A stretch of 64,000 nt of DNA from Rickettsiales bacterium. GTDB lineage: Bacteria > Pseudomonadota > Alphaproteobacteria > Rickettsiales > SXRF01. Positions within the stretch are counted from its first letter, which is position 1. Every line of letters begins with the position of its first letter. Where the stretch lies: assembly GCA_005792635.1 (NCBI GenBank), contig SXRF01000068.1, positions 180 to 64,179 of the forward strand. Reading direction: 5' to 3'. Position numbers and translations under genes: made by a program. The notes under the pieces are model-generated. The model was not told the DNA's origin, did not search any database, and worked only from the letters and a program-made list of their open reading frames with translations. This document shows, one piece after another, positions 1 to 64,000 of this stretch.

Positions 1-271
1 TGTTCTTGATCAATCGACCGCTGAAATAGTTTCTACTGCGAAGCGCACAGGCGCACAGGTTAATGGGCCGATTCCACTGCCGCTTCGTATTGAACGCTTC
101 ACGGTTAACCGTTCGCCACATATTGATAAAAAATCACGCGAACAATTTGAAATTCGCACTCATAAACGGTTGATTGATATTCTCAATCCAACGCCGCAGA
201 CGGTTGATGCTTTGATGAAGCTTGACCTTGCTTCTGGCGTTGACATTAAGATTAAGGCGGAGGCAGCGTAA
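1..271 (+). CDS. rpsJ: 30S ribosomal protein S10 (5' end cut by window edge)
   Basis: The frame starting at nt 2 is open and reads ...[63 protein letters not shown]. The stop TAA at 269-271 overlaps the rplC ATG, and this is the first gene of the S10 operon order. Confidence 0.9.
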
Positions 272-1005
272 TGCGTACAGGACTTATAGCAAAAAAGCTC
301 GGCATGACGAGTGTATATACGGAGGAAGGTGTGGAAACACCTGTGACCGTATTGCAGGTGGAAAATTGCCAAGTGGTAGCGCATAAAACCGTTGCGAAAG
401 ATGGCTACAATGCTTTGCAACTCGGTGTTGGTGCGGCGAAGGTGAAAAATGTTACTAAATCACTTCGTGGTCACTATGCAAAAGCGAAAGTTGAGCCAAA
501 GCGCAAGCTTGCGGAATTCCGTGTTGCTGAAAATGCAGTTGTTGAGGTTGGTGCAGAAATTGTTCCTAGCCATTTTGTCCCAGGGCAATTTGTTGATGTG
601 GTTGGTAACACCATCGGTAAAGGTTTTGCGGGTGTTATGAAACGCCACAATTTTGCTGGTTTGGAAGCGACCCACGGTGTGTCAGTATCGCATCGTTCGC
701 ACGGTTCAACTGGTCAACGCCAAGATCCGGGGCGTGTATTCAAAGGCAAGAAAATGGCTGGTCACATGGGGACTGTGCAAATCACTACTCAAAACCTCCA
801 GATTGTATCTGTTGATGATGATCGTGGACTTATTCTTGTAAAAGGTTCGGTTCAGGGTGCTGAAAATGGTTATATATTGGTGAAGGACGCTTGTAAAAAA
901 GGTGCGCATCCGCTTGCTCCATTCCCAGCTGGCGTTCGTAAAGCTGCGACGGTTGCGCCAGAAATTTCTGAGATTGCCGAAGCTCCTGTAGAACCACAGG
1001 CATAA
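271..1005 (+). CDS. rplC: 50S ribosomal protein L3
   Basis: 244-aa [19 protein letters not shown] and [13 protein letters not shown] are typical uL3 motifs, and the gene follows rpsJ. It has an Ala/Pro-rich C-terminal tail. Confidence 0.97.
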
Positions 1006-1024
1006 GGAAAAAAGGACTAAAAAT

Positions 1025-1645
1025 ATGAAAGTTAAAGTAGTTACATTAGAAAATAAAGCAGCTGGAGAGATTGAGCTTTCTGATGCGGTGTTCGGTGCGC
1101 CAGTGCGTAAGGACATTTTGCATCGCATGGTTCAGTGGCAGCGTGCTAAAGCGCAGTCTGGCACTCATAAAACCAAGACTATTAGCGAAATTAGCGGAAC
1201 TGGTAAAAAGCCTTTCAAACAAAAAGGTTCTGGTAATGCTCGCCAAGGTTCTATGCGTTCGGCTCAGATGCGCGGTGGCTCTACGATTTTTGGACCAGTG
1301 GTTCGCAGCCATGCGATTTCACTGCCGAAAAAAGTTCGCAAACTTGCCCTTCGCGTTGCTCTTTCTTCTAAACAGGCGGATGGTACGCTTATAATCATTG
1401 AAAATGCGGATGTTAAACTGCCAAAAACCAAGGCAATGAGTGAGCTTTTTGCTAAAAATGGTTGGGACGCTCCGCTATTTATTGATGGTGCGGCGGTTAA
1501 TGAAAATTTTGCAAAAGCAGCACGCAACATTAAATTTGTTGATGTATTGCCGCAGCAAGGCGCGAATGTGTATGATATTTTGCGTCATAAGCAATTGATT
1601 TTGACGAAAGATGCTGTAAAGCAACTTGAAGAGAGGCTTAAATGA
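1025..1645 (+). CDS. rplD: 50S ribosomal protein L4
   Basis: 206-aa ORF with the [12 protein letters not shown] motif, in the expected S10-operon position. Confidence 0.96.
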
Positions 1646-1971
1646 AAAAAGCAAAGAAAATAGAAAGCAAGGCATCGGCTCGCGCTTATCACTATGATGT
1701 GATTTTGTCGCCAGTCATTACCGAGAAGTCAACTGCGGTTTCTGAACAGAACAAGGTTATTTTCAATGTGGCTCTTAATTCTACGAAAGCGGATATTAAG
1801 TCAGCGGTTGAAGCTTTGTTCAGCGTGAAAGTGGCGAGCGTTAATACTCTTCGCCGCCTTGGAAAAACCAAGCGTTTCCGCAATGTTCTTGGCAAGCAAA
1901 ATGATACTAAAAAAGCCATTATTACTTTGGCAGAAGGTAGTGCAATTAACCTAGAAGGGGGAGTAAAGTAA
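1642..1971 (+). CDS. rplW: 50S ribosomal protein L23
   Basis: 109-aa ORF whose start overlaps the rplD stop (ATGA). It sits in the operon position between L4 and L2. Confidence 0.93.
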
Positions 1972-1972
1972 C

Positions 1973-2800
1973 ATGGCTCTCAAAAGTTTCAAACCTACAA
2001 CCCCAGCGCAACGCCAGCTAGTTTTGGTTGATCGTAGCGAGCTTTACAAAGGTAAGCCAGTTAAAAAGCTTACTGAAGGCAAAAGCAAATCTGGTGGACG
2101 CAATAACTATGGTCGCCTTACAGCATTCCGCGTGGGTGGTGGTCATAAGCAGTCTTATCGTATCATTGATTTCAAACGCCGTAAGTTTGATGTTGCGGCT
2201 ACTGTTGAACGCTTGGAGTATGATCCAAACCGCACTTCGTTTATCGCTCTTATTAAATATAGCGATGGCGAGCAGGCTTATATCATTGCGCCGCAACGCT
2301 TGGCAGTTGGCGACACGGTTATATCTTCTGAAAAAGCAGATATTAAACCGGGTAACACCATGCCGCTTAAAAATATTCCAGTGGGAACAATTGTTCACAA
2401 TGTGGAGCTAAAAGAAGGTAAGGGCGGTCAGCTTGCTCGCGCTGCTGGGGCTTATGTTCAGTTGGTTGGTAAAGATGGTGGTTACGCACAAGTAAAACTT
2501 CGTTCTGGCGAATTACGCCTTATCCGTTCAGATTGTCTGGCTACCATTGGTGCGGTTTCCAATCCGGACCATCAGAATGCAACCATTGGTAAAGCTGGTC
2601 GCAGCCGTTGGCTTGGTGTTCGCCCATCAGTTCGCGGTGTGGCGATGAACCCAGTTGACCATCCACATGGTGGTGGTGGAGGGCGCACTTCTGGTGGTCG
2701 TCATCCTGTAACACCTTGGGGTAAAGGCACAAAAGGTACAAAAACTCGTTCGAAGAAGAAGGTTAACAAGCTTATTCTTCGTAGCAGACATCAGAAATAG
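1973..2800 (+). CDS. rplB: 50S ribosomal protein L2
   Basis: 275-aa ORF with the GGGHKQSYR and [17 protein letters not shown] motifs. Confidence 0.97.
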
Positions 2801-2945
2801 TGCTAGTGGCTAGTGATTAGTGGCTAGTGATTAGTTGGGTAAAACTTTAAATTATAAGGAGGAGTGGAAAAACGGTTTGGTGAATTTGCTGGTGGTGATG
2901 AATGTTTCTTCACTGACCACTGACCACTGACCACTGACCACTAAA
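2801..2945. repeat. Heptad-periodic inverted-repeat element in the rplB-rpsS spacer
   Basis: The left arm at 2803-2837 reads CTAGTGG CTAGTGA TTAGTGG CTAGTGA TTAGTTG. The right arm at 2911-2945 reads CACTGAC x4 then CACTAAA. The arms are partly complementary through an AGTG/CACT core, and the element begins directly at the rplB stop. Confidence 0.85.
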
Positions 2946-2949
2946 ATCT

Positions 2950-3228
2950 ATGGCTAGATCAGTTTGGAAAGGCCCGTTTGTTGATGGCTATCTGCTTAAA
3001 AAAGCAGAAGTTGCAAAGGCTGCGGCACGAAATCAGGTTATTAAGACTTGGTCGCGTCGTTCAACTATACTTCCGCAATTTGTGGGCTTGACATTTGGCG
3101 TTTATAACGGCAAGAAGTTCATCCCTGTTTCTGTGAATGAAGATATGATCGGGCATAAATTCGGTGAATTTGCGCCAACTCGCACTTTCCACGGTCATAG
3201 TGCAGACAAAAAAGCTGTTAAAAAATAA
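2950..3228 (+). CDS. rpsS: 30S ribosomal protein S19
   Basis: 92-aa ORF with [12 protein letters not shown]...[13 protein letters not shown]. Confidence 0.97.
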
Positions 3229-3237
3229 GGACATAGT

Positions 3238-3618
3238 ATGAGTAAGAAATCAGCAGAACGGGCATTAGCCCCAACGGAAGCAAAGGCGGTTATCAAGCGT
3301 TTGCGCGTTAGTCCGCAAAAACTTAATTTGGTGGCGGGTTTAATTCGCGGCATGTCTGTTGGCGCGGCACTAAATCAGCTTTCATTTTCCAGCAAGCGCA
3401 TTGCAGTTGATGTTAAAAAAGCGTTGCAATCAGCGGTTGCTAATGCTGAAAACAACCATAACCTGAATGTAGATTCTCTTTATGTTAAAGAGGCTTTTGT
3501 TGGTAAGAATTTAGTTATGAAACGCATGCATACCCGTGGTCGTGGTAAGTCGGCTCGTGTATTTAGACCATTCGCAAATTTGACGCTGATTGTGCGTGAG
3601 AAAGAGGAGAAAGCATAA
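3238..3618 (+). CDS. rplV: 50S ribosomal protein L22
   Basis: 126-aa ORF with [16 protein letters not shown], in the expected operon order. Confidence 0.95.
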
Positions 3619-3619
3619 T

Positions 3620-4309
3620 ATGGGTCAGAAGGTAAACGCAATTGGTTTTCGTGTTGGCATCAACAAAACTTGGGATTCGCGTTGGTTCGCGGGTGCTGAC
3701 TATGCTACGAAATTACATGAAGATTTCAAAATTCAGGCATATTTGAAAAAGAGCCTTGATGCTGCTGGTGTGAGCAAAGTAGTGATTGAACGCCCAACTA
3801 AAAAGGCGCATATCACCATTCACACTGCTCGCCCTGGTGTGGTTATTGGTAAAAAAGGTGCTGATATTGATAAAATCAAGAAGGATCTTGCTAAATTCAC
3901 GAAAGATGAAATTCATCTGAATATCGTGCCTGTGGCAAAGCCTGAGCTTGACGCGACTCTTATCGCTGAATCAATCGCTCAGCAGCTGGAAAAGCGTGTT
4001 GCTTTCCGCCGTGCGATGAAGCGGTCGGTGCAATCTTGCCTGCGTCTTGGTGCGCAAGGGATTCGTATAAATGTGTCTGGTCGTCTTGGTGGCGCAGAAA
4101 TTGCGCGTATGGAATGGTATCGTGAAGGTCGTGTGCCTTTGCATACTCTGCGTTCAGACATTGACTATGGTGTTGCGCGTTCCGAAACTGCTTATGGCAC
4201 AATCGGCGTGAAAGTATGGGTTTATAAGGGAGAAATCCTTGGTAAAGAAAAAAAGATTGAAGCGGCGGCTGATGCTGTGCCTGTGGAAATCTTGTCAACT
4301 GAAAACTAG
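3620..4309 (+). CDS. rpsC: 30S ribosomal protein S3
   Basis: The ORF track starts at 3590 inside rplV. The canonical start [13 protein letters not shown] is the ATG at 3620, preceded by GAGGAGA. A KH motif GKKGADI is present. Confidence 0.95.
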
Positions 4310-4326
4310 GAAATTGGTAACCGACT

Positions 4327-4746
4327 ATGATGAGTCCTAAGAAAACTAAATATCGTAAAGCTCATAAGGGGCGCATTAAAGGCGCGTCTAAAGGTGGTTT
4401 TACTCTTAACTTCGGTGAGTATGGTCTGAAAGCTATGCAGCCAGAGCGTATTACAGCGCGTCAGATTGAAGCGGCTCGCCGTGCCATCTCTCGTCATGTA
4501 AAGCGCGTTGGTCGTATGTGGATTCGTATTTTTCCAGATCTTCCTGTAACTCGCAAACCAGCGGAAGTTCGCATGGGTAGCGGTAAAGGTTCTGTAGAAT
4601 TCTGGGCTGCTCGCGTTGCACCGGGGCGCATTCTTTTTGAAGTAGATGGTGTTCCAGAAGCTGTTGCACGGCAGGCTTTTGACATGGCTTCAGCGAAGTT
4701 GCCAATTAAAACCAAATTTGTTGCTCGTGTGAATGAAGGGGAATAA
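4327..4746 (+). CDS. rplP: 50S ribosomal protein L16
   Basis: 139-aa ORF with [14 protein letters not shown]...GKGSVEFW. Confidence 0.96.
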
Positions 4747-4748
4747 TC

Positions 4749-5006
4749 ATGAAAACTTCTGAATTACGCACAAAATCTGCGGAAGAGTTAAACTCTATCA
4801 TATTGGAATCAAAGAAGGAACAGTTCAATCTGCGTATGCAGACGGCAACTGGCTCTTTGGAAAATAAGCAAGGTTTTAGGGAGGCTCGCCGCACTATCGC
4901 TCGTGCAAAAACCCTCTTGAACGAAGAAAAGAATGGTGCTAATAATGCCGCCCCTAAAAAGGCAGTAGCGAAAAAAACGAAGCCAAAGAAAACGGAGAAG
5001 GAATAA
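4749..5006 (+). CDS. rpmC: 50S ribosomal protein L29 with Lys/Ala-rich C-terminal tail
   Basis: 85-aa ORF. The uL29 core (ELRTKSAEELN...FNLRMQ) is followed by NNAAPKKAVAKKTKPKKTEKE. Confidence 0.92.
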   Translation: MKTSELRTKSAEELNSIILESKKEQFNLRMQTATGSLENKQGFREARRTIARAKTLLNEEKNGANNAAPKKAVAKKTKPKKTEKE

Positions 5007-5009
5007 GCC

Positions 5010-5243
5010 ATGCCAAGGCGCGTACTACAAGGAACAGTCGTTAGCGACGCAAACGAAAAAACCGTAACTGTACGGGTTGATCGTAAAGTTGCGCATCCTA
5101 TTTATAAAAAAACCATTCGTCGTTCTAAAAAATATGCGGCGCATGATGAAAAAAACCAGTTTAAGGTTGGCGATAAGGTGCAAATCATTGAATCTGCTCC
5201 GATTTCCAAGACCAAGCGCTGGCAAGTTGTTTACCAAGGATAG
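5010..5243 (+). CDS. rpsQ: 30S ribosomal protein S17
   Basis: 77-aa ORF with [20 protein letters not shown]...KKYAAHDE. Confidence 0.95.
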
Positions 5244-5261
5244 AAGTTAGGAAATTAGAAT

Positions 5262-5630
5262 ATGATACAACAACAATCTAACCTTGAAGTTGCTGATAAT
5301 TCTGGTGCTCGTCGTGTGATGTGCATTAAGGTTCTTGGCGGTGCAGGGCGTAAATTTGCAGGCGTGGGTGATGTTATCGTGGTTTCTATCAAAGAAGCTA
5401 TACCGCGTGGAAAAGTGAAAAAAGGTGAGGTGCATCGCGCTGTTATCGTGCGTACTCGTCGCGATATTCACCGCCCAGATGGCAGCACTATTCGTTTTGA
5501 TAAAAATGCTGCGGTATTGCTTACCAAGCAAAATGAACCAATTGGTACGCGTATATTTGGGCCAGTTACTCGTGAGCTGCGTGCGAAGCAGTTTATGAAA
5601 ATTGTTTCTCTCGCGCCAGAAGTATTGTAA
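5262..5630 (+). CDS. rplN: 50S ribosomal protein L14
   Basis: 122-aa ORF starting [17 protein letters not shown]. Confidence 0.97.
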
Positions 5631-5642
5631 GGAATAGTTATA

Positions 5643-5957
5643 ATGGCACAAAAATTCAAAGTTAAAAAGGGTGACGAAGTTGTTGTCATCGCTGGTAAAG
5701 AAAAAGGCAAGAAGGGCGTTATCACCAAAGTGATAACCGATGAGGCGCGTGTTGTAGTCGGTGGCGTAAATATGGTTAAGCGTCATACCAAGGCGAGCCG
5801 TACTTCGGCTGGTGGCATCATTGAAAAAGAAGCTGCGCTTCATGTTTCTAATGTATCGCTGATTGACGCTAAATCTGGCAAGCCAACTCGTGTGGGCTAT
5901 AAATTTGAAGGAGAGCGCAAGATACGAGTTTCTAAGCGTTCGGGAGAGGCAGTATAA
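5643..5957 (+). CDS. rplX: 50S ribosomal protein L24
   Basis: 104-aa ORF with the KOW motif [19 protein letters not shown]. Confidence 0.95.
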
Positions 5958-6580
5958 TGGCTACTAAAGAAACAAAAGCTAAAAAAGCACCAAAAGCGGA
6001 AGCTGTGGCGACTGGCGATACCAAGCGTGATGCTGGCTATACCCCGCGTTTGCAGGCTTTGTATGAAAAGAGCGTTCGTGCTGATTTGCAAAAAAAATTC
6101 AACTATAAGAATGGAATGCAGATTCCTAAGTTGGATAAAATTGTAATAAATATGGGGGTTGGTGAAACTGTTGCTGATAGCAAAACCATCCAAGCTGCCG
6201 TGAACGAGCTTGGCTTGATTTCTGGTCAAAAAGCAATGATTACTAAATCCAAAAAAGCTATCGCTGGTTTCAAATTGCGTGAAGGAATGCCGATTGGTTG
6301 CAAAGTTACTCTGCGTAAGCAGCGTATGTATGAGTTTTTGGATCGTTTAATCAATACTGCTTTGCCGCGCGTACGCGATTTCCGTGGTGTTCCGCATAAA
6401 AGTTTTGATGGTCGCGGAAATTATGCGCTTGGTTTGAAAGAGCAAATTGTATTTCCAGAAATCAACTATGATAAAATTGACCAAATCCGCGGTATGGATA
6501 TTATCATTTGCAGTACCGCAAAAACTGATGAAGAAGCGAAAGCTTTGCTTTCTGCTCTCAACATGCCTTTTGTTAAATAA
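5957..6580 (+). CDS. rplE: 50S ribosomal protein L5 with Lys/Ala-rich N-terminal extension
   Basis: 207-aa ORF whose start overlaps the rplX stop (TAATG). The uL5 core begins at [11 protein letters not shown], after about 25 extra residues. Confidence 0.94.
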
Positions 6581-6590
6581 GGATTGAAAG

Positions 6591-6896
6591 ATGGCTAAAC
6601 TAAGTTCAATAAATAAAAATAACACCCGCGCTAAACTAGCAAAGCAAGCTGCCCCTAAACGCGCAGCACTTAAAGCTATCATCATGAACCGCGAGCTTCC
6701 GTTTGAAGAACGCTTGCAGGCGCAGATTAAGCTATCGGAAATGCCGCGCAATGGAGCGCAGATTCGTGTGCGGAATCGCTGCGAACTTACTGGTCGTACC
6801 CGCGGTGTGTATCGTAAATTCAAATTATCGCGTATTAAACTGCGCGAGCTTGGTTCGTTCGGGAAAATTCCGGGTCTTACCAAAGCTAGCTGGTAG
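6591..6896 (+). CDS. rpsN: 30S ribosomal protein S14 (long, zinc-free type)
   Basis: 101-aa ORF with [26 protein letters not shown] and no CxxC pairs. Confidence 0.95.
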
Positions 6897-6907
6897 AGGA
6901 AAAAATT

Positions 6908-7303
6908 ATGTCAATGAATTATCGTCTTGCTGATATGTTATCGCTTATTCGCAATGGTCAGGCGGCTCGTCTTGCTACTGTTCGTTGCCAAGCGACCAAC
7001 TTGCTTGGTAATGTTTTGGAAGTTTTGAAAGAAGAAGGCTTTATTGAGGACTATAAAAAAGTCGTTGATGGTAGCCGTGCTGATTTTGAAATCACGCTGA
7101 AATATCATGAAGGTGAACGGGTTATCAAGGAAATCAACTGCATTTCTAAACCTGGTCGCCGTGTTTATGCGCAGATTTCTAATTTGCCAAAATTTTTCAA
7201 TGGGCTTGGCATTGCAATTCTTTCAACATCTCGTGGCGTTATGTCTGATTTCAAGGCGCGTCAGGTTGGTGTTGGTGGCGAAGTTCTTTGTTCAGTATTC
7301 TAG
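6908..7303 (+). CDS. rpsH: 30S ribosomal protein S8
   Basis: 131-aa ORF with DMLSLIRNGQAA...GGEVLCSVF. Confidence 0.96.
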   Translation: MSMNYRLADMLSLIRNGQAARLATVRCQATNLLGNVLEVLKEEGFIEDYKKVVDGSRADFEITLKYHEGERVIKEINCISKPGRRVYAQISNLPKFFNGLGIAILSTSRGVMSDFKARQVGVGGEVLCSVF

Positions 7304-7334
7304 TTTTTAGTATTTGTTCTTAAGGAAAAATAAA

Positions 7335-7871
7335 ATGTCTCGTGTAGGTAAAAAGCCAGTTGCAATACCATCAGGCGTTACTGTTTCAGTAAAGTCCGGT
7401 GAAATTGCTGTAAAAGGTGGCAAGGGTGAGCTGAAGGCTAAACTAGCACCAGAAGTTACGGTTGCAGTTGAGGGTAGCAATGTTATTGTGCTTCCTATTA
7501 ACAAGGAAGATGCTCGCTCGCGTGCAATGTGGGGAACGACTCGCAACCAAGTGAACAATATGGTTGAAGGTGTGTCAAAGGGCTTTACTGTTCGTCTTGA
7601 AATTCAAGGCGTTGGTTTCCGTGCCGCTGCTGATAAGCAATATTTGACATTGGCTCTTGGGTTTAGCCATGAAATTAAATTTGCTATTCCAGAAGGAATC
7701 AGTATTGTCTGTGAAAAGCCAACCTCTGTTGCGATTTCTGGCTTTGATAAAAAATTGGTTGGTCAAGTTGCCGCTGAAATTCGCGGACTGCGTAAGCCTG
7801 AACCTTATAAAGGTAAGGGGGTTCGCTATGAAGGCGAATTTGTTCGCAAAAAAGAAGGGAAGAAAAAATAA
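7335..7871 (+). CDS. rplF: 50S ribosomal protein L6
   Basis: The canonical start MSRVGKKPV is the ATG at 7335, preceded by AAGGA. The ORF-track start at 7314 is an upstream extension. Confidence 0.95.
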   Translation: MSRVGKKPVAIPSGVTVSVKSGEIAVKGGKGELKAKLAPEVTVAVEGSNVIVLPINKEDARSRAMWGTTRNQVNNMVEGVSKGFTVRLEIQGVGFRAAADKQYLTLALGFSHEIKFAIPEGISIVCEKPTSVAISGFDKKLVGQVAAEIRGLRKPEPYKGKGVRYEGEFVRKKEGKKK

Positions 7872-7876
7872 GGGTA

Positions 7877-7935
7877 AATCTTAGCAGCTTTGCTGCTTAG
7901 ATTCCCCTTGTCCCGCACTTGTTGCGGGAACTGGA
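7877..7935 (+). repeat. Intergenic repeat, copy 1 (weak hairpin, then CCCGCA-loop-TGCGGG hairpin, then CTGG)
   Basis: TTAGCAGCTTTGCTGCTTAGATTCCCCTTGTCCCGCACTTGTTGCGGGAACTGG. By hand alignment it differs from the copy at 12356-12412 at roughly 7 positions. Confidence 0.85.
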
Positions 7936-7967
7936 TAAATTGATGGATTGAATGTAAGGAAGAAACT

Positions 7968-8339
7968 ATGAGTCAGGCCGTAAAATCTAAAGCGTTGTTT
8001 GAACGCCGTAAGGAGAGAGTTCGTTTTGCGCTTCGCAAGCAAACTAATAACCGTGTGCGCCTTAGCGTGTTTCGCTCTGGGAAACATATCTATGCACAAT
8101 TGATTGATGACACCAAAGGGGAAACTCTTGCTGCTGCTTCTACTCTTGATGCGGAAGTAAAAGGCAAGGTTAAATCTTCGGCGAGCATAGAGGCAGCAAA
8201 AGCTATTGGTGCGCTAATTGCTACTCGTGCTAGCAAAGTTAATGTAAAAGAAGTAGTGTTTGATCGCGGTGGATATTTGTTCCATGGTCGTGTAAAAGCA
8301 CTTGCTGATGCTGCTCGTGCTGCTGGTCTAGCGTTCTAA
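7968..8339 (+). CDS. rplR: 50S ribosomal protein L18
   Basis: 123-aa ORF with [18 protein letters not shown]...[21 protein letters not shown]. Confidence 0.96.
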
Positions 8340-8390
8340 TAGTGTAGCATTTTAGCAATAAATAACAAAAATTAGTTGAGGAATAAAAAG

Positions 8391-8957
8391 ATGGCTCGTC
8401 CAGAACGCAATGAAAAGAAAACCACTCAAGAAGGCAGCGATTTGATTGACAAGTTGGTGTCCATTAACCGTGTTGCCAAAGTGGTAAAGGGTGGTCGCCG
8501 TTTTGGTTTTGCTGCACTGGTTGTGGTGGGCGATGGCAAAGGTCGTGTTGGTTATGGTGCTGGTAAAGCGAAAGAGGTTTCTGACGCAATGCGTAAGGCT
8601 CTAGATTCGGCAAAAAAATCAATGATTCGCTTCCCGCTTCGTGAAGGTCGGACTGTGCATCATGATTTATATGGTCACTTTGGCGCGGGTAAAGTTATCA
8701 TCCGCACTGCGCCTGTTGGTACTGGTATCATCGCTGGTGGGCCGATGCGTGCAGTATTTGAAGCTCTTGGTGTGCAAGATGTGGTGGCTAAATCGGTTGG
8801 GACTTCTAACCCACACAACATGCTTAAAGCAACTTTTGATGCACTTGAAGGCATGAAATCTCCACGAGCTATTGCTGCGAAACGCGGTAAAGTTGTTGGT
8901 GAGATTGTGGATCGTCGTGAGGGAAAAACTTCATCAGCAAAAACTGCTGAAGCTTAA
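8391..8957 (+). CDS. rpsE: 30S ribosomal protein S5
   Basis: ATG at 8391 after GAGGAATAAAAAG. Contains [16 protein letters not shown]. The ORF-track start at 8376 is a TTG extension. Confidence 0.94.
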
Positions 8958-8975
8958 AATTTAAGGAATTGTAAT

Positions 8976-9296
8976 ATGGTAACCGATGCAGTAAAAAAAT
9001 CTCCAAAGGCGGCGGCAGCAGCAAAATCAGCTAGCGCACCAGAAGCGAAAAAAACAGAAACTAAGGCGGCTGCAAAGCCAGCTGTAAAAAAAGCTGCGGC
9101 TTCTACGGCGGCGGCTTCTGGCAAAGTTAAAGTTACACAGATGATAGGTTCTATCGGTCGTCGTTCGGATCAGCAGGCAACTCTAGTTGGTCTTGGTTTG
9201 AATAAACGCCATAAATCTCGCGTTTTGGAGGATACTCCTTCTGTTCGCGGCATGATTTATAAGGTGCGCCATTTGGTAAAAGTTGAAAACGCGTAA
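8976..9296 (+). CDS. rpmD: 50S ribosomal protein L30 with about 45-aa Ala/Lys/Pro-rich N-terminal extension
   Basis: 106-aa ORF. The uL30 core [26 protein letters not shown]...[15 protein letters not shown] is preceded by [47 protein letters not shown]. There is no in-frame start codon next to the core. Confidence 0.9.
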
Positions 9297-9320
9297 TTAC
9301 GAATATAAAAGAGAAAAGCT

Positions 9321-9794
9321 ATGCAATTAAATGAATTACAAGACAACCAAGGCGCAAGACATCGCAAAATGCGTGTTGGTCGTGGTATTGGCTCTGGCAA
9401 AGGTAAAACCTGTGGTCGTGGTGGTAAAGGTCAGACTGCCCGTACAGGTGTTCGCATCAATGGTTTTGAAGGTGGTCAAACCCCAATTCACCGCCGTTTG
9501 CCAAAGCGCGGCTTTAACAACTACACTCGTCATGAGTATGAAACAGTAAATCTTGGTGCAATTCAAAAAGCTGTTGATGCTGGTTCTTTGGATGCAAAGA
9601 AAACTGTGAATTTAGAAGTTTTGCAGGATGCTGGTTTGGTTCGTAAAGCCGCAACTGAAGTGAAATTGCTGGCGAAGGGTGCAATTGCTTCTAAAATCAA
9701 TTTGGAAGTTAATTTTGCTTCGGCTTCGGCTATTGCTGCGGTTGAGAAATCTGGCGGTAAGGTTACCGTAAGCGTTAGTGAAACAGCCGCTTAA
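9321..9794 (+). CDS. rplO: 50S ribosomal protein L15
   Basis: 157-aa ORF with [19 protein letters not shown]. Confidence 0.96.
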
Positions 9795-9807
9795 GTCTTT
9801 CCGAAAT

Positions 9808-9832
9808 CCCCGCCCAAGAGGCGGGGTTCTGG
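9808..9832 (+). repeat. GC hairpin (CCCCGCC-loop-GGCGGGG) followed by TTCTGG, between rplO and secY
   Basis: A 7-bp perfect stem at 9808-9826, then TTCTGG. This is the same hairpin-plus-CTGG layout seen at 7911-7935, 12388-12412 and 26056-26132. Confidence 0.7.
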
Positions 9833-9868
9833 TATTTGTCGTATTTATATAATGGAACTTGCAAAAAA

Positions 9869-11212
9869 ATGTCATCAGCCGCCGAACGCCTAGCCGCTAA
9901 CATGAATTTTGGTATGTTTTCTCGCGCTACGGAGCTTAAGAAACGGCTTTGGTTTGTTTTATTCGCACTCATTGTTTATCGTATCGGTACTTATATTCCA
10001 GTTCCGGGGATAGACCCTCATATTCTAGCTGAAATATTTAAGAAACATCAGGGCGGCGTTCTTGGTGTGTTTAATATGTTCTCTGGCGGTGCATTGTCGC
10101 GGATGACGATATTCGCACTAGCGGTTACGCCGTATATTTCCTCGTCTATTATCATGCAGATACTTTCTTTTGCCATTCCGTCGTTGGCGGCAATGAAAAA
10201 AGAAGGTGAGGCGGGGCGCAGAAAAATCAACCAATATACTCGTTATGGCACGGTTTTGCTCGCGGCATTGCAAGGCTACGGCATTGCTGTTGGGCTTGAG
10301 GGTATGCGCGGTGAACAAGGTTCGGCGGTGATTGAGGCAGGTGTGTTTTTCCGTTTTACCACTACAGTTACTTTGGTTGGCGGTACGATGTTCCTAATGT
10401 GGCTTGGCGAACAGATTACCTCTCGCGGAATTGGTAACGGCGTTTCTCTTATTATATTTGCGGGTATTGTCGCTGGGCTTCCAAGTGCAATCGGGCAGAC
10501 CTTTGAATTAGGGCGTACAGGTGTTATTTCAACACCGCTGGTTATGTTTATTATACTTGCGGTTTTGGCTTTAATCGCGCTTATCGTGTTTGTGGAGCGG
10601 GCGCAACGCAAGGTGATAATCCAATATCCAAAACGCCAAGTTGGCAATAAGGTTTTTGGTGGTGATACCAACCATATGCCGCTAAAGCTCAACACCGCTG
10701 GCGTTATTCCGCCGATTTTTGCGAGTTCTTTGCTTTTGTTTCCGCTTACTATCGCTAGTTTTAATGCGGAAGGCGGCTCTGGAATATTACAAACTATCAG
10801 CACATACCTCGCACATGGGCAGCCTTTATATATTGCGGCTTATATTGGGCTTATCGTGTTTTTTAGCTTTTTCTATACTTCTGTGGTGTTTAATCCAACT
10901 GAAACCGCTGATAATTTGAAGAAAAATGGCGGCTTTATAGCTGGTGTGCGTCCAGGGCAGCAAACGGCGGATTATCTGGATTTTATCCTTACTCGCCTGA
11001 CTGCTGTTGGTGCGCTGTATATGTCGCTAGTTTGCGTTATGCCTGAAATATTTGTGGCGAAATATGCTGTGCCATTCCAACTTGGCGGAACTGGATTGCT
11101 CATTGTGGTGAATGTGGTTATGGATTTTGTAACGCAGGTTCAGTCGCATCTTTTTGCTCATCAATATGAGAGTTTGATTAAAAAATCTCGCCTAAAGGGT
11201 AAGAAAAAATGA
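9869..11212 (+). CDS. secY: Protein translocase subunit SecY
   Basis: Large multi-[20 protein letters not shown]...[25 protein letters not shown] matches the SecY N-terminus. The ATG at 9869 is preferred over the ORF-track start at 9836. Confidence 0.95.
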
Positions 11213-11871
11213 AACTAATCCTACTAGGGCCTCCGGGGGCAGGGAAGGGTACGCAGGCGGATTATTTGCGCTCTTCGCTTGGAATTGCAAAATTATCTAC
11301 GGGGGACATGCTGCGGGCAGCGGTTGCTTCTGGCAGTGAGCTTGGCAAAAAAGCTAAAGATATTATGGCAAGTGGCGGGCTAGTTCCTGATGATTTAGTT
11401 ATTAGCCTGATTCATGATCGCACAGCGCAGGATGATTGCAAAAATGGCTTCATTCTTGATGGCTTTCCGCGTACGGTTGGACAGGCGGAGGCGTTGGACA
11501 AAATGCTTGCGGCGGAGAACAAAAAATTAGATTTTGTAATTGAGCTTCAGGTTGATGATAAGTTACTCACCGAGCGCATTGCTGGTCGTTTTTCCTGTGC
11601 AAAATGTGGTGCTGGCTATCATGACAGCTTTAAGCCAACTAAAGTTTCTGGAGCTTGCGACGAGTGCGGTGCGACTGAATTTTCTCGCCGTGCAGATGAT
11701 AAAGCGGAAACAGTGGCGGCTAGGCTTGAAGCCTATCATAAGCAAACCGCTCCGCTATTGCCATATTATTCAGCCAAAGGCATTTTAACCCCTGTTGACG
11801 GAATGGCGGAAATTGCTGATGTAACTAAACAAATTGATAAAATTGTAAAACAGAAAGAAAAAATTGCATAA
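11209..11871 (+). CDS. adk: Adenylate kinase (zinc-lid type)
   Basis: 220-aa ORF with P-loop [10 protein letters not shown] and lid cysteines CAKCG...CDECG. Its start overlaps the secY stop. Confidence 0.96.
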
Positions 11872-11876
11872 AACTG

Positions 11877-11904
11877 TTGACGGGGCGGATAAACTTACTA
11901 TTAT
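11877..11904 (+). promoter_or_regulatory. Candidate sigma-70 promoter for rpsM-rpsK-rpoA-rplQ
   Basis: TTGACG (11877-11882), a 16-nt spacer, then TATTAT (11899-11904). It lies about 70 nt upstream of the rpsM GTG and is followed by a tandem AACCGTATTTTT x2. Confidence 0.4.
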
Positions 11905-11971
11905 CCATCCTCCTCTTAACCGTATTTTTTAACCGTATTTTTAGTAACTTATTCATTTTTAGGGGTTTTTT

Positions 11972-12349
11972 GTGGCTCGTATTGCTGGTGTAAATATTCC
12001 TTCTGCTAAGCGTCTTGATATTTCGCTTACTTATATTCATGGTATTGGTCGCGTGAAGGCGACGGAAATCTGCGAAAAAGCAGGTTTGCCGCCTGAAAAG
12101 CGTGTTCATCAACTGGCGGAGTCGGAAGTGATTCGCGTTCGTGAGATTATTGACCGTGATTATACGGTGGAAGGTGATTTGCGCCGTGAAGTTTCCATGA
12201 ATATCAAGCGTTTGGTTGATTTGGGTTGCTATCGCGGTCTTCGTCATCGTAAGAAATTGCCTACTCGTGGGCAGCGTACGCATACCAATGCGCGTACTCG
12301 CAAGGGTAAGGCTAAGCCAATCGCTGGTAAGAAAATTGCAACTAAGTAA
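11972..12349 (+). CDS. rpsM: 30S ribosomal protein S13
   Basis: 125-aa ORF with a GTG start after AGGGG. Reads [10 protein letters not shown]...[24 protein letters not shown]. Confidence 0.96.
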
Positions 12350-12355
12350 GGGGAA

Positions 12356-12412
12356 AACTTGGCAGTTTTGCTGCTTGGATTCCCCTTATCCCGCATTTGA
12401 TGCGGGATCTGG
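12356..12412 (+). repeat. Intergenic repeat, copy 2 (same family as 7877-7935)
   Basis: TTGGCAGTTTTGCTGCTTGGATTCCCCTTATCCCGCATTTGATGCGGGATCTGG. It lies immediately downstream of the rpsM stop. Confidence 0.85.
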
Positions 12413-12443
12413 TAAATAGAAATGATAAAAGGATAACAAAACA

Positions 12444-12842
12444 ATGGCTGCTAAAGAAGCTGGTGCCGCAAGGCTTAAGAAACGCGAACGCAAAAACATC
12501 ACCACTGGTGTTGCGCATGTGAACGCGTCGTTCAACAACACCATCATCACTATCACTGACACCCAAGGGAACACTGTGTCTTGGTCGTCGGCTGGTCATC
12601 ATGGCTTTAAGGGGTCGCGTAAATCTACACCTTATGCGGCGCAGGTTACTGCTGAAGATGCTGGTCGTAAGGCGATGGAGCATGGTATGAAGACTGTTGC
12701 TGTTGTGGTGAAGGGGCCTGGTTCTGGTCGTGAATCGGCACTTCGGGCATTGCAAACTGTTGGTTTTACCGTTACTTCGATTAAAGATATTACGCCAGTT
12801 CCGCATAACGGTTGCCGTCCGCCAAAGCGTCGTCGTGTATAA
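12444..12842 (+). CDS. rpsK: 30S ribosomal protein S11
   Basis: 132-aa ORF with [18 protein letters not shown]...[14 protein letters not shown]. Confidence 0.97.
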
Positions 12843-12891
12843 AATATTTACCGCTTAATCGCTGGTTACTCATCTATTGGGAGAGAAAAAA

Positions 12892-13905
12892 ATGTTAGCA
12901 AAAAATTGGCAAGACTTAATTAAACCTGTAAAGCTCGATGTGTCTCAATCTAAGGGCAATCCAAACCAAGCAACGATTGTTGCTGAGCCGCTTGAGCGTG
13001 GCTTTGGGCATACTCTTGGTGTTGCTTTGCGCCGCATACTGCTTTCGTCTTTGCAGGGGGCTGCGGTGACCACTCTTAAAATTGAGGGTGTGTTGCATGA
13101 ATTCTCCTCAATCCCTGGTGTGCGTGAGGATGTGACCGATGTTATTCTGAACATCAAAGAATTGCGTATTAAGGCTGGTAGTTCAGAAAAAAAACGGGTT
13201 ACGCTTAATGCTGTTGGTCCTTGTGAAGTAAAGGCTGGTGCGATTGAGGTTTCTGGCGATGTTGAAATTATCAATAAAGAACATGTCATTTGCACTTTGG
13301 ACAAAGGTTCAAAGCTTAATATGGAAATGACTGTGGAAACTGGTAAGGGCTATGTGCGTGCTGCTCGTGCGGCTGATGCGCCTATTGGTCTTATTCCTGT
13401 TGATGCTTTGTTTAGCCCGATTGTTAAAGTTTCATACAAAGTTGAAAATGCTCGTGTTGGTCAGATAACTGACTATGACAAGCTTTCTATGACTATAGAA
13501 ACTGATGGCTCTATCACTGCGGAAGATGCGATTGCTCTTGCTGCTCGCATTTTGCAGGATCAGTTGCAATTATTTATCAATTTCGAAGAGTCTAAAGTTG
13601 AGCGCAAAGAAGATGCAAAACCAGAGCTTCCGTTTAGCCCGTATTTGCTCAAAAAGGTTTATGATTTGGATGAGCTTTCGGTTCGTGCGACAAATTGCCT
13701 GAAAAACGACAATATTATTTATGTTGGTGATTTGGTTCAGAAAACCGAAGGTGAGATGCTTAAAACCCCGAACTTTGGGCGTAAATCACTTAATGAAATC
13801 AAAGAAAAACTGGCAAAAATTGGTTTGCGCTTCGGTATGGAAATACCAAGCTGGCCACCAGAAAATATTGAAGAACTCGCTCGTAAATACGAGGATCCAT
13901 ACTAG
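12892..13905 (+). CDS. rpoA: DNA-directed RNA polymerase subunit alpha
   Basis: ATG at 12892 after GGGAGAG. Contains [23 protein letters not shown] and the C-terminal-domain sequence [20 protein letters not shown]. Confidence 0.96.
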
Positions 13906-13906
13906 G

Positions 13907-13991
13907 GAGTGGCGAGTGCTAAGTAATAAGTGGTAAGATTTTCTTACTAACTTATCACTCATCACTCACCACTTACCACTAACAACTAAGG
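13907..13991. repeat. Heptad-periodic inverted-repeat element in the rpoA-rplQ spacer
   Basis: Left arm GAGTGGC GAGTGCT AAGTAAT AAGTGGT AAG, loop ATTTTC, right arm ACTTATC ACTCATC ACTCACC ACTTACC ACTAACA ACTAAGG. It starts 1 nt after the rpoA stop, and its last unit runs into the rplQ SD AAGGAGA. Confidence 0.85.
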
Positions 13992-14000
13992 AGAATAAAA

Positions 14001-14411
14001 ATGCGTCACGCTATGAGAGGTCGCAAGCTAGGTCGTAAATCAGCACATCGCACAGCTATGTTTGCTAACCTTGCTTCTGCACTTATTAAACACGAACAGA
14101 TTTCTACAACCTTGCCAAAGGCGAAGGATTTGCGTCCGATTGTTGAAAAATTGGTAACTCTGGCAAAGCGTGGGGATCTTCACGCTCGCCGTCAGGTTTT
14201 GTCATCGCTTCGCGATGAAACTCAAACCAGCAAATTGTTTTCAGCAATTGCTGAACGCTATAAAACCCGTCAAGGCGGCTATCTGCGCGTTCTTAAAGCT
14301 GGTTTTCGCTATGGTGACAATGCTCCGATGGCGATTATCGAATTCGTTGACCGCGATGAATCAGCAAAAGGCAAAGATTCTGGGCTGGTGATCGAAGAAG
14401 CAGCGGCTTAG
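14001..14411 (+). CDS. rplQ: 50S ribosomal protein L17
   Basis: 136-aa ORF with [17 protein letters not shown]...[27 protein letters not shown]. Confidence 0.96.
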
Positions 14412-14419
14412 TAGTTTCT

Positions 14420-14605
14420 ATGAAATTGCATCCGCTCATCCCGTCTAGTTTTTGCGTGCTGGCTGGTTTGGTGTTTTTATACCAAGCTGCTGGCAGTCAC
14501 GGAAATGATTGGGAGATGCCGCTAGCTTTTGGGCTTTATTTTATTGGCAAGGGATTGTTTGTTTATAGCATTTTGTCTATTGCGAAAGATTACAAAAAGA
14601 ATTAG
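14420..14605 (+). CDS. Small hypothetical membrane protein (two predicted TM helices)
   Basis: 61-aa ORF starting 9 nt after the rplQ stop. It has two hydrophobic stretches and no recognisable family. Confidence 0.35.
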   Translation: MKLHPLIPSSFCVLAGLVFLYQAAGSHGNDWEMPLAFGLYFIGKGLFVYSILSIAKDYKKN

Positions 14606-14640
14606 CTGTTTTGGTTTTGAGTTTATCACTGTAATAAATA

Positions 14641-14670
14641 AAAAAGCAGTCTATAATGGGCTGCTTTTTT
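14641..14670 (+). terminator. Candidate rho-independent terminator ending the ribosomal operon
   Basis: AAAAAGCAG, an 11-nt loop, CTGCTTTTT, then a T-run. The GC core of the stem is short, so confidence is moderate. Confidence 0.4.
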
Positions 14671-14695
14671 ATTATCTGTGCAATATAGATGAAAT

Positions 14696-15085
14696 ATGGA
14701 ACTATTCTCAATACTCTATGTAATGGCTGGTGGTGCGCTTGGTTCTGCGGCAAGATATATTGCTATGTCAATAATCGGCAAAAATTCTGCCGCTGATTTC
14801 CCTTATGGCACTCTGGCGGTTAATATAATAGGTTCATTCCTTATGGGCGCGTGGATTGCCTATATGGCGAATTTGTTGCCTGAACGCGGGAAAAATCTAC
14901 ACTTGCTATTTGCCGTTGGTGTGCTTGGTGGCTTTACTACATTCTCTAGCTTTAGTTTGGATGTTTTTTATCTTTATGAGCGCGGTGAAACTATGCAAGC
15001 CGCACTGTATATTATCTCTTCGATACTCTTATCAATCGCTGCTCTCTTCTTTGGTGTGTGGCTAATTAAATTTGGAAAAATATGA
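14696..15085 (+). CDS. crcB: Fluoride ion channel CrcB
   Basis: 129-aa four-TM ORF with GGALGSAARY and GVLGGFTTFSSF motifs. Confidence 0.9.
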   Translation: MELFSILYVMAGGALGSAARYIAMSIIGKNSAADFPYGTLAVNIIGSFLMGAWIAYMANLLPERGKNLHLLFAVGVLGGFTTFSSFSLDVFYLYERGETMQAALYIISSILLSIAALFFGVWLIKFGKI

Positions 15086-16032
15086 TAAAACAAATAATTT
15101 CGGATGACGATAATGACATTCGATTGGATCGTTGGTTCAAACGGCATTTTCCAAGTCTGCAACATGCTATGTTGGAAAAAATGCTTCGCAAGGGAGATGT
15201 GCGTCTTGACGGCAAAAAAGCCAAGTCTTCACAGCGCGTTGTGGCTGGCGGTGAAATAAGTTATCCTGATCTTGGCGCGGAGTTTTTCTTTGTAAAAGCA
15301 AAGCCACTAGCTAGCGAACAAGATGCAAAAATGCTGCAAGGCTTGGTGTTATATAAAGACGCGAATATCATCATCATAAATAAGCCGTTTGGGCTAGCGG
15401 TGCAGGGGGGAACAAAGGTTCTTAAAAGCCTTGATGATATGCTCGACGGTTTGAAATTTGATGCTAAAGAACGCCCGAAATTAGTGCATAGGCTTGATAG
15501 GGATACTAGCGGAGTTTTGGTTCTGGCGCGAAATTCACGCACGGCAAGCCACATGGCGAAAATGTTTGCAGGCAAGGATATTGAAAAAACTTACCTTGCT
15601 TTGGTGCATGGTTGCCCGATGCAGGCAGTTGGCGTTATTGATTATCGCTTGCTGAAAGCCGCGCATGGTGCGGATTCTTACGAGCGGGTGGCGGTGGATG
15701 ATGAAGAGGGAAAATTTGCCCGCACGGAATATCGCGTCGTGGAAAATCTGGCGCGGAAATTTGCCCTGCTCGAGCTTAAGCCACTCACTGGTCGCACACA
15801 TCAGTTGCGTGTACACACGCAGGCGATTGGTTGCCCGATTGTCGGCGATATGAAATATGGTGGTGAAAGCTCGCAAATCGCTGATGTCGGAATTAGTGAC
15901 GGATTGCATCTACATGCTCGCCGTATAGTTATTCCCGCCTTTGGCAGCGGAAAAAAAATTGATATAACCGCTCCACTGCCGCCGCACATGAAAGAAAGTT
16001 TTAAGAATCTGGGAATAGAGGTGAAGAAATAA
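15082..16032 (+). CDS. RluA-family 23S rRNA pseudouridine synthase (S4 domain plus catalytic HRLDRDTSG)
   Basis: 316-aa ORF that overlaps the crcB stop. It carries the catalytic motif HRLDRDTSGVLVLAR and GRTHQLRVH. Confidence 0.88.
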   Translation: MIKQIISDDDNDIRLDRWFKRHFPSLQHAMLEKMLRKGDVRLDGKKAKSSQRVVAGGEISYPDLGAEFFFVKAKPLASEQDAKMLQGLVLYKDANIIIINKPFGLAVQGGTKVLKSLDDMLDGLKFDAKERPKLVHRLDRDTSGVLVLARNSRTASHMAKMFAGKDIEKTYLALVHGCPMQAVGVIDYRLLKAAHGADSYERVAVDDEEGKFARTEYRVVENLARKFALLELKPLTGRTHQLRVHTQAIGCPIVGDMKYGGESSQIADVGISDGLHLHARRIVIPAFGSGKKIDITAPLPPHMKESFKNLGIEVKK

Positions 16033-16659
16033 ATGACAAAACCAACTACAACACCTGCAAAAAATCCGTTTTCACTTCCTAATTCTGCTTTGGCGGCGGC
16101 GATTGAGCTTGAATGGCAATCGGGAAAAAAATATACGCCAACCAACATGCCGCTGACCGCGCTTGCTTATACCGCCATTGATAAAATTGCGCCCGCGAAG
16201 GAAAACATCATTGAGGTGTTGATGGTGTATGTGGATAGTGACACGCTGACTTACCGCGCCACGGGGTCGGAAAAGCTAGCAAAAGAGCAAGATGAAAAAT
16301 GGGGCGAGGTTTTGAAATGGGCTGGTGCGCGTTTTGACGCTTATTGGCAGGTAACTAGCGGCGTGATGCCTGTGGAGCAATCGCCAAATCTACACAAAGC
16401 TATTTCACGCTATTTGGCTTCGCTTGACGAATGGAAACTCTCGGCATTTTGTGTTTTGTCATCGCTGTTTTCATCGCTGGTGCTTGCCATTGCCGTGTGT
16501 GAGGAACATTTAAGCGCGATCGAAGCTTTCGCCCTCTCACGCCTCGAAGAAGAGCATCAGGCGGAACAATGGGGCAGGGACGAAGAGGCTGACAAACGCG
16601 CCGCCAATATGAAACAAGAAATTATTGATGCGGAGAAATTTTTGGAGCTGGTGAGGTGA
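16033..16659 (+). CDS. ATP12-family F1-ATPase assembly chaperone
   Basis: 208-aa ORF starting directly after the previous stop. LAAAIELEWQSG...MPLTALAYTAIDKI resembles the ATP12 family, and crcB-rlu-ATP12 synteny is common in alphaproteobacteria. Confidence 0.7.
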   Translation: MTKPTTTPAKNPFSLPNSALAAAIELEWQSGKKYTPTNMPLTALAYTAIDKIAPAKENIIEVLMVYVDSDTLTYRATGSEKLAKEQDEKWGEVLKWAGARFDAYWQVTSGVMPVEQSPNLHKAISRYLASLDEWKLSAFCVLSSLFSSLVLAIAVCEEHLSAIEAFALSRLEEEHQAEQWGRDEEADKRAANMKQEIIDAEKFLELVR

Positions 16660-16676
16660 GTTAATCAATTGAATTA

Positions 16677-16710
16677 CTTTGCCATACCGCCTTGCGGCGG
16701 TATGGCAAAG
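16677..16710. repeat. Perfect 15-bp-stem hairpin between convergent genes
   Basis: CTTTGCCATACCGCC TTGC GGCGGTATGGCAAAG. There is no flanking U-run. The stem core ATACCGCC/GGCGGTAT resembles the hairpins of the GTCAT...ATGAC elements. Confidence 0.8.
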
Positions 16711-16722
16711 TTAAGGCCGTGA

Positions 16723-17634
16723 CTAACGAGCAGCACCATTCGGTGCTTGCGCTTTTTCACCACTAATTGTCGGTGCTGGCTTATCGTGAGCATGTGATGC
16801 CGCAGTGCAATTATAATCCTTACCAGTACAACCAGCCGCTTCGGCTTCTTTCTGAGCTTTTTTCATTGCATCTTCGGCTCGTATCGCGCGTTCGCGTTCG
16901 TTCTCTTGCCTTGCTACTTCTTTATCAATTGCCTGATCTACTGCTTTGGGGTTATTCTCAAGTGTGTCTTTAGGTAATCTAATTACTGTACCCTTGTAAT
17001 CATCAGGCGGCAAAATTGTTGGTTGACCGTCAACTGCTTCAGGCAAAACCAACACGGGTGAATTAATAGTTACGCGATCCATTCGCGTTTCTACTACACG
17101 CCCATTTTCAATTTTTTGCGATTCCATATCGCCAAAGTCTTTAATTACCACTCCTTTTGGGGATTTTATAACTGTGTCGGTACTGAGGTATTTGTTAGTA
17201 TCAATACCCAAAGAATCAATTTTTACCACATCTCTGTCAGAGGCGATTTCTTTACCGCCAACACCATCCATTTCCACCGTACCAAGCTCTATAGCTCGAT
17301 TAGCTTGAATCTTAGGATTAGTAAGATGCGTGTGTTCAAGTTTGACATTTCCGTACGATCCTTGGGAATAAAATGTTACATCTTCATAGTTGCGCTGAAC
17401 ATTAGTTCTTTCATTCACTTTTGTGTCTGTTATACTACCTCCAATAATTGTTATATCTGATTTGTCTTCATCTCCACTAATAATGATACTGCGACCGTCT
17501 CCGTTTATAAGTTTGTTATCAGAAGTTTTATTATCAACAATAAGTGGCTGTTGAGCAGTCTCAAGCCGTTTATTTAAGTCATTTGCTTCTTCATCAGTCA
17601 AAAGCATTTCTCCGTCTTTATTCATATAAGGCAT
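16723..17634 (-). CDS. Hypothetical protein (acidic, no signal peptide, coiled-coil-like C-terminus)
   Basis: 303-aa ORF with no family recognised. It has an AT-rich upstream region containing a C9/G9 tract. Confidence 0.6.
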   Translation of the reverse strand: MPYMNKDGEMLLTDEEANDLNKRLETAQQPLIVDNKTSDNKLINGDGRSIIISGDEDKSDITIIGGSITDTKVNERTNVQRNYEDVTFYSQGSYGNVKLEHTHLTNPKIQANRAIELGTVEMDGVGGKEIASDRDVVKIDSLGIDTNKYLSTDTVIKSPKGVVIKDFGDMESQKIENGRVVETRMDRVTINSPVLVLPEAVDGQPTILPPDDYKGTVIRLPKDTLENNPKAVDQAIDKEVARQENERERAIRAEDAMKKAQKEAEAAGCTGKDYNCTAASHAHDKPAPTISGEKAQAPNGAAR

Positions 17635-17874
17635 AAAATTTCTCCATAATTTATATTTTTGTTATCGCTCCACGCTGACATTCAACAATGGAATCATTAA
17701 CAATCTTACCACCCCCCCCCGTTAATTAAAGCTTAATAAAAATTGAATTATTGGTTAATTTTTATGTAAATTCTCAGAAACAAATAAAAATTTGCAGTTT
17801 TTGCGCTTGCTAAAGGCGTAATAAATCGTTTAACTACATCGACATACTAACCACTAACCACGAGACACCAAAAA

Positions 17875-19482
17875 ATGATGACTCTTGCCCGCAATAAACG
17901 CGTAACTATCACTGAAAAACACGAGACTACCAGCAAAACAGGGGTGCATCCTAATTCTGTTATTCATGAGCTAGAGCATAAGCGCGAACGCGCAAGGCAA
18001 GGCGGCGGCGCGGTGCGGGTGGACGCTCAGCATGCAAAGGGTAAGCTTTCCTCGCGTGAGCGCATTGAGGTGTTACTAGATCCCGATTCTTTCGAAGAAT
18101 TTGACATGTTCGTTGAGCATCGCTGCACTAATTTTGATATGCAGAAAAACAAAGTTCCGGGCGATGGTTGCGTCACTGGGCATGGAACAATTAACGGTCG
18201 TATCGTGTTTATTTATAGCCAAGATTTCACCGTTCTTGGCGGCTCACTTTCGGAAACCAACGCTCAGAAAATCTGTAAAATTCTTGACATGGCGATGAAA
18301 GTTGGTGCGCCTGTGATTGGCTTGCTGGATTCTGGCGGTGCGCGGATTCAAGAAGGCGTGGATTCTCTGGGCGGCTTTGCGGAAATTTTCCAGCGCAATG
18401 TTTTGGCGTCGGGTGTTGTGCCGCAGCTATCGGTGATTATGGGACCATGCGCTGGTGGCGCGGTTTATTCGCCTGCGCTTACCGATTTTATCGTTATGGT
18501 TCGCGGCTCGTCATATATGTTCGTGACTGGGCCTGATGTAGTTAAAACCGTGACCCATGAAATCGTTAGCCAAGAAGATCTCGGCGGCGCGGACACACAC
18601 ACTCATAAAACTGGTGTTGCCGATCTGGCGTATGACAACGACATTGAGGCGTTGCTGCAAGTGCGCCGCATGTTCAATTTCTTGCCGCTTTCTAACCGCA
18701 GCGGTGTGCCTGTGCGCCCGACTTCTGACCCTGCTGACCGCGTGGAAATGTCGCTTAATACTCTTGTGCCAGACAGTCCAAACAAAGCCTATAATATGAA
18801 GGAATTGCTTGAGCGCGTGGTGGATGAGGGCGATTTTTTTGAGCTTCAGCCTGATTATGCGAAGAATATTATCATAGGTTTTGGGCGCATGGAGGGGCAT
18901 ACCGTTGGCTTTGTTGCCAACCAGCCGACGCAGCTTGCGGGTTGTCTTGATATTGACGCTTCGCGCAAAGCAGCGCGGTTTATCCGTTTTTGTGATGCTT
19001 TTTCCATTCCACTGGTTACTTTTGTTGATGTTCCGGGTTTTATGCCGGGGACGCATCAGGAGCATAACGGCGTTATTAAACATGGCGCGAAGCTATTGTT
19101 TGCTTATGCCGAGGCGACAGTGCCGAAAATCACCGTTATCACCCGCAAGGCTTATGGCGGGGCGTATGATGTGATGAGCAGCAAGCATTTGCGCGGCGAT
19201 GTGAACTATGCTTGGCCAAGCGCGGAAATCGCGGTTATGGGGCCAAAAGGTGCGGTGGAAATCATTTTCCGCGGGAAATATGCCAATGAGGAAGAGCAGC
19301 AGAAACTAATTGATGACTACCGCGAGAAATTCGCCTCGCCGTTTGTGGCGGCATCGCGCGGGTTTATTGATGATGTCATCCGCCCGCAGAACACCCGCTG
19401 GCGCATTTGTCGTTCGCTTTCCATTTTGCGGAGCAAAGATATCCAGAACCCATGGAAAAAACACGATAATTTGCCACTTTAG
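17875..19482 (+). CDS. pccB: Propionyl-CoA carboxylase beta chain (carboxyltransferase)
   Basis: 535-aa ORF with [36 protein letters not shown] and [13 protein letters not shown], which are typical acyl-CoA carboxylase CT-subunit motifs. Confidence 0.88.
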
Positions 19483-19565
19483 CTGGTATTTTGGTGATGC
19501 GTACTCGGTACTCGGGAATCCTTAATTTTTACCGAGTACCAATAACCGAGTACAGAGTACCCAAA
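19483..19565. repeat. Heptad-periodic inverted-repeat element downstream of pccB
   Basis: Left arm CTGGTAT TTTGGTG ATGCGTA CTCGGTA CTCGGGA, right arm ACCGAGT ACCAATA ACCGAGT ACAGAGT. GTACTCGG and CCGAGTAC pair perfectly. The element begins 1 nt after the pccB stop. Confidence 0.85.
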
Positions 19566-19669
19566 AAAGCAATCTTCACACAATTGTCATATAACTTTCA
19601 AAAATATTGTGTTATGGTGTTTTTGTGTGTAATATGGTGCAGAGCTTTTATCTGTAAGGGGTTGTTTTT

Positions 19670-21190
19670 GTGACAGTTTATCGTAACAATAATCAGGATG
19701 AAAAGTCTATCTTTGCGTCAGTCGATTTTGACGACGCGAGCAACACCGCATTTTTCTTTGTAAAACATGAAGTTGATGTTGAACATGCCAAGGAATCGCT
19801 AGCGGCGGCGGGGCAGACAATAGTCGCTCAGAGCTATGTCAAAGGTCATACGGTTATTATTGCCCACGGCTCAATCCCTAAGGAAGAGTTATTCAGCAAA
19901 ATTTCCACGGCACAGGGCGATAAATTCGAGCCAGTTCCTGAGGAAAAGAAAACATTCTTGCCGTGGATAAAAGAAAATGGTTGGAAATTACGCGGTGGGT
20001 CTAGCGTTGTCGGGCAGTCGATGACGCTATATTCAGCGTTTAACACGGTTTCTGCTAAAGATGCTGCTGCTGGTAAATTAAGCCCAAAATTCGATCCCGC
20101 AACTGGCGTGTTCGCGATTTTGAACCTAACGGCTAATTTTATCAATTATATTTTTGGTGGTCAGAAAGAGGAAGATGTTAAAGGTCTAGAAAAATTTGAT
20201 GTCATCATTGCGGATGAGATAAATCGTTATTTACCAGAAAATGAGAGAAAAATCTCGCCGGATGATGTTCGCAAACTTTCTTACATGAATGATAAGGAAT
20301 TAGGAGAGCATAATAAAGACCGAAGCCCGACTGGTATTTTGAAAAGAAATTCTGTACGGCTTGGTGAGGTTGGTTTGCGGACACTTGGTTCATTGGCTTT
20401 GGTATTTAATTATCGTAAAGTAGGTGCAGGTTTTAAGGAGCTAATGAAAGGTAATGTAAAAGAAGCATTTCTGACTGCTAAAACCGAGGATAAATTCACT
20501 TTTACCGCTGGTCTTGGTATGGTGGCAGGTAAGATAATGGGGCTTACCGCGCAAACACAAGATCCAAACAACCCTCCAACCACCTATTGGGGGGAAATTC
20601 GCCAAAAAGTTCTGTGGATAACCAGTTCATTTACGGAGATGATCGCTCAGAGTTCTTTTGTGTATGACAGGGCGAAGAACAAAAAATTGATAGTTAATGG
20701 GCAGCCGCATAGTGACATGGTTGGTGCTATTGGTAACGCTATTCTTACCGTTCCACCATATCCAACTCGTTTAGTATTGCCGTATGGTAAGAAAGAACTA
20801 GACATTGACGAGGTGCAGGCGCGGTTGCTTGATGAGCTGCATAAATTGCCGCCAGATAAAATCCCTGAAGTGGCGGCGCGGGTGACGGCGCGGATGGTGG
20901 AGCATATGGGGGAATCATCACCAAGTTTCAGCGAGCTATACCGCAAATTGCTCGGGAAATTGGATAAATATCATAATATTAGCATTCTGCCGTGCGCTGA
21001 CAAATTGGGCGAGAAATCGGACAGCCAAGAACAAAGCTGGGCTGGAAATCTAGCCGCGAAATTGGCGAGCAGCGAGGCAATTCCTGATGAACCTGCTACC
21101 AAAAAATTCTCGGATAAAGCTCCGCGCAATAAAATTGAAAAAATGCCATTCATCCGCGAGGCGGATATATCTGGCGTCAGCTTGGCTTAG
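19670..21190 (+). CDS. Hypothetical protein, 506 aa
   Basis: Long ORF with a GTG start. No recognisable motifs and several weakly hydrophobic segments. Confidence 0.6.
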   Translation: MTVYRNNNQDEKSIFASVDFDDASNTAFFFVKHEVDVEHAKESLAAAGQTIVAQSYVKGHTVIIAHGSIPKEELFSKISTAQGDKFEPVPEEKKTFLPWIKENGWKLRGGSSVVGQSMTLYSAFNTVSAKDAAAGKLSPKFDPATGVFAILNLTANFINYIFGGQKEEDVKGLEKFDVIIADEINRYLPENERKISPDDVRKLSYMNDKELGEHNKDRSPTGILKRNSVRLGEVGLRTLGSLALVFNYRKVGAGFKELMKGNVKEAFLTAKTEDKFTFTAGLGMVAGKIMGLTAQTQDPNNPPTTYWGEIRQKVLWITSSFTEMIAQSSFVYDRAKNKKLIVNGQPHSDMVGAIGNAILTVPPYPTRLVLPYGKKELDIDEVQARLLDELHKLPPDKIPEVAARVTARMVEHMGESSPSFSELYRKLLGKLDKYHNISILPCADKLGEKSDSQEQSWAGNLAAKLASSEAIPDEPATKKFSDKAPRNKIEKMPFIREADISGVSLA

Positions 21191-21192
21191 CC

Positions 21193-22212
21193 TTATCTCA
21201 CCTGCGTTACTTGAAATAATTTGCGGCTGCTGGCGGGGATTGATGGCAGGTCTGAGCTTTTGCAAGCGAGTTCCGCCGAAACTATAATTTTCAAAGCTTT
21301 AACGATATTCTCCGCGCTCCAGCTATTCGCGTGGCGGGTGAGGATTGGAGCTTGTTTGAAAAACACAGGCGGGCGGAGTCCCGCAATCACCATTTCCGCG
21401 CTTTGCCCGCTTGCCGTCATTTTTGCGCGGATTTCATAGAGTCGGCTAAAATAGCGTTGCAGCGAGCGAAGGTAAAGGATTGGCTGCACGCCCTCGCGGA
21501 TATTTTGGCTTAAATGTTTTTCCAAATTTGCCAGATTTTTATCCGCAACGGCATTTAGTAAGTCGTTTAACTTAGTGTCTTGGTTGTAGCCAACCAGCGT
21601 TTGCGCGGCGGCAAGGCTGATGATTTTTTCCTCGCCAGCATAGAGTGTTATTTTGTCAAGTTCTTGATAAGTAACATATCTATCGCTACCAAGTTGCGTA
21701 ACTAAATATTCCACCACCTCGCGCTCGGCGCGAATTCCTGCCTCACTGAATTTTTGGCTGATGAGCGATTGTATATCGCGGATTTCATCGCGGTAACAGG
21801 CGATGGCGGCAAAGTCTGGGCTTTTTTCGCAAAATACCCGCAAAGCTGATTTACTCTCCAATTCGCCCGCTGTTAGTATCACAAAACTGTCTTTGTTAAA
21901 AAAGGCGGCGGCAGATTCAATTATTTTGCTGATTTTACTACCTGCATCACGAATGATAATAACGCGCTTGGGCGACATCATGCTGAAAGCCGAGAGTTCA
22001 TCGGCAAGCTTGGTCGGGTCGGCGAGGATTTCCGCCTCGCTGAATTCAATTTTGGCGAAGCTGTCACCAGCCGCCGCACCCAAAAAGGATTTTACAATTT
22101 TTCCCGCCCGTTCGCGCACTACGCCGCCATCTGCACCAAAAATCAGCGCGGCGCGGTGATCGCGGGCGGGTGCGCTCAAAAAACCATCAATTAATTTGGG
22201 GGCGATTTTCAT
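21193..22212 (-). CDS. holA: DNA polymerase III subunit delta
   Basis: 339-aa ORF in the conserved leuS-lptE-holA arrangement, with an N-terminal LIFGADGGVVRE-type clamp-loader delta signature. Confidence 0.85.
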   Translation of the reverse strand: MKIAPKLIDGFLSAPARDHRAALIFGADGGVVRERAGKIVKSFLGAAAGDSFAKIEFSEAEILADPTKLADELSAFSMMSPKRVIIIRDAGSKISKIIESAAAFFNKDSFVILTAGELESKSALRVFCEKSPDFAAIACYRDEIRDIQSLISQKFSEAGIRAEREVVEYLVTQLGSDRYVTYQELDKITLYAGEEKIISLAAAQTLVGYNQDTKLNDLLNAVADKNLANLEKHLSQNIREGVQPILYLRSLQRYFSRLYEIRAKMTASGQSAEMVIAGLRPPVFFKQAPILTRHANSWSAENIVKALKIIVSAELACKSSDLPSIPASSRKLFQVTQVR

Positions 22213-22855
22213 TTGGCGTTATTTGAATAGGCATGATGGTCGGTTGTATGGCAACTGGCTCGGTTGGTTTGGTTTTTTCGGTAATCGCGCTCAAGCGTTG
22301 CAAATATCGCTCGGCAAGCTCAGCTGTACCGCGCTTCCTTGCGTCTTGCTCGGAAATATAGGTGGAAAAATATTGATTGCTCGGGTTGTTATAGCTGGTG
22401 ACGCTGCTGATTGCGCCGTTATCAATCAATTTTCCGTCGCTAATCCGCGTTAATTTATAGCCAGAATTTATGGTAAGGTTATAGCGCGATGCCGTTCCGT
22501 CCCGCGAAATGCCGATGCCTGTATTGGTTTGCGAGAGCGAAACTTCTAGGCGGTATAAAGGTGCAGTGGTTTTGGTGGAAGGAACGAGCAAATCCTCCAG
22601 ATTTTGTGAGAATTGGCGGGATATTCTATTTGCGGAATTATTGCTGGTGTCGGAACTGGAGGCAAGAACGCTGGTGGTTGAGCCACTGTCGCTTGCGACG
22701 ATGACTACCCCAGCCAGAACAGGAGAATTGGCAGGCAGCGCAGATTTTGTGCCATATACAGGCTGAAAGCCGCAGGAGGAAAAGCAGATTAGGAGTGTGG
22801 AGTATAGAGTGTAGAGTGTAAGAATCCTTATAGGAAAAAACGACTTTTTCCACAC
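22187..22855 (-). CDS. lptE: LPS-assembly lipoprotein LptE
   Basis: Located between leuS and holA. Lipobox ...LLICFSSC followed by GFQPVYG. The maximal ORF starts at the ATG at 22897 inside leuS. A GTG at 22855, with GGAG 6 nt upstream, gives a normal signal peptide (M)WKKSFFPIRILTLYTLYSTLLICFSSC. The start remains ambiguous. Confidence 0.75.
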   Translation of the reverse strand: MWKKSFFPIRILTLYTLYSTLLICFSSCGFQPVYGTKSALPANSPVLAGVVIVASDSGSTTSVLASSSDTSNNSANRISRQFSQNLEDLLVPSTKTTAPLYRLEVSLSQTNTGIGISRDGTASRYNLTINSGYKLTRISDGKLIDNGAISSVTSYNNPSNQYFSTYISEQDARKRGTAELAERYLQRLSAITEKTKPTEPVAIQPTIMPIQITPNENRPQIN

Positions 22856-22878
22856 TCCGCACTCCACACTCCACACTC
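22792..22878. repeat. Heptad-periodic inverted-repeat element spanning the lptE 5' end and the leuS 3' flank
   Basis: Left arm GGAGTGT GGAGTAT AGAGTGT AGAGTGT (22792-22819), an inner mini-hairpin GGAAAAA-ACGAC-TTTTTCC (22833-22851), and right arm CACACTC CGCACTC CACACTC CACACTC (22851-22878). Confidence 0.9.
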
Positions 22879-22880
22879 TT

Positions 22881-25445
22881 CTACGCAACCACGACATTCA
22901 CAATCCTATTCGCTACGACGATTATTTTTTTAATTTCTTTATCTTTTATAGACTCCGCAACATTCGGCAGGGCAAGGGCGGTTTTTTCCAAAATCGCTTT
23001 ATCTTCGTCTTTTTTTGCTTCAAACGCACCGCGCAATTTTCCATTTACTTGTACCGCGATATTCACCGAATCATCAATTAAAAACGCAGCATCGGCAATC
23101 GGAAACGGGCGGTTTGCCAGCTCGTCTTTATTACCCAGTTGCGCCCATAATTCTTCGGCGAGATGCGGCATAAACGGATTTATCAGATGAATTGCGGCAA
23201 TTATTGCCTCATTCCTTGCCGCTGAATTTTCCGCTGTAGGTTTGGTATCCTCAATTAGATTAGTCAGCTCACGAATTCGCGCAATGGCTTTGTTGAAATG
23301 GAATTTTTCCAGATCGTCAGTGACTGCGGCGATGGTTTTGTGGGTCTGGCGAATTAGGGCTTCGGGCTTTGGGCTTTGGGCTTCGGAAGAAATACTTGAA
23401 GCCTGAAGCCTAGAGCCTGAAGCCTCTTGAACTAACCGCCACAGCCGACCGATATACCGCCATGCACCTTCAATCCCTGCATCTGTCCATTCCAGATCGC
23501 GGTCGGGCGGGCTGTCGGAAAGCATGAACAACCGCGCCGCATCCACACCATAAGTCGCGATAATATGGCGCGGGTCAATGGTGTTTTTCTTGGACTTACT
23601 CATTTTCTCAATGCGCCCGACAGTAACAGGTTTGCCAGTTTTTATTTCTACAACCCCTAATCCAGAATTGCTAACCCCTATCTCATCAGGCGACAACCAT
23701 TTGCCTTCCGCGTTTTTATAGGTTTCGTGGGAAATCATCCCCTGCGTTTCAAGGCGTTTGAAGGGTTCTTGCAAATTCAGCAAGCCACATTTGGCGAGGG
23801 CGCGGGTGAAAAAGCGCGAATATAACAAATGCAAAACCGCGTGTTCAATGCCGCCGATATAGCAATCAACGCCGCCAGCCAGCCAATAGTTTAGCGCGGA
23901 TTTTTCCAGCGGGTCTGCGCTTGGCGTGGTTGCGTAACGCAAATAATACCATGACGACTCAAAAAATGTGTCAAATGTATCCGTTTCGCGGGTGGCTGGT
24001 TTTTCGCATTTCGGGCAGTTCACATGCTTCCATGTCGGATGATTGGCCAGCGGATTACCCGCTTTTTCAAAGCTCACATCTTTGGGTAACTCAACAGGAA
24101 GCTGCGCCTCTGGTACAGGCACTGCACCGCACGAAGCGCAATGGATAATCGGAATCGGGCAACCCCAGTAGCGTTGGCGCGAAATGCCCCAATCGCGCAG
24201 ACGATAATTGGTTTTGCCTGAGCCAATTCCGAGTTTTTCTAGCTCGGCGATGGCGCGTTTTTTTGCCTCGTCGACTGACAAGCCATTGAGAAAATCCGAG
24301 TTTATAAGTGCGTCATCATCGCCAACCACTTGCAAAATCGGCAGGTTATATTTAACTGCGAATTCGTGGTCGCGCTCGTCATGCGCTGGGCAACCAAAAA
24401 TCGCGCCAGTGCCATAATCCATCAACACGAAATTGGCGATATATAGTGGCACTTCGCGGTTTTCAAACGGATGTTTGATTTTTAATCCAGTATCAAACCC
24501 TTTTTTCTCGGCTTTTTCTATCGCTTCTTCGGATGTTCCAAGCTTATTACATTCAGCGATGAAAGCAGCGGCTTCTGGGTTATGTGCGGCTATATCTTTG
24601 GCAAGGGGATGACCAGTAGAAATCGCGCAGAAACTCATGCCGAAAAATGTATCAGGTCTTGTCGTATATATGTCTATGCTGCTCTCTATTACAGGCTTGT
24701 CAGGTTTGGCGCAAAGAACTTTGAGCGTGACAACAGCTCCCTGCGATTTTCCAATCCATTTTTCCTGCATTAGGCGGACTTTTTCTGGCCATTCTTTTAA
24801 GCCGTCTAGCCCTGCGAGTAAATCCTCGGCGAAATCAGAAATCCGCAAAAACCACTGCGATAATTTGCGGCGTTCCACCAGCGCACCGCTGCGCCAGCCG
24901 CGCCCGTCAATTACTTGCTCATTGGCAAGCACCGTGTTGTCCACAGGATCCCAGTTGACTTCCGCCTCTTTGCGATATGCTAAGCCATTTTCCAGAAATT
25001 TTAGGAAAAATTTTTGCTCGTGCTTGTAATAATCAGGAAGGCAAGTTGCCAGCTCACGCGACCAATCATAAGACAGTCCTATGAGTTTTAGTTGCTCGCG
25101 CATGGTTTCAATATTCGCCAGCGTCCATGTTTCTGGGTGCGAATTATTTTGAATCGCTGCGTTTTCCGCGGGCAAGCCGAACGCGTCCCAACCCATGGGG
25201 TGCAGGACATTAAACCCCTGCGCTCGCTTGCTTCGTGCCACTACATCGCCGAGCGTGTAATTTCGCACATGCCCCATGTGGATATTTCCAGACGGGTAGG
25301 GGAACATTTCCAGCACGAAGTATTTCGGCTTCTCGCTGTTAATGCTGGCGGCGAAGCTGTTGTTTTTTGCCCAGCGCTGTTGCCACTTGGCTTCAGTTTC
25401 GCGGAAGTTGTAGCGGGTGTTTTCTGTGGTTTTTGGTTCGGTCAT
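22881..25445 (-). CDS. leuS: Leucine--tRNA ligase
   Basis: 854-aa ORF with the HMGH motif (PYPSGNIHMGHVRNY), KMSKS and the CP1 editing domain. Confidence 0.97.
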   Translation of the reverse strand: MTEPKTTENTRYNFRETEAKWQQRWAKNNSFAASINSEKPKYFVLEMFPYPSGNIHMGHVRNYTLGDVVARSKRAQGFNVLHPMGWDAFGLPAENAAIQNNSHPETWTLANIETMREQLKLIGLSYDWSRELATCLPDYYKHEQKFFLKFLENGLAYRKEAEVNWDPVDNTVLANEQVIDGRGWRSGALVERRKLSQWFLRISDFAEDLLAGLDGLKEWPEKVRLMQEKWIGKSQGAVVTLKVLCAKPDKPVIESSIDIYTTRPDTFFGMSFCAISTGHPLAKDIAAHNPEAAAFIAECNKLGTSEEAIEKAEKKGFDTGLKIKHPFENREVPLYIANFVLMDYGTGAIFGCPAHDERDHEFAVKYNLPILQVVGDDDALINSDFLNGLSVDEAKKRAIAELEKLGIGSGKTNYRLRDWGISRQRYWGCPIPIIHCASCGAVPVPEAQLPVELPKDVSFEKAGNPLANHPTWKHVNCPKCEKPATRETDTFDTFFESSWYYLRYATTPSADPLEKSALNYWLAGGVDCYIGGIEHAVLHLLYSRFFTRALAKCGLLNLQEPFKRLETQGMISHETYKNAEGKWLSPDEIGVSNSGLGVVEIKTGKPVTVGRIEKMSKSKKNTIDPRHIIATYGVDAARLFMLSDSPPDRDLEWTDAGIEGAWRYIGRLWRLVQEASGSRLQASSISSEAQSPKPEALIRQTHKTIAAVTDDLEKFHFNKAIARIRELTNLIEDTKPTAENSAARNEAIIAAIHLINPFMPHLAEELWAQLGNKDELANRPFPIADAAFLIDDSVNIAVQVNGKLRGAFEAKKDEDKAILEKTALALPNVAESIKDKEIKKIIVVANRIVNVVVA
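23358..23425. repeat. Heptad-periodic inverted repeat inside the leuS coding sequence
   Basis: GGGCTTC GGGCTTT GGGCTTT GGGCTTC, loop, GAAGCCT GAAGCCT AGAGCCT GAAGCCT. On the minus strand it is translated as ...EASGSRLQASSISSEAQSPKPEA.... Confidence 0.9.
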
Positions 25446-25454
25446 AGCGTTGTT

Positions 25455-25520
25455 GTGTCGGTGTCGGTGCTAGTGTAGGTAAGTAAATACTACCGACACC
25501 GATCACCGACACTGACACTA
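25455..25520. repeat. Short-period (6-7 nt) inverted-repeat element between the leuS start and the upstream lipoprotein gene stop
   Basis: Left GTGTCGGTGTCGGTGCTAGTGTAGGTAAG, right TACCGACACCGATCACCGACACTGACACTA. It ends at the stop codon of the 25518-26024 gene. Confidence 0.8.
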
Positions 25521-26024
25521 TTTCCCTTGGTTAATCTTAAGTTCTCTGGCTCGTGTCAAAATAGTTTCTTCCAGCGTGCGGCTGAGTTTTGTATCAACTA
25601 TTTGGTCTTTCCACGCGCCTTTTTTATCTTTTGCTTGTTTGAAGACAGTGATTTTGATGCCGTCTGCTCGCAAGGTTTTGTCAAGGATTATCGCGTTGAT
25701 TTTGAAGCGTTCACCAACTGCTTCTGGGTCTTCATACCAGTCAGTTATAATAGTGCCACCAAAGGGATCGGCGGAGGTTAGCGGCATGAAAGACAGCGTG
25801 TCAAGCGATGCTCGCCATAGGAAACTATTCACGCCAAGCGGCGATGCACTGGCGGTCTTGTCGGTTTTTTCACCGATTACTAGCAAGCCATCATCACCCG
25901 TAACCTTGCCGCGGGCAGTTTCTCGTTCAACGCGCGGGTTTACAGCAGTGGGAGCTTCGCCTTTTATTCCAGAACAGGCGGAAATTATGAGGAGGGCAGA
26001 GATGGCAAGGAATAGTGATTTCAT
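25518..26024 (-). CDS. Lipoprotein, possibly DUF3576 family
   Basis: 168-aa ORF with signal peptide and lipobox MKSLFLAISALLIISAC. I recall that genes of this type sit next to leuS in alphaproteobacteria; this was not verified. Confidence 0.65.
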   Translation of the reverse strand: MKSLFLAISALLIISACSGIKGEAPTAVNPRVERETARGKVTGDDGLLVIGEKTDKTASASPLGVNSFLWRASLDTLSFMPLTSADPFGGTIITDWYEDPEAVGERFKINAIILDKTLRADGIKITVFKQAKDKKGAWKDQIVDTKLSRTLEETILTRARELKINQGK

Positions 26025-26055
26025 TGGTGGTTTTCTCCATTTGTGTGGCGTGTCA

Positions 26056-26132
26056 CCCCGTTTTTATAACGGGGTCTGGGGCTGCAAGTGCTGACTATAC
26101 GCTTGTTTCCAGACCCCGCAACAAGTGCGGGG
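26056..26132. repeat. Pair of CCCCG hairpins with CTGG/CCAG tails in inverted orientation
   Basis: CCCCGTT-TTTAT-AACGGGG TCTGG ... CCAGA CCCCGCA-ACAAG-TGCGGGG. The second hairpin is the reverse complement of the 17-nt core CCCGCACTTGTTGCGGG at 7912-7928. Confidence 0.8.
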
Positions 26133-26170
26133 TGGGCAAACTTATAACATAAAAAAAACATGGTGCAAGC

Positions 26171-26265
26171 GTCATCAGTTATCCTGCGGCGGCGTAGCCG
26201 AGCGCAGGATCTTGGATAATTTGCACGAGATCCTGTGCAGTCGCTTTGCGACTCACAGGATGACG
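26171..26265. repeat. Multi-hairpin element closed by CGTCATC/GATGACG
   Basis: The outer 7-bp stem encloses ATCCTGCG...CGCAGGAT and ATCCTGTGCAGTCGC-TTT-GCGACTCACAGGAT. The architecture matches the elements at 28441-28533 and 54088-54183, but the sequence is different. Confidence 0.7.
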
Positions 26266-26270
26266 GGTAC

Positions 26271-26309
26271 AAAAAAAGGGCGGTGCAAGCACCGCCCTTA
26301 ATTTTTTTT
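26271..26309. terminator. Bidirectional rho-independent terminator (terminates the porin gene)
   Basis: A7, GGGCGGTG, loop CAAG, CACCGCCC, then TTAATTTTTTTT. It lies 17 nt downstream of the porin stop on the minus strand. Confidence 0.8.
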
Positions 26310-26325
26310 CTAACCTAAGTTAGGA

Positions 26326-27462
26326 CTAGAAAGAAAGCTGAGTACCAGCAATGAACACAGTTGCGTCATTGTCGTTAGCAGTACCAGTTGGATCAATGTC
26401 AACGAAGTTAACTTCAGCATATGGGGTTAAGCCAGCTGCTAGTTTATAGTCAACACCGAAAGACAGGTTGCTGAAATCGTTATGGGTAGTACCACCATCA
26501 ACTTGGCTAGCTAGGTAGGTAACGCTAGCACCAAATGGACCAGTTTCATACGCGCCACCAACAGTCCAGAAATAGGTGCTGCTGTCATTGGTTGTGGTTT
26601 TGGTTTGTAAGCTGTCACCAAGGTTAGCATAAGAACCAGCTACGCTGAAGCCCATGTAAGAAACTTTAGCACCAACTTGATAGGTGCGAAGATCTTCTTG
26701 GGTGTTGCTTTCAGCATTGCCCCATTCACCAGTTGCGCCAACTTCAACGCCAACATTGCTGAATTTGCCTTGATAGTTCAAAGCACCGATGAATACATTT
26801 TCAGCTTCGCCAGAGGTGTTGTCCGCACGGCTAAGCTTGATACCGCGATCTAAAGCAGTGGTGTCAAACAAATAGCTCACGCCAGCTTGGAAACCAGAGA
26901 AACGAGGAGTGTAGTAGTTCACTTTGTTGATTGCTTCTTGTGATTCATCACCAAGTTGAACAGCACCAGTCGTACCATAATCAAGGAACAAATCAGGGGT
27001 AGCGATAACGCGACCAGAGGTCGGGGTTACGAAATAGGTGAAGTCACCATCAACACCGCCAGTAGCGCGAGCGATGCGAGAAGCATCAACTTTCATGTTA
27101 GCAGCAACGCCGTAGGTAGAACCACCTTCGATTTTGCCCCATGCGCCATCAACATAGATCCAGCTATGGTTAAGTTGGTCGGTGTTGTTATCTTGATCAT
27201 TATGACCAGAAAGAGCTAGGTCGATCTGTGCGCCATAACCAAGACCAGCGTCGGTTTTCGCATCAACTTTTACATTCACTTCGGTTTCGGTGCGGAATGC
27301 GCCAGAGCGAAGGTTTGCATCGTTATCTTCACCAACGATACCAACTTGGAAATCAGAAGTACCGCCAACGGTTACTTTTGGGGTTTGAGCAGCGTTTGCA
27401 GCACCTGCGAATATTGCAGCAGCAGCAACCAAAGCCGATGTACCGAGAAGAATTTTTTTCAT
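26326..27462 (-). CDS. Outer-membrane porin (alphaproteobacterial Porin_2-like beta-barrel)
   Basis: Start at the ATG at 27462 after AAGGAT. Signal peptide MKKILLGTSALVAAAAIFAGAANA, alternating beta-strand pattern and C-terminal ...FIAGTQLSF. Confidence 0.85.
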   Translation of the reverse strand: MKKILLGTSALVAAAAIFAGAANAAQTPKVTVGGTSDFQVGIVGEDNDANLRSGAFRTETEVNVKVDAKTDAGLGYGAQIDLALSGHNDQDNNTDQLNHSWIYVDGAWGKIEGGSTYGVAANMKVDASRIARATGGVDGDFTYFVTPTSGRVIATPDLFLDYGTTGAVQLGDESQEAINKVNYYTPRFSGFQAGVSYLFDTTALDRGIKLSRADNTSGEAENVFIGALNYQGKFSNVGVEVGATGEWGNAESNTQEDLRTYQVGAKVSYMGFSVAGSYANLGDSLQTKTTTNDSSTYFWTVGGAYETGPFGASVTYLASQVDGGTTHNDFSNLSFGVDYKLAAGLTPYAEVNFVDIDPTGTANDNDATVFIAGTQLSF

Positions 27463-27687
27463 AATCTTATCCTTATTAAAGTTAAAAAACACTGTGACTA
27501 AAACCATTTATGCCCATATACTTTTCAAGTAGATGATTGGCACTCTAGGCTACACAAGGCGCAATCACGACGCTTTATGCTTGTACCTAGGCATGTTATT
27601 ATGCAAACAAATCGCCCTTGCAAGTCGTAATGAAAATAATTGGGGTTTGAAATGGTGTTTTCCCTTCGTCTGTGGCAATATGGCAAC

Positions 27688-27738
27688 AGACAGGGGCTGT
27701 GGGCTAGGAATTGGGGATTAGGAAAGAGGAAGTATAGT
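27688..27738. repeat. Heptad-periodic G-rich tract directly upstream of the yggS start
   Basis: GGGCTGT GGGCTAG GAATTGG GGATTAG GAAAGAG GAAGTAT. It is a single arm with no clear partner arm. Confidence 0.55.
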
Positions 27739-28416
27739 ATGTTGAATATAAAAGATAAATTGCAAAAAATTGCGGATGATATAGAAAAGGCGAGGGGGGC
27801 TTCGCCCATTGCTGCGCCAGCCGTTACTATACTTGCTGCCAGTAAATCGCAGTCCGCCCTATATATAGAAGAGGCGATTGCGGCGGGCATCACCGATTTT
27901 GGCGAAAACCGCGTGCAAGAAGCGGCGGAAAAGTGGGGGCAGGGCGGCTTGCGGGAAAAATATCCGCATATAAAACTACATCTAATAGGGGCATTGCAAA
28001 CTAATAAAGTGAAGCAGGCACTAGCACTTTTTGATGTTATTCAGAGTGTGGATAGCCCAAAGTTAGCAGAGGCTTTGAGTAAGCACTACACTTCACACTC
28101 CACACTCCGCACTCGTTCTTTCTATATCCAAATCAACACTGGCGAAGAGCCGCAGAAATCAGGGATTTTTCCCGCGCAGGCGGATGAATTCATAAAATAT
28201 TGTGTGGACGAGTTGCAATTGCCAGTTGTTGGGCTGATGTGTGTCCCGCCCGCTGATCAGCCGCCCGCGCCGCATTTTGCTTTGCTGCGTGAAATCGCCA
28301 AGCGGAATAATCTGCGCGAGCTTAGCATGGGCATGAGCGGCGATTACGAAGTGGCGGTGCGGATGGGCGCGAGCTGCGTTCGTGTTGGGACGGCGTTGTT
28401 TGGTGAGCGCGCATAG
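27739..28416 (+). CDS. yggS: PLP-homeostasis protein YggS (COG0325)
   Basis: MLNIKDKLQKIADDIEKA... LAASKSQS ... GENRVQE ... HLIGALQTNKVK ... ELSMGMSGDYEVAVRMGASCVRVGTALFG. The ORF-track start at 27640 is an upstream extension. Confidence 0.88.
   Translation: MLNIKDKLQKIADDIEKARGASPIAAPAVTILAASKSQSALYIEEAIAAGITDFGENRVQEAAEKWGQGGLREKYPHIKLHLIGALQTNKVKQALALFDVIQSVDSPKLAEALSKHYTSHSTLRTRSFYIQINTGEEPQKSGIFPAQADEFIKYCVDELQLPVVGLMCVPPADQPPAPHFALLREIAKRNNLRELSMGMSGDYEVAVRMGASCVRVGTALFGERA
28084..28114. repeat. CACACTC-type heptad array inside the yggS coding sequence
   Basis: ...CACACTC CACACTC CGCACTC, sharing the 14-nt string CACACTCCGCACTC with 22851-22864. It is translated as KHYTSHSTLRTR. Confidence 0.8.
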
Positions 28417-28440
28417 ATTTGTAAGCCACTGATTTTTCGT

Positions 28441-28533
28441 CTTGTCATACCGACGAAGGTCGGTATCCATGCCTATCGGCGTTTTATAAAGCAAGTGGCT
28501 TGGCATAGATTCCGCCCTGCGGCGGAATGACAG
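28441..28533 (-). repeat. GTCAT...ATGAC multi-hairpin element, copy 1 (reverse orientation relative to 54088-54183)
   Basis: CTTGTCAT ACCGAC-GAAG-GTCGGTAT CCATGCC ...variable... GGCATAG ATTCCGCC-CTGC-GGCGGAAT GACAG. Confidence 0.85.
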
Positions 28534-28635
28534 AATAAAGTTGCACAGTGCGTTATATAGTAATTGTTTATATAATTTTTCTTGCAATTAAAAATTGAGA
28601 AGAGCAGAATGATAATACAACTATAAGGTGGTATT

Positions 28636-28836
28636 ATGAATTATTCTTACTCGCGTTTTTATGAATTTCTAGGGTGGTTTATTTCGCTGCTGTTGTGGCT
28701 GCCGATAACTATTGGCTGGTGGTTTGTGCATCTCGATTTTTTATCAACCTATAATATGCTTATTGTTAGTGGTATTATTAGCGCAATAGTTGCAATATAT
28801 TGGGTGCGTAGTGATCACGCTAATTTATCCGTTTGA
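28636..28836 (+). CDS. Small hypothetical membrane protein
   Basis: 66-aa ORF with two hydrophobic helices. It overlaps the convergent ORF 28815-29186 by 22 nt, so it is uncertain. Confidence 0.3.
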   Translation: MNYSYSRFYEFLGWFISLLLWLPITIGWWFVHLDFLSTYNMLIVSGIISAIVAIYWVRSDHANLSV

Positions 28837-29186
28837 TTATATTTGTCCGTGACGGCGGCGAAAAGATTTCCGCCAATGTCTTTTCCCGTTCCGCTTTGCA
28901 CAATTTCATTGAGTAGTGCGACAGCAAAGCCAATCGGCCCGCCGATCAGTGTGCCGCCCAGCAAGCGCGAGCCAGTTGAAATCGTGTCGCCGCTAATTTC
29001 GCGGTAGGCAGTGGAAATAACAGGCAATTGTTGCAGCGGGTTAAAAATATCCAGCACTGATTTGAAGCTCACGCCGCCCGCACCCAAAAAATTATCATTG
29101 GTAACATCATAACCCTTTGCCATTTTTTGTTGATATGGCGAGAGATTGCGCTCTGGCTGGGCATAAATTGTAATTTCCGTTGTCAT
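28815..29186 (-). CDS. Hypothetical protein, 123 aa
   Basis: ORF with a Gly-rich C-terminal half (LLGGTLIGGPIGFAVALL). No family assigned. Confidence 0.5.
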   Translation of the reverse strand: MTTEITIYAQPERNLSPYQQKMAKGYDVTNDNFLGAGGVSFKSVLDIFNPLQQLPVISTAYREISGDTISTGSRLLGGTLIGGPIGFAVALLNEIVQSGTGKDIGGNLFAAVTDKYNQTDKLA

Positions 29187-29240
29187 ATTTTTCCCTTTTG
29201 TTTTTAGCTTTAGGAAGCAATAGCCGTGCCAATTTTTTCC

Positions 29241-29268
29241 TTGACAGTTTTTTGTTGTCGGCTATCCG
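29241..29268 (+). promoter_or_regulatory. Possible promoter for tRNA-Thr
   Basis: TTGACA (29241-29246), a 16-nt spacer, then TATCCG. It overlaps a 9-nt direct repeat GTTGTCGGC (29254-29262 and 29268-29276). The -10 is weak. Confidence 0.25.
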
Positions 29269-29307
29269 TTGTCGGCGCAATTATTATTTGCCCATTATTT
29301 GTCTTGT

Positions 29308-29382
29308 GCCGCTTTAGCTCAGGGGTAGAGCAACCGCCTTGTAAGCGGTAGGTCGTCAGTTCGAATCCGACAAGCGGCACCA
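29308..29382 (+). tRNA. tRNA-Thr (anticodon UGU)
   Basis: Hand-folded cloverleaf: acceptor GCCGCTT/AAGCGGC, D arm GCTC-AGGGGTA-GAGC, anticodon arm ACCGC-CTTGTAA-GCGGT, variable loop AGGTC, T arm GTCAG-TTCGAAT-CCGAC (one A-C mismatch), and an encoded CCA. Confidence 0.9.
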
Positions 29383-29542
29383 TTCTCCAAACTCTCAGTA
29401 TGTTTCCACAAGGCGGTTGCTCTATATAGTTTAATCCGCTCGCATAGCTGTTTTTGGTTGTTTTTCTCGCGCATTTTTTCGCAAAATTAATAAAAAATCA
29501 ATTATTGCCATATAAACTTGATGGTTTAAGTGGGAATATTTG

Positions 29543-30007
29543 ATGAGCATAAAATATTATAAATTGAAAATGCTGCATGAGGTCGCGGATCTTTCTGTTG
29601 TGCTGTCGGAATATTTTCCTGCACCATCTCTTGCGGCTCTTGGGATTTATGAGCTGCTAATCAATGCCATTGAGCATGGCAATCTTGGAATAACCCACGC
29701 CGAGAAACAGCAGCTAATTTTTAATGGTGGGTTTGAAGATGAAATTAATGCGCGGCAAGCCATGCCTGAAAATGCAAATAAGCATGTGGATGTGGCTTTG
29801 TTTTCCTCTGATGAAATATGTATCATTACCATAACCGATCAGGGTGCGGGATTTAATTGGAAACAATATATCCGTGAATATGTCGCGGATGATGATGTAC
29901 ATGGTCGTGGGATTATGCTTGCACGCAATTGTGGCTTTGATTCTGTTGCTTATAATGATGCGGGAAATTCGGTTATTTGTGCGAGCAAAAAAATTGTGCA
30001 AAAATAA
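29543..30007 (+). CDS. RsbW/SpoIIAB-like GHKL serine kinase (anti-sigma-factor-type HATPase)
   Basis: 154 aa with N-box ELLINAIEHGN, G1 DQGAGF and G2 GRGIMLARN. It is co-oriented with and directly upstream of the che operon. Confidence 0.7.
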   Translation: MSIKYYKLKMLHEVADLSVVLSEYFPAPSLAALGIYELLINAIEHGNLGITHAEKQQLIFNGGFEDEINARQAMPENANKHVDVALFSSDEICIITITDQGAGFNWKQYIREYVADDDVHGRGIMLARNCGFDSVAYNDAGNSVICASKKIVQK

Positions 30008-30123
30008 TTTTCTCCGTTAATTGTTTCTTTACTAAAAACTTCTATACCTAAAAAATAGTTGTGTTACTAAAGAGAAATACAACCCGTTTTTTATGCGAAC
30101 AATTTAGTTAAGCGGAGGGTGCC

Positions 30124-30447
30124 ATGACGGCAAATAATACGGCAAAAAACATAGCTTTGCCAGAGCTGCTGAGCAGTGATGCTTTTGAGCAATTCCACGC
30201 GCTGCTCGCTGAGGAAATTTCTTCCACTGATGATATAGAATTTGATGCTTCTGGTGTTTCGCGCCTTACCACGCCTTGCGCTCAGCTTTTGGCATCGTTC
30301 TTGCAAACAAGAAATTTGCAGGTGGGAAATTCACAGGTGGGAAATTCACAAGTTGGAAAAGCACAAAAAACAGAAATAAAAAATGCCTCTGATGCGTTTC
30401 GTTCGGCGTGGAGCGATCTTGGGCTTGGAGCGCAGTTTGCCTTATAA
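30124..30447 (+). CDS. STAS-domain protein, CheS-like (first gene of the che operon)
   Basis: 107-aa ORF containing IEFDASGVSRLTTPCAQLL. Its position upstream of cheY-cheA matches cheS of Sinorhizobium meliloti. It contains an internal QVGNS repeat. Confidence 0.6.
   Translation: MTANNTAKNIALPELLSSDAFEQFHALLAEEISSTDDIEFDASGVSRLTTPCAQLLASFLQTRNLQVGNSQVGNSQVGKAQKTEIKNASDAFRSAWSDLGLGAQFAL
30319..30363 (+). repeat. 15-bp tandem repeat x3 inside the CheS-like gene
   Basis: CAGGTGGGAAATTCA CAGGTGGGAAATTCA CAAGTTGGAAAAGCA, encoding QVGNS QVGNS QVGKA. Confidence 0.95.
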
Positions 30448-30480
30448 AAGATAATTATAGATAATTGGGGAGTATAAATT

Positions 30481-30852
30481 ATGGCGAAAAAAATTCTAGC
30501 GGTTGATGATTCTAAAACCATGCGTGACATGGTTGGTTTTACACTGAAAGCCGCTGGTTTTGAAGTGGTTGATGCTGAAGACGGCAAGGACGCTTTGGAG
30601 AAATTAAAAGGCGGAAAAGTTGACGCGGTAGTGACCGATCTCAATATGCCGAATATGAATGGGTTCGAGCTTATTCGCGCTCTGCGGGCGATGGCGGAAT
30701 ATAAAATGACGCCGATTTTGATGCTCACCACCGAGGGTGACGATACCAAAAAACAAGAGGGAAAAAGTGCTGGCGCGACGGGGTGGATTGTCAAGCCGTT
30801 TAACCCTGAAAAATTGGTGCAGGTAGTAAAAAAAGTTTGCGGCGAGGCGTAA
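30481..30852 (+). CDS. cheY: Chemotaxis response regulator CheY
   Basis: 123-aa receiver domain with ILAVDDS, VVTDLNMPNMNG and KPF. Confidence 0.93.
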   Translation: MAKKILAVDDSKTMRDMVGFTLKAAGFEVVDAEDGKDALEKLKGGKVDAVVTDLNMPNMNGFELIRALRAMAEYKMTPILMLTTEGDDTKKQEGKSAGATGWIVKPFNPEKLVQVVKKVCGEA

Positions 30853-30856
30853 GATT

Positions 30857-32875
30857 ATGACCGATCCAATGGCGCAATTCAAAGACACATATATCACCGA
30901 ATGCTTGGAACTCCTCGCGCAGATGGAAGTTGATTTGCTGGAGTTGGATGAGTCTGCTGATAAGGAAAAACTAAATGCTATTTTTCGTTGCGCTCACTCT
31001 ATAAAGGGCGGTGCTGGTGCGTTTGGGCTTTCGCAAATGGCGGGGTTCACTCATATACTGGAAGCATTGCTGGATAAGCTGCGCGAAGGCGAGCTTGCCA
31101 TAACCCGCGAGCTTACCGATGTATTGTTGCGGGCGCGTGATGTGGTTTTGCAGATGGTTTTTGCAGCGCGTGACAATGAAAAGCTTGCAGAAAATTATGG
31201 TGCGGAAGTAAAAAGTGAGCTGGAAGTTATTTGCTCTGGTGGCGCAAAACCTGCGGCGACTTCTTTGTTGCAAAAAATGAATAAGCCGCTGGAAACCACG
31301 GTTGCTAAAGTTATCAGCAACTATACGGTTCGCTTTGTTCCGAAACCCTCTTTGCTTTCTACTGGTAACGAGCCTTTGTTGCTACTGCGCGAACTTAAAA
31401 AACTTGGCGAAGCGACTATCGTTTGTGACACTGGAAAAATGCCGAGCTTTAGCGAAGTGCAACAGGATATTTGCCATTTGAGTTGGACGATTTCGTTGGT
31501 TACGGAAAAAAGTGAAGCCGACATCCGCGAAGTTTTCGAATTTGTGGAGGACGAGTGCGATTTAGACATTGTGCAAACCAATGTTGAAAACCCTGAATTT
31601 ATTGGTGAAGCTCCTGTCAAACAAACTATTGTTCCTGCGGCGGAAAAAGACAAGGCAGCGGCGGCATCGCCAGCGGCAACCTCTATCCGTGTGGATATTG
31701 AAAAAGTTGATAGACTTATCAATATGGTTGGCGAAATCGTTATTATTCAGGCGATGCTTGCCATGCAAACGCGCTTTCTGCCCGCGCAGCAATATCCAGA
31801 ACTCATGCGCGGTATTGACGAGCTAAACCAACATACCCGCGAGTTGCAAGAGGCGGTGATGGCGGTGCGGATGCAGCCCGTGAAATCAATTTTCTCGCGG
31901 ATGCCGCGAATTGTGCGCGATTTATCGGCGCAGCTCGGCAAAGATATTCGTATGGAAACTGCTGGTGAAAACACTGAGGTTGACAAAACCATCATTGAGC
32001 AGCTTTCCGATCCGTTAACCCACATGATTAGAAATTCTGTGGATCACGGTATTGAAACGCCTGCTATCCGCCGCGAAAAAGGCAAGCCAGAACAAGGGCG
32101 GATTTTGCTGGCGGCTGAGCATCGTGGTGGCAAGATTGTGATTACTATTAGCGATGATGGTGCGGGCATCAACCGCGAAAAAGTTCTCGCCAAAGCCAAG
32201 GAAAAAGGTGTGGTCGCGCCCGACGCGCAACTTTCGGATAGCGAAATTGATATGCTGATTTTTGCTGCTGGTTTTTCCACGGCGGACGCAGTTACCAATG
32301 TTTCTGGGCGTGGTGTGGGCATGGATGTGGTCAAGCGCAATATTGAAGGTCTTGGCGGCACAGTTTCGGTTTATAACACGCCGAATAAAGGTTCGCAGTT
32401 TGTTATTTCTCTGCCGCTAACCCTTGCCATTCTGGACGGAATGGTGGTGCGGGTGGCACAGGAGCATTACATTGTGCCGATTGCCAATATCATTGAAACC
32501 ATGCGCCCGAAACCAGAAGAAACCAAAAATGTGGCAGACGGCAATGTAGTTATCAATGTTCGCGGCGAGTTTGTGCCAGTTCTTTATCTGCATCAATTAT
32601 TCAATGTTAGTGGCGCGGAAACTGATGCGAGCAGGGCTTTGGTGGTGCTGGTGGAAAATGGCGACATGGCACTTGGGCTGGTGGTGGACGAGCTGGTCGG
32701 GCAGCAACAGGTGGTGATTAAATCGCTGGAAGAAAATGCCGATCCTGTGGACGGAGTGTCGGGTGCGACTATTCTTGGTGATGGCAAAGTGTCGCTGATT
32801 TTGGACATACCGAGCTTGTGCCGCATGAAACAACGCATGAATAATCAACATAAACTTCATTCTAAAGCAGCTTAA
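30857..32875 (+). CDS. cheA: Chemotaxis histidine kinase CheA
   Basis: 672 aa with Hpt motif FRCAHSIKGGAGAFG, HATPase motifs (HMIRNSVDHGIE, DDGAGI, GRGVGMDVV) and a C-terminal CheW-like domain. Confidence 0.96.
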   Translation: MTDPMAQFKDTYITECLELLAQMEVDLLELDESADKEKLNAIFRCAHSIKGGAGAFGLSQMAGFTHILEALLDKLREGELAITRELTDVLLRARDVVLQMVFAARDNEKLAENYGAEVKSELEVICSGGAKPAATSLLQKMNKPLETTVAKVISNYTVRFVPKPSLLSTGNEPLLLLRELKKLGEATIVCDTGKMPSFSEVQQDICHLSWTISLVTEKSEADIREVFEFVEDECDLDIVQTNVENPEFIGEAPVKQTIVPAAEKDKAAAASPAATSIRVDIEKVDRLINMVGEIVIIQAMLAMQTRFLPAQQYPELMRGIDELNQHTRELQEAVMAVRMQPVKSIFSRMPRIVRDLSAQLGKDIRMETAGENTEVDKTIIEQLSDPLTHMIRNSVDHGIETPAIRREKGKPEQGRILLAAEHRGGKIVITISDDGAGINREKVLAKAKEKGVVAPDAQLSDSEIDMLIFAAGFSTADAVTNVSGRGVGMDVVKRNIEGLGGTVSVYNTPNKGSQFVISLPLTLAILDGMVVRVAQEHYIVPIANIIETMRPKPEETKNVADGNVVINVRGEFVPVLYLHQLFNVSGAETDASRALVVLVENGDMALGLVVDELVGQQQVVIKSLEENADPVDGVSGATILGDGKVSLILDIPSLCRMKQRMNNQHKLHSKAA

Positions 32876-32901
32876 AATAATCCAAGAAGGAGGAAACTAC
32901 A

Positions 32902-33423
32902 ATGGCAGAAGCAGCAGTTGCAATAAACGAAGCGGGATATAGCTCTGGTGGCAAGCTTGCCATTGGCGGCAATACCGAGCAATTCCTTACCTTTACGCTG
33001 GGCGCAGAGGAATATGGCGTTGATATTATGATGGTGCGTGAGGTGAAGGGGTGGACGGAAACCACGCGCCTTCCTAACACGCCAGAATATATTCGCGGTG
33101 TGCTGAATTTGCGCGGTATTATCATTCCAATTTTTGACTTGCGGGCGCGGTTCACAGGGCAGCTAACCAACCCAGACGCTAAAAATGTGGTGGTAATCCT
33201 CGCCGTTGGCGACCGCACGATTGGGATATTGGCGGACACAGTTTCCGATATTCTGACTGTTGGTTCGGATGAAATAAAACCCGCACCAGAAACCGATAAC
33301 GCGGTGGATAAACATTTTGTAAGCGGGCTTATTGCGGTTGAGGGGCGCATGGTGGTGTTGCTGGATATTGGCAAGCTGCTTGACCCACACGACCTTGAAA
33401 TAGCCCCTCAGTCAGTCAACTAA
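32902..33423 (+). CDS. cheW: Chemotaxis coupling protein CheW
   Basis: 173 aa with FLTFTLGAEEYGVDIMMVREV...GVLNLRGIIIPIFDLR. Confidence 0.94.
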   Translation: MAEAAVAINEAGYSSGGKLAIGGNTEQFLTFTLGAEEYGVDIMMVREVKGWTETTRLPNTPEYIRGVLNLRGIIIPIFDLRARFTGQLTNPDAKNVVVILAVGDRTIGILADTVSDILTVGSDEIKPAPETDNAVDKHFVSGLIAVEGRMVVLLDIGKLLDPHDLEIAPQSVN

Positions 33424-33470
33424 CTAATATAGAATTAATCATATAAAACATAAATATAGGAGAATTAAAT

Positions 33471-36400
33471 ATGTCAGCTATCAAAATGAGAATTCGCAGC
33501 AAACTAACTTTACTCTTACTTGGTTTTGGTGCGTTACCGCTTGGGGCGGCGATGCCTGTAGTGTTTAACAAGCTGGCTGATATGCAGCAGTCAGCTCTTG
33601 ATGACATGAAAAATACTGCGGCTAGCGTTGCCGAGCTGGTTGATCGCAATTTATTTGAACGCTATGGCGATGTTCAGGCATTTACCACCAACGCCGCCGC
33701 AAAGGATGTTGCAAATTGGTATAAAGCCTCTGGGACACCTCTGGTTAGCTCTATGAATGCGTATATGACCAATTATGGGCTGTATAAGCTTATGATTGTT
33801 GTTGATATGGATGGTAAAGTTGCCGCTGTCAATTCTGTTGATAATAAAGGCAAAGAACTCAATACCTCTGCGCTTTATAGCAAAAATTTCAAGGATGCTG
33901 GATGGTTTCAAAAAGCTGTACGCAAAGAATTTACCAAAAGTGAGACGCTGGATGGTACGGTTATTGAACAACCACATTATGACGCAAATGTGTCAGAGGC
34001 ATATAAGGGGGAAGACGGCTATAGTATTACTTTCTCCGCACCAATTTATGACCATAGTGGAAAAATGATTGGCGTTTGGGCGAATTTCGCTGACTTTGGC
34101 TTGGTGGAAGACATTGTAAAAAGCGTATATGCGCAGAAAAAAGCAAGCGGTTCAGAGGCAATAGCTTTTGCGATTGGAGATGAAAAAGGAATTGCGCTGC
34201 TTAATTATGACCCAGCTCTGGGTGCGGAGACGGAGCGTCGTAATCCTGCGAATATTGGCAAGCAAACGCTAGCTAGTCTTGATATTCCTGCTTCCGTGGA
34301 TGCTGTGAAAGCTGAATCTGGAACTGTTATAGAAACAGACAAAAATAGCGGCGAAAAAGACGCGGCTAGTTGGTCAAAAAGCAAAGGCATACTCGGTATG
34401 CCTAGCCTCGGCTGGACGGTGATTATGCATCAGCCAGCGGATCATGCCTTTGCAGGAATTTATAGCGCGAAGAATACACTATATACCATCATGGGCGTGG
34501 CGTTAATCACAATTCTTGGTGTTGGCTCATTCATTGGAACGCTTGCTAGCCGCCCACTTCGCAAATCAAAAGACGCGATGCAGGCAATTGTGCAGGGCGA
34601 CTATACAACGGTTGTTGAGGGTGAGGATAGCGGTGATGAGATGGGCGAATTAGCGCAGTCTATGAACCAGCTTAAATCTACGCTGGACACCAATACTCGC
34701 CTGAAACAAGCTCTTGATAGTGTTAGCAGTAATGTGATGATGGCGGATGAAAATTTCAATATCATCTATTTGAATGAATCGGTTTCTTCGTTCCTGCGTG
34801 AAGCGGAGAAGGATATTCAGAAAGACCTTCCGCGCTTTTCGGTGGCAAATTTAATGGGTGCGAATATTGATATTTTCCACAAAAATCCATCGCATCAACG
34901 CAACATGTTGGCGGCGATGAGTACGACAACAAAAACCTCAATTCAGGTTGGTGGGCGTTCTTTTGATTTGGTGGCTGTGCCGTTGTTTGATCAAAATAAA
35001 AAGCGCATCGGTACAACTGTTGAGTGGCTTGATGGCGCGGCTGCGGGCATGGTGAATGCTATCAATAAATCGCAAGCGGTTATTGAGTTCCAAGTTGATG
35101 GTACGATTATAAATGCCAACGAAAATTTCCTAGGCGCGTTGGGTTATAGCTTGGATGAAATTAGAGGCAAGCATCACTCAATGTTTGTTGATCCGACTTA
35201 TAAGAATTCGCCAGAATATCGTCAATTCTGGGAGGCTTTGGGGCGTGGTGAAGCACAGACAGCAGAGTTCAAACGCATTGCCAAAGGTGGGCGGGAAATC
35301 TGGATTCAAGCTTCTTACAACCCAATTGCCGACCTTAAAGGGCGTATTGTACGGGTGGTAAAAACCGCAACCGATATTACGCAGATGGTAACTACGCGGA
35401 TTGAAAACGAGGCGGGTATGCGCGAGGCAGTGCATGTATTGACCGAGATTTCAAATGGCAATCTCGCGCTTTCAATGACTGGCGATTATAAAGGCACATT
35501 CTCTGACATTAAAAAAGCGGTGAATGCGACGGTTGAAAAACTGATTGAAATGGTGAACCGCATTAAGGAATCAGCGCAGTCAGTAAGTTCAGCTTCCAAT
35601 GAAATCAGTGCGGGCAGCAGCGATTTGTCGCAGCGCACCGAGCAGCAAGCTTCTTCTCTGGAAGAAACCGCGGCTTCTATGGAAGAAATCACAGGTACAG
35701 TTCGCGCCAACACTGAAAACGCGAAAAATGCCAATACGCTTTCAGCGGAAGCTAGCGATGTAGCGCAGCGCGGTGGGAAAGTGGCGGAAGATGCGGTTGG
35801 TGCGATGAAAAATATTGAAAAATCTTCGCAGAAGATTTCCGATATTATCAGCGTGATTGACGAAATCGCTTTCCAAACCAATTTGCTTGCTCTGAATGCT
35901 GCGGTTGAGGCGGCTCGTGCTGGTGAGGCTGGAAAAGGCTTTGCGGTGGTGGCTTCCGAAGTTCGCTCGCTGGCGGGTCGTTCGGCTTCTGCTTCCAAGG
36001 AAATTAAAGCCCTGATTATGGAAAGTAACAGCCAAGTTAAAACTGGTGCTGAGCTGGTGAACCAAGCTGGTGACACGCTGAAAGACATTGTGGCATCGGT
36101 GAGAAAAGTTTCGGAAATTATTTCGGAAATAGCAGCAGCCAGCGTTGAGCAGTCAACAGGTATTGACGAAATCAATTCGGCAATCTCGCAAATGGACGAA
36201 GTGACACAGCAAAACGCCGCGCTGGTGGAAGAAAACACCGCTGCTGCACAGTCGCTAGTGCATCAGGCGCAGGAGTTGGATGCAATGATGAAATTCTTCA
36301 AAGTTAGCGAAGAAGATAGCTCGTCATCTGCACCACGCTCTCACTCGTCGCACCACGCTCCTGAACTAGTGGTGGCGAAGAAAGCACCAACAGCGGCGCG

Positions 36401-36476
36401 GCCTGTTCCTAAAAAGCCAGTGGTTGCCAAACCAGCTGCGAAAACAGGTACTGACCGCGAGTGGGAGGAATTCTAG
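33471..36476 (+). CDS. Methyl-accepting chemotaxis protein (2 TM, periplasmic Cache-like domain, HAMP, two PAS, MA domain, C-terminal EWEEF)
   Basis: 1001 aa. The signalling hairpin is [40 protein letters not shown]-like segments occur around [16 protein letters not shown] and [17 protein letters not shown]. The C-terminus ends ...DREWEEF. Confidence 0.93.
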
Positions 36477-36592
36477 TAGTGATGTTTGAGGACTAGAGGA
36501 TTAGAGAAATAGAGAATTCAATTCTTTTGTTTTTCTAGTCCTCTAATCCTCTAGTTTTCTAGTTCTCCAATCATCTAATAATCCAATTATCC
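36474..36592. repeat. Heptad-periodic inverted-repeat element in the mcp-cheR spacer
   Basis: TAGTAGT GATGTTT GAGGACT AGAGGAT TAGAGAA ATAGAGA ... TAGTCCT CTAATCC TCTAGTT TTCTAGT. The segment 36492-36506 (ACTAGAGGATTAGAG) is perfectly complementary to 36541-36555. Confidence 0.9.
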
Positions 36593-36594
36593 AT

Positions 36595-37416
36595 ATGCCA
36601 ACACCACAAGCAAACGACAGAGAATTTGACTTCACGCAGAGGGATTTCCAGTTTATTTCCAAGCTGGTGCATCAGCGCATCGGCATTGTGCTGAAGGAAA
36701 ATAAATTTGACATGGTTTATTCGCGGATGGCGCGGCGGTTGCGCGTGCTTAATTTGCGAAGTGTGGCTGATTATCTTGATTTCCTACAAAGTGATGCTGG
36801 CGCGGATGAAATGGGTAATATGGTGAATGCGATTACCACTAACCTCACCAGTTTTTTCCGCGAGCCACATCATTTTGAGCATCTGGCAAAACATGTATTT
36901 ACGCCATTTGCCAAGTCGGGCGAAAGCCGCCTTAGGATTTGGTCGGCGGGCTGTTCGGCTGGCGCAGAGCCATATAGCATCGCTATGACTATGATGGAGG
37001 CGATTCCTGATTTTGCCCGCAGGGATTGTAAAATACTTGCCACCGATATTGACACTAACATGGTGGAAAAAGGCAGAAACGGAATTTATGACGAAGATTG
37101 GATAGATAAAATCCCAGCCAATTTGCGCGTGAAATATGTGGAAGGCAACCAAATAGGCGCGAAAGCCAAATCTCTCATTACCTTTAAGCCGCTAAATTTG
37201 TTGGATGGTTGGCCGATGAGCGGAAAGTTTGACGCGATATTTTGCCGCAATGTGGTGATTTATTTTGACAAAGAAACGCAAGCTCCTCTGTTCTCGCGCT
37301 ATGCGGATATGCTTAAACCAAATGGATATTTATATATCGGGCATTCGGAAAATTTGAATGGCGTTTGCGATCGTTTTAAGCTGGTGGACAAAACTACATA
37401 TCAGAGGATTAAGTAG
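36595..37416 (+). CDS. cheR: Chemotaxis protein methyltransferase CheR
   Basis: 273 aa with TTNLTSFFREPHHFE, RIWSAGCSAGAEPYSIAM and FCRNVVIYFD. Confidence 0.95.
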   Translation: MPTPQANDREFDFTQRDFQFISKLVHQRIGIVLKENKFDMVYSRMARRLRVLNLRSVADYLDFLQSDAGADEMGNMVNAITTNLTSFFREPHHFEHLAKHVFTPFAKSGESRLRIWSAGCSAGAEPYSIAMTMMEAIPDFARRDCKILATDIDTNMVEKGRNGIYDEDWIDKIPANLRVKYVEGNQIGAKAKSLITFKPLNLLDGWPMSGKFDAIFCRNVVIYFDKETQAPLFSRYADMLKPNGYLYIGHSENLNGVCDRFKLVDKTTYQRIK

Positions 37417-37437
37417 TAGAGGATTAGAAAAAAGAAA

Positions 37438-38109
37438 ATGAACCAAGAAGAAACGCAAAAATTTAACCGCCGTAGCACCGATCGCCTGACAGCAAAGAAA
37501 CCAGACGGAACAACGATTGTTGAGCGCAGGAGCAGCGAGCGCGAAAACTTGGCAAAAGTTACCACGCTTTATTCTGGCGATTATTATGTAACTGATAAGC
37601 CAAACGAGATGATTGTTACCATCCTCGGCAGTTGCGTGGCGGCTTGTTTGCATGACCCTGTGGCAAGGGTTGGCGGAATGAATCATTTTTTGCTGCCTGA
37701 CAACACGGCTGGTGGTTCGGTTAGTAATGGCTCTAGCTCTGCGGAATCCACGCGTTACGGCGCGTTTGCTATGGAGCAGTTAATCAACGGAATTTTACAG
37801 CGCGGCGGGCTAAAAAGCCGCATTGAAGCTAAAGTATTTGGTGGTGCAAATGTTATCAATAATTCGGCGATGATTGGCAGCAAAAATGTTTCTTTTATCA
37901 GAAATTTTTTGAAGCAAGAGGGGTTAAAGGTAACCAGCAGTGATTTAGGGGGAGATTATCCTCGGCGGCTGCGTTTTTATCCTGATACGGGCAAAGCAAT
38001 GCTGATGAAACTGGCGAGAAAAGATGATATGATGGTGGTGGATGAGGAAAAACAATTTGCTGAAAAACTTAAAGTTAAACCAGTTGAGGGTGATATTGAG
38101 TTGTTTTAG
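37438..38109 (+). CDS. cheD: Chemoreceptor glutamine deamidase CheD
   Basis: 223 aa with ILGSCVAACLHDP...GGMNHFLLP and KVFGGANV, preceded by an N-terminal extension of about 45 aa. Confidence 0.88.
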   Translation: MNQEETQKFNRRSTDRLTAKKPDGTTIVERRSSERENLAKVTTLYSGDYYVTDKPNEMIVTILGSCVAACLHDPVARVGGMNHFLLPDNTAGGSVSNGSSSAESTRYGAFAMEQLINGILQRGGLKSRIEAKVFGGANVINNSAMIGSKNVSFIRNFLKQEGLKVTSSDLGGDYPRRLRFYPDTGKAMLMKLARKDDMMVVDEEKQFAEKLKVKPVEGDIELF

Positions 38110-38144
38110 TGGCTAGTGACAAGTGGTGAATGATAAGGAAAAAG

Positions 38145-39191
38145 ATGAAAAAAATAAAACTACTAATTGTTGATGATTCCATGCTCATCCGTGCGATGTT
38201 CTCGGAGATGCTTGCGGATTCTCCAGATATTGAGGTGGTGGGGACGGCGGTTGACCCGTTTGATGCGCGGGAAAAAATAAAGCTGCTCAACCCTGATGTG
38301 ATTACTCTGGATGTGGAAATGCCGAAAATGGACGGCATAACTTTCCTAGAGAAAATAATGAGCTTGCGCCCGATGCCTGTTATCATGGTGTCGTCGCTGA
38401 CGGCAAAGGGTGCGGACATAACCATCCGCGCATTGGAAATTGGTGCGGCGGATTTTCTGACCAAGCCAGCAGTGCAGGACGAAACGAGCTTGCTTGCTAT
38501 GAAGCAAGATCTCATCAAAAAAATACATTCCGCTGCCCAGCAAAAAATGTCGGCTCGGAGCGAAAAATTGGTGCAGAAGCCAGCGGGCGAAGGGCAGCTT
38601 AGCTATCGCGGAAGTTCGGTTGGAAAGCTTATAGCCATTGGTGCGTCCACTGGCGGGGTGGAGGCTCTGCGAGAAGTTTTGCAAGTTTTACCGCAAAATA
38701 TGCCGCCGATTGTGGTGACGCAGCATATGCCAGCTGGATTTACCAAGTCATTCGCCAATCGTCTGGATACTCTTTGCGCGATGAGCGTTCAGGAAGCAAC
38801 ACATTTGCAGCCGTTACAGGCGGGGAATATTTATATAGCCGCTGGCGACAGGCATATGGAAATTGAAGCGCAGACGGGCAAATGGGTGATAAAACTGCGT
38901 GATGGTGAGAATGTTTCCAGCCATAAGCCATCGGTGGATGTTTTATTCGCGTCGGTTGCCAAAAACATTGGCAAAAAAGCTGTTGGTGTTATACTTACGG
39001 GCATGGGGCATGACGGAGCAGAGGGTTTGCTGAAAATGCGTGAGGCGGGTGCGAAAACCATCGGGCAGAATGAGGCAAGTTGCGTGGTGTACGGAATGCC
39101 AAAAGTTGCGAAGAATATCGGCGCGGTGGAAACGGAAATGCCGCTTTCTCGGATAGCTGGCGGAATAATTCATCTTTGTGAGAAAATATGA
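38145..39191 (+). CDS. cheB: Chemotaxis methylesterase/deamidase CheB
   Basis: Receiver domain (KLLIVDDS...DVEMPKMDG) plus esterase domain (IGASTGG, HMP, GMGHDG). The ATG at 38145 after AAGGAAAAAG is preferred. The ATG at 38130 is also possible. Confidence 0.93.
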   Translation: MKKIKLLIVDDSMLIRAMFSEMLADSPDIEVVGTAVDPFDAREKIKLLNPDVITLDVEMPKMDGITFLEKIMSLRPMPVIMVSSLTAKGADITIRALEIGAADFLTKPAVQDETSLLAMKQDLIKKIHSAAQQKMSARSEKLVQKPAGEGQLSYRGSSVGKLIAIGASTGGVEALREVLQVLPQNMPPIVVTQHMPAGFTKSFANRLDTLCAMSVQEATHLQPLQAGNIYIAAGDRHMEIEAQTGKWVIKLRDGENVSSHKPSVDVLFASVAKNIGKKAVGVILTGMGHDGAEGLLKMREAGAKTIGQNEASCVVYGMPKVAKNIGAVETEMPLSRIAGGIIHLCEKI

Positions 39192-40357
39192 AAATACTTC
39201 AGTTTTTTTCAAAGGTTGCGGATGAGGAAACGGAGGTGGCGGAAGTTCCTGTCCGTCCTGTGTCTGCGCCTCAGCCTGCCGCCTCTGAAAATTTACTGAA
39301 AGATATGGGGGGTAAATTTTTACCCACCGAACATGCCGAAGAGCTTAAAACATGGATTTCGCAAACCGCGCTTTATGGGCAAAGTGTTGATGTATTGTGC
39401 AATTTGCTTTCCGAATCAGCAAAATATGTTGAGGTGAACACCCATCGGTTGAATGATCAATTTGTAGGTCTTGCCACTGGTGCGCGTGAGCAGGGCGAGC
39501 AGATTCAGAAGGTTATTGACTTAAGCAAAGGGATTGAGGTTGCTGGTGAGGTGATTTCCGTCAGTGATTTTATTGGGGTTTTTTCGGAGACTTTATCGTC
39601 GCTTATGCAAAAAATTCTCGCTGTGTCGGAAAATTCTATGAACATGGCGTATCAAATGGAATCCGCCATAAAAAACATTGCCTATCTTGAGGAATTTACC
39701 ACGCGCATTCGCACTATTAACCGCCAGATGAATTTTCTCGCGCTTAATGCCACGATAGAGGGGGCAAGGGCAGGGGAGGCAGGCAAGGGGTTCAATGTGG
39801 TGGCGGAGGAAGTGAAAAATGTTTCCAAGGAAATTGGCGGGCTTACCAATGACATGGCGAAACGCATCGGCACAGTTTCCGACAGCTTGCATTCGAGCTA
39901 TAAATTGGTGGAGGATTTAGCAACTACCGATATGTCAGATAATATTTTGGCGCAGGAAAAGCTTGATATTTTGCTTGCGGGCATGGTTGCACAGAATGAA
40001 CGCTTTACCGAAGTTATGAAGCGGGCGGTGGCAACTTCCAAAGAAATTTCAGGAAATATCTCGCAAGCAGTGGTCAGTATGCAGTTTCAGGATAGAAATA
40101 CGCAGTATGTTGGCAATGCGGTTGGGGTTCTTCGTCATTTTTTTGAGCATCTTTCAACGCTTCCAGCCGATATGGAGCCGCACGGTGAAACAGTGGTGGC
40201 AGCGGCACGCTTTATCAGTAGTCAATTTACCTTAAGCGAATTCCGTAAGGCGTTTCTTGAGCATTTGATTGACAAAAATTGGATAAAAGCGGAAGATGTA
40301 GAGGGTGTTACATCGTCACAATCAACAGCGTCAGATGATGACATAGAGTTTTTTTAG
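39188..40357 (+). CDS. Soluble methyl-accepting chemotaxis protein-like transducer (no TM segments)
   Basis: 389 aa with the MA-domain core [33 protein letters not shown] and MQFQDRNTQ. Its start overlaps the cheB stop (ATGA). The C-terminus ends ...DDDIEFF. Confidence 0.85.
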   Translation: MKILQFFSKVADEETEVAEVPVRPVSAPQPAASENLLKDMGGKFLPTEHAEELKTWISQTALYGQSVDVLCNLLSESAKYVEVNTHRLNDQFVGLATGAREQGEQIQKVIDLSKGIEVAGEVISVSDFIGVFSETLSSLMQKILAVSENSMNMAYQMESAIKNIAYLEEFTTRIRTINRQMNFLALNATIEGARAGEAGKGFNVVAEEVKNVSKEIGGLTNDMAKRIGTVSDSLHSSYKLVEDLATTDMSDNILAQEKLDILLAGMVAQNERFTEVMKRAVATSKEISGNISQAVVSMQFQDRNTQYVGNAVGVLRHFFEHLSTLPADMEPHGETVVAAARFISSQFTLSEFRKAFLEHLIDKNWIKAEDVEGVTSSQSTASDDDIEFF

Positions 40358-40377
40358 AAGAAATTGGAGTTGGTTTT

Positions 40378-40680
40378 ATGGAATTATCTATTTCAAGAAA
40401 TGGTGATGCGGCATTTGCCAAAATGTCTGGCAAATTCACATTTTCAGATCACATGAAGTTTAAGGATGTCCTCGCGCTTGCTGAGGATGCGAGCATAAAA
40501 TCCGTAACGCTTGATTTTGCGGCGATTGAGTTTCTGGATTCCGCTGGTCTTGGGATGCTTATGATTTTGCGAAAGATAGCCATGCAAAACGGGCAGGGGG
40601 TGACCATAGCCTCGGCGAATGGACAGGTTGACAAAGTTCTTCGGTTGTCGCGCTTTGACGAAATGTTCAATATGGTTTAG
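40378..40680 (+). CDS. SpoIIAA/RsbV-like STAS-domain anti-sigma-factor antagonist
   Basis: 100 aa containing FLDSAGLGMLMIL, which keeps the Asp-Ser phospho-acceptor context. It is the last gene of the co-oriented che cluster. Confidence 0.8.
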   Translation: MELSISRNGDAAFAKMSGKFTFSDHMKFKDVLALAEDASIKSVTLDFAAIEFLDSAGLGMLMILRKIAMQNGQGVTIASANGQVDKVLRLSRFDEMFNMV

Positions 40681-40687
40681 GCTCTAC

Positions 40688-41863
40688 CTAGCGCAATCTG
40701 TTTAGACCCTGTTCCAAATCCGCTATTAAATCGTCAGTATTTTCCAAGCCGATATGCAGGCGTAGCAAAAACCCATCATGTTTCCACTTGCTGGCTGTGC
40801 GGATTTTTTCTGGTTTGCAGGTGATGATCAGGCTCTCAAATCCACCCCAGCTATAGCCCATACCGAAATATTCAAGCCCGTCGAGCATCGCGGCTAGTGC
40901 CTCCAGCGAATAGCCATCTTTCAAAATAATACTGAACAGGCTGGTTGCACCTGTGAAATCGCGTTTCCATATTTCATGACCAGCGCAGGACGGCAGGGCA
41001 GGGTGCAAAACTTTTGCTACTTCTGGTCGGGTTGCTAGCCAATTTGCTACACGCAAACCGCTCGCATATTGTTGCTTAACGCGAACCGCCATCGAGCGAA
41101 GACCGCGCAGAGCAAGGTAGCATTCATCACCACTCGCCCGCGCACCAATATTGCGGAATGTTTGCAATAGTTTTTTATAATGTACCTCTTTGCAAGAAAG
41201 TACGCCCATTATTAAATCAGAATGCCCGCTTATATATTTAGTGGCAGAGTGAACAGAAACATCAATTCCCAGCTCAAACGGGTGAATAAACAGCGGTGTT
41301 GCCCAAGTGTTATCGGCAATAACCACCGCGCCTTTTGCGTGCGCCGCTGCGGCAATCGCTGGTATATCCTGAACCTCAAAGGTGAGTGATCCTGGACTTT
41401 CTACAAACACTACCTTGGTGTTAGCTTTGATGAGTTTTGCAATATCAGCACCAATAATCGGGTCGTAATATTCAACCTCAATCCCCAGCCGCTTTAGCTC
41501 ATGGTCACATGAACGGCGTGTTGGCCCGTAAGTGCTGTCAACCATCAGCAAATGATCGCCAGCACTCAGAAAAGCCAGCAATGATGTCATAATCGCCGAT
41601 AAACCAGAGGCGGTAACGATTGAGTAATCAGCACCTTCAAGCTCGGCTATTGCCTTTTCCAATGCCTCAGTGCTTGGTGTGCCAAATCTACCATAAGTCG
41701 GGTATGGGCAGTTGCCGCTATCGGCTGCCTCAAACTCGGCAAGGGTCGGGAATAATATCGTGGAGGCGCGATACACAGGCACATTCACCGCCCCACGATG
41801 GGCATTGTTGTGAACACTAGAAGCGCAGCCAGAGGTAGCGAGGATGGTTTCGATTTTTTTCAT
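40688..41863 (-). CDS. metC: Cystathionine beta-lyase (Cys/Met-metabolism PLP enzyme)
   Basis: 391 aa with the PLP-lysine context SATKYISGHSD. The overall family is clear, but the beta-lyase versus gamma-synthase subtype was assigned from length and N-terminus only. Confidence 0.7.
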   Translation of the reverse strand: MKKIETILATSGCASSVHNNAHRGAVNVPVYRASTILFPTLAEFEAADSGNCPYPTYGRFGTPSTEALEKAIAELEGADYSIVTASGLSAIMTSLLAFLSAGDHLLMVDSTYGPTRRSCDHELKRLGIEVEYYDPIIGADIAKLIKANTKVVFVESPGSLTFEVQDIPAIAAAAHAKGAVVIADNTWATPLFIHPFELGIDVSVHSATKYISGHSDLIMGVLSCKEVHYKKLLQTFRNIGARASGDECYLALRGLRSMAVRVKQQYASGLRVANWLATRPEVAKVLHPALPSCAGHEIWKRDFTGATSLFSIILKDGYSLEALAAMLDGLEYFGMGYSWGGFESLIITCKPEKIRTASKWKHDGFLLRLHIGLENTDDLIADLEQGLNRLR

Positions 41864-41866
41864 GTT

Positions 41867-42181
41867 TTATATCATTCCTTTATTAAATGCGTCACGCAGT
41901 AATTTTTCAACTTTTACATTATAGCCCTTGCCGACAGATTTAATTAAATCCACTAAATCAGGGGAAAAACGAAAGGCGATCATTTTTTTTGGTGCGATGG
42001 AGGCTGGGCGACCGCGATTTTTATTTTGGATAGCGGATAGTTTTTTTTGCAAGGAAAGCGGCAAACCAGAAAACGGCACGGCATTTTTGAAAAATTCATC
42101 GGTAAGCTCTGGAACATCGTCATCATCAAGCAGTACACGCGTACCATCTTCATATTCAATGTATTCTTGTTTTTTTTTCAT
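41867..42181 (-). CDS. brnA: BrnA-type antitoxin (COG3514-like, RHH)
   Basis: 104 aa with GRPASIAPKKMIAFRFSPDLVDLIKSVGKGYNVKVEKLLRDAF. It overlaps and lies downstream of the BrnT gene. Confidence 0.75.
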   Translation of the reverse strand: MKKKQEYIEYEDGTRVLLDDDDVPELTDEFFKNAVPFSGLPLSLQKKLSAIQNKNRGRPASIAPKKMIAFRFSPDLVDLIKSVGKGYNVKVEKLLRDAFNKGMI

Positions 42182-42434
42182 AATCTTTCCTTTCTCGCAA
42201 ATTTGCTTTTCTGAGGCTTATCGCTCGCACTCCATTTTGTGTTTCCACAAAACATAAAATATGCAGTCTTTCATAGATATAACCAGTTGAAACGCAACGA
42301 ACCTCGCCATAATCCTTTCGAGAGTCGATTGCGATTTTGGCAGTCGCATAATCAAACAACCCCGCATCAGCAAGTGATATGCCGTGCTTGTTTATATTCT
42401 TCTCATTCTTAACTGGATCGAATTCTATATCCAT
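42156..42434 (-). CDS. brnT: BrnT-type toxin (DUF497 ribonuclease toxin)
   Basis: 92 aa with MDIEFDPVKNEKNINKHGISLADA...YGEVR...RAISLRKANLRERKDY, the typical DUF497 pattern. It overlaps brnA by 26 nt. Confidence 0.8.
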   Translation of the reverse strand: MDIEFDPVKNEKNINKHGISLADAGLFDYATAKIAIDSRKDYGEVRCVSTGYIYERLHILCFVETQNGVRAISLRKANLRERKDYEKKTRIH

Positions 42435-42486
42435 ACATCCCAGTCTATTTATTGTATTAGCAATAATTTAGGAAGTCAAGACGCGA

Positions 42487-43740
42487 TTATTGGTTGAAAA
42501 ACTCCACAAGTGCAGCTTCAAGCCGTTCTATGCCCGTTGCCAGCTCTTTTTCGGTAATAAGCAGCGACGGCAAAAAGCGCAGTACATTCGGCCCAGCTTG
42601 CAACACCAGAACGCCGCCAAGCCGCGCCGCTTCTGCAATATCGCCAGCTTTTCCGTGATATTCTGGTTTTAGCTCCGCGCCAATCATCAGCCCGCGACCG
42701 CGAATTTCTGTGAAGATTTTGTGTTTTTTGTTAATGGCATTAAGCCCAGCAACCAATTGTTTTCCGCGCTCTTTTACATTTTTGCCAAGGCTTGCCGATT
42801 GCAACGATTTAAGCACCACCCTCGCCACCGCGCAAGCAATCGGGTTGCCGCCAAAGGTTGAGCCGTGGCTGCCAAATTGGAAGGTGTTTTCCGCCTTCTC
42901 GCCCACCAGCATCGCGCCAATCGGAAGACCGCCGCCCAGAGCCTTCGCCAGCGTCACCACATCAGGCTTTACGCCGTCTTCAGCAAAATGCGAAAATAAT
43001 TTTCCCGTCCGCATCATGCCGCACTGCACTTGGTCAAGTATCAGCAGTGCGTCATATTTATGGCATAAATCCTGAACATGTTTGAGAAAGCCCTTGGCAA
43101 CAGGCGTTACACCGCCTTCACCCTGCACCACTTCCAGCATCACCGCGCAGGTTTTGTCGCTAACTGCTTTTTCAATTGCCGCGAAATCATTAAAGGGAAC
43201 ATAGGTGAAACCAGCGGGCAGCGGCTCAAAACCAGCCTGATATTTTGGCTGAGCGGTGGCGGTGATGCTCGCTAGAGTGCGCCCATGGAACGAACCTGTA
43301 AAGGTTATAATCTCGCGCTTTTCTGGTGGTTTTCCCTTGTCAGCCGCATATTTGCGGGCGAGCTTGATTGCCGCTTCGTTGGCTTCCGTTCCTGAATTGG
43401 AAAAGAAAGCGCGGCGAGCGAATTTTGAGGCTTTTACTAGCTCTTCGGCGAGTAAAATCGCTGGCTCATTGAAAAAAACATTGCTGGTATGCCAAATGTT
43501 TTTTGCTTGCGCGGTCATCGCCGCAATCAGTTTTTTATTGTTATGCCCAAGGCTAGTTACGGAAATTCCCGCTCCAAGGTCAATATATTCATTTCCGTCC
43601 GCGTCCCAAATCTTCGCGCCTGCGCCACGCGCCACTATCATTTCCCGCGGTTTATAAGCCAGAGAATAATATTTTTTACCCTTGGCAAGCAAGGTTTTGG
43701 TTTTTGCCGTTACGGCTTTTCTTTGTGGTTTTTTTTTCAT
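42487..43740 (-). CDS. argD: Acetylornithine/class-III aminotransferase
   Basis: 417 aa with FFSNSGTEANEAAIKLARKY, DQVQCGMMRTGKLF and TLAKALGGGLP (PLP Lys). Confidence 0.8.
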   Translation of the reverse strand: MKKKPQRKAVTAKTKTLLAKGKKYYSLAYKPREMIVARGAGAKIWDADGNEYIDLGAGISVTSLGHNNKKLIAAMTAQAKNIWHTSNVFFNEPAILLAEELVKASKFARRAFFSNSGTEANEAAIKLARKYAADKGKPPEKREIITFTGSFHGRTLASITATAQPKYQAGFEPLPAGFTYVPFNDFAAIEKAVSDKTCAVMLEVVQGEGGVTPVAKGFLKHVQDLCHKYDALLILDQVQCGMMRTGKLFSHFAEDGVKPDVVTLAKALGGGLPIGAMLVGEKAENTFQFGSHGSTFGGNPIACAVARVVLKSLQSASLGKNVKERGKQLVAGLNAINKKHKIFTEIRGRGLMIGAELKPEYHGKAGDIAEAARLGGVLVLQAGPNVLRFLPSLLITEKELATGIERLEAALVEFFNQ

Positions 43741-43874
43741 GTTTTTACCTTGAGGCTAGCGGATAGAGGAGATTGACAAAGAATATTCTTTTATAGTCAG
43801 CGTTTTTGCAAGCGGTTTTTCTTTACAAAACATTCTTAATCCTTTAATCATCCAGTCATCCAAAATGGCAATAA

Positions 43875-44939
<1,065 letters not shown>

Positions 44940-44944
44940 TAAAA

Positions 44945-46210
44945 ATGCACGATATAAAATTTATACGCCAAAACGCGGAAGTTTTTGATGCGGGGCTGGT
45001 TCGCCGTGGACTCGCGCCGCTATCTGCGGAGATTTTGAAGCTAGACGAGCAAAAACGCGCTGAGCAAACCAATTTGCAAAATCTGTTGGCGAAAAAAAAC
45101 GCATTTGCCAAGGCAATTGGCGAGGCGAAGCGGGCGGGCGCGGATGCGTCAGCGATTATGGAAGAAGCCAAGCTGGTGAACGAGCAAATCGCAAAGCTTG
45201 AGGGTGAGCTGGCTGGGCGTGGTGCGCTAGAGGAAATGCTGGAAACCATACCCAATCTTCCAGCCGCTGATGTGCCTGATGGTGATGATGAAAATGGCAA
45301 TTTGCAAGTGCGCGTGGTTGGTGAAAAGCCAAGATGGAATTTTGTATCAAAGGCGCATGATGAGCTTGGTGTTGCGCTGGGGCTGATGGATTTTGACGCA
45401 GCGGCGAAGCTTTCTGGCGCAAGGTTCGTGGTGCTAAAAGGTGCGCTTGCTAAAATGGAACGCGCTCTGGCAAGTTTTATGCTGGATATTCATACTAATG
45501 AATTTGGCTATACCGAGCACAACCCGCCTTTCCTTGTGCGTGACAACGCGGTTTATGGCACAGGTCAACTGCCAAAATTTTCTGAGGATTTATTCAAAAC
45601 AGAAAACGGTTTTTGGCTAATACCAACCGCCGAAGTGCCGCTGACGAATCTTTATGCCGACACGATAATAGATGCGGAGCAACTGCCCATCCGCATGACG
45701 GCTTACACGCCATGCTTCCGTTCGGAAGCTGGGGCGGCTGGGCGCGACACGCGGGGTATGGTGCGCCAGCATCAATTTTCCAAGGTGGAGCTGGTGAGCA
45801 TTGTCGCTGCTGATAAATCCGAGGCAGAACATGAACGCATGACGGCTTGCGCCGAGGAAATCCTAAAACGCCTTGGATTGCATTACCGTGTTGTGTTGCT
45901 CTGCACGGGCGATATGGGCTTTTGCTCGCAAAAAACCTATGATTTAGAGGTGTGGTTGCCCGCGCAGAACACCTTCCGCGAGATTTCCAGCTGCTCCAAT
46001 TGCGGTGCATTTCAAGCACGGCGCATGAAAGCACGGACGAAGGCAAAAGGCGCAAAAGAAACAGAATTCGTTCATACCCTAAACGGCTCTGGGCTTGCCA
46101 TTGGCCGCACTATGGTCGCTATTTTGGAAAACTATCAACAAGCCGATGGCAGCATCGTTGTGCCAGAGGCTTTGCGTCCATATATGGGTGGATTAACGGT
46201 GATTAGCTAA
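44945..46210 (+). CDS. serS: Serine--tRNA ligase
   Basis: 421 aa with an N-terminal coiled coil and class-II motifs ([30 protein letters not shown]). Confidence 0.96.
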
Positions 46211-46222
46211 GAAAGAAAAAAT

Positions 46223-47350
46223 ATGACTAATAAAGCTGTAATTTGCGGATATGCTCGTTCACCATTCACACCTGCGGGTAAGGGGGAGCTGGCTCGCACT
46301 CGCCCTGACGATATTTTGGCGCAAGTTCTGAAAGGCTTGCTGACGAAAATTTCGCTGAATACGGCGGATATTGAGGATGTTATGGTTGGTTGCGCCTTCC
46401 CCGAGGGCGAGCAGGGCATGAATATTGGGCGGCAATTGGTGTTGCTGTCTGGTTTGCCAATCAGCATTGGCGGCGCGACGGTTAATCGTTTTTGCGGTTC
46501 GTCAATGGAGGCGATTCACATTGCGGCGGGGAAAATCACTTGCGGTGCTGGTGAATTATTTATCGCTGGCGGAGTGGAGTCTATGAGCCGCATACCGATG
46601 GGCGGTTTTAATCTTGCACCGAATCCTGCGCTATATTCTGCCATGCCTGCTGCTTATATGTCTATGGGGCTGACGGCGGAGCAGGTATGCAAAAAACTTT
46701 CTATAGCTCGCGCCGAGCAAGAAAAATTCGCGCTAGCCAGCCATCAAAAAGCCGCAAAAGCTGATTTTTCAGGTGAGATTATTCCTATTGTAAGCAAAGC
46801 AGGAACGGTTAGCAAAGACGGTTGCATTCGCCCTGAAACCAGCCTTGAAAGCATGGCGGGATTAAAACCTGCCTTTGATGTAAGCGGCACGGTGACGGCG
46901 GCGACTTCTTCACCAGTAACCGATGGTGCAGCGGTGGTGATTGTCGCATCAGAGGCGTATGCCAAGAAAAATAATCTGCCGATTTTAGCGCGGATAAAAT
47001 CTTTTGCGACATCGGGAATTGCGCCAGAAATTATGGGGCTAGGGCCAGTGGAAGCCAGCAAAAAGGCAATTTCTCGCGCTGGTCTAACGCTTTCCGATAT
47101 TGATATTATTGAGCTAAACGAAGCTTTCGCAGTGCAAGCCCTTGGCGTTATTGCTGAGCTTGGGCTGGACGCAAGCAAAATAAATCTCGACGGTGGCGCG
47201 CTCGCCCTTGGTCATCCGCTAGGTGCATCGGGCGCAAGGATAACTGGTAAAGCCGCGCAGTTGCTAGCAAAACACGGGAAGAAATACGCCCTAGCCACTC
47301 AGTGCATCGGCGGCGGGCAGGGCATAGCCACGATTCTTGAAGCTGTTTAA
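46223..47350 (+). CDS. Acetyl-CoA C-acyltransferase (thiolase)
   Basis: 375 aa with the catalytic contexts NRFCGSSMEA, GHPLGASGAR and CIGGGQG. Confidence 0.9.
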   Translation: MTNKAVICGYARSPFTPAGKGELARTRPDDILAQVLKGLLTKISLNTADIEDVMVGCAFPEGEQGMNIGRQLVLLSGLPISIGGATVNRFCGSSMEAIHIAAGKITCGAGELFIAGGVESMSRIPMGGFNLAPNPALYSAMPAAYMSMGLTAEQVCKKLSIARAEQEKFALASHQKAAKADFSGEIIPIVSKAGTVSKDGCIRPETSLESMAGLKPAFDVSGTVTAATSSPVTDGAAVVIVASEAYAKKNNLPILARIKSFATSGIAPEIMGLGPVEASKKAISRAGLTLSDIDIIELNEAFAVQALGVIAELGLDASKINLDGGALALGHPLGASGARITGKAAQLLAKHGKKYALATQCIGGGQGIATILEAV

Positions 47351-47351
47351 C

Positions 47352-49547
47352 TTACGCCATAAACTCTGGCAGCCAGCTTTCATTAGTAGCTTTTAGTTGT
47401 TCAACTGATATTTTGTCGTCGCCAATAGTCAGTTGACTGACTTGCGTTTTCCCGATTAGGTAGGCTGGCACATTTATCGCTTTTGCCGCCGCTAGAATAT
47501 CCGCGCTGTTTCTTGCAGTGATTATATAGCGAGCTTGATCTTCACCGAACCAGAACCCAGCATCACCAATCGCTGTAATATCCGCGCCAATCCCATTTCT
47601 ATAAGTCATTTCGGCGATGGCAACTAGCAGCCCACCGTCGGAAATATCATGACAAGCGGTGATTTTTCCGCCCTCAATCATTGAGCGCACAAAATCGCCA
47701 TTGGCTTTTTCCGCCTGCAAATCAACTGTTGGTGGTAAGCCTTCTTCGCGTCCCAAAATCTCGCGCAGATATAACGAAGCTCCCAGATGTTCTTTGGTTT
47801 CACCAATCAGGATAATATCCTCACCAGCCGCCAGAAAACTATTACCCACGCGCTTGTTCACATCGCGCAAAATGCCAACACCGCCGATGGCTGGGGTGGG
47901 TTGAATGGCTGTGCCGCTGGTTTCGTTATATAGCGACACATTGCCCGAAATAATCGGGTAATTGAGTGCGCGGCAAGCCTCGCCCATACCCTGCAATGCG
48001 CCAACGATTTGCCCCATTATTTCGGGTTTTTCTGGGTTGCCGAAATTCAGGCAGTTGGTGATGGCAAGCGGCGTTGCGCCCACGGCGGTTAAATTCCGCC
48101 AAGTTTCGGCAACTGCTTGCTTTCCGCCCTCCACAGGGTCGGCGTAGCAATAGCGCGGTGTGCAGTCGGTGGTTATTGCCAATGCCTTATTCGTGCCATG
48201 CACGCGCACCACCGCAGCATCCCCACCACTTCGTGCCACAGTGTCATTGCCAACTTGGCTGTCATATTGTTCGTATATCCAGCGTTTGGAGCTTAAATCT
48301 GGAGACTTGAGCAGAGTGTGGAGTGTAGAGTGTAGAGTGTGGTGAGCAGGTAATTCAACACTCGTAACGAAGCACTCTACACTCCTCTTAATTTCATACG
48401 GTCGGTCGTAAATCGGAGCATCCGTTGAAACTGGCGCGATTGGCATATCAGCGACTACTTCGCCGTGCATTTTCAGCACGATATGCCCAGTATCGGTGAT
48501 TTTACCGATGGTGGCGAATGACAACTCCCATTTCTCAAACACAGCGCGGGCGATATGTTCTTTTTCTGGCTTAATCACCATCAGCATGCGCTCCTGCGAT
48601 TCTGAAAGCATGATTTCGTAAGGTGTCATGCCCACTTCGCGCATCGGCACTTTGTCCAAATCCATCTCAATTCCCGTGCCGCCTTTACCCGCCATTTCAA
48701 GGGATGAGGAGGTTAAGCCCGCCGCGCCCATGTCCTGAATGGCAAGGATGGTGTCAGTTTGCATGAGTTCAAGGCAAGCTTCAATGAGTAATTTTTCCGT
48801 AAAAGGATCTCCAACCTGCACAGTCGGGCGTTTTTCTTCGGAGTTTTCGCCGAATTCCGCTGAAGCCATCGTCGCGCCGTGGATGCCGTCGCGCCCTGTT
48901 TTGCTGCCGACATACACCACGCTGTTGCCAACGCCCGCCGCCGCCGAATAGAAGATTTTGTCTTGGTCAGCGATGCCAACGGTCATAGCATTGACGAGGA
49001 TATTGCCGTTATATGACGAGTGAAAATTGCACTCGCCGCCAACAGTGGGAACACCAACGCAGTTGCCATAGCCGCCGATGCCCGCCACCACGCCAGAAAG
49101 CAAATGTTTGGTTTTGGGGTGCGAAGGGTCGCCAAAGCGCAGCGCGTTCATATTCGCAATCGGACGCGCGCCCATGGTGAACACATCGTGCAGAATTCCG
49201 CCAACACCTGTGGCAGCACCCTGATATGGCTCAATGTAAGATGGGTGGTTGTGCGATTCCATTTTGAAAATCGCCGCTTGCCCGTCGCCAATGTCTATCA
49301 CGCCCGCGTTTTCCCCCGGCCCGCAGATGACCCAAGGTGCGCTGGTTGGCAAGTCGCGTAAGTGTTTGCGCGTGGTTTTATAAGAGCAATGCTCGCTCCA
49401 CATAACCGAGAAAATCCCCAGCTCCACCATGTTCGGCTCACGCCCCATGATTTTCAGCACGCGGGCATATTCATCAGGCGATAAGCCATGTTCAGCCACG
49501 ATTTGCGGGGTTATTTTTGATTCTATTCTTTGTGCAGCTTGGTTCAT
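47352..49547 (-). CDS. purL: Phosphoribosylformylglycinamidine synthase subunit PurL
   Basis: [21 protein letters not shown] and DCLNFGNPE-like motifs. The ATG at 49547 ([22 protein letters not shown]) is preferred over the TTG at 49598 used by the ORF track. Confidence 0.95.
48314..48386. repeat. GAGTGT-type heptad inverted repeat inside the purL coding sequence
   Basis: GAGTGTG GAGTGTA GAGTGTA GAGTGTG (48314-48341), a loop, then CACTCTA CACTCCT (48373-48386). On the minus strand it is translated as ...[17 protein letters not shown].... Confidence 0.88.
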
Positions 49548-49575
49548 AAAATTGATTACTTTTTGATGGTGTTTT

Positions 49576-50334
49576 CTAGCTTCTTTTAATAGGTTCAATC
49601 TGTTTTTGTATGTTTTTTATGTATTCATCAATTTTAAACTCCATTTTTGTACACATTTTTATCAATTCCTGCATTTTTAGGTCAATATAACTACCTTCAT
49701 ACTGTTCTGGGAGGAGATAGTCATTAACTTTATCTACGCTATAGGTAGGCAACAATTTATTAAACTCTTGTTCATATTCTTCAAAAGAAAAAGATTTATT
49801 GTTTTGTACCCACTCATTCATATCGTTGAATATGTTTATATTAGCATTTTCAGCGTATTCTTCATATTTATTATCCAATCCTTGTTCTATTAATCTATTT
49901 TTTTCATCTCTTATAACATTCCAATTTTTCTGTATACCATCAGATAATTTTTGAAAACCGTCTTTAAATTGAGCGATACCTGATATTATTCCATTACGCA
50001 AATCAGACAAATTTTCACCAGTAACTCTATCTGTATAAAGGTAAGAACTTAAAAGATTTCTGAGCCCTGACAGCATATTTATGTAAAAACTCTCATCTGA
50101 AGATGTATTACTATTATCCTTTAATCCTTTGATTATATAACCATACTCACCAACAGAACAGTATAAAGGCGAGTTTTGTAATGAAGGATTTTTAGTTCCG
50201 ATCTTGTGATACAAAATATCGTTTATTATTCCCTTTTTATCTTCCGTAGCTATTGAAAGAATAATAGCATCTATGTCTTTACATATGCTGTCAGGAGTGA
50301 TTTCTGCTTGTGACTTCTGTGCGGCGGTATTCAT
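49576..50334 (-). CDS. Hypothetical protein, strongly AT-rich orphan directly upstream of purL
   Basis: 252-aa ORF, Asn/Ile/Lys/Glu-rich. Sampled 60-nt lines give about 32-37% G+C, against about 53% for a purL line. No family recognised. Confidence 0.6.
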
Positions 50335-50437
50335 ACAATAATTGTTTTTTTCGGTTAATTTTCAGGATAAACTAACAATATCCAAAAGATTTGCAATATA
50401 TTTTGACTTATTATCAAGATAATTGGATAATCGGCGG

Positions 50438-51706
50438 ATGCGTAATTTTACTATTTTCTATTTTTTGTTGCTTTCTTTCTTCTTAGAGCCTCTTCATAAT
50501 CTCGCTCCAGCGCAAGCGAAAACAGTTGTTTCCGAGAACCGCAGCGCAGTGTACACAAAGTACATGAGCAGCGGAAGCACAGGAAATGACTGTTTGCAGC
50601 AAGCTGGAGTAGAGATTAGGAGCAGGCTCTTGGGCGCGACTGCCTGTGCGGAGAACTCTGTTCCTGCCCGCTATATAGTTTCGTTAGAAACCGCGCTGCA
50701 TGACTACGAAAAACTGGCGACAAGTGGCGGTTGGGAAGCGTTTCCCGCTGGCAAGAGCATAAAATTAAATAATCAAGACCAGCGCGTCCCCACCCTCCGC
50801 AAAATACTTAAAACTATGGGCGATAATCCTGACGACGCGGCTCTGGATTCTGATATATTGGACGCGCAATTGTCGGAGGCGGTGAAAAAATTTCAGCTTC
50901 GCCATGGTCTAGAGCCAGATGGCGCGGTTGGCAAGCAAACGCAATCCGCTCTTGCCGTCCCTGTCCAAGCTCGCATAGTACAAATGCAGAAAACTCTGGA
51001 AAAAATGCGGGATATGCAGGTTATTGGTGGGTTTGGCGATCGCTATATATTGGTGAATGTTGCGGGTTTTTACTTGCAAGCCGTGGATAAAGACCTCCCA
51101 ACCATTAATTCCAAGATTATCGTGGGCAATCGGCAAAATCACACGCCGCTTTTTCAAAGCATGATAACCGAGGTTAGCTTCAATCCACCGTGGTATGTGC
51201 CAGAGCGTATCGCCCGCGAGGAAATTATCCAGAAACAGCGCGAAGACCCAGAATTTTTGAGCAAGGGTAACTATATGGTGACGACGCGTGATGGTAAAAT
51301 TATAGACCATGACGCTGTGGATTGGAATAATGTTGACGCTAGCCCATATCGCTTTACCCAGCGGGCGGGTGAGAAAAGTGCGCTGGGCAAGGTTAAATTC
51401 AACCTGCCTGATACGGATAACATTTATCTGCACTCCACTGGCACACCGAAATTATTTGCAAAAGCGCAGCGCGCTTTTAGCCATGGTTGCATCCGTGTGG
51501 AAAAAGCCCGCGAATTGATTGATTTTGTGCTAAAAGGACAAGAAGGCTGGGACGCTGAGCGCATTGCAAAATTTTATGATGGCAGTGCGTCACGAATTAT
51601 CAGCGTAACCGCGCCACCGCCAGTTTATTTAGTTTATTGGACAAGCTGGGTCGATGAATCTAGCAACCGTCCGTATTTTTACCAAGATATTTATGCGAAA
51701 TATTAG
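50438..51706 (+). CDS. L,D-transpeptidase with peptidoglycan-binding domain (YcbB/LdtD-like)
   Basis: PG-binding repeat (AVKKFQLRHGLEPDGAVGKQT) and YkuD catalytic motif SHGCIRV. The signal peptide follows the ATG at 50438. Confidence 0.85.
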   Translation: MRNFTIFYFLLLSFFLEPLHNLAPAQAKTVVSENRSAVYTKYMSSGSTGNDCLQQAGVEIRSRLLGATACAENSVPARYIVSLETALHDYEKLATSGGWEAFPAGKSIKLNNQDQRVPTLRKILKTMGDNPDDAALDSDILDAQLSEAVKKFQLRHGLEPDGAVGKQTQSALAVPVQARIVQMQKTLEKMRDMQVIGGFGDRYILVNVAGFYLQAVDKDLPTINSKIIVGNRQNHTPLFQSMITEVSFNPPWYVPERIAREEIIQKQREDPEFLSKGNYMVTTRDGKIIDHDAVDWNNVDASPYRFTQRAGEKSALGKVKFNLPDTDNIYLHSTGTPKLFAKAQRAFSHGCIRVEKARELIDFVLKGQEGWDAERIAKFYDGSASRIISVTAPPPVYLVYWTSWVDESSNRPYFYQDIYAKY

Positions 51707-52172
51707 AATGCCCCGCGTCGCGTTGGTGATAGCAATCGCCCTGCTTGCCTTTTCAGCCCATGCTGCGACTATGCCAGCAGTAAAATACATTGCTGAAAAT
51801 GGTGCAAAACAAACGGTTGATTTTAGCAAAAACCGCCTGACCGCGCTGCATTTTTGGGCGACATGGTGCAGCCCGTGCGTGGAGGAGTTTCCGCAAGTAA
51901 GCCGCATCCAAGAAAAATATCAAAATAGAGGGTTTCAGGTGATTGCCTTGTCGCTTGATACACAAAAAGAACAGGTGAAAAAATTCTTTGCTGAAGAAAA
52001 TATCAGAAATCTCGCGCCATTATTCGATGGTGGAAATTCGCAAGCCTTAAAAATTCGCGGGCTGCCAACTACGATTTTTGTGAATAGTAGCGGCGAAGCA
52101 ATAGCGCGAATTGACGGCGCGGTGGATTGGCAAAGTGAAAAAATAAACAGATTTATTGAGCGGAATCTATAG
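51693..52172 (+). CDS. TlpA-like periplasmic thiol:disulfide oxidoreductase
   Basis: Signal peptide ...ALLAFSAHA and thioredoxin motif FWATWCSPCVEEFP. The start could be the ATG at 51693 or at 51708. Confidence 0.8.
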   Translation: MRNIRMPRVALVIAIALLAFSAHAATMPAVKYIAENGAKQTVDFSKNRLTALHFWATWCSPCVEEFPQVSRIQEKYQNRGFQVIALSLDTQKEQVKKFFAEENIRNLAPLFDGGNSQALKIRGLPTTIFVNSSGEAIARIDGAVDWQSEKINRFIERNL

Positions 52173-52974
52173 CCGCTGTAATTCTTTCCAACGCTTTGTA
52201 ATCTGTCATGTCCATATTAATTGGAGTAACAGTGATATAACCATTTTCTAGAAAATCTATATCCACGCCTGTTTTTTCTGGTGTATTGTCGCGGTCACCC
52301 CCCAGCCAGAAATACGGCCTGCCCTTTGGGTCGGCGCGTTCACTAAGCTTTACCGTCATCATCCGCTTTCCCTGCGAGCAAACTTTTACGCCGCGCACCT
52401 TGCTTGCCGCGCAATTCGGAAAATTCAGATTTATTAGCGTATTTTCCGCCCAACCAACCGCTATTAGCTTTTTAATAATCTCTGGCGCAAATTTTTCCGC
52501 TGTTTCCCAGTGCGCTTTTTCAGAATCCTCCGTTAGCAAGCTAAGCGCAATGCTCGGAATATTGAGGACTGTTCCCTCCATCGCCGCCGCCACTGTCCCC
52601 GAATAAGTCACATCATCACCAACATTTGAGCCGCGATTAACACCTGAAAGCAACAGCGTTGGTTTTTGTTTGGCGGGAATAATCTGCTTGAGCGCGAGCA
52701 GAACGCAGTCAGTCGGTGTGCCGCTAACGGCAAATCGCCGCGCCTCAATTTTTCGCACCCGCACAGGCAGGTGCAAAGTCAGCGAATGCCCAGCTCCGCT
52801 TTGCTCAGTTTCGGGTGCAACCACCCAAATATCATCAGAAATCGCCTGTGCGATGCGCTCTAAAGCCCGCAAGCCATCGGCATTGATGCCATCGTCGTTG
52901 GAAAGTAAAATTTTAGGAGGTATGGTTTGTGGCTTATGGCTTGAGGAAGAAGCGGACGAGGAAGAAATAGACAT
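52153..52974 (-). CDS. surE: 5'/3'-nucleotidase SurE with Ser-rich N-terminal extension
   Basis: ILLSNDDGINADGLRAL and GSNVGDDVTYSGTVAAAMEG. These are preceded by MSISSSSASSSSHKPQTIPPK. Confidence 0.9.
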   Translation of the reverse strand: MSISSSSASSSSHKPQTIPPKILLSNDDGINADGLRALERIAQAISDDIWVVAPETEQSGAGHSLTLHLPVRVRKIEARRFAVSGTPTDCVLLALKQIIPAKQKPTLLLSGVNRGSNVGDDVTYSGTVAAAMEGTVLNIPSIALSLLTEDSEKAHWETAEKFAPEIIKKLIAVGWAENTLINLNFPNCAASKVRGVKVCSQGKRMMTVKLSERADPKGRPYFWLGGDRDNTPEKTGVDIDFLENGYITVTPINMDMTDYKALERITAAIDSAQ

Positions 52975-53063
52975 GAGTTACGCAATGTATGATTTTTTAG
53001 GTTTATCTAATTATGAGATTGCTGTAACTATCGCACAGCATTTAATTTTTGAAAAGGAATAAT

Positions 53064-54071
53064 ATGCAAAATTTTGCAACGGATGTAGTGGTGATTGGGG
53101 CTGGGCCTGCTGGGTTGTTCTCGGTTTTTGAGCTGGGAATGCTTAAATTAAAAGCGCATGTGGTGGACGCTCTCGATGCGCTTGGCGGTCAGTGTAGTGC
53201 GCTGTATCCTGAAAAACCGATTTACGATATACCCGCGCATCCGAGCATCCTCGCGCAGGATTTGGTGGATAAACTTGCCGCGCAAGCTGCGCCATTTACG
53301 CCGACTTATCACCTTGGGCAGCGGGTAGAAAAGCTAGTAAAAACCGACTCTGGCTGGCAGGTTATTACCTCAAAAAATCTGCAAATAGCTTGCAAAGCCA
53401 TCATCATTGCCGCTGGTTGCGGTGCATTTGGGCCAAACCGCCCGCCGATGGAAAATCTGGAGCAGTTTGAAGGCAAAAGCGTGTTTTATTTCGTGAATAA
53501 ACGCGAGGATTTTCGTGGGAAAAAAGTAGTAATCGCTGGTGGTGGCGACTCGGCGGTGGACTGGGCTATTTCGCTTTCGGAACTTGCGGAAAAAATCTTC
53601 GTGGTGCATCGTCGTCCGAAATTCCGCTGCGCTCCTGAATCCGCCGCCAAGCTGCAAGAACTGGCGGATAGCGGCAAGATTGAGCTAGTGATACCATACC
53701 AGCTTGACGGTCTTGAAGGTGAAAATGGCTCACTGAAAAATGTGATTGTCAGTACTCTGGAGGGTGAAAAACGCGCTCTGCCTGCGGATGTTTTGCTGCC
53801 ATTTTTCGGGCTGTCTATGGAGCTGGGTGAAATCGCAAATTGGGGATTAAATCTGGAGAGCAACCATATAACTGTGAACCAAACCACGATGGCGACGAAT
53901 GTTGCGGGAATTTTTGCCATTGGCGACATTGCGACATACTCTGGCAAGTTGAAGCTCATCCTTTCTGGCTTTGCCGAAGCGGCGACCGCGGCGCACAGCG
54001 CACATAAAATCTGCCGACCTGATGAGGTGTTGCATTTTGAATATTCAACCACTAGCGGAGTGCCGAAGTGA
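53064..54071 (+). CDS. Ferredoxin--NADP(+) reductase, thioredoxin-reductase-like type
   Basis: VVVIGAGPAGL, GGQCSALYPEKPIYDIP and GGGDSAVDWA, with no CxxC redox pair. ATG at 53064 after AAGGA. Confidence 0.8.
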   Translation: MQNFATDVVVIGAGPAGLFSVFELGMLKLKAHVVDALDALGGQCSALYPEKPIYDIPAHPSILAQDLVDKLAAQAAPFTPTYHLGQRVEKLVKTDSGWQVITSKNLQIACKAIIIAAGCGAFGPNRPPMENLEQFEGKSVFYFVNKREDFRGKKVVIAGGGDSAVDWAISLSELAEKIFVVHRRPKFRCAPESAAKLQELADSGKIELVIPYQLDGLEGENGSLKNVIVSTLEGEKRALPADVLLPFFGLSMELGEIANWGLNLESNHITVNQTTMATNVAGIFAIGDIATYSGKLKLILSGFAEAATAAHSAHKICRPDEVLHFEYSTTSGVPK

Positions 54072-54087
54072 TGAGTGCAATTCGTTT

Positions 54088-54183
54088 CTGTCGTCATTCC
54101 GCCGAAGGGCGGAATCCATGCCTAACCGCAAGTGTATCGCTAGTTGTTTGGCATGGATACCAGCCTTCGCTGGTATGACAAGG
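54088..54183 (+). repeat. GTCAT...ATGAC multi-hairpin element, copy 2
   Basis: CTGTCGTCAT TCCGCC-GAAG-GGCGGAAT CCATGCC ...variable... GGCATGG ATACCAGC-CTTC-GCTGGTAT GACAAG. It matches the reverse complement of 28441-28533, with compensatory stem changes. Confidence 0.85.
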
Positions 54184-54226
54184 CGAGAGGTTGATGGAAA
54201 ACACATTTGTATATTATGGAGAAGTG

Positions 54227-55090
54227 ATGATCAAAACAAAAATAATTGATGGCAAGAAATTTGCGGAGAATTTGCGGGCGGATATTGCGCTGCGTGTGGC
54301 GAAATTAAAGGCTGAAAAAGGCATAACCGCTGGGTTGGCGGTGGTGCTGGTGGGCAGTGACCCCGCCAGCGAGGTTTATGTCCGCAATAAAGGCAAGCAA
54401 ACCCGCGAGGCGGGCATGGAATCTTTTGAATTCCATTTCCCAGAAACCACCAGCGAAGCCGCGCTACTCGCCAAAATTAATGAGCTTAATAATGACACCT
54501 GCGTTCACGGCATTTTGGTGCAGCTACCACTGCCCAAACATATTAATGAAGAGGCGGTTATCAACGCCATTTCACCAGAAAAGGATGTGGATGGTTTTCA
54601 TGTCATCAATGCGGGCAAGCTGGCAACGGGTCAGCCAAGCTTTGTTCCCTGCACACCGCTTGGTTGCTTGATGTTGCTGCGCGACGCGGTTGGCGATTTG
54701 TCTGGTAAAAACGCGGTGGTTATTGGTCGTTCCAATATTGTGGGTAAGCCGATGGCGGCGTTGTTGCTTGGCGAAAGCTGCACGGTTACCATCGCCCATT
54801 CGCGCACAAAGGATTTGCCAGCATTGCTTAAAACCGCGGATATTGTGGTTGCCGCCGTTGGTCGCCCGAATATGGTGAAGGGCGAGTGGCTAAAGCAAGG
54901 CGCGGTGGTGATTGATGTTGGCATCAACCGCATTGACGACGCGGAAGCTGGAAAAACCAAGCTGGTTGGCGATGTAGATTTTGCGAGCTGTGATGGCATC
55001 GCCGCCGCCATCACTCCCGTCCCAGGTGGCGTTGGGCCAATGACCATAGCCTGCTTGTTGGAAAACACCATCCGCGCGGCTTCTGCTTAG
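54227..55090 (+). CDS. folD: Bifunctional methylenetetrahydrofolate dehydrogenase/cyclohydrolase FolD
   Basis: [13 protein letters not shown]..., [33 protein letters not shown] and [14 protein letters not shown] at 54227. Confidence 0.95.
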
Positions 55091-55264
55091 TGTAGATAAA
55101 ACTATCAGTTTTCGTCATTGCATCCAGAAATGTCAGAAAACCCACTACCAGCGCATATTTTCCTGTGCTATGGTTGTTTTATGGTGCTTGTGGGCGCAGT
55201 AAATATTTATTTTGTTTGACTAAATGAAAGGTGTTTTTTTACTTGCACTTGATAATCATTCTCA

Positions 55265-56803
55265 CTAATGCCTAAAATGCCGAATTCCCGTAAATACCAT
55301 AGCGATTTTATGTTTATCGGCGGCGGCGATAACTTCTTCGTCGCGGATTGATCCGCTAGGCTGAATAATCGCGGAAATTCCCGCCTCTGCCGCCATTTCC
55401 ACATTATCGGCAAAGGGGAAAAATGCGTCCGATGCTAGCACGCAGCCAGCGGTTTCCAGCCCTGCTTCCTTGGCTTTCCAGCAGGCGATGCGCGTGGAGT
55501 CAATGCGGCTCATTTGCCCCGCGCCGATGCCAACCGTTGCGCCGTTTTTGGCAAGCACGATGGTGTTGGATTTAACATGTTTAGCCACGGTAAAGGCAAA
55601 CTGCATATCGGCGAATTGCTGTGCGCTTGGCGCGGTTTTCGTCGCGGTTTTGAGCGCGTCTTTAGTCACGATATTATCATCATCCTGATATAAAAACCCG
55701 CCTGAAATAGTTTTTATGGTCATTTTCGTGGCTGGTTTTTGCACTTCGCCAGAAAGGAGAAGTTTAAGTTTCTTGCGGGTTTCTAGCTGGGCAGTCGCGC
55801 CCGCGTCAGCATCGGGCGCAATCATCACTTCCAGAAATAATTTGCCAAGAGCATCAGCAAATTCAGGGGTTAGTGGGCGGTTGGTGGCAATAATTCCGCC
55901 ATAAGCCGACACAGGGTCGCAGGCGAGAGCTTTAGTAAAAGCCTCCACGATATTCGCACCCACCGCTACACCGCAAGGATTCGCGTGCTTTACAATAACC
56001 ACCGCAGGTTCAGAAAATTCACGCACTAGCTCAAACGCAGCACTAGCGTCATTTAAGTTATTATAGCTCAACTCCGCGCCTTGCACTTGTCGTGCGCCAG
56101 CCAGCGTTCCACGCGCATCGCCACTTACATAAAACGCAGCTTTTTGATGCGGGTTTTCGCCGTAATGCAGATTTTGTTTTAGCTTGCCAGCAATAGTCAG
56201 GCTTTGCGGAAAATGCGTGTCGTTTTGGGCATTAAACCAGCCGCTAATCGCCGCGTCATACGCTGCCGTTTTGCTATAAGCCTTTGCCGCTAGTTTCTTG
56301 CGGGTTTCAAGGGTGGTTGCGCCATTGTTGGCTTTCATTTCCTTGGTTATGCTAGCATAATCGCTCGGGTCAACTACGATGGTAACAAAGGCGTGATTTT
56401 TGGCGGCACTGCGCACCATACTTGGCCCGCCGATGTCTATATTTTCTATACAAGTGGCAAAATCTGCGCCATTGGCAACGGTTTCTTCAAATGGGTATAG
56501 ATTGATAACCACCAGATCAATCGGCGAAATATCATGCTCCGCCATGGCTTTTTGATGCTCGGAATTATCGCGCACGGCAAGCAAACCGCCATGAATTTTT
56601 GGGTGCAGGGTCTTCACCCGCCCGTCCATAATCTCTGGGAATCCAGTATGCTCGGAAACATCCTTCACCGCGATGCCAGCGTCGCGCAGAGTCTTCGCCG
56701 TCCCCCCCGTAGAAAGGATCTCCACACCGCCCGCCGACAGAAATTTAGCAAATTCTAACAATCCAGCTTTATCGGAAACTGAAATTAAAGCGCGTTTTAT
56801 CAT
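55265..56803 (-). CDS. purH: Bifunctional AICAR transformylase/IMP cyclohydrolase PurH
   Basis: 512 aa with [12 protein letters not shown]...GGTAKTL...[13 protein letters not shown] and the C-terminus ...TGIRHFRH. Confidence 0.96.
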
Positions 56804-56891
56804 TATTTTTTCTTCTTTATAATTTGTAAAATTGATATTCGTAAGTTACAGCTTATTAGTATAATCTATTCGTGGTAGGCAACAAAAATAT

Positions 56892-57896
56892 ATGATAAAC
56901 AGCACAAAACAGCGTATTTTCTCTGGCGTTCAGCCGACTGGCAACTTGCATCTGGGCAATTATTTGGGTGCAATTCGCCGTTGGGTGGATATGCAGCACG
57001 ATGCGCAGAGCCTGTTTTGCATTGTGGATTTGCACGCGATTACTGTGCCGCAAGACCCTGTAAAACTGCGGGCTTCAGTGCGGGAAACGGCGGCGGCATA
57101 TATCGCTTGCGGCATTGACGCGCAGAAAAACATTATCTTTCCACAATCAGCGATTGCCGCCCATGCCGAGCTGGCATGGATACTTTCCTGCCAAACGCCG
57201 ATGGGTTGGCTAAACCGCATGACGCAGTTTAAGGAAAAGGCGGGAAAAGACAAGGAAAAAGCCTGTCTTGGCTTGTATTCGTACCCTGTTCTCATGGCGG
57301 CAGATATTTTGCTCTATAAGGCAACGGTTGTGCCTGTTGGCGAGGATCAGAAGCAGCATATTGAGCTAGCACGCGACATTGCGGGGGCGTTCAACCGCGC
57401 ATATGGGCAGGAGTTTTTCCCGCTGCCAGAGCCAGTAATTGCGCCAGAAGCTGCGCGGATTATGTCGCTTCGTGACGGCACGAAAAAAATGAGCAAGTCC
57501 GATGAGTCCGACTATTCACGGATAAACCTAACCGATGATGCGGACGCTATCGCGCTCAAATTCCGCAAGGCAAAATCGGATATGATAGACGGAATGAGCT
57601 ATGCCACAGACCGACCAGAAGCAGCGAATTTGCTCAGTATTTACGCAGCACTCAAGGGCATAAGCAAGGAAGTGGCGCTCGCGGAATGTGGGAATATGAA
57701 TTTTTCTGCATTCAAAGGCTTGCTGACTGAAGTTGCTGTTGCTAATCTTTCGCCAATAACCGCGAAAATGCGCGAATTGCTTGCTGATACGGGCTATATT
57801 GATAAAATTTTGCGTGACGGAACACAGCGGGCAGGTGAGATAGCTAGCAAAACAATGAATGAAGTGAAGGACTTAAGTGGGTTTTTGAAGGTGTGA
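56892..57896 (+). CDS. trpS: Tryptophan--tRNA ligase
   Basis: 334 aa with [17 protein letters not shown] (HIGH-type motif) and KMSKS. Confidence 0.96.
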
Positions 57897-57900
57897 ATTT

Positions 57901-59208
57901 ATGACAGAAATAATAGATAAAAAAGCAATTTTGCCGACGGATGCTGCTGCTCCGCTGGTGAAGAAGATATTCGCTACCAAGGAGGAGTTGCTGGAGGCTT
58001 TGGGGAGTGGAGATTTTTATCTCGAGCTGATGATGGTTGCTCTTGCCATTGTGTTGGCTGGGCTTGCTGCTTATGTTATTCGCCGTCGCACCAGAATATA
58101 TTTTGACGCTCACCCACCAAAAAAGATTGATATTGAATTTATTATTAAGCCGCTTGCGCTTCTATCGTCTTTACTGTCTTTATTGTTCCTGAGCATAGCA
58201 AAGCCATTTGCCGAGGAATATAGCCATAGTAGCGCATTGACCGATGCTGCGATTCAACTTTGCTTGTCATATACGGCGGCGAAATCAGTCTTGCTGATTG
58301 TGCGCTCGCGCCTTGTTGCGTGGTTTATCGCTCTGGTTATCATGGTGGTGGCGGTGCTTAATGTTACTGGTTTTATGAAAACCACGACCGCCTATCTTGA
58401 TGCGATGTCGTTTGAGGTTGGTAAATTCAAAATTTCTATGCTTGGTCTTACCAATGGTTTGGTAATTTTGGTGGTGGTTTTTTGGGGGGCTGGGTTGCTT
58501 TCTCGTACACTGGAAAGCTATCTGCGCCGTACATCGGCTCTCAGCTATAATGCTCGCGAGCTTACGGTAAAATTCTTCAAAATATTCATCTATTTTGTAG
58601 CAATTCTTATTACTCTTTCCGCTGTTGGCGTGGATCTCACCGCTTTTGCTGTATTCAGCGGTGCGCTCGGTGTTGGTATCGGTCTTGGTTTGCAAAAAAT
58701 TACTGCCAATTTCGTTAGCGGTATCACTCTGCTTCTTGAAAAATCTATAAAACTTGGTGATTTAATTGAGGTGGCGGGAACAACTGGTTGGGTGCGTGCG
58801 CTCAATATTCGTTACGCGCTGATGGAAACTTCTGATGGGCGAGAGTTGCTAATTCCCAATGAAGAACTTACTTCCACACGGGTGACCAATTGGTCGCACA
58901 GCAACGACAAGGCGCGGATTGAGATTAAAGTAACGCTGGATTATGAGACTGACGCGAAGAAAGTTATAGAGCTAATGCTGGAATGCGCTAGATTGCATCC
59001 GCGTTGTTTGCGTAAGCCAAAGCCGATTTGTTGGCTGCGCGAATTCACTGATACTGGCTTGGTGTTTGTCCTCGCCTTCTGGATTCCTGATGTGCACGAA
59101 GGGCGCAATACGCCGCAAAGCGAGGTTATGCTTTCTATATTGGAGGTTTTCCGCAAAGAGGGAATTGTGTTTGCGCAAAGTGCGAACGCTGTGCGGAAAA
59201 GTGTTTAA
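57901..59208 (+). CDS. MscS-family mechanosensitive channel
   Basis: 435 aa with multiple N-terminal TM helices and the MscS core GVGIGLGLQKITANFVSGITLLLEKSIKLGDLIEV. Confidence 0.88.
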   Translation: MTEIIDKKAILPTDAAAPLVKKIFATKEELLEALGSGDFYLELMMVALAIVLAGLAAYVIRRRTRIYFDAHPPKKIDIEFIIKPLALLSSLLSLLFLSIAKPFAEEYSHSSALTDAAIQLCLSYTAAKSVLLIVRSRLVAWFIALVIMVVAVLNVTGFMKTTTAYLDAMSFEVGKFKISMLGLTNGLVILVVVFWGAGLLSRTLESYLRRTSALSYNARELTVKFFKIFIYFVAILITLSAVGVDLTAFAVFSGALGVGIGLGLQKITANFVSGITLLLEKSIKLGDLIEVAGTTGWVRALNIRYALMETSDGRELLIPNEELTSTRVTNWSHSNDKARIEIKVTLDYETDAKKVIELMLECARLHPRCLRKPKPICWLREFTDTGLVFVLAFWIPDVHEGRNTPQSEVMLSILEVFRKEGIVFAQSANAVRKSV

Positions 59209-60758
59209 TGACAAAGGCAATATATATTTCAGTCGCTGCAATGCTTGCGTTTGTCTTGTTGCGTGAGGTTTGGTTTTTTCCTTCGCCTGAGCTTATTCCT
59301 AATCCTGATAATGCTTGGTTGCTCTATGCGGCTGGGCGTTTGGCGGCTGGGCAGAAACTATATATTGATATATTGGAAACCAACCCGCCGCTGATTGTTT
59401 GGCTTAATTTGCTGCCCTTATACCTTGGGCGGTTGCTTTCCGTAAATCCATTGATTATGCTGCCGATTTTGGTGTCTGCCCTCGCTTTGTATAGCTTGTT
59501 TTTATGTTCTCGGATTTTGCGGGATTATAAGTTTCAAAGTGAATTTATTATTTATATCGCCTTTGGTTTTTTTATCCTCTCCACCATGATTTATGGGCAG
59601 CGCGAGCATATCTTTATAATTTTAGCACTGCCATATTTATTGACTTCCTTGTCAAAAAATAGCCGCTACTCACTCGCTATAATAATGATGGCGGCGATTG
59701 CTTTTGCTATTAAACCATTTTTTATGTTGTTGTGGGGAATAAACGAATTGGCGCGGGCAGTGGAAAACCGCAAAATATCAACGATCTTTGCATGGCATAA
59801 TTGGTTTATTGGTTTGTTTCAACTAGCATATTTCGCAGCGATTTACTTTATTACGCCTGAATATTTCTCGGTTATTATTCCAGCTCTATTCACCACATAT
59901 TTTGCTTATGAAACGCCGCTACTTAATATATTGAAAATAATTGGATATATAACAGCTCCTGTTTTTTTATTGTTATTACTATCGAAACTGCGCGACTGCA
60001 AAAATGGTGCAAATAAACTAATTCCAAGAGCGGTTTTGTGGATGTTTGCTTGCGCGATGTTTATGGTTTTGCAACAAAAAATCTGGATAAACCATCAATA
60101 TCCATTGTTGTTTATGGCGGGGCTGGTTTTGCTGTTGCTGCTTACTCACCTTATTGAGCAGTGGAAAATATTGCGACTGGAAATCGGACGCCCAAAATTT
60201 GCGGCACTCGCTGCTATAATCTCAATATTTATTGGTGCATTATTTGTTGATGTAAAAACCAGTTATCTGATGGTCAGTAAGCCGTCAAAAATTAGTGAAC
60301 AGCTTATTGAAGCCATAAATACAAACGCGGACGGAAAATATATTTACCCGCTGGTGTATAATATGCAGCCAAGTTTTCCCGCGATTAACCTATCTAAAGG
60401 CGTGTTTCTAGGCGGATTTCATCAGCTATGGGCTATGGCGGGCTTGATTATTCGTGATAACGATAGCTTTCCTGCGATAGATAAAACGAGAAAATGGTTT
60501 TATGATACGCTGGTTGATGATTTCAGCAAATTTCCACCACAACTAGTATGGGTGGATGAAAATATCAATTTGGAGAAAGTAAATATTTATGATATTAGCC
60601 CTGCTGATAGGGATATAATAGCCGTTTTGTCGCGCGATGTCCGCTTTGCCAAAATTTGGCAGAATTATAAAAAAATTGGTGAAATAATCGGCGAGCAAGA
60701 TAAAAAAAACAATGATAAAAAACCAGAGAAATACTCTCTGTATATTCGGAAAAATTAG
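59208..60758 (+). CDS. Polytopic membrane protein, GT-C (ArnT/PMT-like) glycosyltransferase family candidate
   Basis: 516 aa with at least 10 hydrophobic helices. The N-terminal loop PDNAWLLYAAGRLAAGQKLYIDILETNPPL resembles the DE..Y...G...kPPL signature of GT39/GT83 enzymes. Its start overlaps the mscS stop. Confidence 0.55.
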   Translation: MTKAIYISVAAMLAFVLLREVWFFPSPELIPNPDNAWLLYAAGRLAAGQKLYIDILETNPPLIVWLNLLPLYLGRLLSVNPLIMLPILVSALALYSLFLCSRILRDYKFQSEFIIYIAFGFFILSTMIYGQREHIFIILALPYLLTSLSKNSRYSLAIIMMAAIAFAIKPFFMLLWGINELARAVENRKISTIFAWHNWFIGLFQLAYFAAIYFITPEYFSVIIPALFTTYFAYETPLLNILKIIGYITAPVFLLLLLSKLRDCKNGANKLIPRAVLWMFACAMFMVLQQKIWINHQYPLLFMAGLVLLLLLTHLIEQWKILRLEIGRPKFAALAAIISIFIGALFVDVKTSYLMVSKPSKISEQLIEAINTNADGKYIYPLVYNMQPSFPAINLSKGVFLGGFHQLWAMAGLIIRDNDSFPAIDKTRKWFYDTLVDDFSKFPPQLVWVDENINLEKVNIYDISPADRDIIAVLSRDVRFAKIWQNYKKIGEIIGEQDKKNNDKKPEKYSLYIRKN

Positions 60759-60803
60759 GGAAAAACAGTTGCAGCAGTTACTGCAAATATTTATGGATGA
60801 TTG

Positions 60804-61748
60804 ATGAGATTTATAATTGAAAAAATTAAACAGCTGCCAAGCTTATTTTTTAGAGTATTGTTGATTACGCTGGCTATCATTTTGCTGATTTACTACCCAG
60901 TTGGTATGTTGCTGATACATGAAATAGATGATTCTCCAGACTATTCAGCTGAAGCATTTATGATTGAGAATGGCAGCTTTTCGGTTAGCACGGCAGCAGC
61001 ACTTGTGGATAGAGAAGTAAATAGACATCACTGGGTTTCGAGCGATCCATTTTTCTATCCAAGTGCAATGCTGGATCGCATGCCAGCCTATCAGCGTGGT
61101 ATAATTTCTGCGGTTGCACGCTTTACGATTGAACTTTCCGACCAGATAGCTCGCACTCGCGGTTCTAGCGGTGTTGACACTGATGTACAAAAAGCAAATG
61201 GTCTTTTCAATTATTCGCCATATGTATGGATGTTTGACCCTTCCACTTCTTGGTTGCCAACCGCCTCTAGCCCAACCCAATATCGCTCAGGAATGCAAGC
61301 ATTAATGAGCTATAATAAGCGACTTGGTGAAGGCAGAGCAGTATTTGATAGGCGTGCTGATAATTTACTAGAAGCCCTAAATCGTATGGCGGCGGATTTG
61401 GGTTCTTCTTCGGCGGACATAGATACTTATATAGAGGGAAAAGAAAAACTATCCTTTTCATCCGCGTCAGAGCTTTTTTACTATAACAAAGGCAGAATGT
61501 ATGCTGATTATATGTTACTTGCCGCACTAGAAAAAGATTTTGCATCCGTTATTAGCGAGCGGCAGCTTGGTGCATCTTGGGCGCAAATGTTGGAAAGCCT
61601 TCGTTTTGGCATGTCATTCGATCATTTATTTGTGCTTAACTTTCATCCTGACAGCATAATTCTGGCTAATCATTTGACTAGTCAAGGTTTTTATCTTATG
61701 CGCGCAAGAACGCAGATGCGTGAAATAACTGATATTTTAACAAAATAA
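60804..61748 (+). CDS. Membrane-anchored hypothetical protein (possibly DUF2333 family)
   Basis: 314 aa with a single N-terminal TM helix (FFRVLLITLAIILLIYYPVGMLLI). The family assignment is from memory only. Confidence 0.55.
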   Translation: MRFIIEKIKQLPSLFFRVLLITLAIILLIYYPVGMLLIHEIDDSPDYSAEAFMIENGSFSVSTAAALVDREVNRHHWVSSDPFFYPSAMLDRMPAYQRGIISAVARFTIELSDQIARTRGSSGVDTDVQKANGLFNYSPYVWMFDPSTSWLPTASSPTQYRSGMQALMSYNKRLGEGRAVFDRRADNLLEALNRMAADLGSSSADIDTYIEGKEKLSFSSASELFYYNKGRMYADYMLLAALEKDFASVISERQLGASWAQMLESLRFGMSFDHLFVLNFHPDSIILANHLTSQGFYLMRARTQMREITDILTK

Positions 61749-61806
61749 TATAGATTTTACACAATGTTAGGTGTAAACAGAATATAGCTTCTTGTAGGGG
61801 AAAATA

Positions 61807-63108
61807 ATGAGTAATAAATTACAGCCTGTGCGCGGAACGCATGATATTTTACCTGATGAATTTGAAAAATTCAGTGCGGTGACGGGTGCGGCGCGTGAGC
61901 TGGCGACTTTGCATGGTTTCCGCGAGATGGCAACGCCTATTTTTGAGATGACCGAGGTTTTCTCGCGCTCTATGGGCGAGACTTCTGATGTGGTTTCCAA
62001 GGAGATGTTTTCCTTTGAAACGCGCGGCGGCGAGAGCGTGTGTTTGCGTCCAGAATTCACGGCGGGAACGGCGCGGGCGTTTATCTCAAACGGAATGCAG
62101 CAGAATTTGCCGCTGAAACTATTTTCCACTGGCGCAGTGTTTCGCTATGAACGCCCACAAAAGGGCAGGCAACGCCAATTTCACCAAGTGAATTTTGAGT
62201 GGCTGGGCGATGCTGGTTGGCAGGCGGACGCCGAGATTATTTTACTGGCTGGGCATTTGCTGTCTATGCTTTCCGAGGAAAAATTCACACTTCATATCAA
62301 CACCCTTGGCGATACGGATAGCCGCGAAAAATATCGGGCTGCTTTGGTCGCTTACCTAACTCCACTAGCCGATAAATTATCCGATGACAGCAAGCGTCGG
62401 CTTGCTCAAAATCCTTTGCGGATATTGGATACGAAAGACGCTGGCGACCGCGAATTGCTAAAAAATGCGCCAATCATGACCGATTATTTGAGCGAGGCGG
62501 CAAAGGCTAGATTTGCTAGTATTTGCACAGTTTTGCAAGCCGAGGAAAAAACTCTGTTCCAGCAAATAAAGATTGACCCTGCGCTGGTGCGCGGGCTGGA
62601 TTATTATACTGACACGGTGTTTGAATTTGTGGCAAATTCTGGCGAGCTAGGAGCGCAGAATACTGTGCTGGCGGGCGGGCGATATGATGGGCTGATCGAG
62701 CAAATGGGCGGCAAAGCAACGCCAGCCATTGGTTTTGCTGCTGGCGTGGAGCGATTGTCAATGCTGATTCCCGATGATGTGGAAGCCGAAAAATCCGAAA
62801 AAGTTATCGTGCTGCCTTTTGAAGAAATTGCACCCAGCGAAGTTTTTTCCATTGCCAGCTTGCTGCGCTTCGGGCTGTATAATATTTTTCCTGATTTGAG
62901 CCTAGAAATTTACTGGGAAGGAAAACTTTCCAAACGCCTTGAAAAAGCTGTGAAAAACGGCGCAACCCACGCGGTTATCCTCTCGCCCGAGGAAATGAAA
63001 AACGAAGTTTGCATAGTAAAAAATCTGAACACGCGAACCGAACAAAAAATCCCGCTGGAAGATTTTGAGGATGACGCAAAGTTGGAAGTGATTTTTGGGA
63101 TAGAATAG
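61807..63108 (+). CDS. hisS: Histidine--tRNA ligase
   Basis: 433 aa with LQPVRGTHDILPDE, FRYERPQKGRQRQFHQ and GGGRYDGL. Confidence 0.96.
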   Translation: MSNKLQPVRGTHDILPDEFEKFSAVTGAARELATLHGFREMATPIFEMTEVFSRSMGETSDVVSKEMFSFETRGGESVCLRPEFTAGTARAFISNGMQQNLPLKLFSTGAVFRYERPQKGRQRQFHQVNFEWLGDAGWQADAEIILLAGHLLSMLSEEKFTLHINTLGDTDSREKYRAALVAYLTPLADKLSDDSKRRLAQNPLRILDTKDAGDRELLKNAPIMTDYLSEAAKARFASICTVLQAEEKTLFQQIKIDPALVRGLDYYTDTVFEFVANSGELGAQNTVLAGGRYDGLIEQMGGKATPAIGFAAGVERLSMLIPDDVEAEKSEKVIVLPFEEIAPSEVFSIASLLRFGLYNIFPDLSLEIYWEGKLSKRLEKAVKNGATHAVILSPEEMKNEVCIVKNLNTRTEQKIPLEDFEDDAKLEVIFGIE

Positions 63109-63139
63109 AAGCACCAACCACTCCCTCCAACTTTGAGGG

Positions 63140-63157
63140 CTGAACATATATGTTCAG
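63140..63157. repeat. Perfect 18-bp palindrome downstream of hisS
   Basis: CTGAACATATATGTTCAG, flanked by imperfectly complementary C-rich and G-rich arms (63113-63176). It is a possible terminator or island junction. Confidence 0.8.
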
Positions 63158-63419
63158 GGTTGAGGTGGGAGGTGTCATGAAACTAAAATTAAAACTTGAT
63201 TATAATACTTAATTATGCTTGATATTTAGATGGCGTGGACACGCTCTTGAATTTTAAGTGCCATCGATGGCAGAAGAATATGGAGGTCAATATGTAGAAT
63301 TTTATGCAAACTACACCGCAAAAGCCGTGTGGTTTTTTTTGTGCAAATTTTTTGTCAGGTGCTGAGTTCGCAGAGACAAATGGAACTTTTAAAAACAAAA
63401 AACATAAGGATTTTTTTAT

Positions 63420-64000
63420 ATGACTAATACAGAAATAACTAGGATTATTCTAAAAACAGATTATTCTCGTCGCTTTCCAGACCCACTTAATAAATTGGAA
63501 ACATCTAATTTACAAATGGAGCATCACATATTGCTTGTTAAAGCGATAGATTTGCCAAAAGAAATATCTCGAAAACCAAACCCTAGAGAGCAGAATATAG
63601 ACAAAAGGGTGTATAAAAAAATACAAGAATCTCTTGCTAACCCCAATGATGCCAAGTTTCATTTAAGAAACAAAGGCATTACTATGTTCGCTCAAAAAGT
63701 AGAAATAAGCGATGATAAAAAGAATGTAACAGTTTTTATTGGAGCAAAGGATGGAATCGCAGATGGTGGGCATACTTATGAAATAATAATCGATGCTCAA
63801 GAAAGGCAAGAATGTCCAGATAATCAATATGTTAAAATTGAAATAATTACAGGTATTCCAGAAGACGATAAAGTAGAAATTGTTGGAGGGCTGAATACTT
63901 GTGTTCAAGTTCAGGCTATTAGCCTAGCAAATCTTGATAGTAAGTTTGATTGGGTTAAAGGCGAAATAAAGGATATGCCATATTCAGACAAAATCGCCTA
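63420..64000 (+). CDS. AT-rich ORF running off the window end; N-terminal ParB/DndB/AIPR-like motifs (partial)
   Basis: Hand translation from the ATG at 63420 is open to the window end (193 codons): MTNTEITRIILKTDY...SRKPNPREQNIDKRVYKKIQESL...FHLRNKGITMFA...GAKDGIADGGHTYEII.... It is absent from the ORF track because no stop falls within the window. The functional guess rests on the NPR and DGxH motifs only. Confidence 0.5.
   Translation, partial: MTNTEITRIILKTDYSRRFPDPLNKLETSNLQMEHHILLVKAIDLPKEISRKPNPREQNIDKRVYKKIQESLANPNDAKFHLRNKGITMFAQKVEISDDKKNVTVFIGAKDGIADGGHTYEIIIDAQERQECPDNQYVKIEIITGIPEDDKVEIVGGLNTCVQVQAISLANLDSKFDWVKGEIKDMPYSDKIA

Follow-up and report, generated by a model that had tools for sequence, protein, structure and literature searches.

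A solo AIPR gene cassette with a conserved RNA leader in the hisS-prfA block of an uncultured alphaproteobacterium

A single-gene insertion between hisS and prfA

The AT-rich DNA that follows hisS in the 64,000-nucleotide stretch analyzed here (the window) is a horizontally acquired cassette of ~1.7 kb, located within the hisS-prfA-prmC-DUF4167 block of an uncultured alphaproteobacterium. The insertion places one gene, a member of the AIPR family, into a block of core genes. Most homologues of this gene carry a covarying 5′ leader, which has no Rfam match and whose architecture is conserved across phyla. We consider it probable that the locus as a whole represents an acquired solo-AIPR cassette, with a candidate defence effector, a leader that would act as a GGA/mini-ORF lock, and a palindrome at its border. 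The defence function of the cassette and its regulation by the leader are what we infer from these features.

The last core gene ahead of the insertion is hisS (histidyl-tRNA synthetase, 433 aa; 61807..63108, forward strand), the product of which matches Pfam tRNA-synt_His with E 9.6e-45. Its stop lies at 63108, where an initial annotation of the window had placed it. The drop in composition noted there after hisS is equally real: G+C falls from about 0.49 to 0.32, with values of 0.43–0.52 over hisS and 0.32–0.34 past 63200. The AIPR gene has a G+C content of 32.3% and a GC3 of 22%, while the contig averages 46% G+C (z = -4.3 relative to same-size windows). The window holds the first 889 nt of the cassette (63112..64000, forward strand). 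The public contig L001, which shows 0 mismatches to the window across 12,194 nt and is backed by four further assemblies over the stretches that each covers, was used as an extension. In this contig the insertion continues to about 64813 (about 13007 of L001). G+C is 0.29–0.35 only from about 11370 to 12960 of L001, and returns to 0.47–0.55 in prfA. The insert contains a single conserved gene and an unconserved 41-codon ORF, and is directly followed by prfA, prmC, DUF4167 and then a carbohydrate kinase gene, at native G+C; prfA begins 20 nt past a terminator-like hairpin of the cassette. The 41-aa ORF was considered as a partner protein and rejected, as it has no family match and is missing downstream of 64 other homologues.

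Orthologues of hisS were recovered from 80 genomes (41–71% identity), and none of these relatives has an AIPR gene at the hisS-prfA locus. Of the 19 nearest relatives that the hisS search brought up, prfA adjoins hisS with a gap of 9–90 bp in 17, and the remaining two have no prfA within the fetched flank; the relatives with prfA at 9–90 bp after hisS are L005–L017, L020–L023 and L081. The corresponding distance is 1722 bp here. The junctions were inferred by alignment to the 20-nt hisS-prfA spacers of L005–L007, whose HisS proteins are only 68–71% identical to that of the window. We judge the cassette DNA to be foreign because of its composition and the breakage of synteny.

The leader RNA of AIPR genes

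A promoter-like site, ATGAAA-18 nt-TATAAT (63177..63206, forward strand), scores 10/12 in a consensus scan and is a consensus match only; homologous cassettes have TTGACA-17-TATAAT-like boxes at the equivalent position. It is followed on the same strand by the leader of about 190 nt (63223-63419), which is partly degenerate in the window copy. The order of its elements is hairpin H1, hairpin H2, a ribosome-binding site, a mini-ORF set against a terminator, a second module and the AIPR start. H1 (63232..63245, GGCG-UGGACA-CGCU) carries GGA in its loop, and 5/5 of its pairs covary in alignments A4 and A5. H2 (63259..63272, UGCCAU-CG-AUGGCA) has lost the GGAU/GGAC loop, and alignment A5 places AUCGAU in the window copy only. 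The GGAGG ribosome-binding site (63282-63286), complementary to the 16S tail, precedes a mini-ORF consisting of ATG (63292-63294) and TAG (63295-63297), so that this segment spans 63282..63297. An intrinsic terminator, ACUACAC...GUGUGGU followed by U8 (63310..63341), was found by terminator scan and folding 11–12 nt past the mini-ORF stop; it corresponds to helix 3 of the alignment, in which 96% of cells are paired and 5/6 pairs covary. The degenerate second module (63356..63410, alignment A4) comprises H2′ at 63356-63376, from which GGA is lost, a weak GGA hairpin at 63378-63389 and a ribosome-binding site, AAGGA, at 63406-63410.

The conservation of this structure was evaluated on two alignments. 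In the five-helix alignment 88.9% of cells are paired, compared with 41–49% when partners are slid, a control that is flattered because the same sequences had served to draw the helices by eye. Compensatory changes occur at 21 of its 24 pairs, and 0/500 shuffles reach the observed values. The two-hairpin module, aligned over 63 leaders, is 91.6% paired with covariation at 10/10 pairs; GGA is present in the H1 loop of 61 leaders, and 51 have GGAU or GGAC as their H2 loop. A covariance model of the two hairpins and the ribosome-binding site, R1, matches the window at 63223..63296 on the forward strand with 28.8 bits (E 4e-5), a match to be read with the fact that the training alignment included the window leader. 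R1 matches are almost confined to the coding strand just upstream of AIPR genes, including loci outside the training set, and in 0.95 Mb of control DNA nothing was found below E 0.2 except the copy of the window. Second, weaker R1 matches occur at the position of the second module in other loci, and the two modules of the leader form a diverged duplication, not an array. The repeats of a type III toxin-antitoxin system (ToxIN/AbiQ) were sought and this candidate was rejected, the only repeat being an AT-rich 13-nt unit in 2.1 copies with a score of 40. Searches against Rfam 15 gave no match at E <= 1 over positions 11200-13100 of L001, the leaders of 12 further loci likewise matched no family, and a literature search for an AIPR-linked RNA motif did not find the leader described.

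A mini-ORF follows the ribosome-binding site in 41 of 42 long leaders, with a length of 1–27 codons (1–14 in 40 of them), and in 40/41 leaders its stop lies within -20 to +16 nt of the 5′ arm of the terminator. Its peptide is unconserved, and the ORF may consist of just a start and a stop codon; sensing of an amino acid or tRNA is thus not implied. We propose that the leader would hold the AIPR gene tightly off at two levels. A factor recognizing the GGA loops, which could be a CsrA/Rsm-like protein or AIPR itself, would block the ribosome-binding sites. As long as the mini-ORF is untranslated the terminator would form, and once it is translated the terminating ribosome would sit on the terminator's 5′ arm, so that transcription reads through.

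Most Alphaproteobacteria are not known to carry CsrA. The window leader has the lowest R1 score among the long leaders, of which those of L103 and L089 are well conserved, and GGA is kept in this copy only by H1 and the ribosome-binding site. The loss of GGA from H2 and H2′, together with the low score, means that the proposed regulation may not operate in this host.

The arrangement resembles known regulatory leaders in part. CsrA-type sites place GGA in the loops of short hairpins together with a site over the ribosome-binding site, and this feature of the CsrA/RsmA leaders of glgC, hag, iraD and ColE7 cel is shared by the AIPR leader (PMC7652899). A short upstream ORF mediates control in iraD, as proposed for the AIPR leader (PMC5574718), and a suicide gene carried by a mobile element provides a precedent for such repression (PMC2896534). 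In contrast to these leaders, the AIPR leader couples its mini-ORF to an intrinsic terminator, contains a tandem module duplication and co-travels with its gene between phyla. Moreover, the loops of this putative target are UGGACU and GGAU/GGAC, whereas CsrA/RsmE prefer an ANGGAN hexaloop (PMC7652899). With attenuators of the trp/pyrBI type it shares a short ORF placed so that a ribosome at the end of the ORF overlaps the 5′ arm of the terminator; it differs from them in its unconserved peptide, and no alternative antiterminator helix was identified in it.

It is possible, though in our estimate somewhat unlikely, that the target of the leader is not a host GGA-binding protein. The AIPR protein could bind its own leader, either for autoregulation or as an RNA partner, or the hairpins could act on ribosomes and mRNA stability through 5′ hairpin protection or standby sites. 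Consistent with this, the leader travels with the gene over phyla that need not share a regulator, and H1 is positioned where the transcript is predicted to begin. Self-binding by the AIPR protein is made less attractive by the fact that ParB-fold proteins are known as DNA or nucleotide binders. The H2 loop is a tetraloop, unlike the hexaloop preferred by CsrA, but the invariant GGA in the loops, the short variable stems and the site at the ribosome-binding site are the textbook CsrA/Rsm signature (PMC7652899).

Genomic contexts and border structures

Homologues of the gene are mostly found alone amid housekeeping genes and sometimes in defence, toxin-antitoxin or restriction-modification (RM) islets. 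When seven contexts were inspected, one homologue lay beside a DpnII-type RM system and the others were not RM-adjacent. Examples of sites include a position upstream of dnaX and another after motB. In L119 the unit of leader and gene lies between the 23S and 5S rRNA genes; this copy is disrupted, so loss is tolerated. No conserved neighbor gene or antitoxin partner was found across the homologue loci inspected. DNA homology between cassettes in unrelated flanks begins at about -180, at H1 (about -180 to -225 for the conserved region as a whole), and ends within ~90 nt of the stop. Repeats were observed in the flanks of several loci: L088 has a 65-nt inverted repeat (92%) of an element that occurs three times in 15 kb, L100 has direct repeats of ~100 nt at a spacing of 1705 nt, and L103 has a 42-nt inverted repeat.

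The occurrence of the leader and gene as a unit at unrelated intergenic sites (23S-5S in L119, dnaX, motB), with sharp homology edges and frequent flank repeats (L088, L100, L103, and 15/18 bases at the borders here), could also be explained if the cassette were mainly a selfish, addictive or mobile element. It would be toxin-like and would persist through the death of cells from which it is lost, or would spread by repeat-mediated recombination, with the border hairpins as a relic of movement; tight repression would suit a toxic product. We consider this unlikely as the main explanation, as there is no linked recombinase or transposase and no conserved antitoxin partner, the flank repeats differ by genome, with at least those of L088 belonging to a repeat family of the host, and the disrupted copy in L119 shows that loss is tolerated. 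Selfishness and defence are, however, not mutually exclusive. An improbable but more far-reaching reading is that the leader represents a novel type of RNA element, on which a solo ParB-like effector depends as its partner. It would be either a dual lock, combining translation with ribosome-dependent antitermination, that senses the state of host translation or of a GGA-binding factor during infection, or an RNA bound by AIPR, and the whole would form an autonomous, horizontally mobile defence or addiction module of 1.4–1.7 kb that enters core operons (hisS-prfA, 23S-5S).

The left border of the insertion is formed by a compound imperfect inverted repeat (63113..63175), which holds a CCCTCC...GAGGG hairpin together with a perfect 18-bp palindrome, CTGAACATATATGTTCAG (63140..63157, 9+9). 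Both the palindrome and the surrounding C-rich/G-rich repeat had been pointed out in the initial annotation, and both were recovered here. The repeat folds at -28 kcal/mol (z = -2.66 versus shuffles). The palindrome is unique in the window even at 3 mismatches, with a chance expectation of 0.01. The G-rich arm of the repeat, AGGGTTGAGGTGGGAGGT (63156..63173), has an inverted partner at the right border (64764-64781, within a border element of 64764-64801) that agrees at 15/18 bases. A genome-wide repeat was considered for the palindrome and the G-rich arm and rejected, each being unique within the 64-kb window. The palindrome and the C-rich/G-rich arms may represent a border structure of the inserted DNA, an insulator or an insertion scar, outside the conserved core of the cassette.

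An alternative role of the palindrome, as an operator bound by a dimeric protein or as the hisS terminator, appears distinctly unlikely to us. The low chance expectation and the stability of the fold would fit such a role, and GAAC-N6-GTTC loosely resembles the GAAC-N4-GTTC SOS box, although the spacing differs. However, no T-run follows the repeat on either strand, the sequence past the stem being GTCATGAAAC, so the repeat is not a canonical intrinsic terminator, and a terminator scan gives no call. The palindrome precedes the promoter-like site and falls outside the part that the cassettes have in common. Furthermore, no similar upstream palindrome was seen in the other loci inspected, and in the relatives the hisS-prfA spacer is free of hairpins. 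By eye, the border hairpins also offer imperfect R″/R′-like boxes, CTCCAAC...GTTGAGG. A reading as integron attC or IS200/IS605-type ends would be speculation; no matching 3′ site was found, nor any integrase or TnpA in the 68 kb examined.

The AIPR protein and the place of the cassette

The stand-alone AIPR gene starts at 63420 and is open at the end of the window, as the initial annotation had stated; codons 1–193 of 402 lie within it (63420..64000, forward strand), and the gene ends at 64628. The assignment as AIPR-like made there holds as well. The full 402-aa protein matches Pfam PF10592 (AIPR) with E 3.7e-22 and 79.8 bits (cut-off 25), and the window fragment does so with E 8.6e-19. The match is end to end, residues 53-357 corresponding to profile positions 3-297 of 308, and all 48 aligned homologues match the family. 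The motifs KPNPREQN (residues 52-59) and DGIADGGHTY (111-120), which had drawn attention to the ORF, are present, as is FHLRNKGITMFA at residues 80-91. Fourteen residues are invariant among the 48 homologues: N54, P55, R56, F80, H81, L82, N84, K85, G86, D115, G116, H118, T119 and Y120. The protein is predicted to consist of an N-domain with the invariant NPR, FHLxNKG and DGxHT motifs, followed by a helical C-domain. Its DGxH motif presumably occupies the DGQQR/DGQHR site; the arginine of the ParB/DndB motifs (GxxRxxA, DGQHR, DGQQR, GERRxR) is threonine here, as D115-G116-G/A-H118-T119 in the 48 sequences. The family comprises 478 clusters at E <= 1e-30, nearly all of 380–430 aa and from many phyla, and the best homologue is only 60% identical. 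Named sources of homologues include Omnitrophota, Nitrospiraceae, Thermodesulfovibrionales and an anammox bacterium. Seven distant relatives occur in viral contigs (24–34% identity), the leader in none of them, and a phage origin was rejected. Searches of NCBIfam and PHROGs found no family for the protein.

Comparative genomics places AbiU1/AIPR within the ParB superfamily and ties it to the DndB N-domain (PMC3632139, PMC3506569), and the protein shares the ParB-superfamily core of the AbiU1/AIPR/COG1479 family of Makarova et al. (PMC3632139). AIPR proteins have been described with an N-terminal HEPN domain, a predicted RNase (PMC3506569). In contrast, the protein of the window has only about 400 aa, with just 52 residues, predicted as beta strands, before the AIPR domain, and neither it nor the 48 members match any HEPN family even at E 10. 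Genes of this type further differ in being usually solitary, not part of an RM operon, and in having the conserved RNA leader, though the occasional location in defence, toxin-antitoxin and RM islets is common to both. The experimentally defined abortive-infection member, lactococcal AbiU, shares a central ParB-like segment with the protein: residues 60-171 align with positions 254-356 of the PADLOC model PDLC02357 (E 2.7e-4, 18.2 bits, 103 of 537 positions), whereas the N-terminal 250 AbiU residues have no counterpart.

Structure models were made for the closest homologue at full length, which is 62% identical to the protein of the window, and, for the N-domain, from the 193 residues in the window, with pLDDT values of 87–91.5. 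Among the predicted viral structures of BFVD the top match is a phage AIPR protein (E 3.6e-10). Further matches are to GmrSD-N/DUF262, DndB-like, Spo0J/ParB-like nuclease and ParB/Sulfiredoxin proteins, with probabilities of 0.87–1.0; those to DUF262/GmrSD-N (BrxU, SspE type) and DndB reach 0.96–1.0, some over >400 columns. A sequence-profile search of the PDB gave no match, and two fold searches of the PDB gave no significant match (E 1.3 for the full-length model). The best sensible PDB match is to the ParB-like PadC (6ryk), with a probability of 0.38, E 0.13 and a target-normalized TM-score of 0.40. These models suggest that the AIPR protein resembles ParB, DUF262 and DndB proteins in fold, and on this basis, together with the comparative genomics, the resemblance to ParB and DndB read initially from its motifs stands. 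The likeness to DUF262 and DndB proteins lies in predicted structure and in the presumed place of the DGxH motif; no Pfam profile or solved-structure match accompanies it, the motif arginine is replaced, and neither a DUF1524/HNH nuclease domain nor dnd, ssp or BREX neighbors are present.

We propose that the AIPR protein may be a self-contained abortive-infection or defence effector, which would act through a ParB-like nucleotide-binding or nuclease center. Phage defence by the HEPN-less subfamily is a prediction, and the AbiU match is weak and partial. That the protein is instead a DndB/ParB-like DNA-binding regulator or accessory factor of a modification or restriction system elsewhere in the genome seems very unlikely. 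AIPR genes have been reported as common in RM operons (PMC2292703, PMC3506569), a DpnII-type RM system adjoins one homologue, and the predicted fold is like that of DndB and DUF262; but no RM or dnd neighbor occurs here or in most of the contexts inspected, and no dnd genes at any of them. Moreover, Pfam DndB (PF14072), ParBc and DUF262 match 0/48 members even at E 10, and the gene moves alone, in a cassette that brings its own regulation.

By itself, a further AIPR member in a single-gene islet would be ordinary. A large, scattered AIPR clade of ~400-aa proteins without the HEPN RNase, the presumed killing module, is of wider interest. In such proteins the ParB-like core or the uncharacterized C-domain must be the effector, and this clade makes the mechanism of AIPR proteins testable directly with one small gene. 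The leader, if confirmed, would be a compact way to silence a potentially toxic defence gene, possibly portable between phyla. The position of the cassette inside essential operons raises the question of how it moved and how the downstream essential genes stay expressed.

The least credible reading is that of the initial annotation, which took the sharp fall in G+C and the defence-family gene at the end of the window for the margin of a genomic or defence island with several genes and its body beyond: in L001 the low-GC patch stops ~810 nt past the window after one conserved gene, core genes at native G+C follow in the order seen in insert-free relatives, where prfA comes directly after hisS in 17 of the 19 closest, and the reading is thereby refuted unless the contig is chimeric. 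Such an island would be marked by several accessory or defence genes together, often with an integrase and bounded by a tRNA gene or repeats; the insertion has a single conserved gene within 1.7 kb, flanked by core genes. Over 10 kb on the upstream side and 3.5 kb on the downstream side, no RM, dnd, integrase or tRNA genes were found, no recombinase domain was found among the called genes of L001, and the sole tRNA of the window is at 29308. The extension thus bore out one part of the annotation, in that the AIPR protein is not a housekeeping protein, and went against the other, the prfA-prmC-DUF4167 region downstream being conserved core genome, a result that the annotation itself had named as contrary to an island. 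The hisS-prfA interval was also considered as a general hot spot for insertions and rejected, as in Rhodospirillales the interval holds hemA, a housekeeping gene of 1.3 kb.

The insert between hisS and prfA

The hisS ORF (61807-63108, + strand, 433 aa; Pfam tRNA-synt_His, E 9.6e-45) has a G+C content of 0.43-0.52, which falls to 0.32-0.34 past 63200. The features reported in the initial annotation, namely the end of hisS, the palindrome behind it, the drop in G+C, an ORF from 63420 and its motifs, were all found as stated in the sequence and in scans. An exact look-up of the HisS protein returned four public contigs, the longest of which, L001 (ENA ERZ27257032, 68.8 kb), agrees with the window at 12,194/12,194 shared positions and adds 4.4 kb past its end (window coordinate = L001 coordinate + 51806). 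The low-G+C patch (0.29-0.35) is confined to L001 ~11370-12960, and prfA is back at 0.47-0.55. The ORF (63420-64628, + strand, 402 codons, running past the window end) encodes a member of the abortive-infection family AIPR (Pfam PF10592) and has 32.3% G+C (GC3 22%) on a contig that averages 46% (z = -4.3 among same-length windows). It is followed in L001 by a 41-codon ORF, a G+C-rich hairpin with a T-run, prfA (RF-1), prmC, a DUF4167 gene and a carbohydrate kinase.

Eighty genomes were recovered via HisS (best 71% identical), and hisS, prfA, prmC and the DUF4167 gene were located by tblastn in all of them; the close HisS relatives are all uncultured Alphaproteobacteria, several of them labelled Rickettsiales. 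The hisS-prfA gap is 1722 bp in the source genome and 9-90 bp in 17 of the 19 closest relatives (L005-L017, L020-L023, L081); no prfA was found in the fetched flanks of L018 and L019. At this locus, all 80 genomes are without an AIPR gene. The limits of the insert were set against L005-L007, distant relatives with 20-nt spacers (TAG-AAGAAAGTATAAAAGAAA-ATG), and this comparison suggests that foreign DNA spans ~63112 to ~64813. The insert is a self-contained foreign cassette of promoter, leader, gene and terminator, and we are highly confident that it represents a single-gene AIPR insertion. The large island placed beyond the window by the initial annotation is refuted: the "island" is ~1.7 kb with one conserved gene, followed by prfA, prmC and the DUF4167 gene, and this downstream DNA is conserved core genome, the outcome that the annotation itself had named as contradicting it.

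Some Rhodospirillales also have ~1.3 kb separating hisS from prfA; in L024, L028, L032 and other Rhodospirillales loci (~7244-8545) the gene there is hemA, encoding glutamyl-tRNA reductase, in the ordinary order hisS-hemA-prfA-prmC. In the source genome, the essential prfA starts 20 nt past the T-run of the strong terminator-like hairpin of the cassette (L001 12973-13027; window 64779-64833). The spacing is too short to hold a separate prfA promoter, and prfA must be expressed by read-through from hisS or the cassette, unless termination at the hairpin is poor. The 41-codon ORF 3' of the AIPR gene (L001 12834-12959; window 64640-64765) encodes a hydrophobic core, MEKFAPILEQYGISGIILLLAVYMLWKGEIYFKYPRCKKKK, and is preceded at 8 nt by a GGAG site; it belongs to no family and has no counterpart behind the AIPR gene at 64 other loci. 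It may be a spurious call or restricted to its lineage. A second strongly low-G+C ORF in the window (49576-50334, - strand, 251 aa, G+C 0.30, GC3 0.26, the contig being otherwise at 46%) matches no Pfam family and may be another small foreign insertion. Upstream, a 516-aa multi-pass membrane ORF (59208-60758) with no Pfam match on record has a G+C of 0.385, lower than that of its neighbours; L005-L007, the three closest relatives, have conserved counterparts of 49-51% identity, and it is therefore native.

Border repeats and movement of the cassette

The perfect 9+9 palindrome, CTGAACATATATGTTCAG, lies at 63140-63157, 31 bases past the hisS stop, within an imperfect C-rich/G-rich inverted repeat (63113-63175) whose RNA fold reaches -28 kcal/mol (z = -2.7 against dinucleotide shuffles). 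It occurs once in the window at up to 3 mismatches (chance expectation 0.01), and a terminator scan found no T-run after it. The palindrome is 5' of the promoter-like site, outside the stretch conserved between cassettes; the hisS-prfA spacers of relatives are free of hairpins. At the right border, 15/18 bases of window 64764-64781 match the G-rich arm (63156-63173) in inverted orientation, and a CCCTCC...GGAGGG-type hairpin is present at both borders. In our reading, the palindrome belongs to a border structure that the insertion carried in or made.

Other cassettes are likewise repeat-flanked, with repeats that differ from locus to locus. At L088, a 65-nt element that contains a hairpin (GGGGGAAACCCTTTAAAAAGGGTTCTCCCCC) has three copies in 15 kb (5207-5224, 6603-6667, 8324-8388), two of which, inverted and 92% complementary, flank the AIPR cassette. 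Direct repeats surround the cassette of L100 (2631-2710 and 4336-4417; ~100 nt in total, 85-94% identical, 1705 nt apart), an arrangement that resembles att-like or repeat-mediated insertion, and a 42-nt inverted repeat surrounds that of L103.

When 80 further cassette loci from metagenomes were compared all-against-all by blastn, cassettes ~77-84% identical in DNA turned up within unrelated flanks. Their homology begins sharply ~175-190 nt 5' of the ATG (sometimes at -225 to -370) and stops at most ~90 nt past the stop codon, indicating that the moving unit is the leader plus the gene. The genomic context read for seven homologues on long contigs revealed no conserved neighbour of the AIPR gene. 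Four of the seven are solitary in housekeeping or metabolic surroundings (one lies between motB and a pilin-like gene, one precedes dnaX-ybaB-recR, one is surrounded by molybdoenzyme genes, and one follows pheA beside a RES-domain gene), one is in an islet with PIN, ParE, HicAB and a DpnII restriction-modification (RM) system, and one is near an MNT/HEPN pair. At L090 (4399-11133, Nitrospiraceae), the homologue occupies a small defence/toxin-antitoxin islet between serA-hisS and ribH-nusB, containing Gp49/HTH, ParE-like and PIN genes, a DpnII endonuclease with an N6/N4 methylase and a controller, and HicAB. The cassette of L119 (1-3485) is within an rRNA operon, between the 23S rRNA 3' end (1-354) and 5S rRNA (3368-3485); its ORF is broken into 199-aa and 188-aa pieces and is therefore probably a pseudogene.

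Family and predicted fold of the AIPR protein

The full protein matches Pfam AIPR with E 3.7e-22 and 79.8 bits (cut-off 25), residues 53-357 aligning to profile positions 3-297 of 308. The PADLOC AbiU model aligns to a central stretch only (E 2.7e-4, 103/537 positions), NCBIfam and PHROGs hold no family for the protein, and Pfam ParBc, DndB and DUF262 match no member, even at E 10. The protein is thus a member of AIPR and not of DndB or AbiU. AbiU1/AIPR/COG1479 proteins carry a ParB-superfamily nuclease domain and are linked to RM systems; the DndB N-domain has been assigned to the same family, and AIPR proteins have been described as bearing an N-terminal HEPN toxin domain (Makarova and colleagues; PMC3632139, PMC3506569). 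Only 52 residues, predicted to form beta strands, precede the AIPR domain of the present protein, which lacks HEPN, the RNase module of AbiU1-type AIPRs.

Homologues are many but distant, the best being 60% identical and all ~395-415 aa long; among the sources with a name are Omnitrophota, Nitrospiraceae, Thermodesulfovibrionales and an anammox bacterium. The homology search missed the exact 402-aa protein, though its gene has been annotated on several contigs in that collection. A close partial relative, P0076 (234 aa, 83% identity), is on a 1-kb contig, and the Hodarchaeota archaeon label of homologue P0011 may be a binning artefact. An exhaustive profile search yielded 478 clusters (50% identity) at E <= 1e-30 and 1490 at E <= 1e-3, nearly all of 380-430 aa. 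Across 48 aligned sequences 65 positions are invariant, including R17, P20-D21-P22, N54-P55-R56, F80-H81-L82-x-N84-K85-G86, D115-G116-x-H118-T119-Y120, G157-L158-N159-T160, R205, K233, D258, D264, R329 and K380, and the ORF from 63420 retains all 65. The three motifs quoted in the initial annotation fall at residues 52-59, 80-91 and 111-120; the usual motif arginine is a threonine here (DGGHT).

The AlphaFold model of the closest homologue has a pLDDT of 91.5, and a model of the window's own 193 residues one of 86.9. Among predicted viral structures the top match is a phage "AIPR protein" (E 3.6e-10), followed, at probabilities of 0.87-1.0, by GmrSD-N/DUF262, "DNA-sulfur modification-associated" (DndB-like), Spo0J/ParB-like nuclease and ParB/Sulfiredoxin proteins. 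Among solved structures the sole coherent match is the ParB-like PadC (probability 0.38, below significance), and a PDB sequence-profile search gave no matches. The ParB/DndB/AIPR reading of the initial annotation is borne out at the level of fold and family, by Pfam AIPR and the viral predicted-structure matches.

The conserved leader and its proposed action

The 260 nt upstream of the AIPR gene have an architecture common to most loci: a sigma-70-like promoter, hairpin H1 (variable 4-6-bp stem, loop UGGACU), hairpin H2 (variable stem, loop GGAU or GGAC), a ribosome-binding site, in many cases complementary to the whole 16S tail (GAAGGAGGUGAU), and a start codon. In the more distant homologues (37-45% identity) this is the AIPR start (short leader). 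In the closer group a mini-ORF begins there instead, and behind it come an intrinsic terminator, a further H2-like hairpin (H2'), a third hairpin with GGA (H3), another ribosome-binding site and finally the AIPR start (long leader).

In 42 long leaders aligned with MAFFT, the five helices have 88.9% of cells paired, compared with 41-49% when partners are slid, a flattering control because the helices were drawn from the same sequences; the stronger evidence is compensatory double changes, seen in 21/24 pairs (covariation score 0.389 vs 0.08-0.14), and 0/500 shuffles reach the observed values. In 63 H1-H2 modules, taken from short as well as long leaders, the paired share of cells is 91.6% (34-44% when slid) and 10/10 pairs covary (score 0.557). 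GGA is present in the H1 loop of 61/63 leaders, and the H2 loop is GGAU or GGAC in 51/63. R1, a covariance model of the two-hairpin module and its ribosome-binding site, gives coding-strand matches just 5' of the AIPR gene at almost every locus, among them several withheld from training (L085, L152, L156, L164, L148, L098). Its second, weaker matches fall on the H2'-H3 module, indicating that the long leader is a tandem duplication. On 0.95 Mb of control DNA (the window and 80 hisS loci) only the window's own copy scored below E 0.2; the motif is absent from viral relatives, and 13 loci gave no Rfam 15 match at E <= 1. The leader is conserved, travels with the gene and is apparently undescribed.

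A mini-ORF is present in 41/42 long leaders (1-14 codons in 40, and 27 in the disrupted L119 copy), and its peptide is not conserved. Its stop ends from 20 nt inside to 16 nt upstream of the terminator 5' arm in 40/41 cases, a distance within reach of a terminating ribosome, as judged by ribosome footprints. The protein is an AIPR member with a ParB-like predicted fold, and its gene has a covarying leader whose mini-ORF abuts a terminator. We propose that the product would be a potentially toxic abortive-infection-type effector, acting via a nucleotide-binding or nuclease centre of the ParB-like domain (NPR, DGxHT) or via the uncharacterised C-domain, whose expression would be locked twice. 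A CsrA/Rsm-like factor, or the AIPR protein itself, would block both the mini-ORF and the main ORF; failing mini-ORF translation the terminator would form, and upon translation a ribosome at the stop codon would mask the 5' arm and allow transcription to read through. GGA loops on short stems together with a site over the ribosome-binding site are a known CsrA/Rsm target signature (PMC7652899). CsrA control of iraD through a short upstream ORF (PMC5574718) and CsrA repression of the suicide gene cel on the mobile element ColE7 (PMC2896534) are precedents for the proposed control. The leader is probably a genuine cis-regulatory RNA working roughly as described; that its binder is CsrA-like is a tentative and rather doubtful suggestion, and the chances that the gene acts in phage defence seem about even. 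The gene belongs to a known family, from which it departs in a HEPN-less solo architecture, found as a large clade, and in its conserved leader.

The window's own leader comprises a -10 TATAAT (63201-63206), H1 (63232-63245, GGCG-UGGACA-CGCU), H2 (63259-63272, UGCCAU-CG-AUGGCA, its GGA lost), a GGAGG ribosome-binding site (63282-63286), a mini-ORF of start and stop only (ATG-TAG, 63292-63297), the terminator (63310-63341), a degenerate H2' (63356-63376), an AAGGA ribosome-binding site (63406-63410) and the AIPR ATG (63420). Its R1 match (63223-63296, 28.8 bits, the copy having belonged to the training set) is the lowest among the long leaders, consistent with drift of this copy in a new host of higher A+T.
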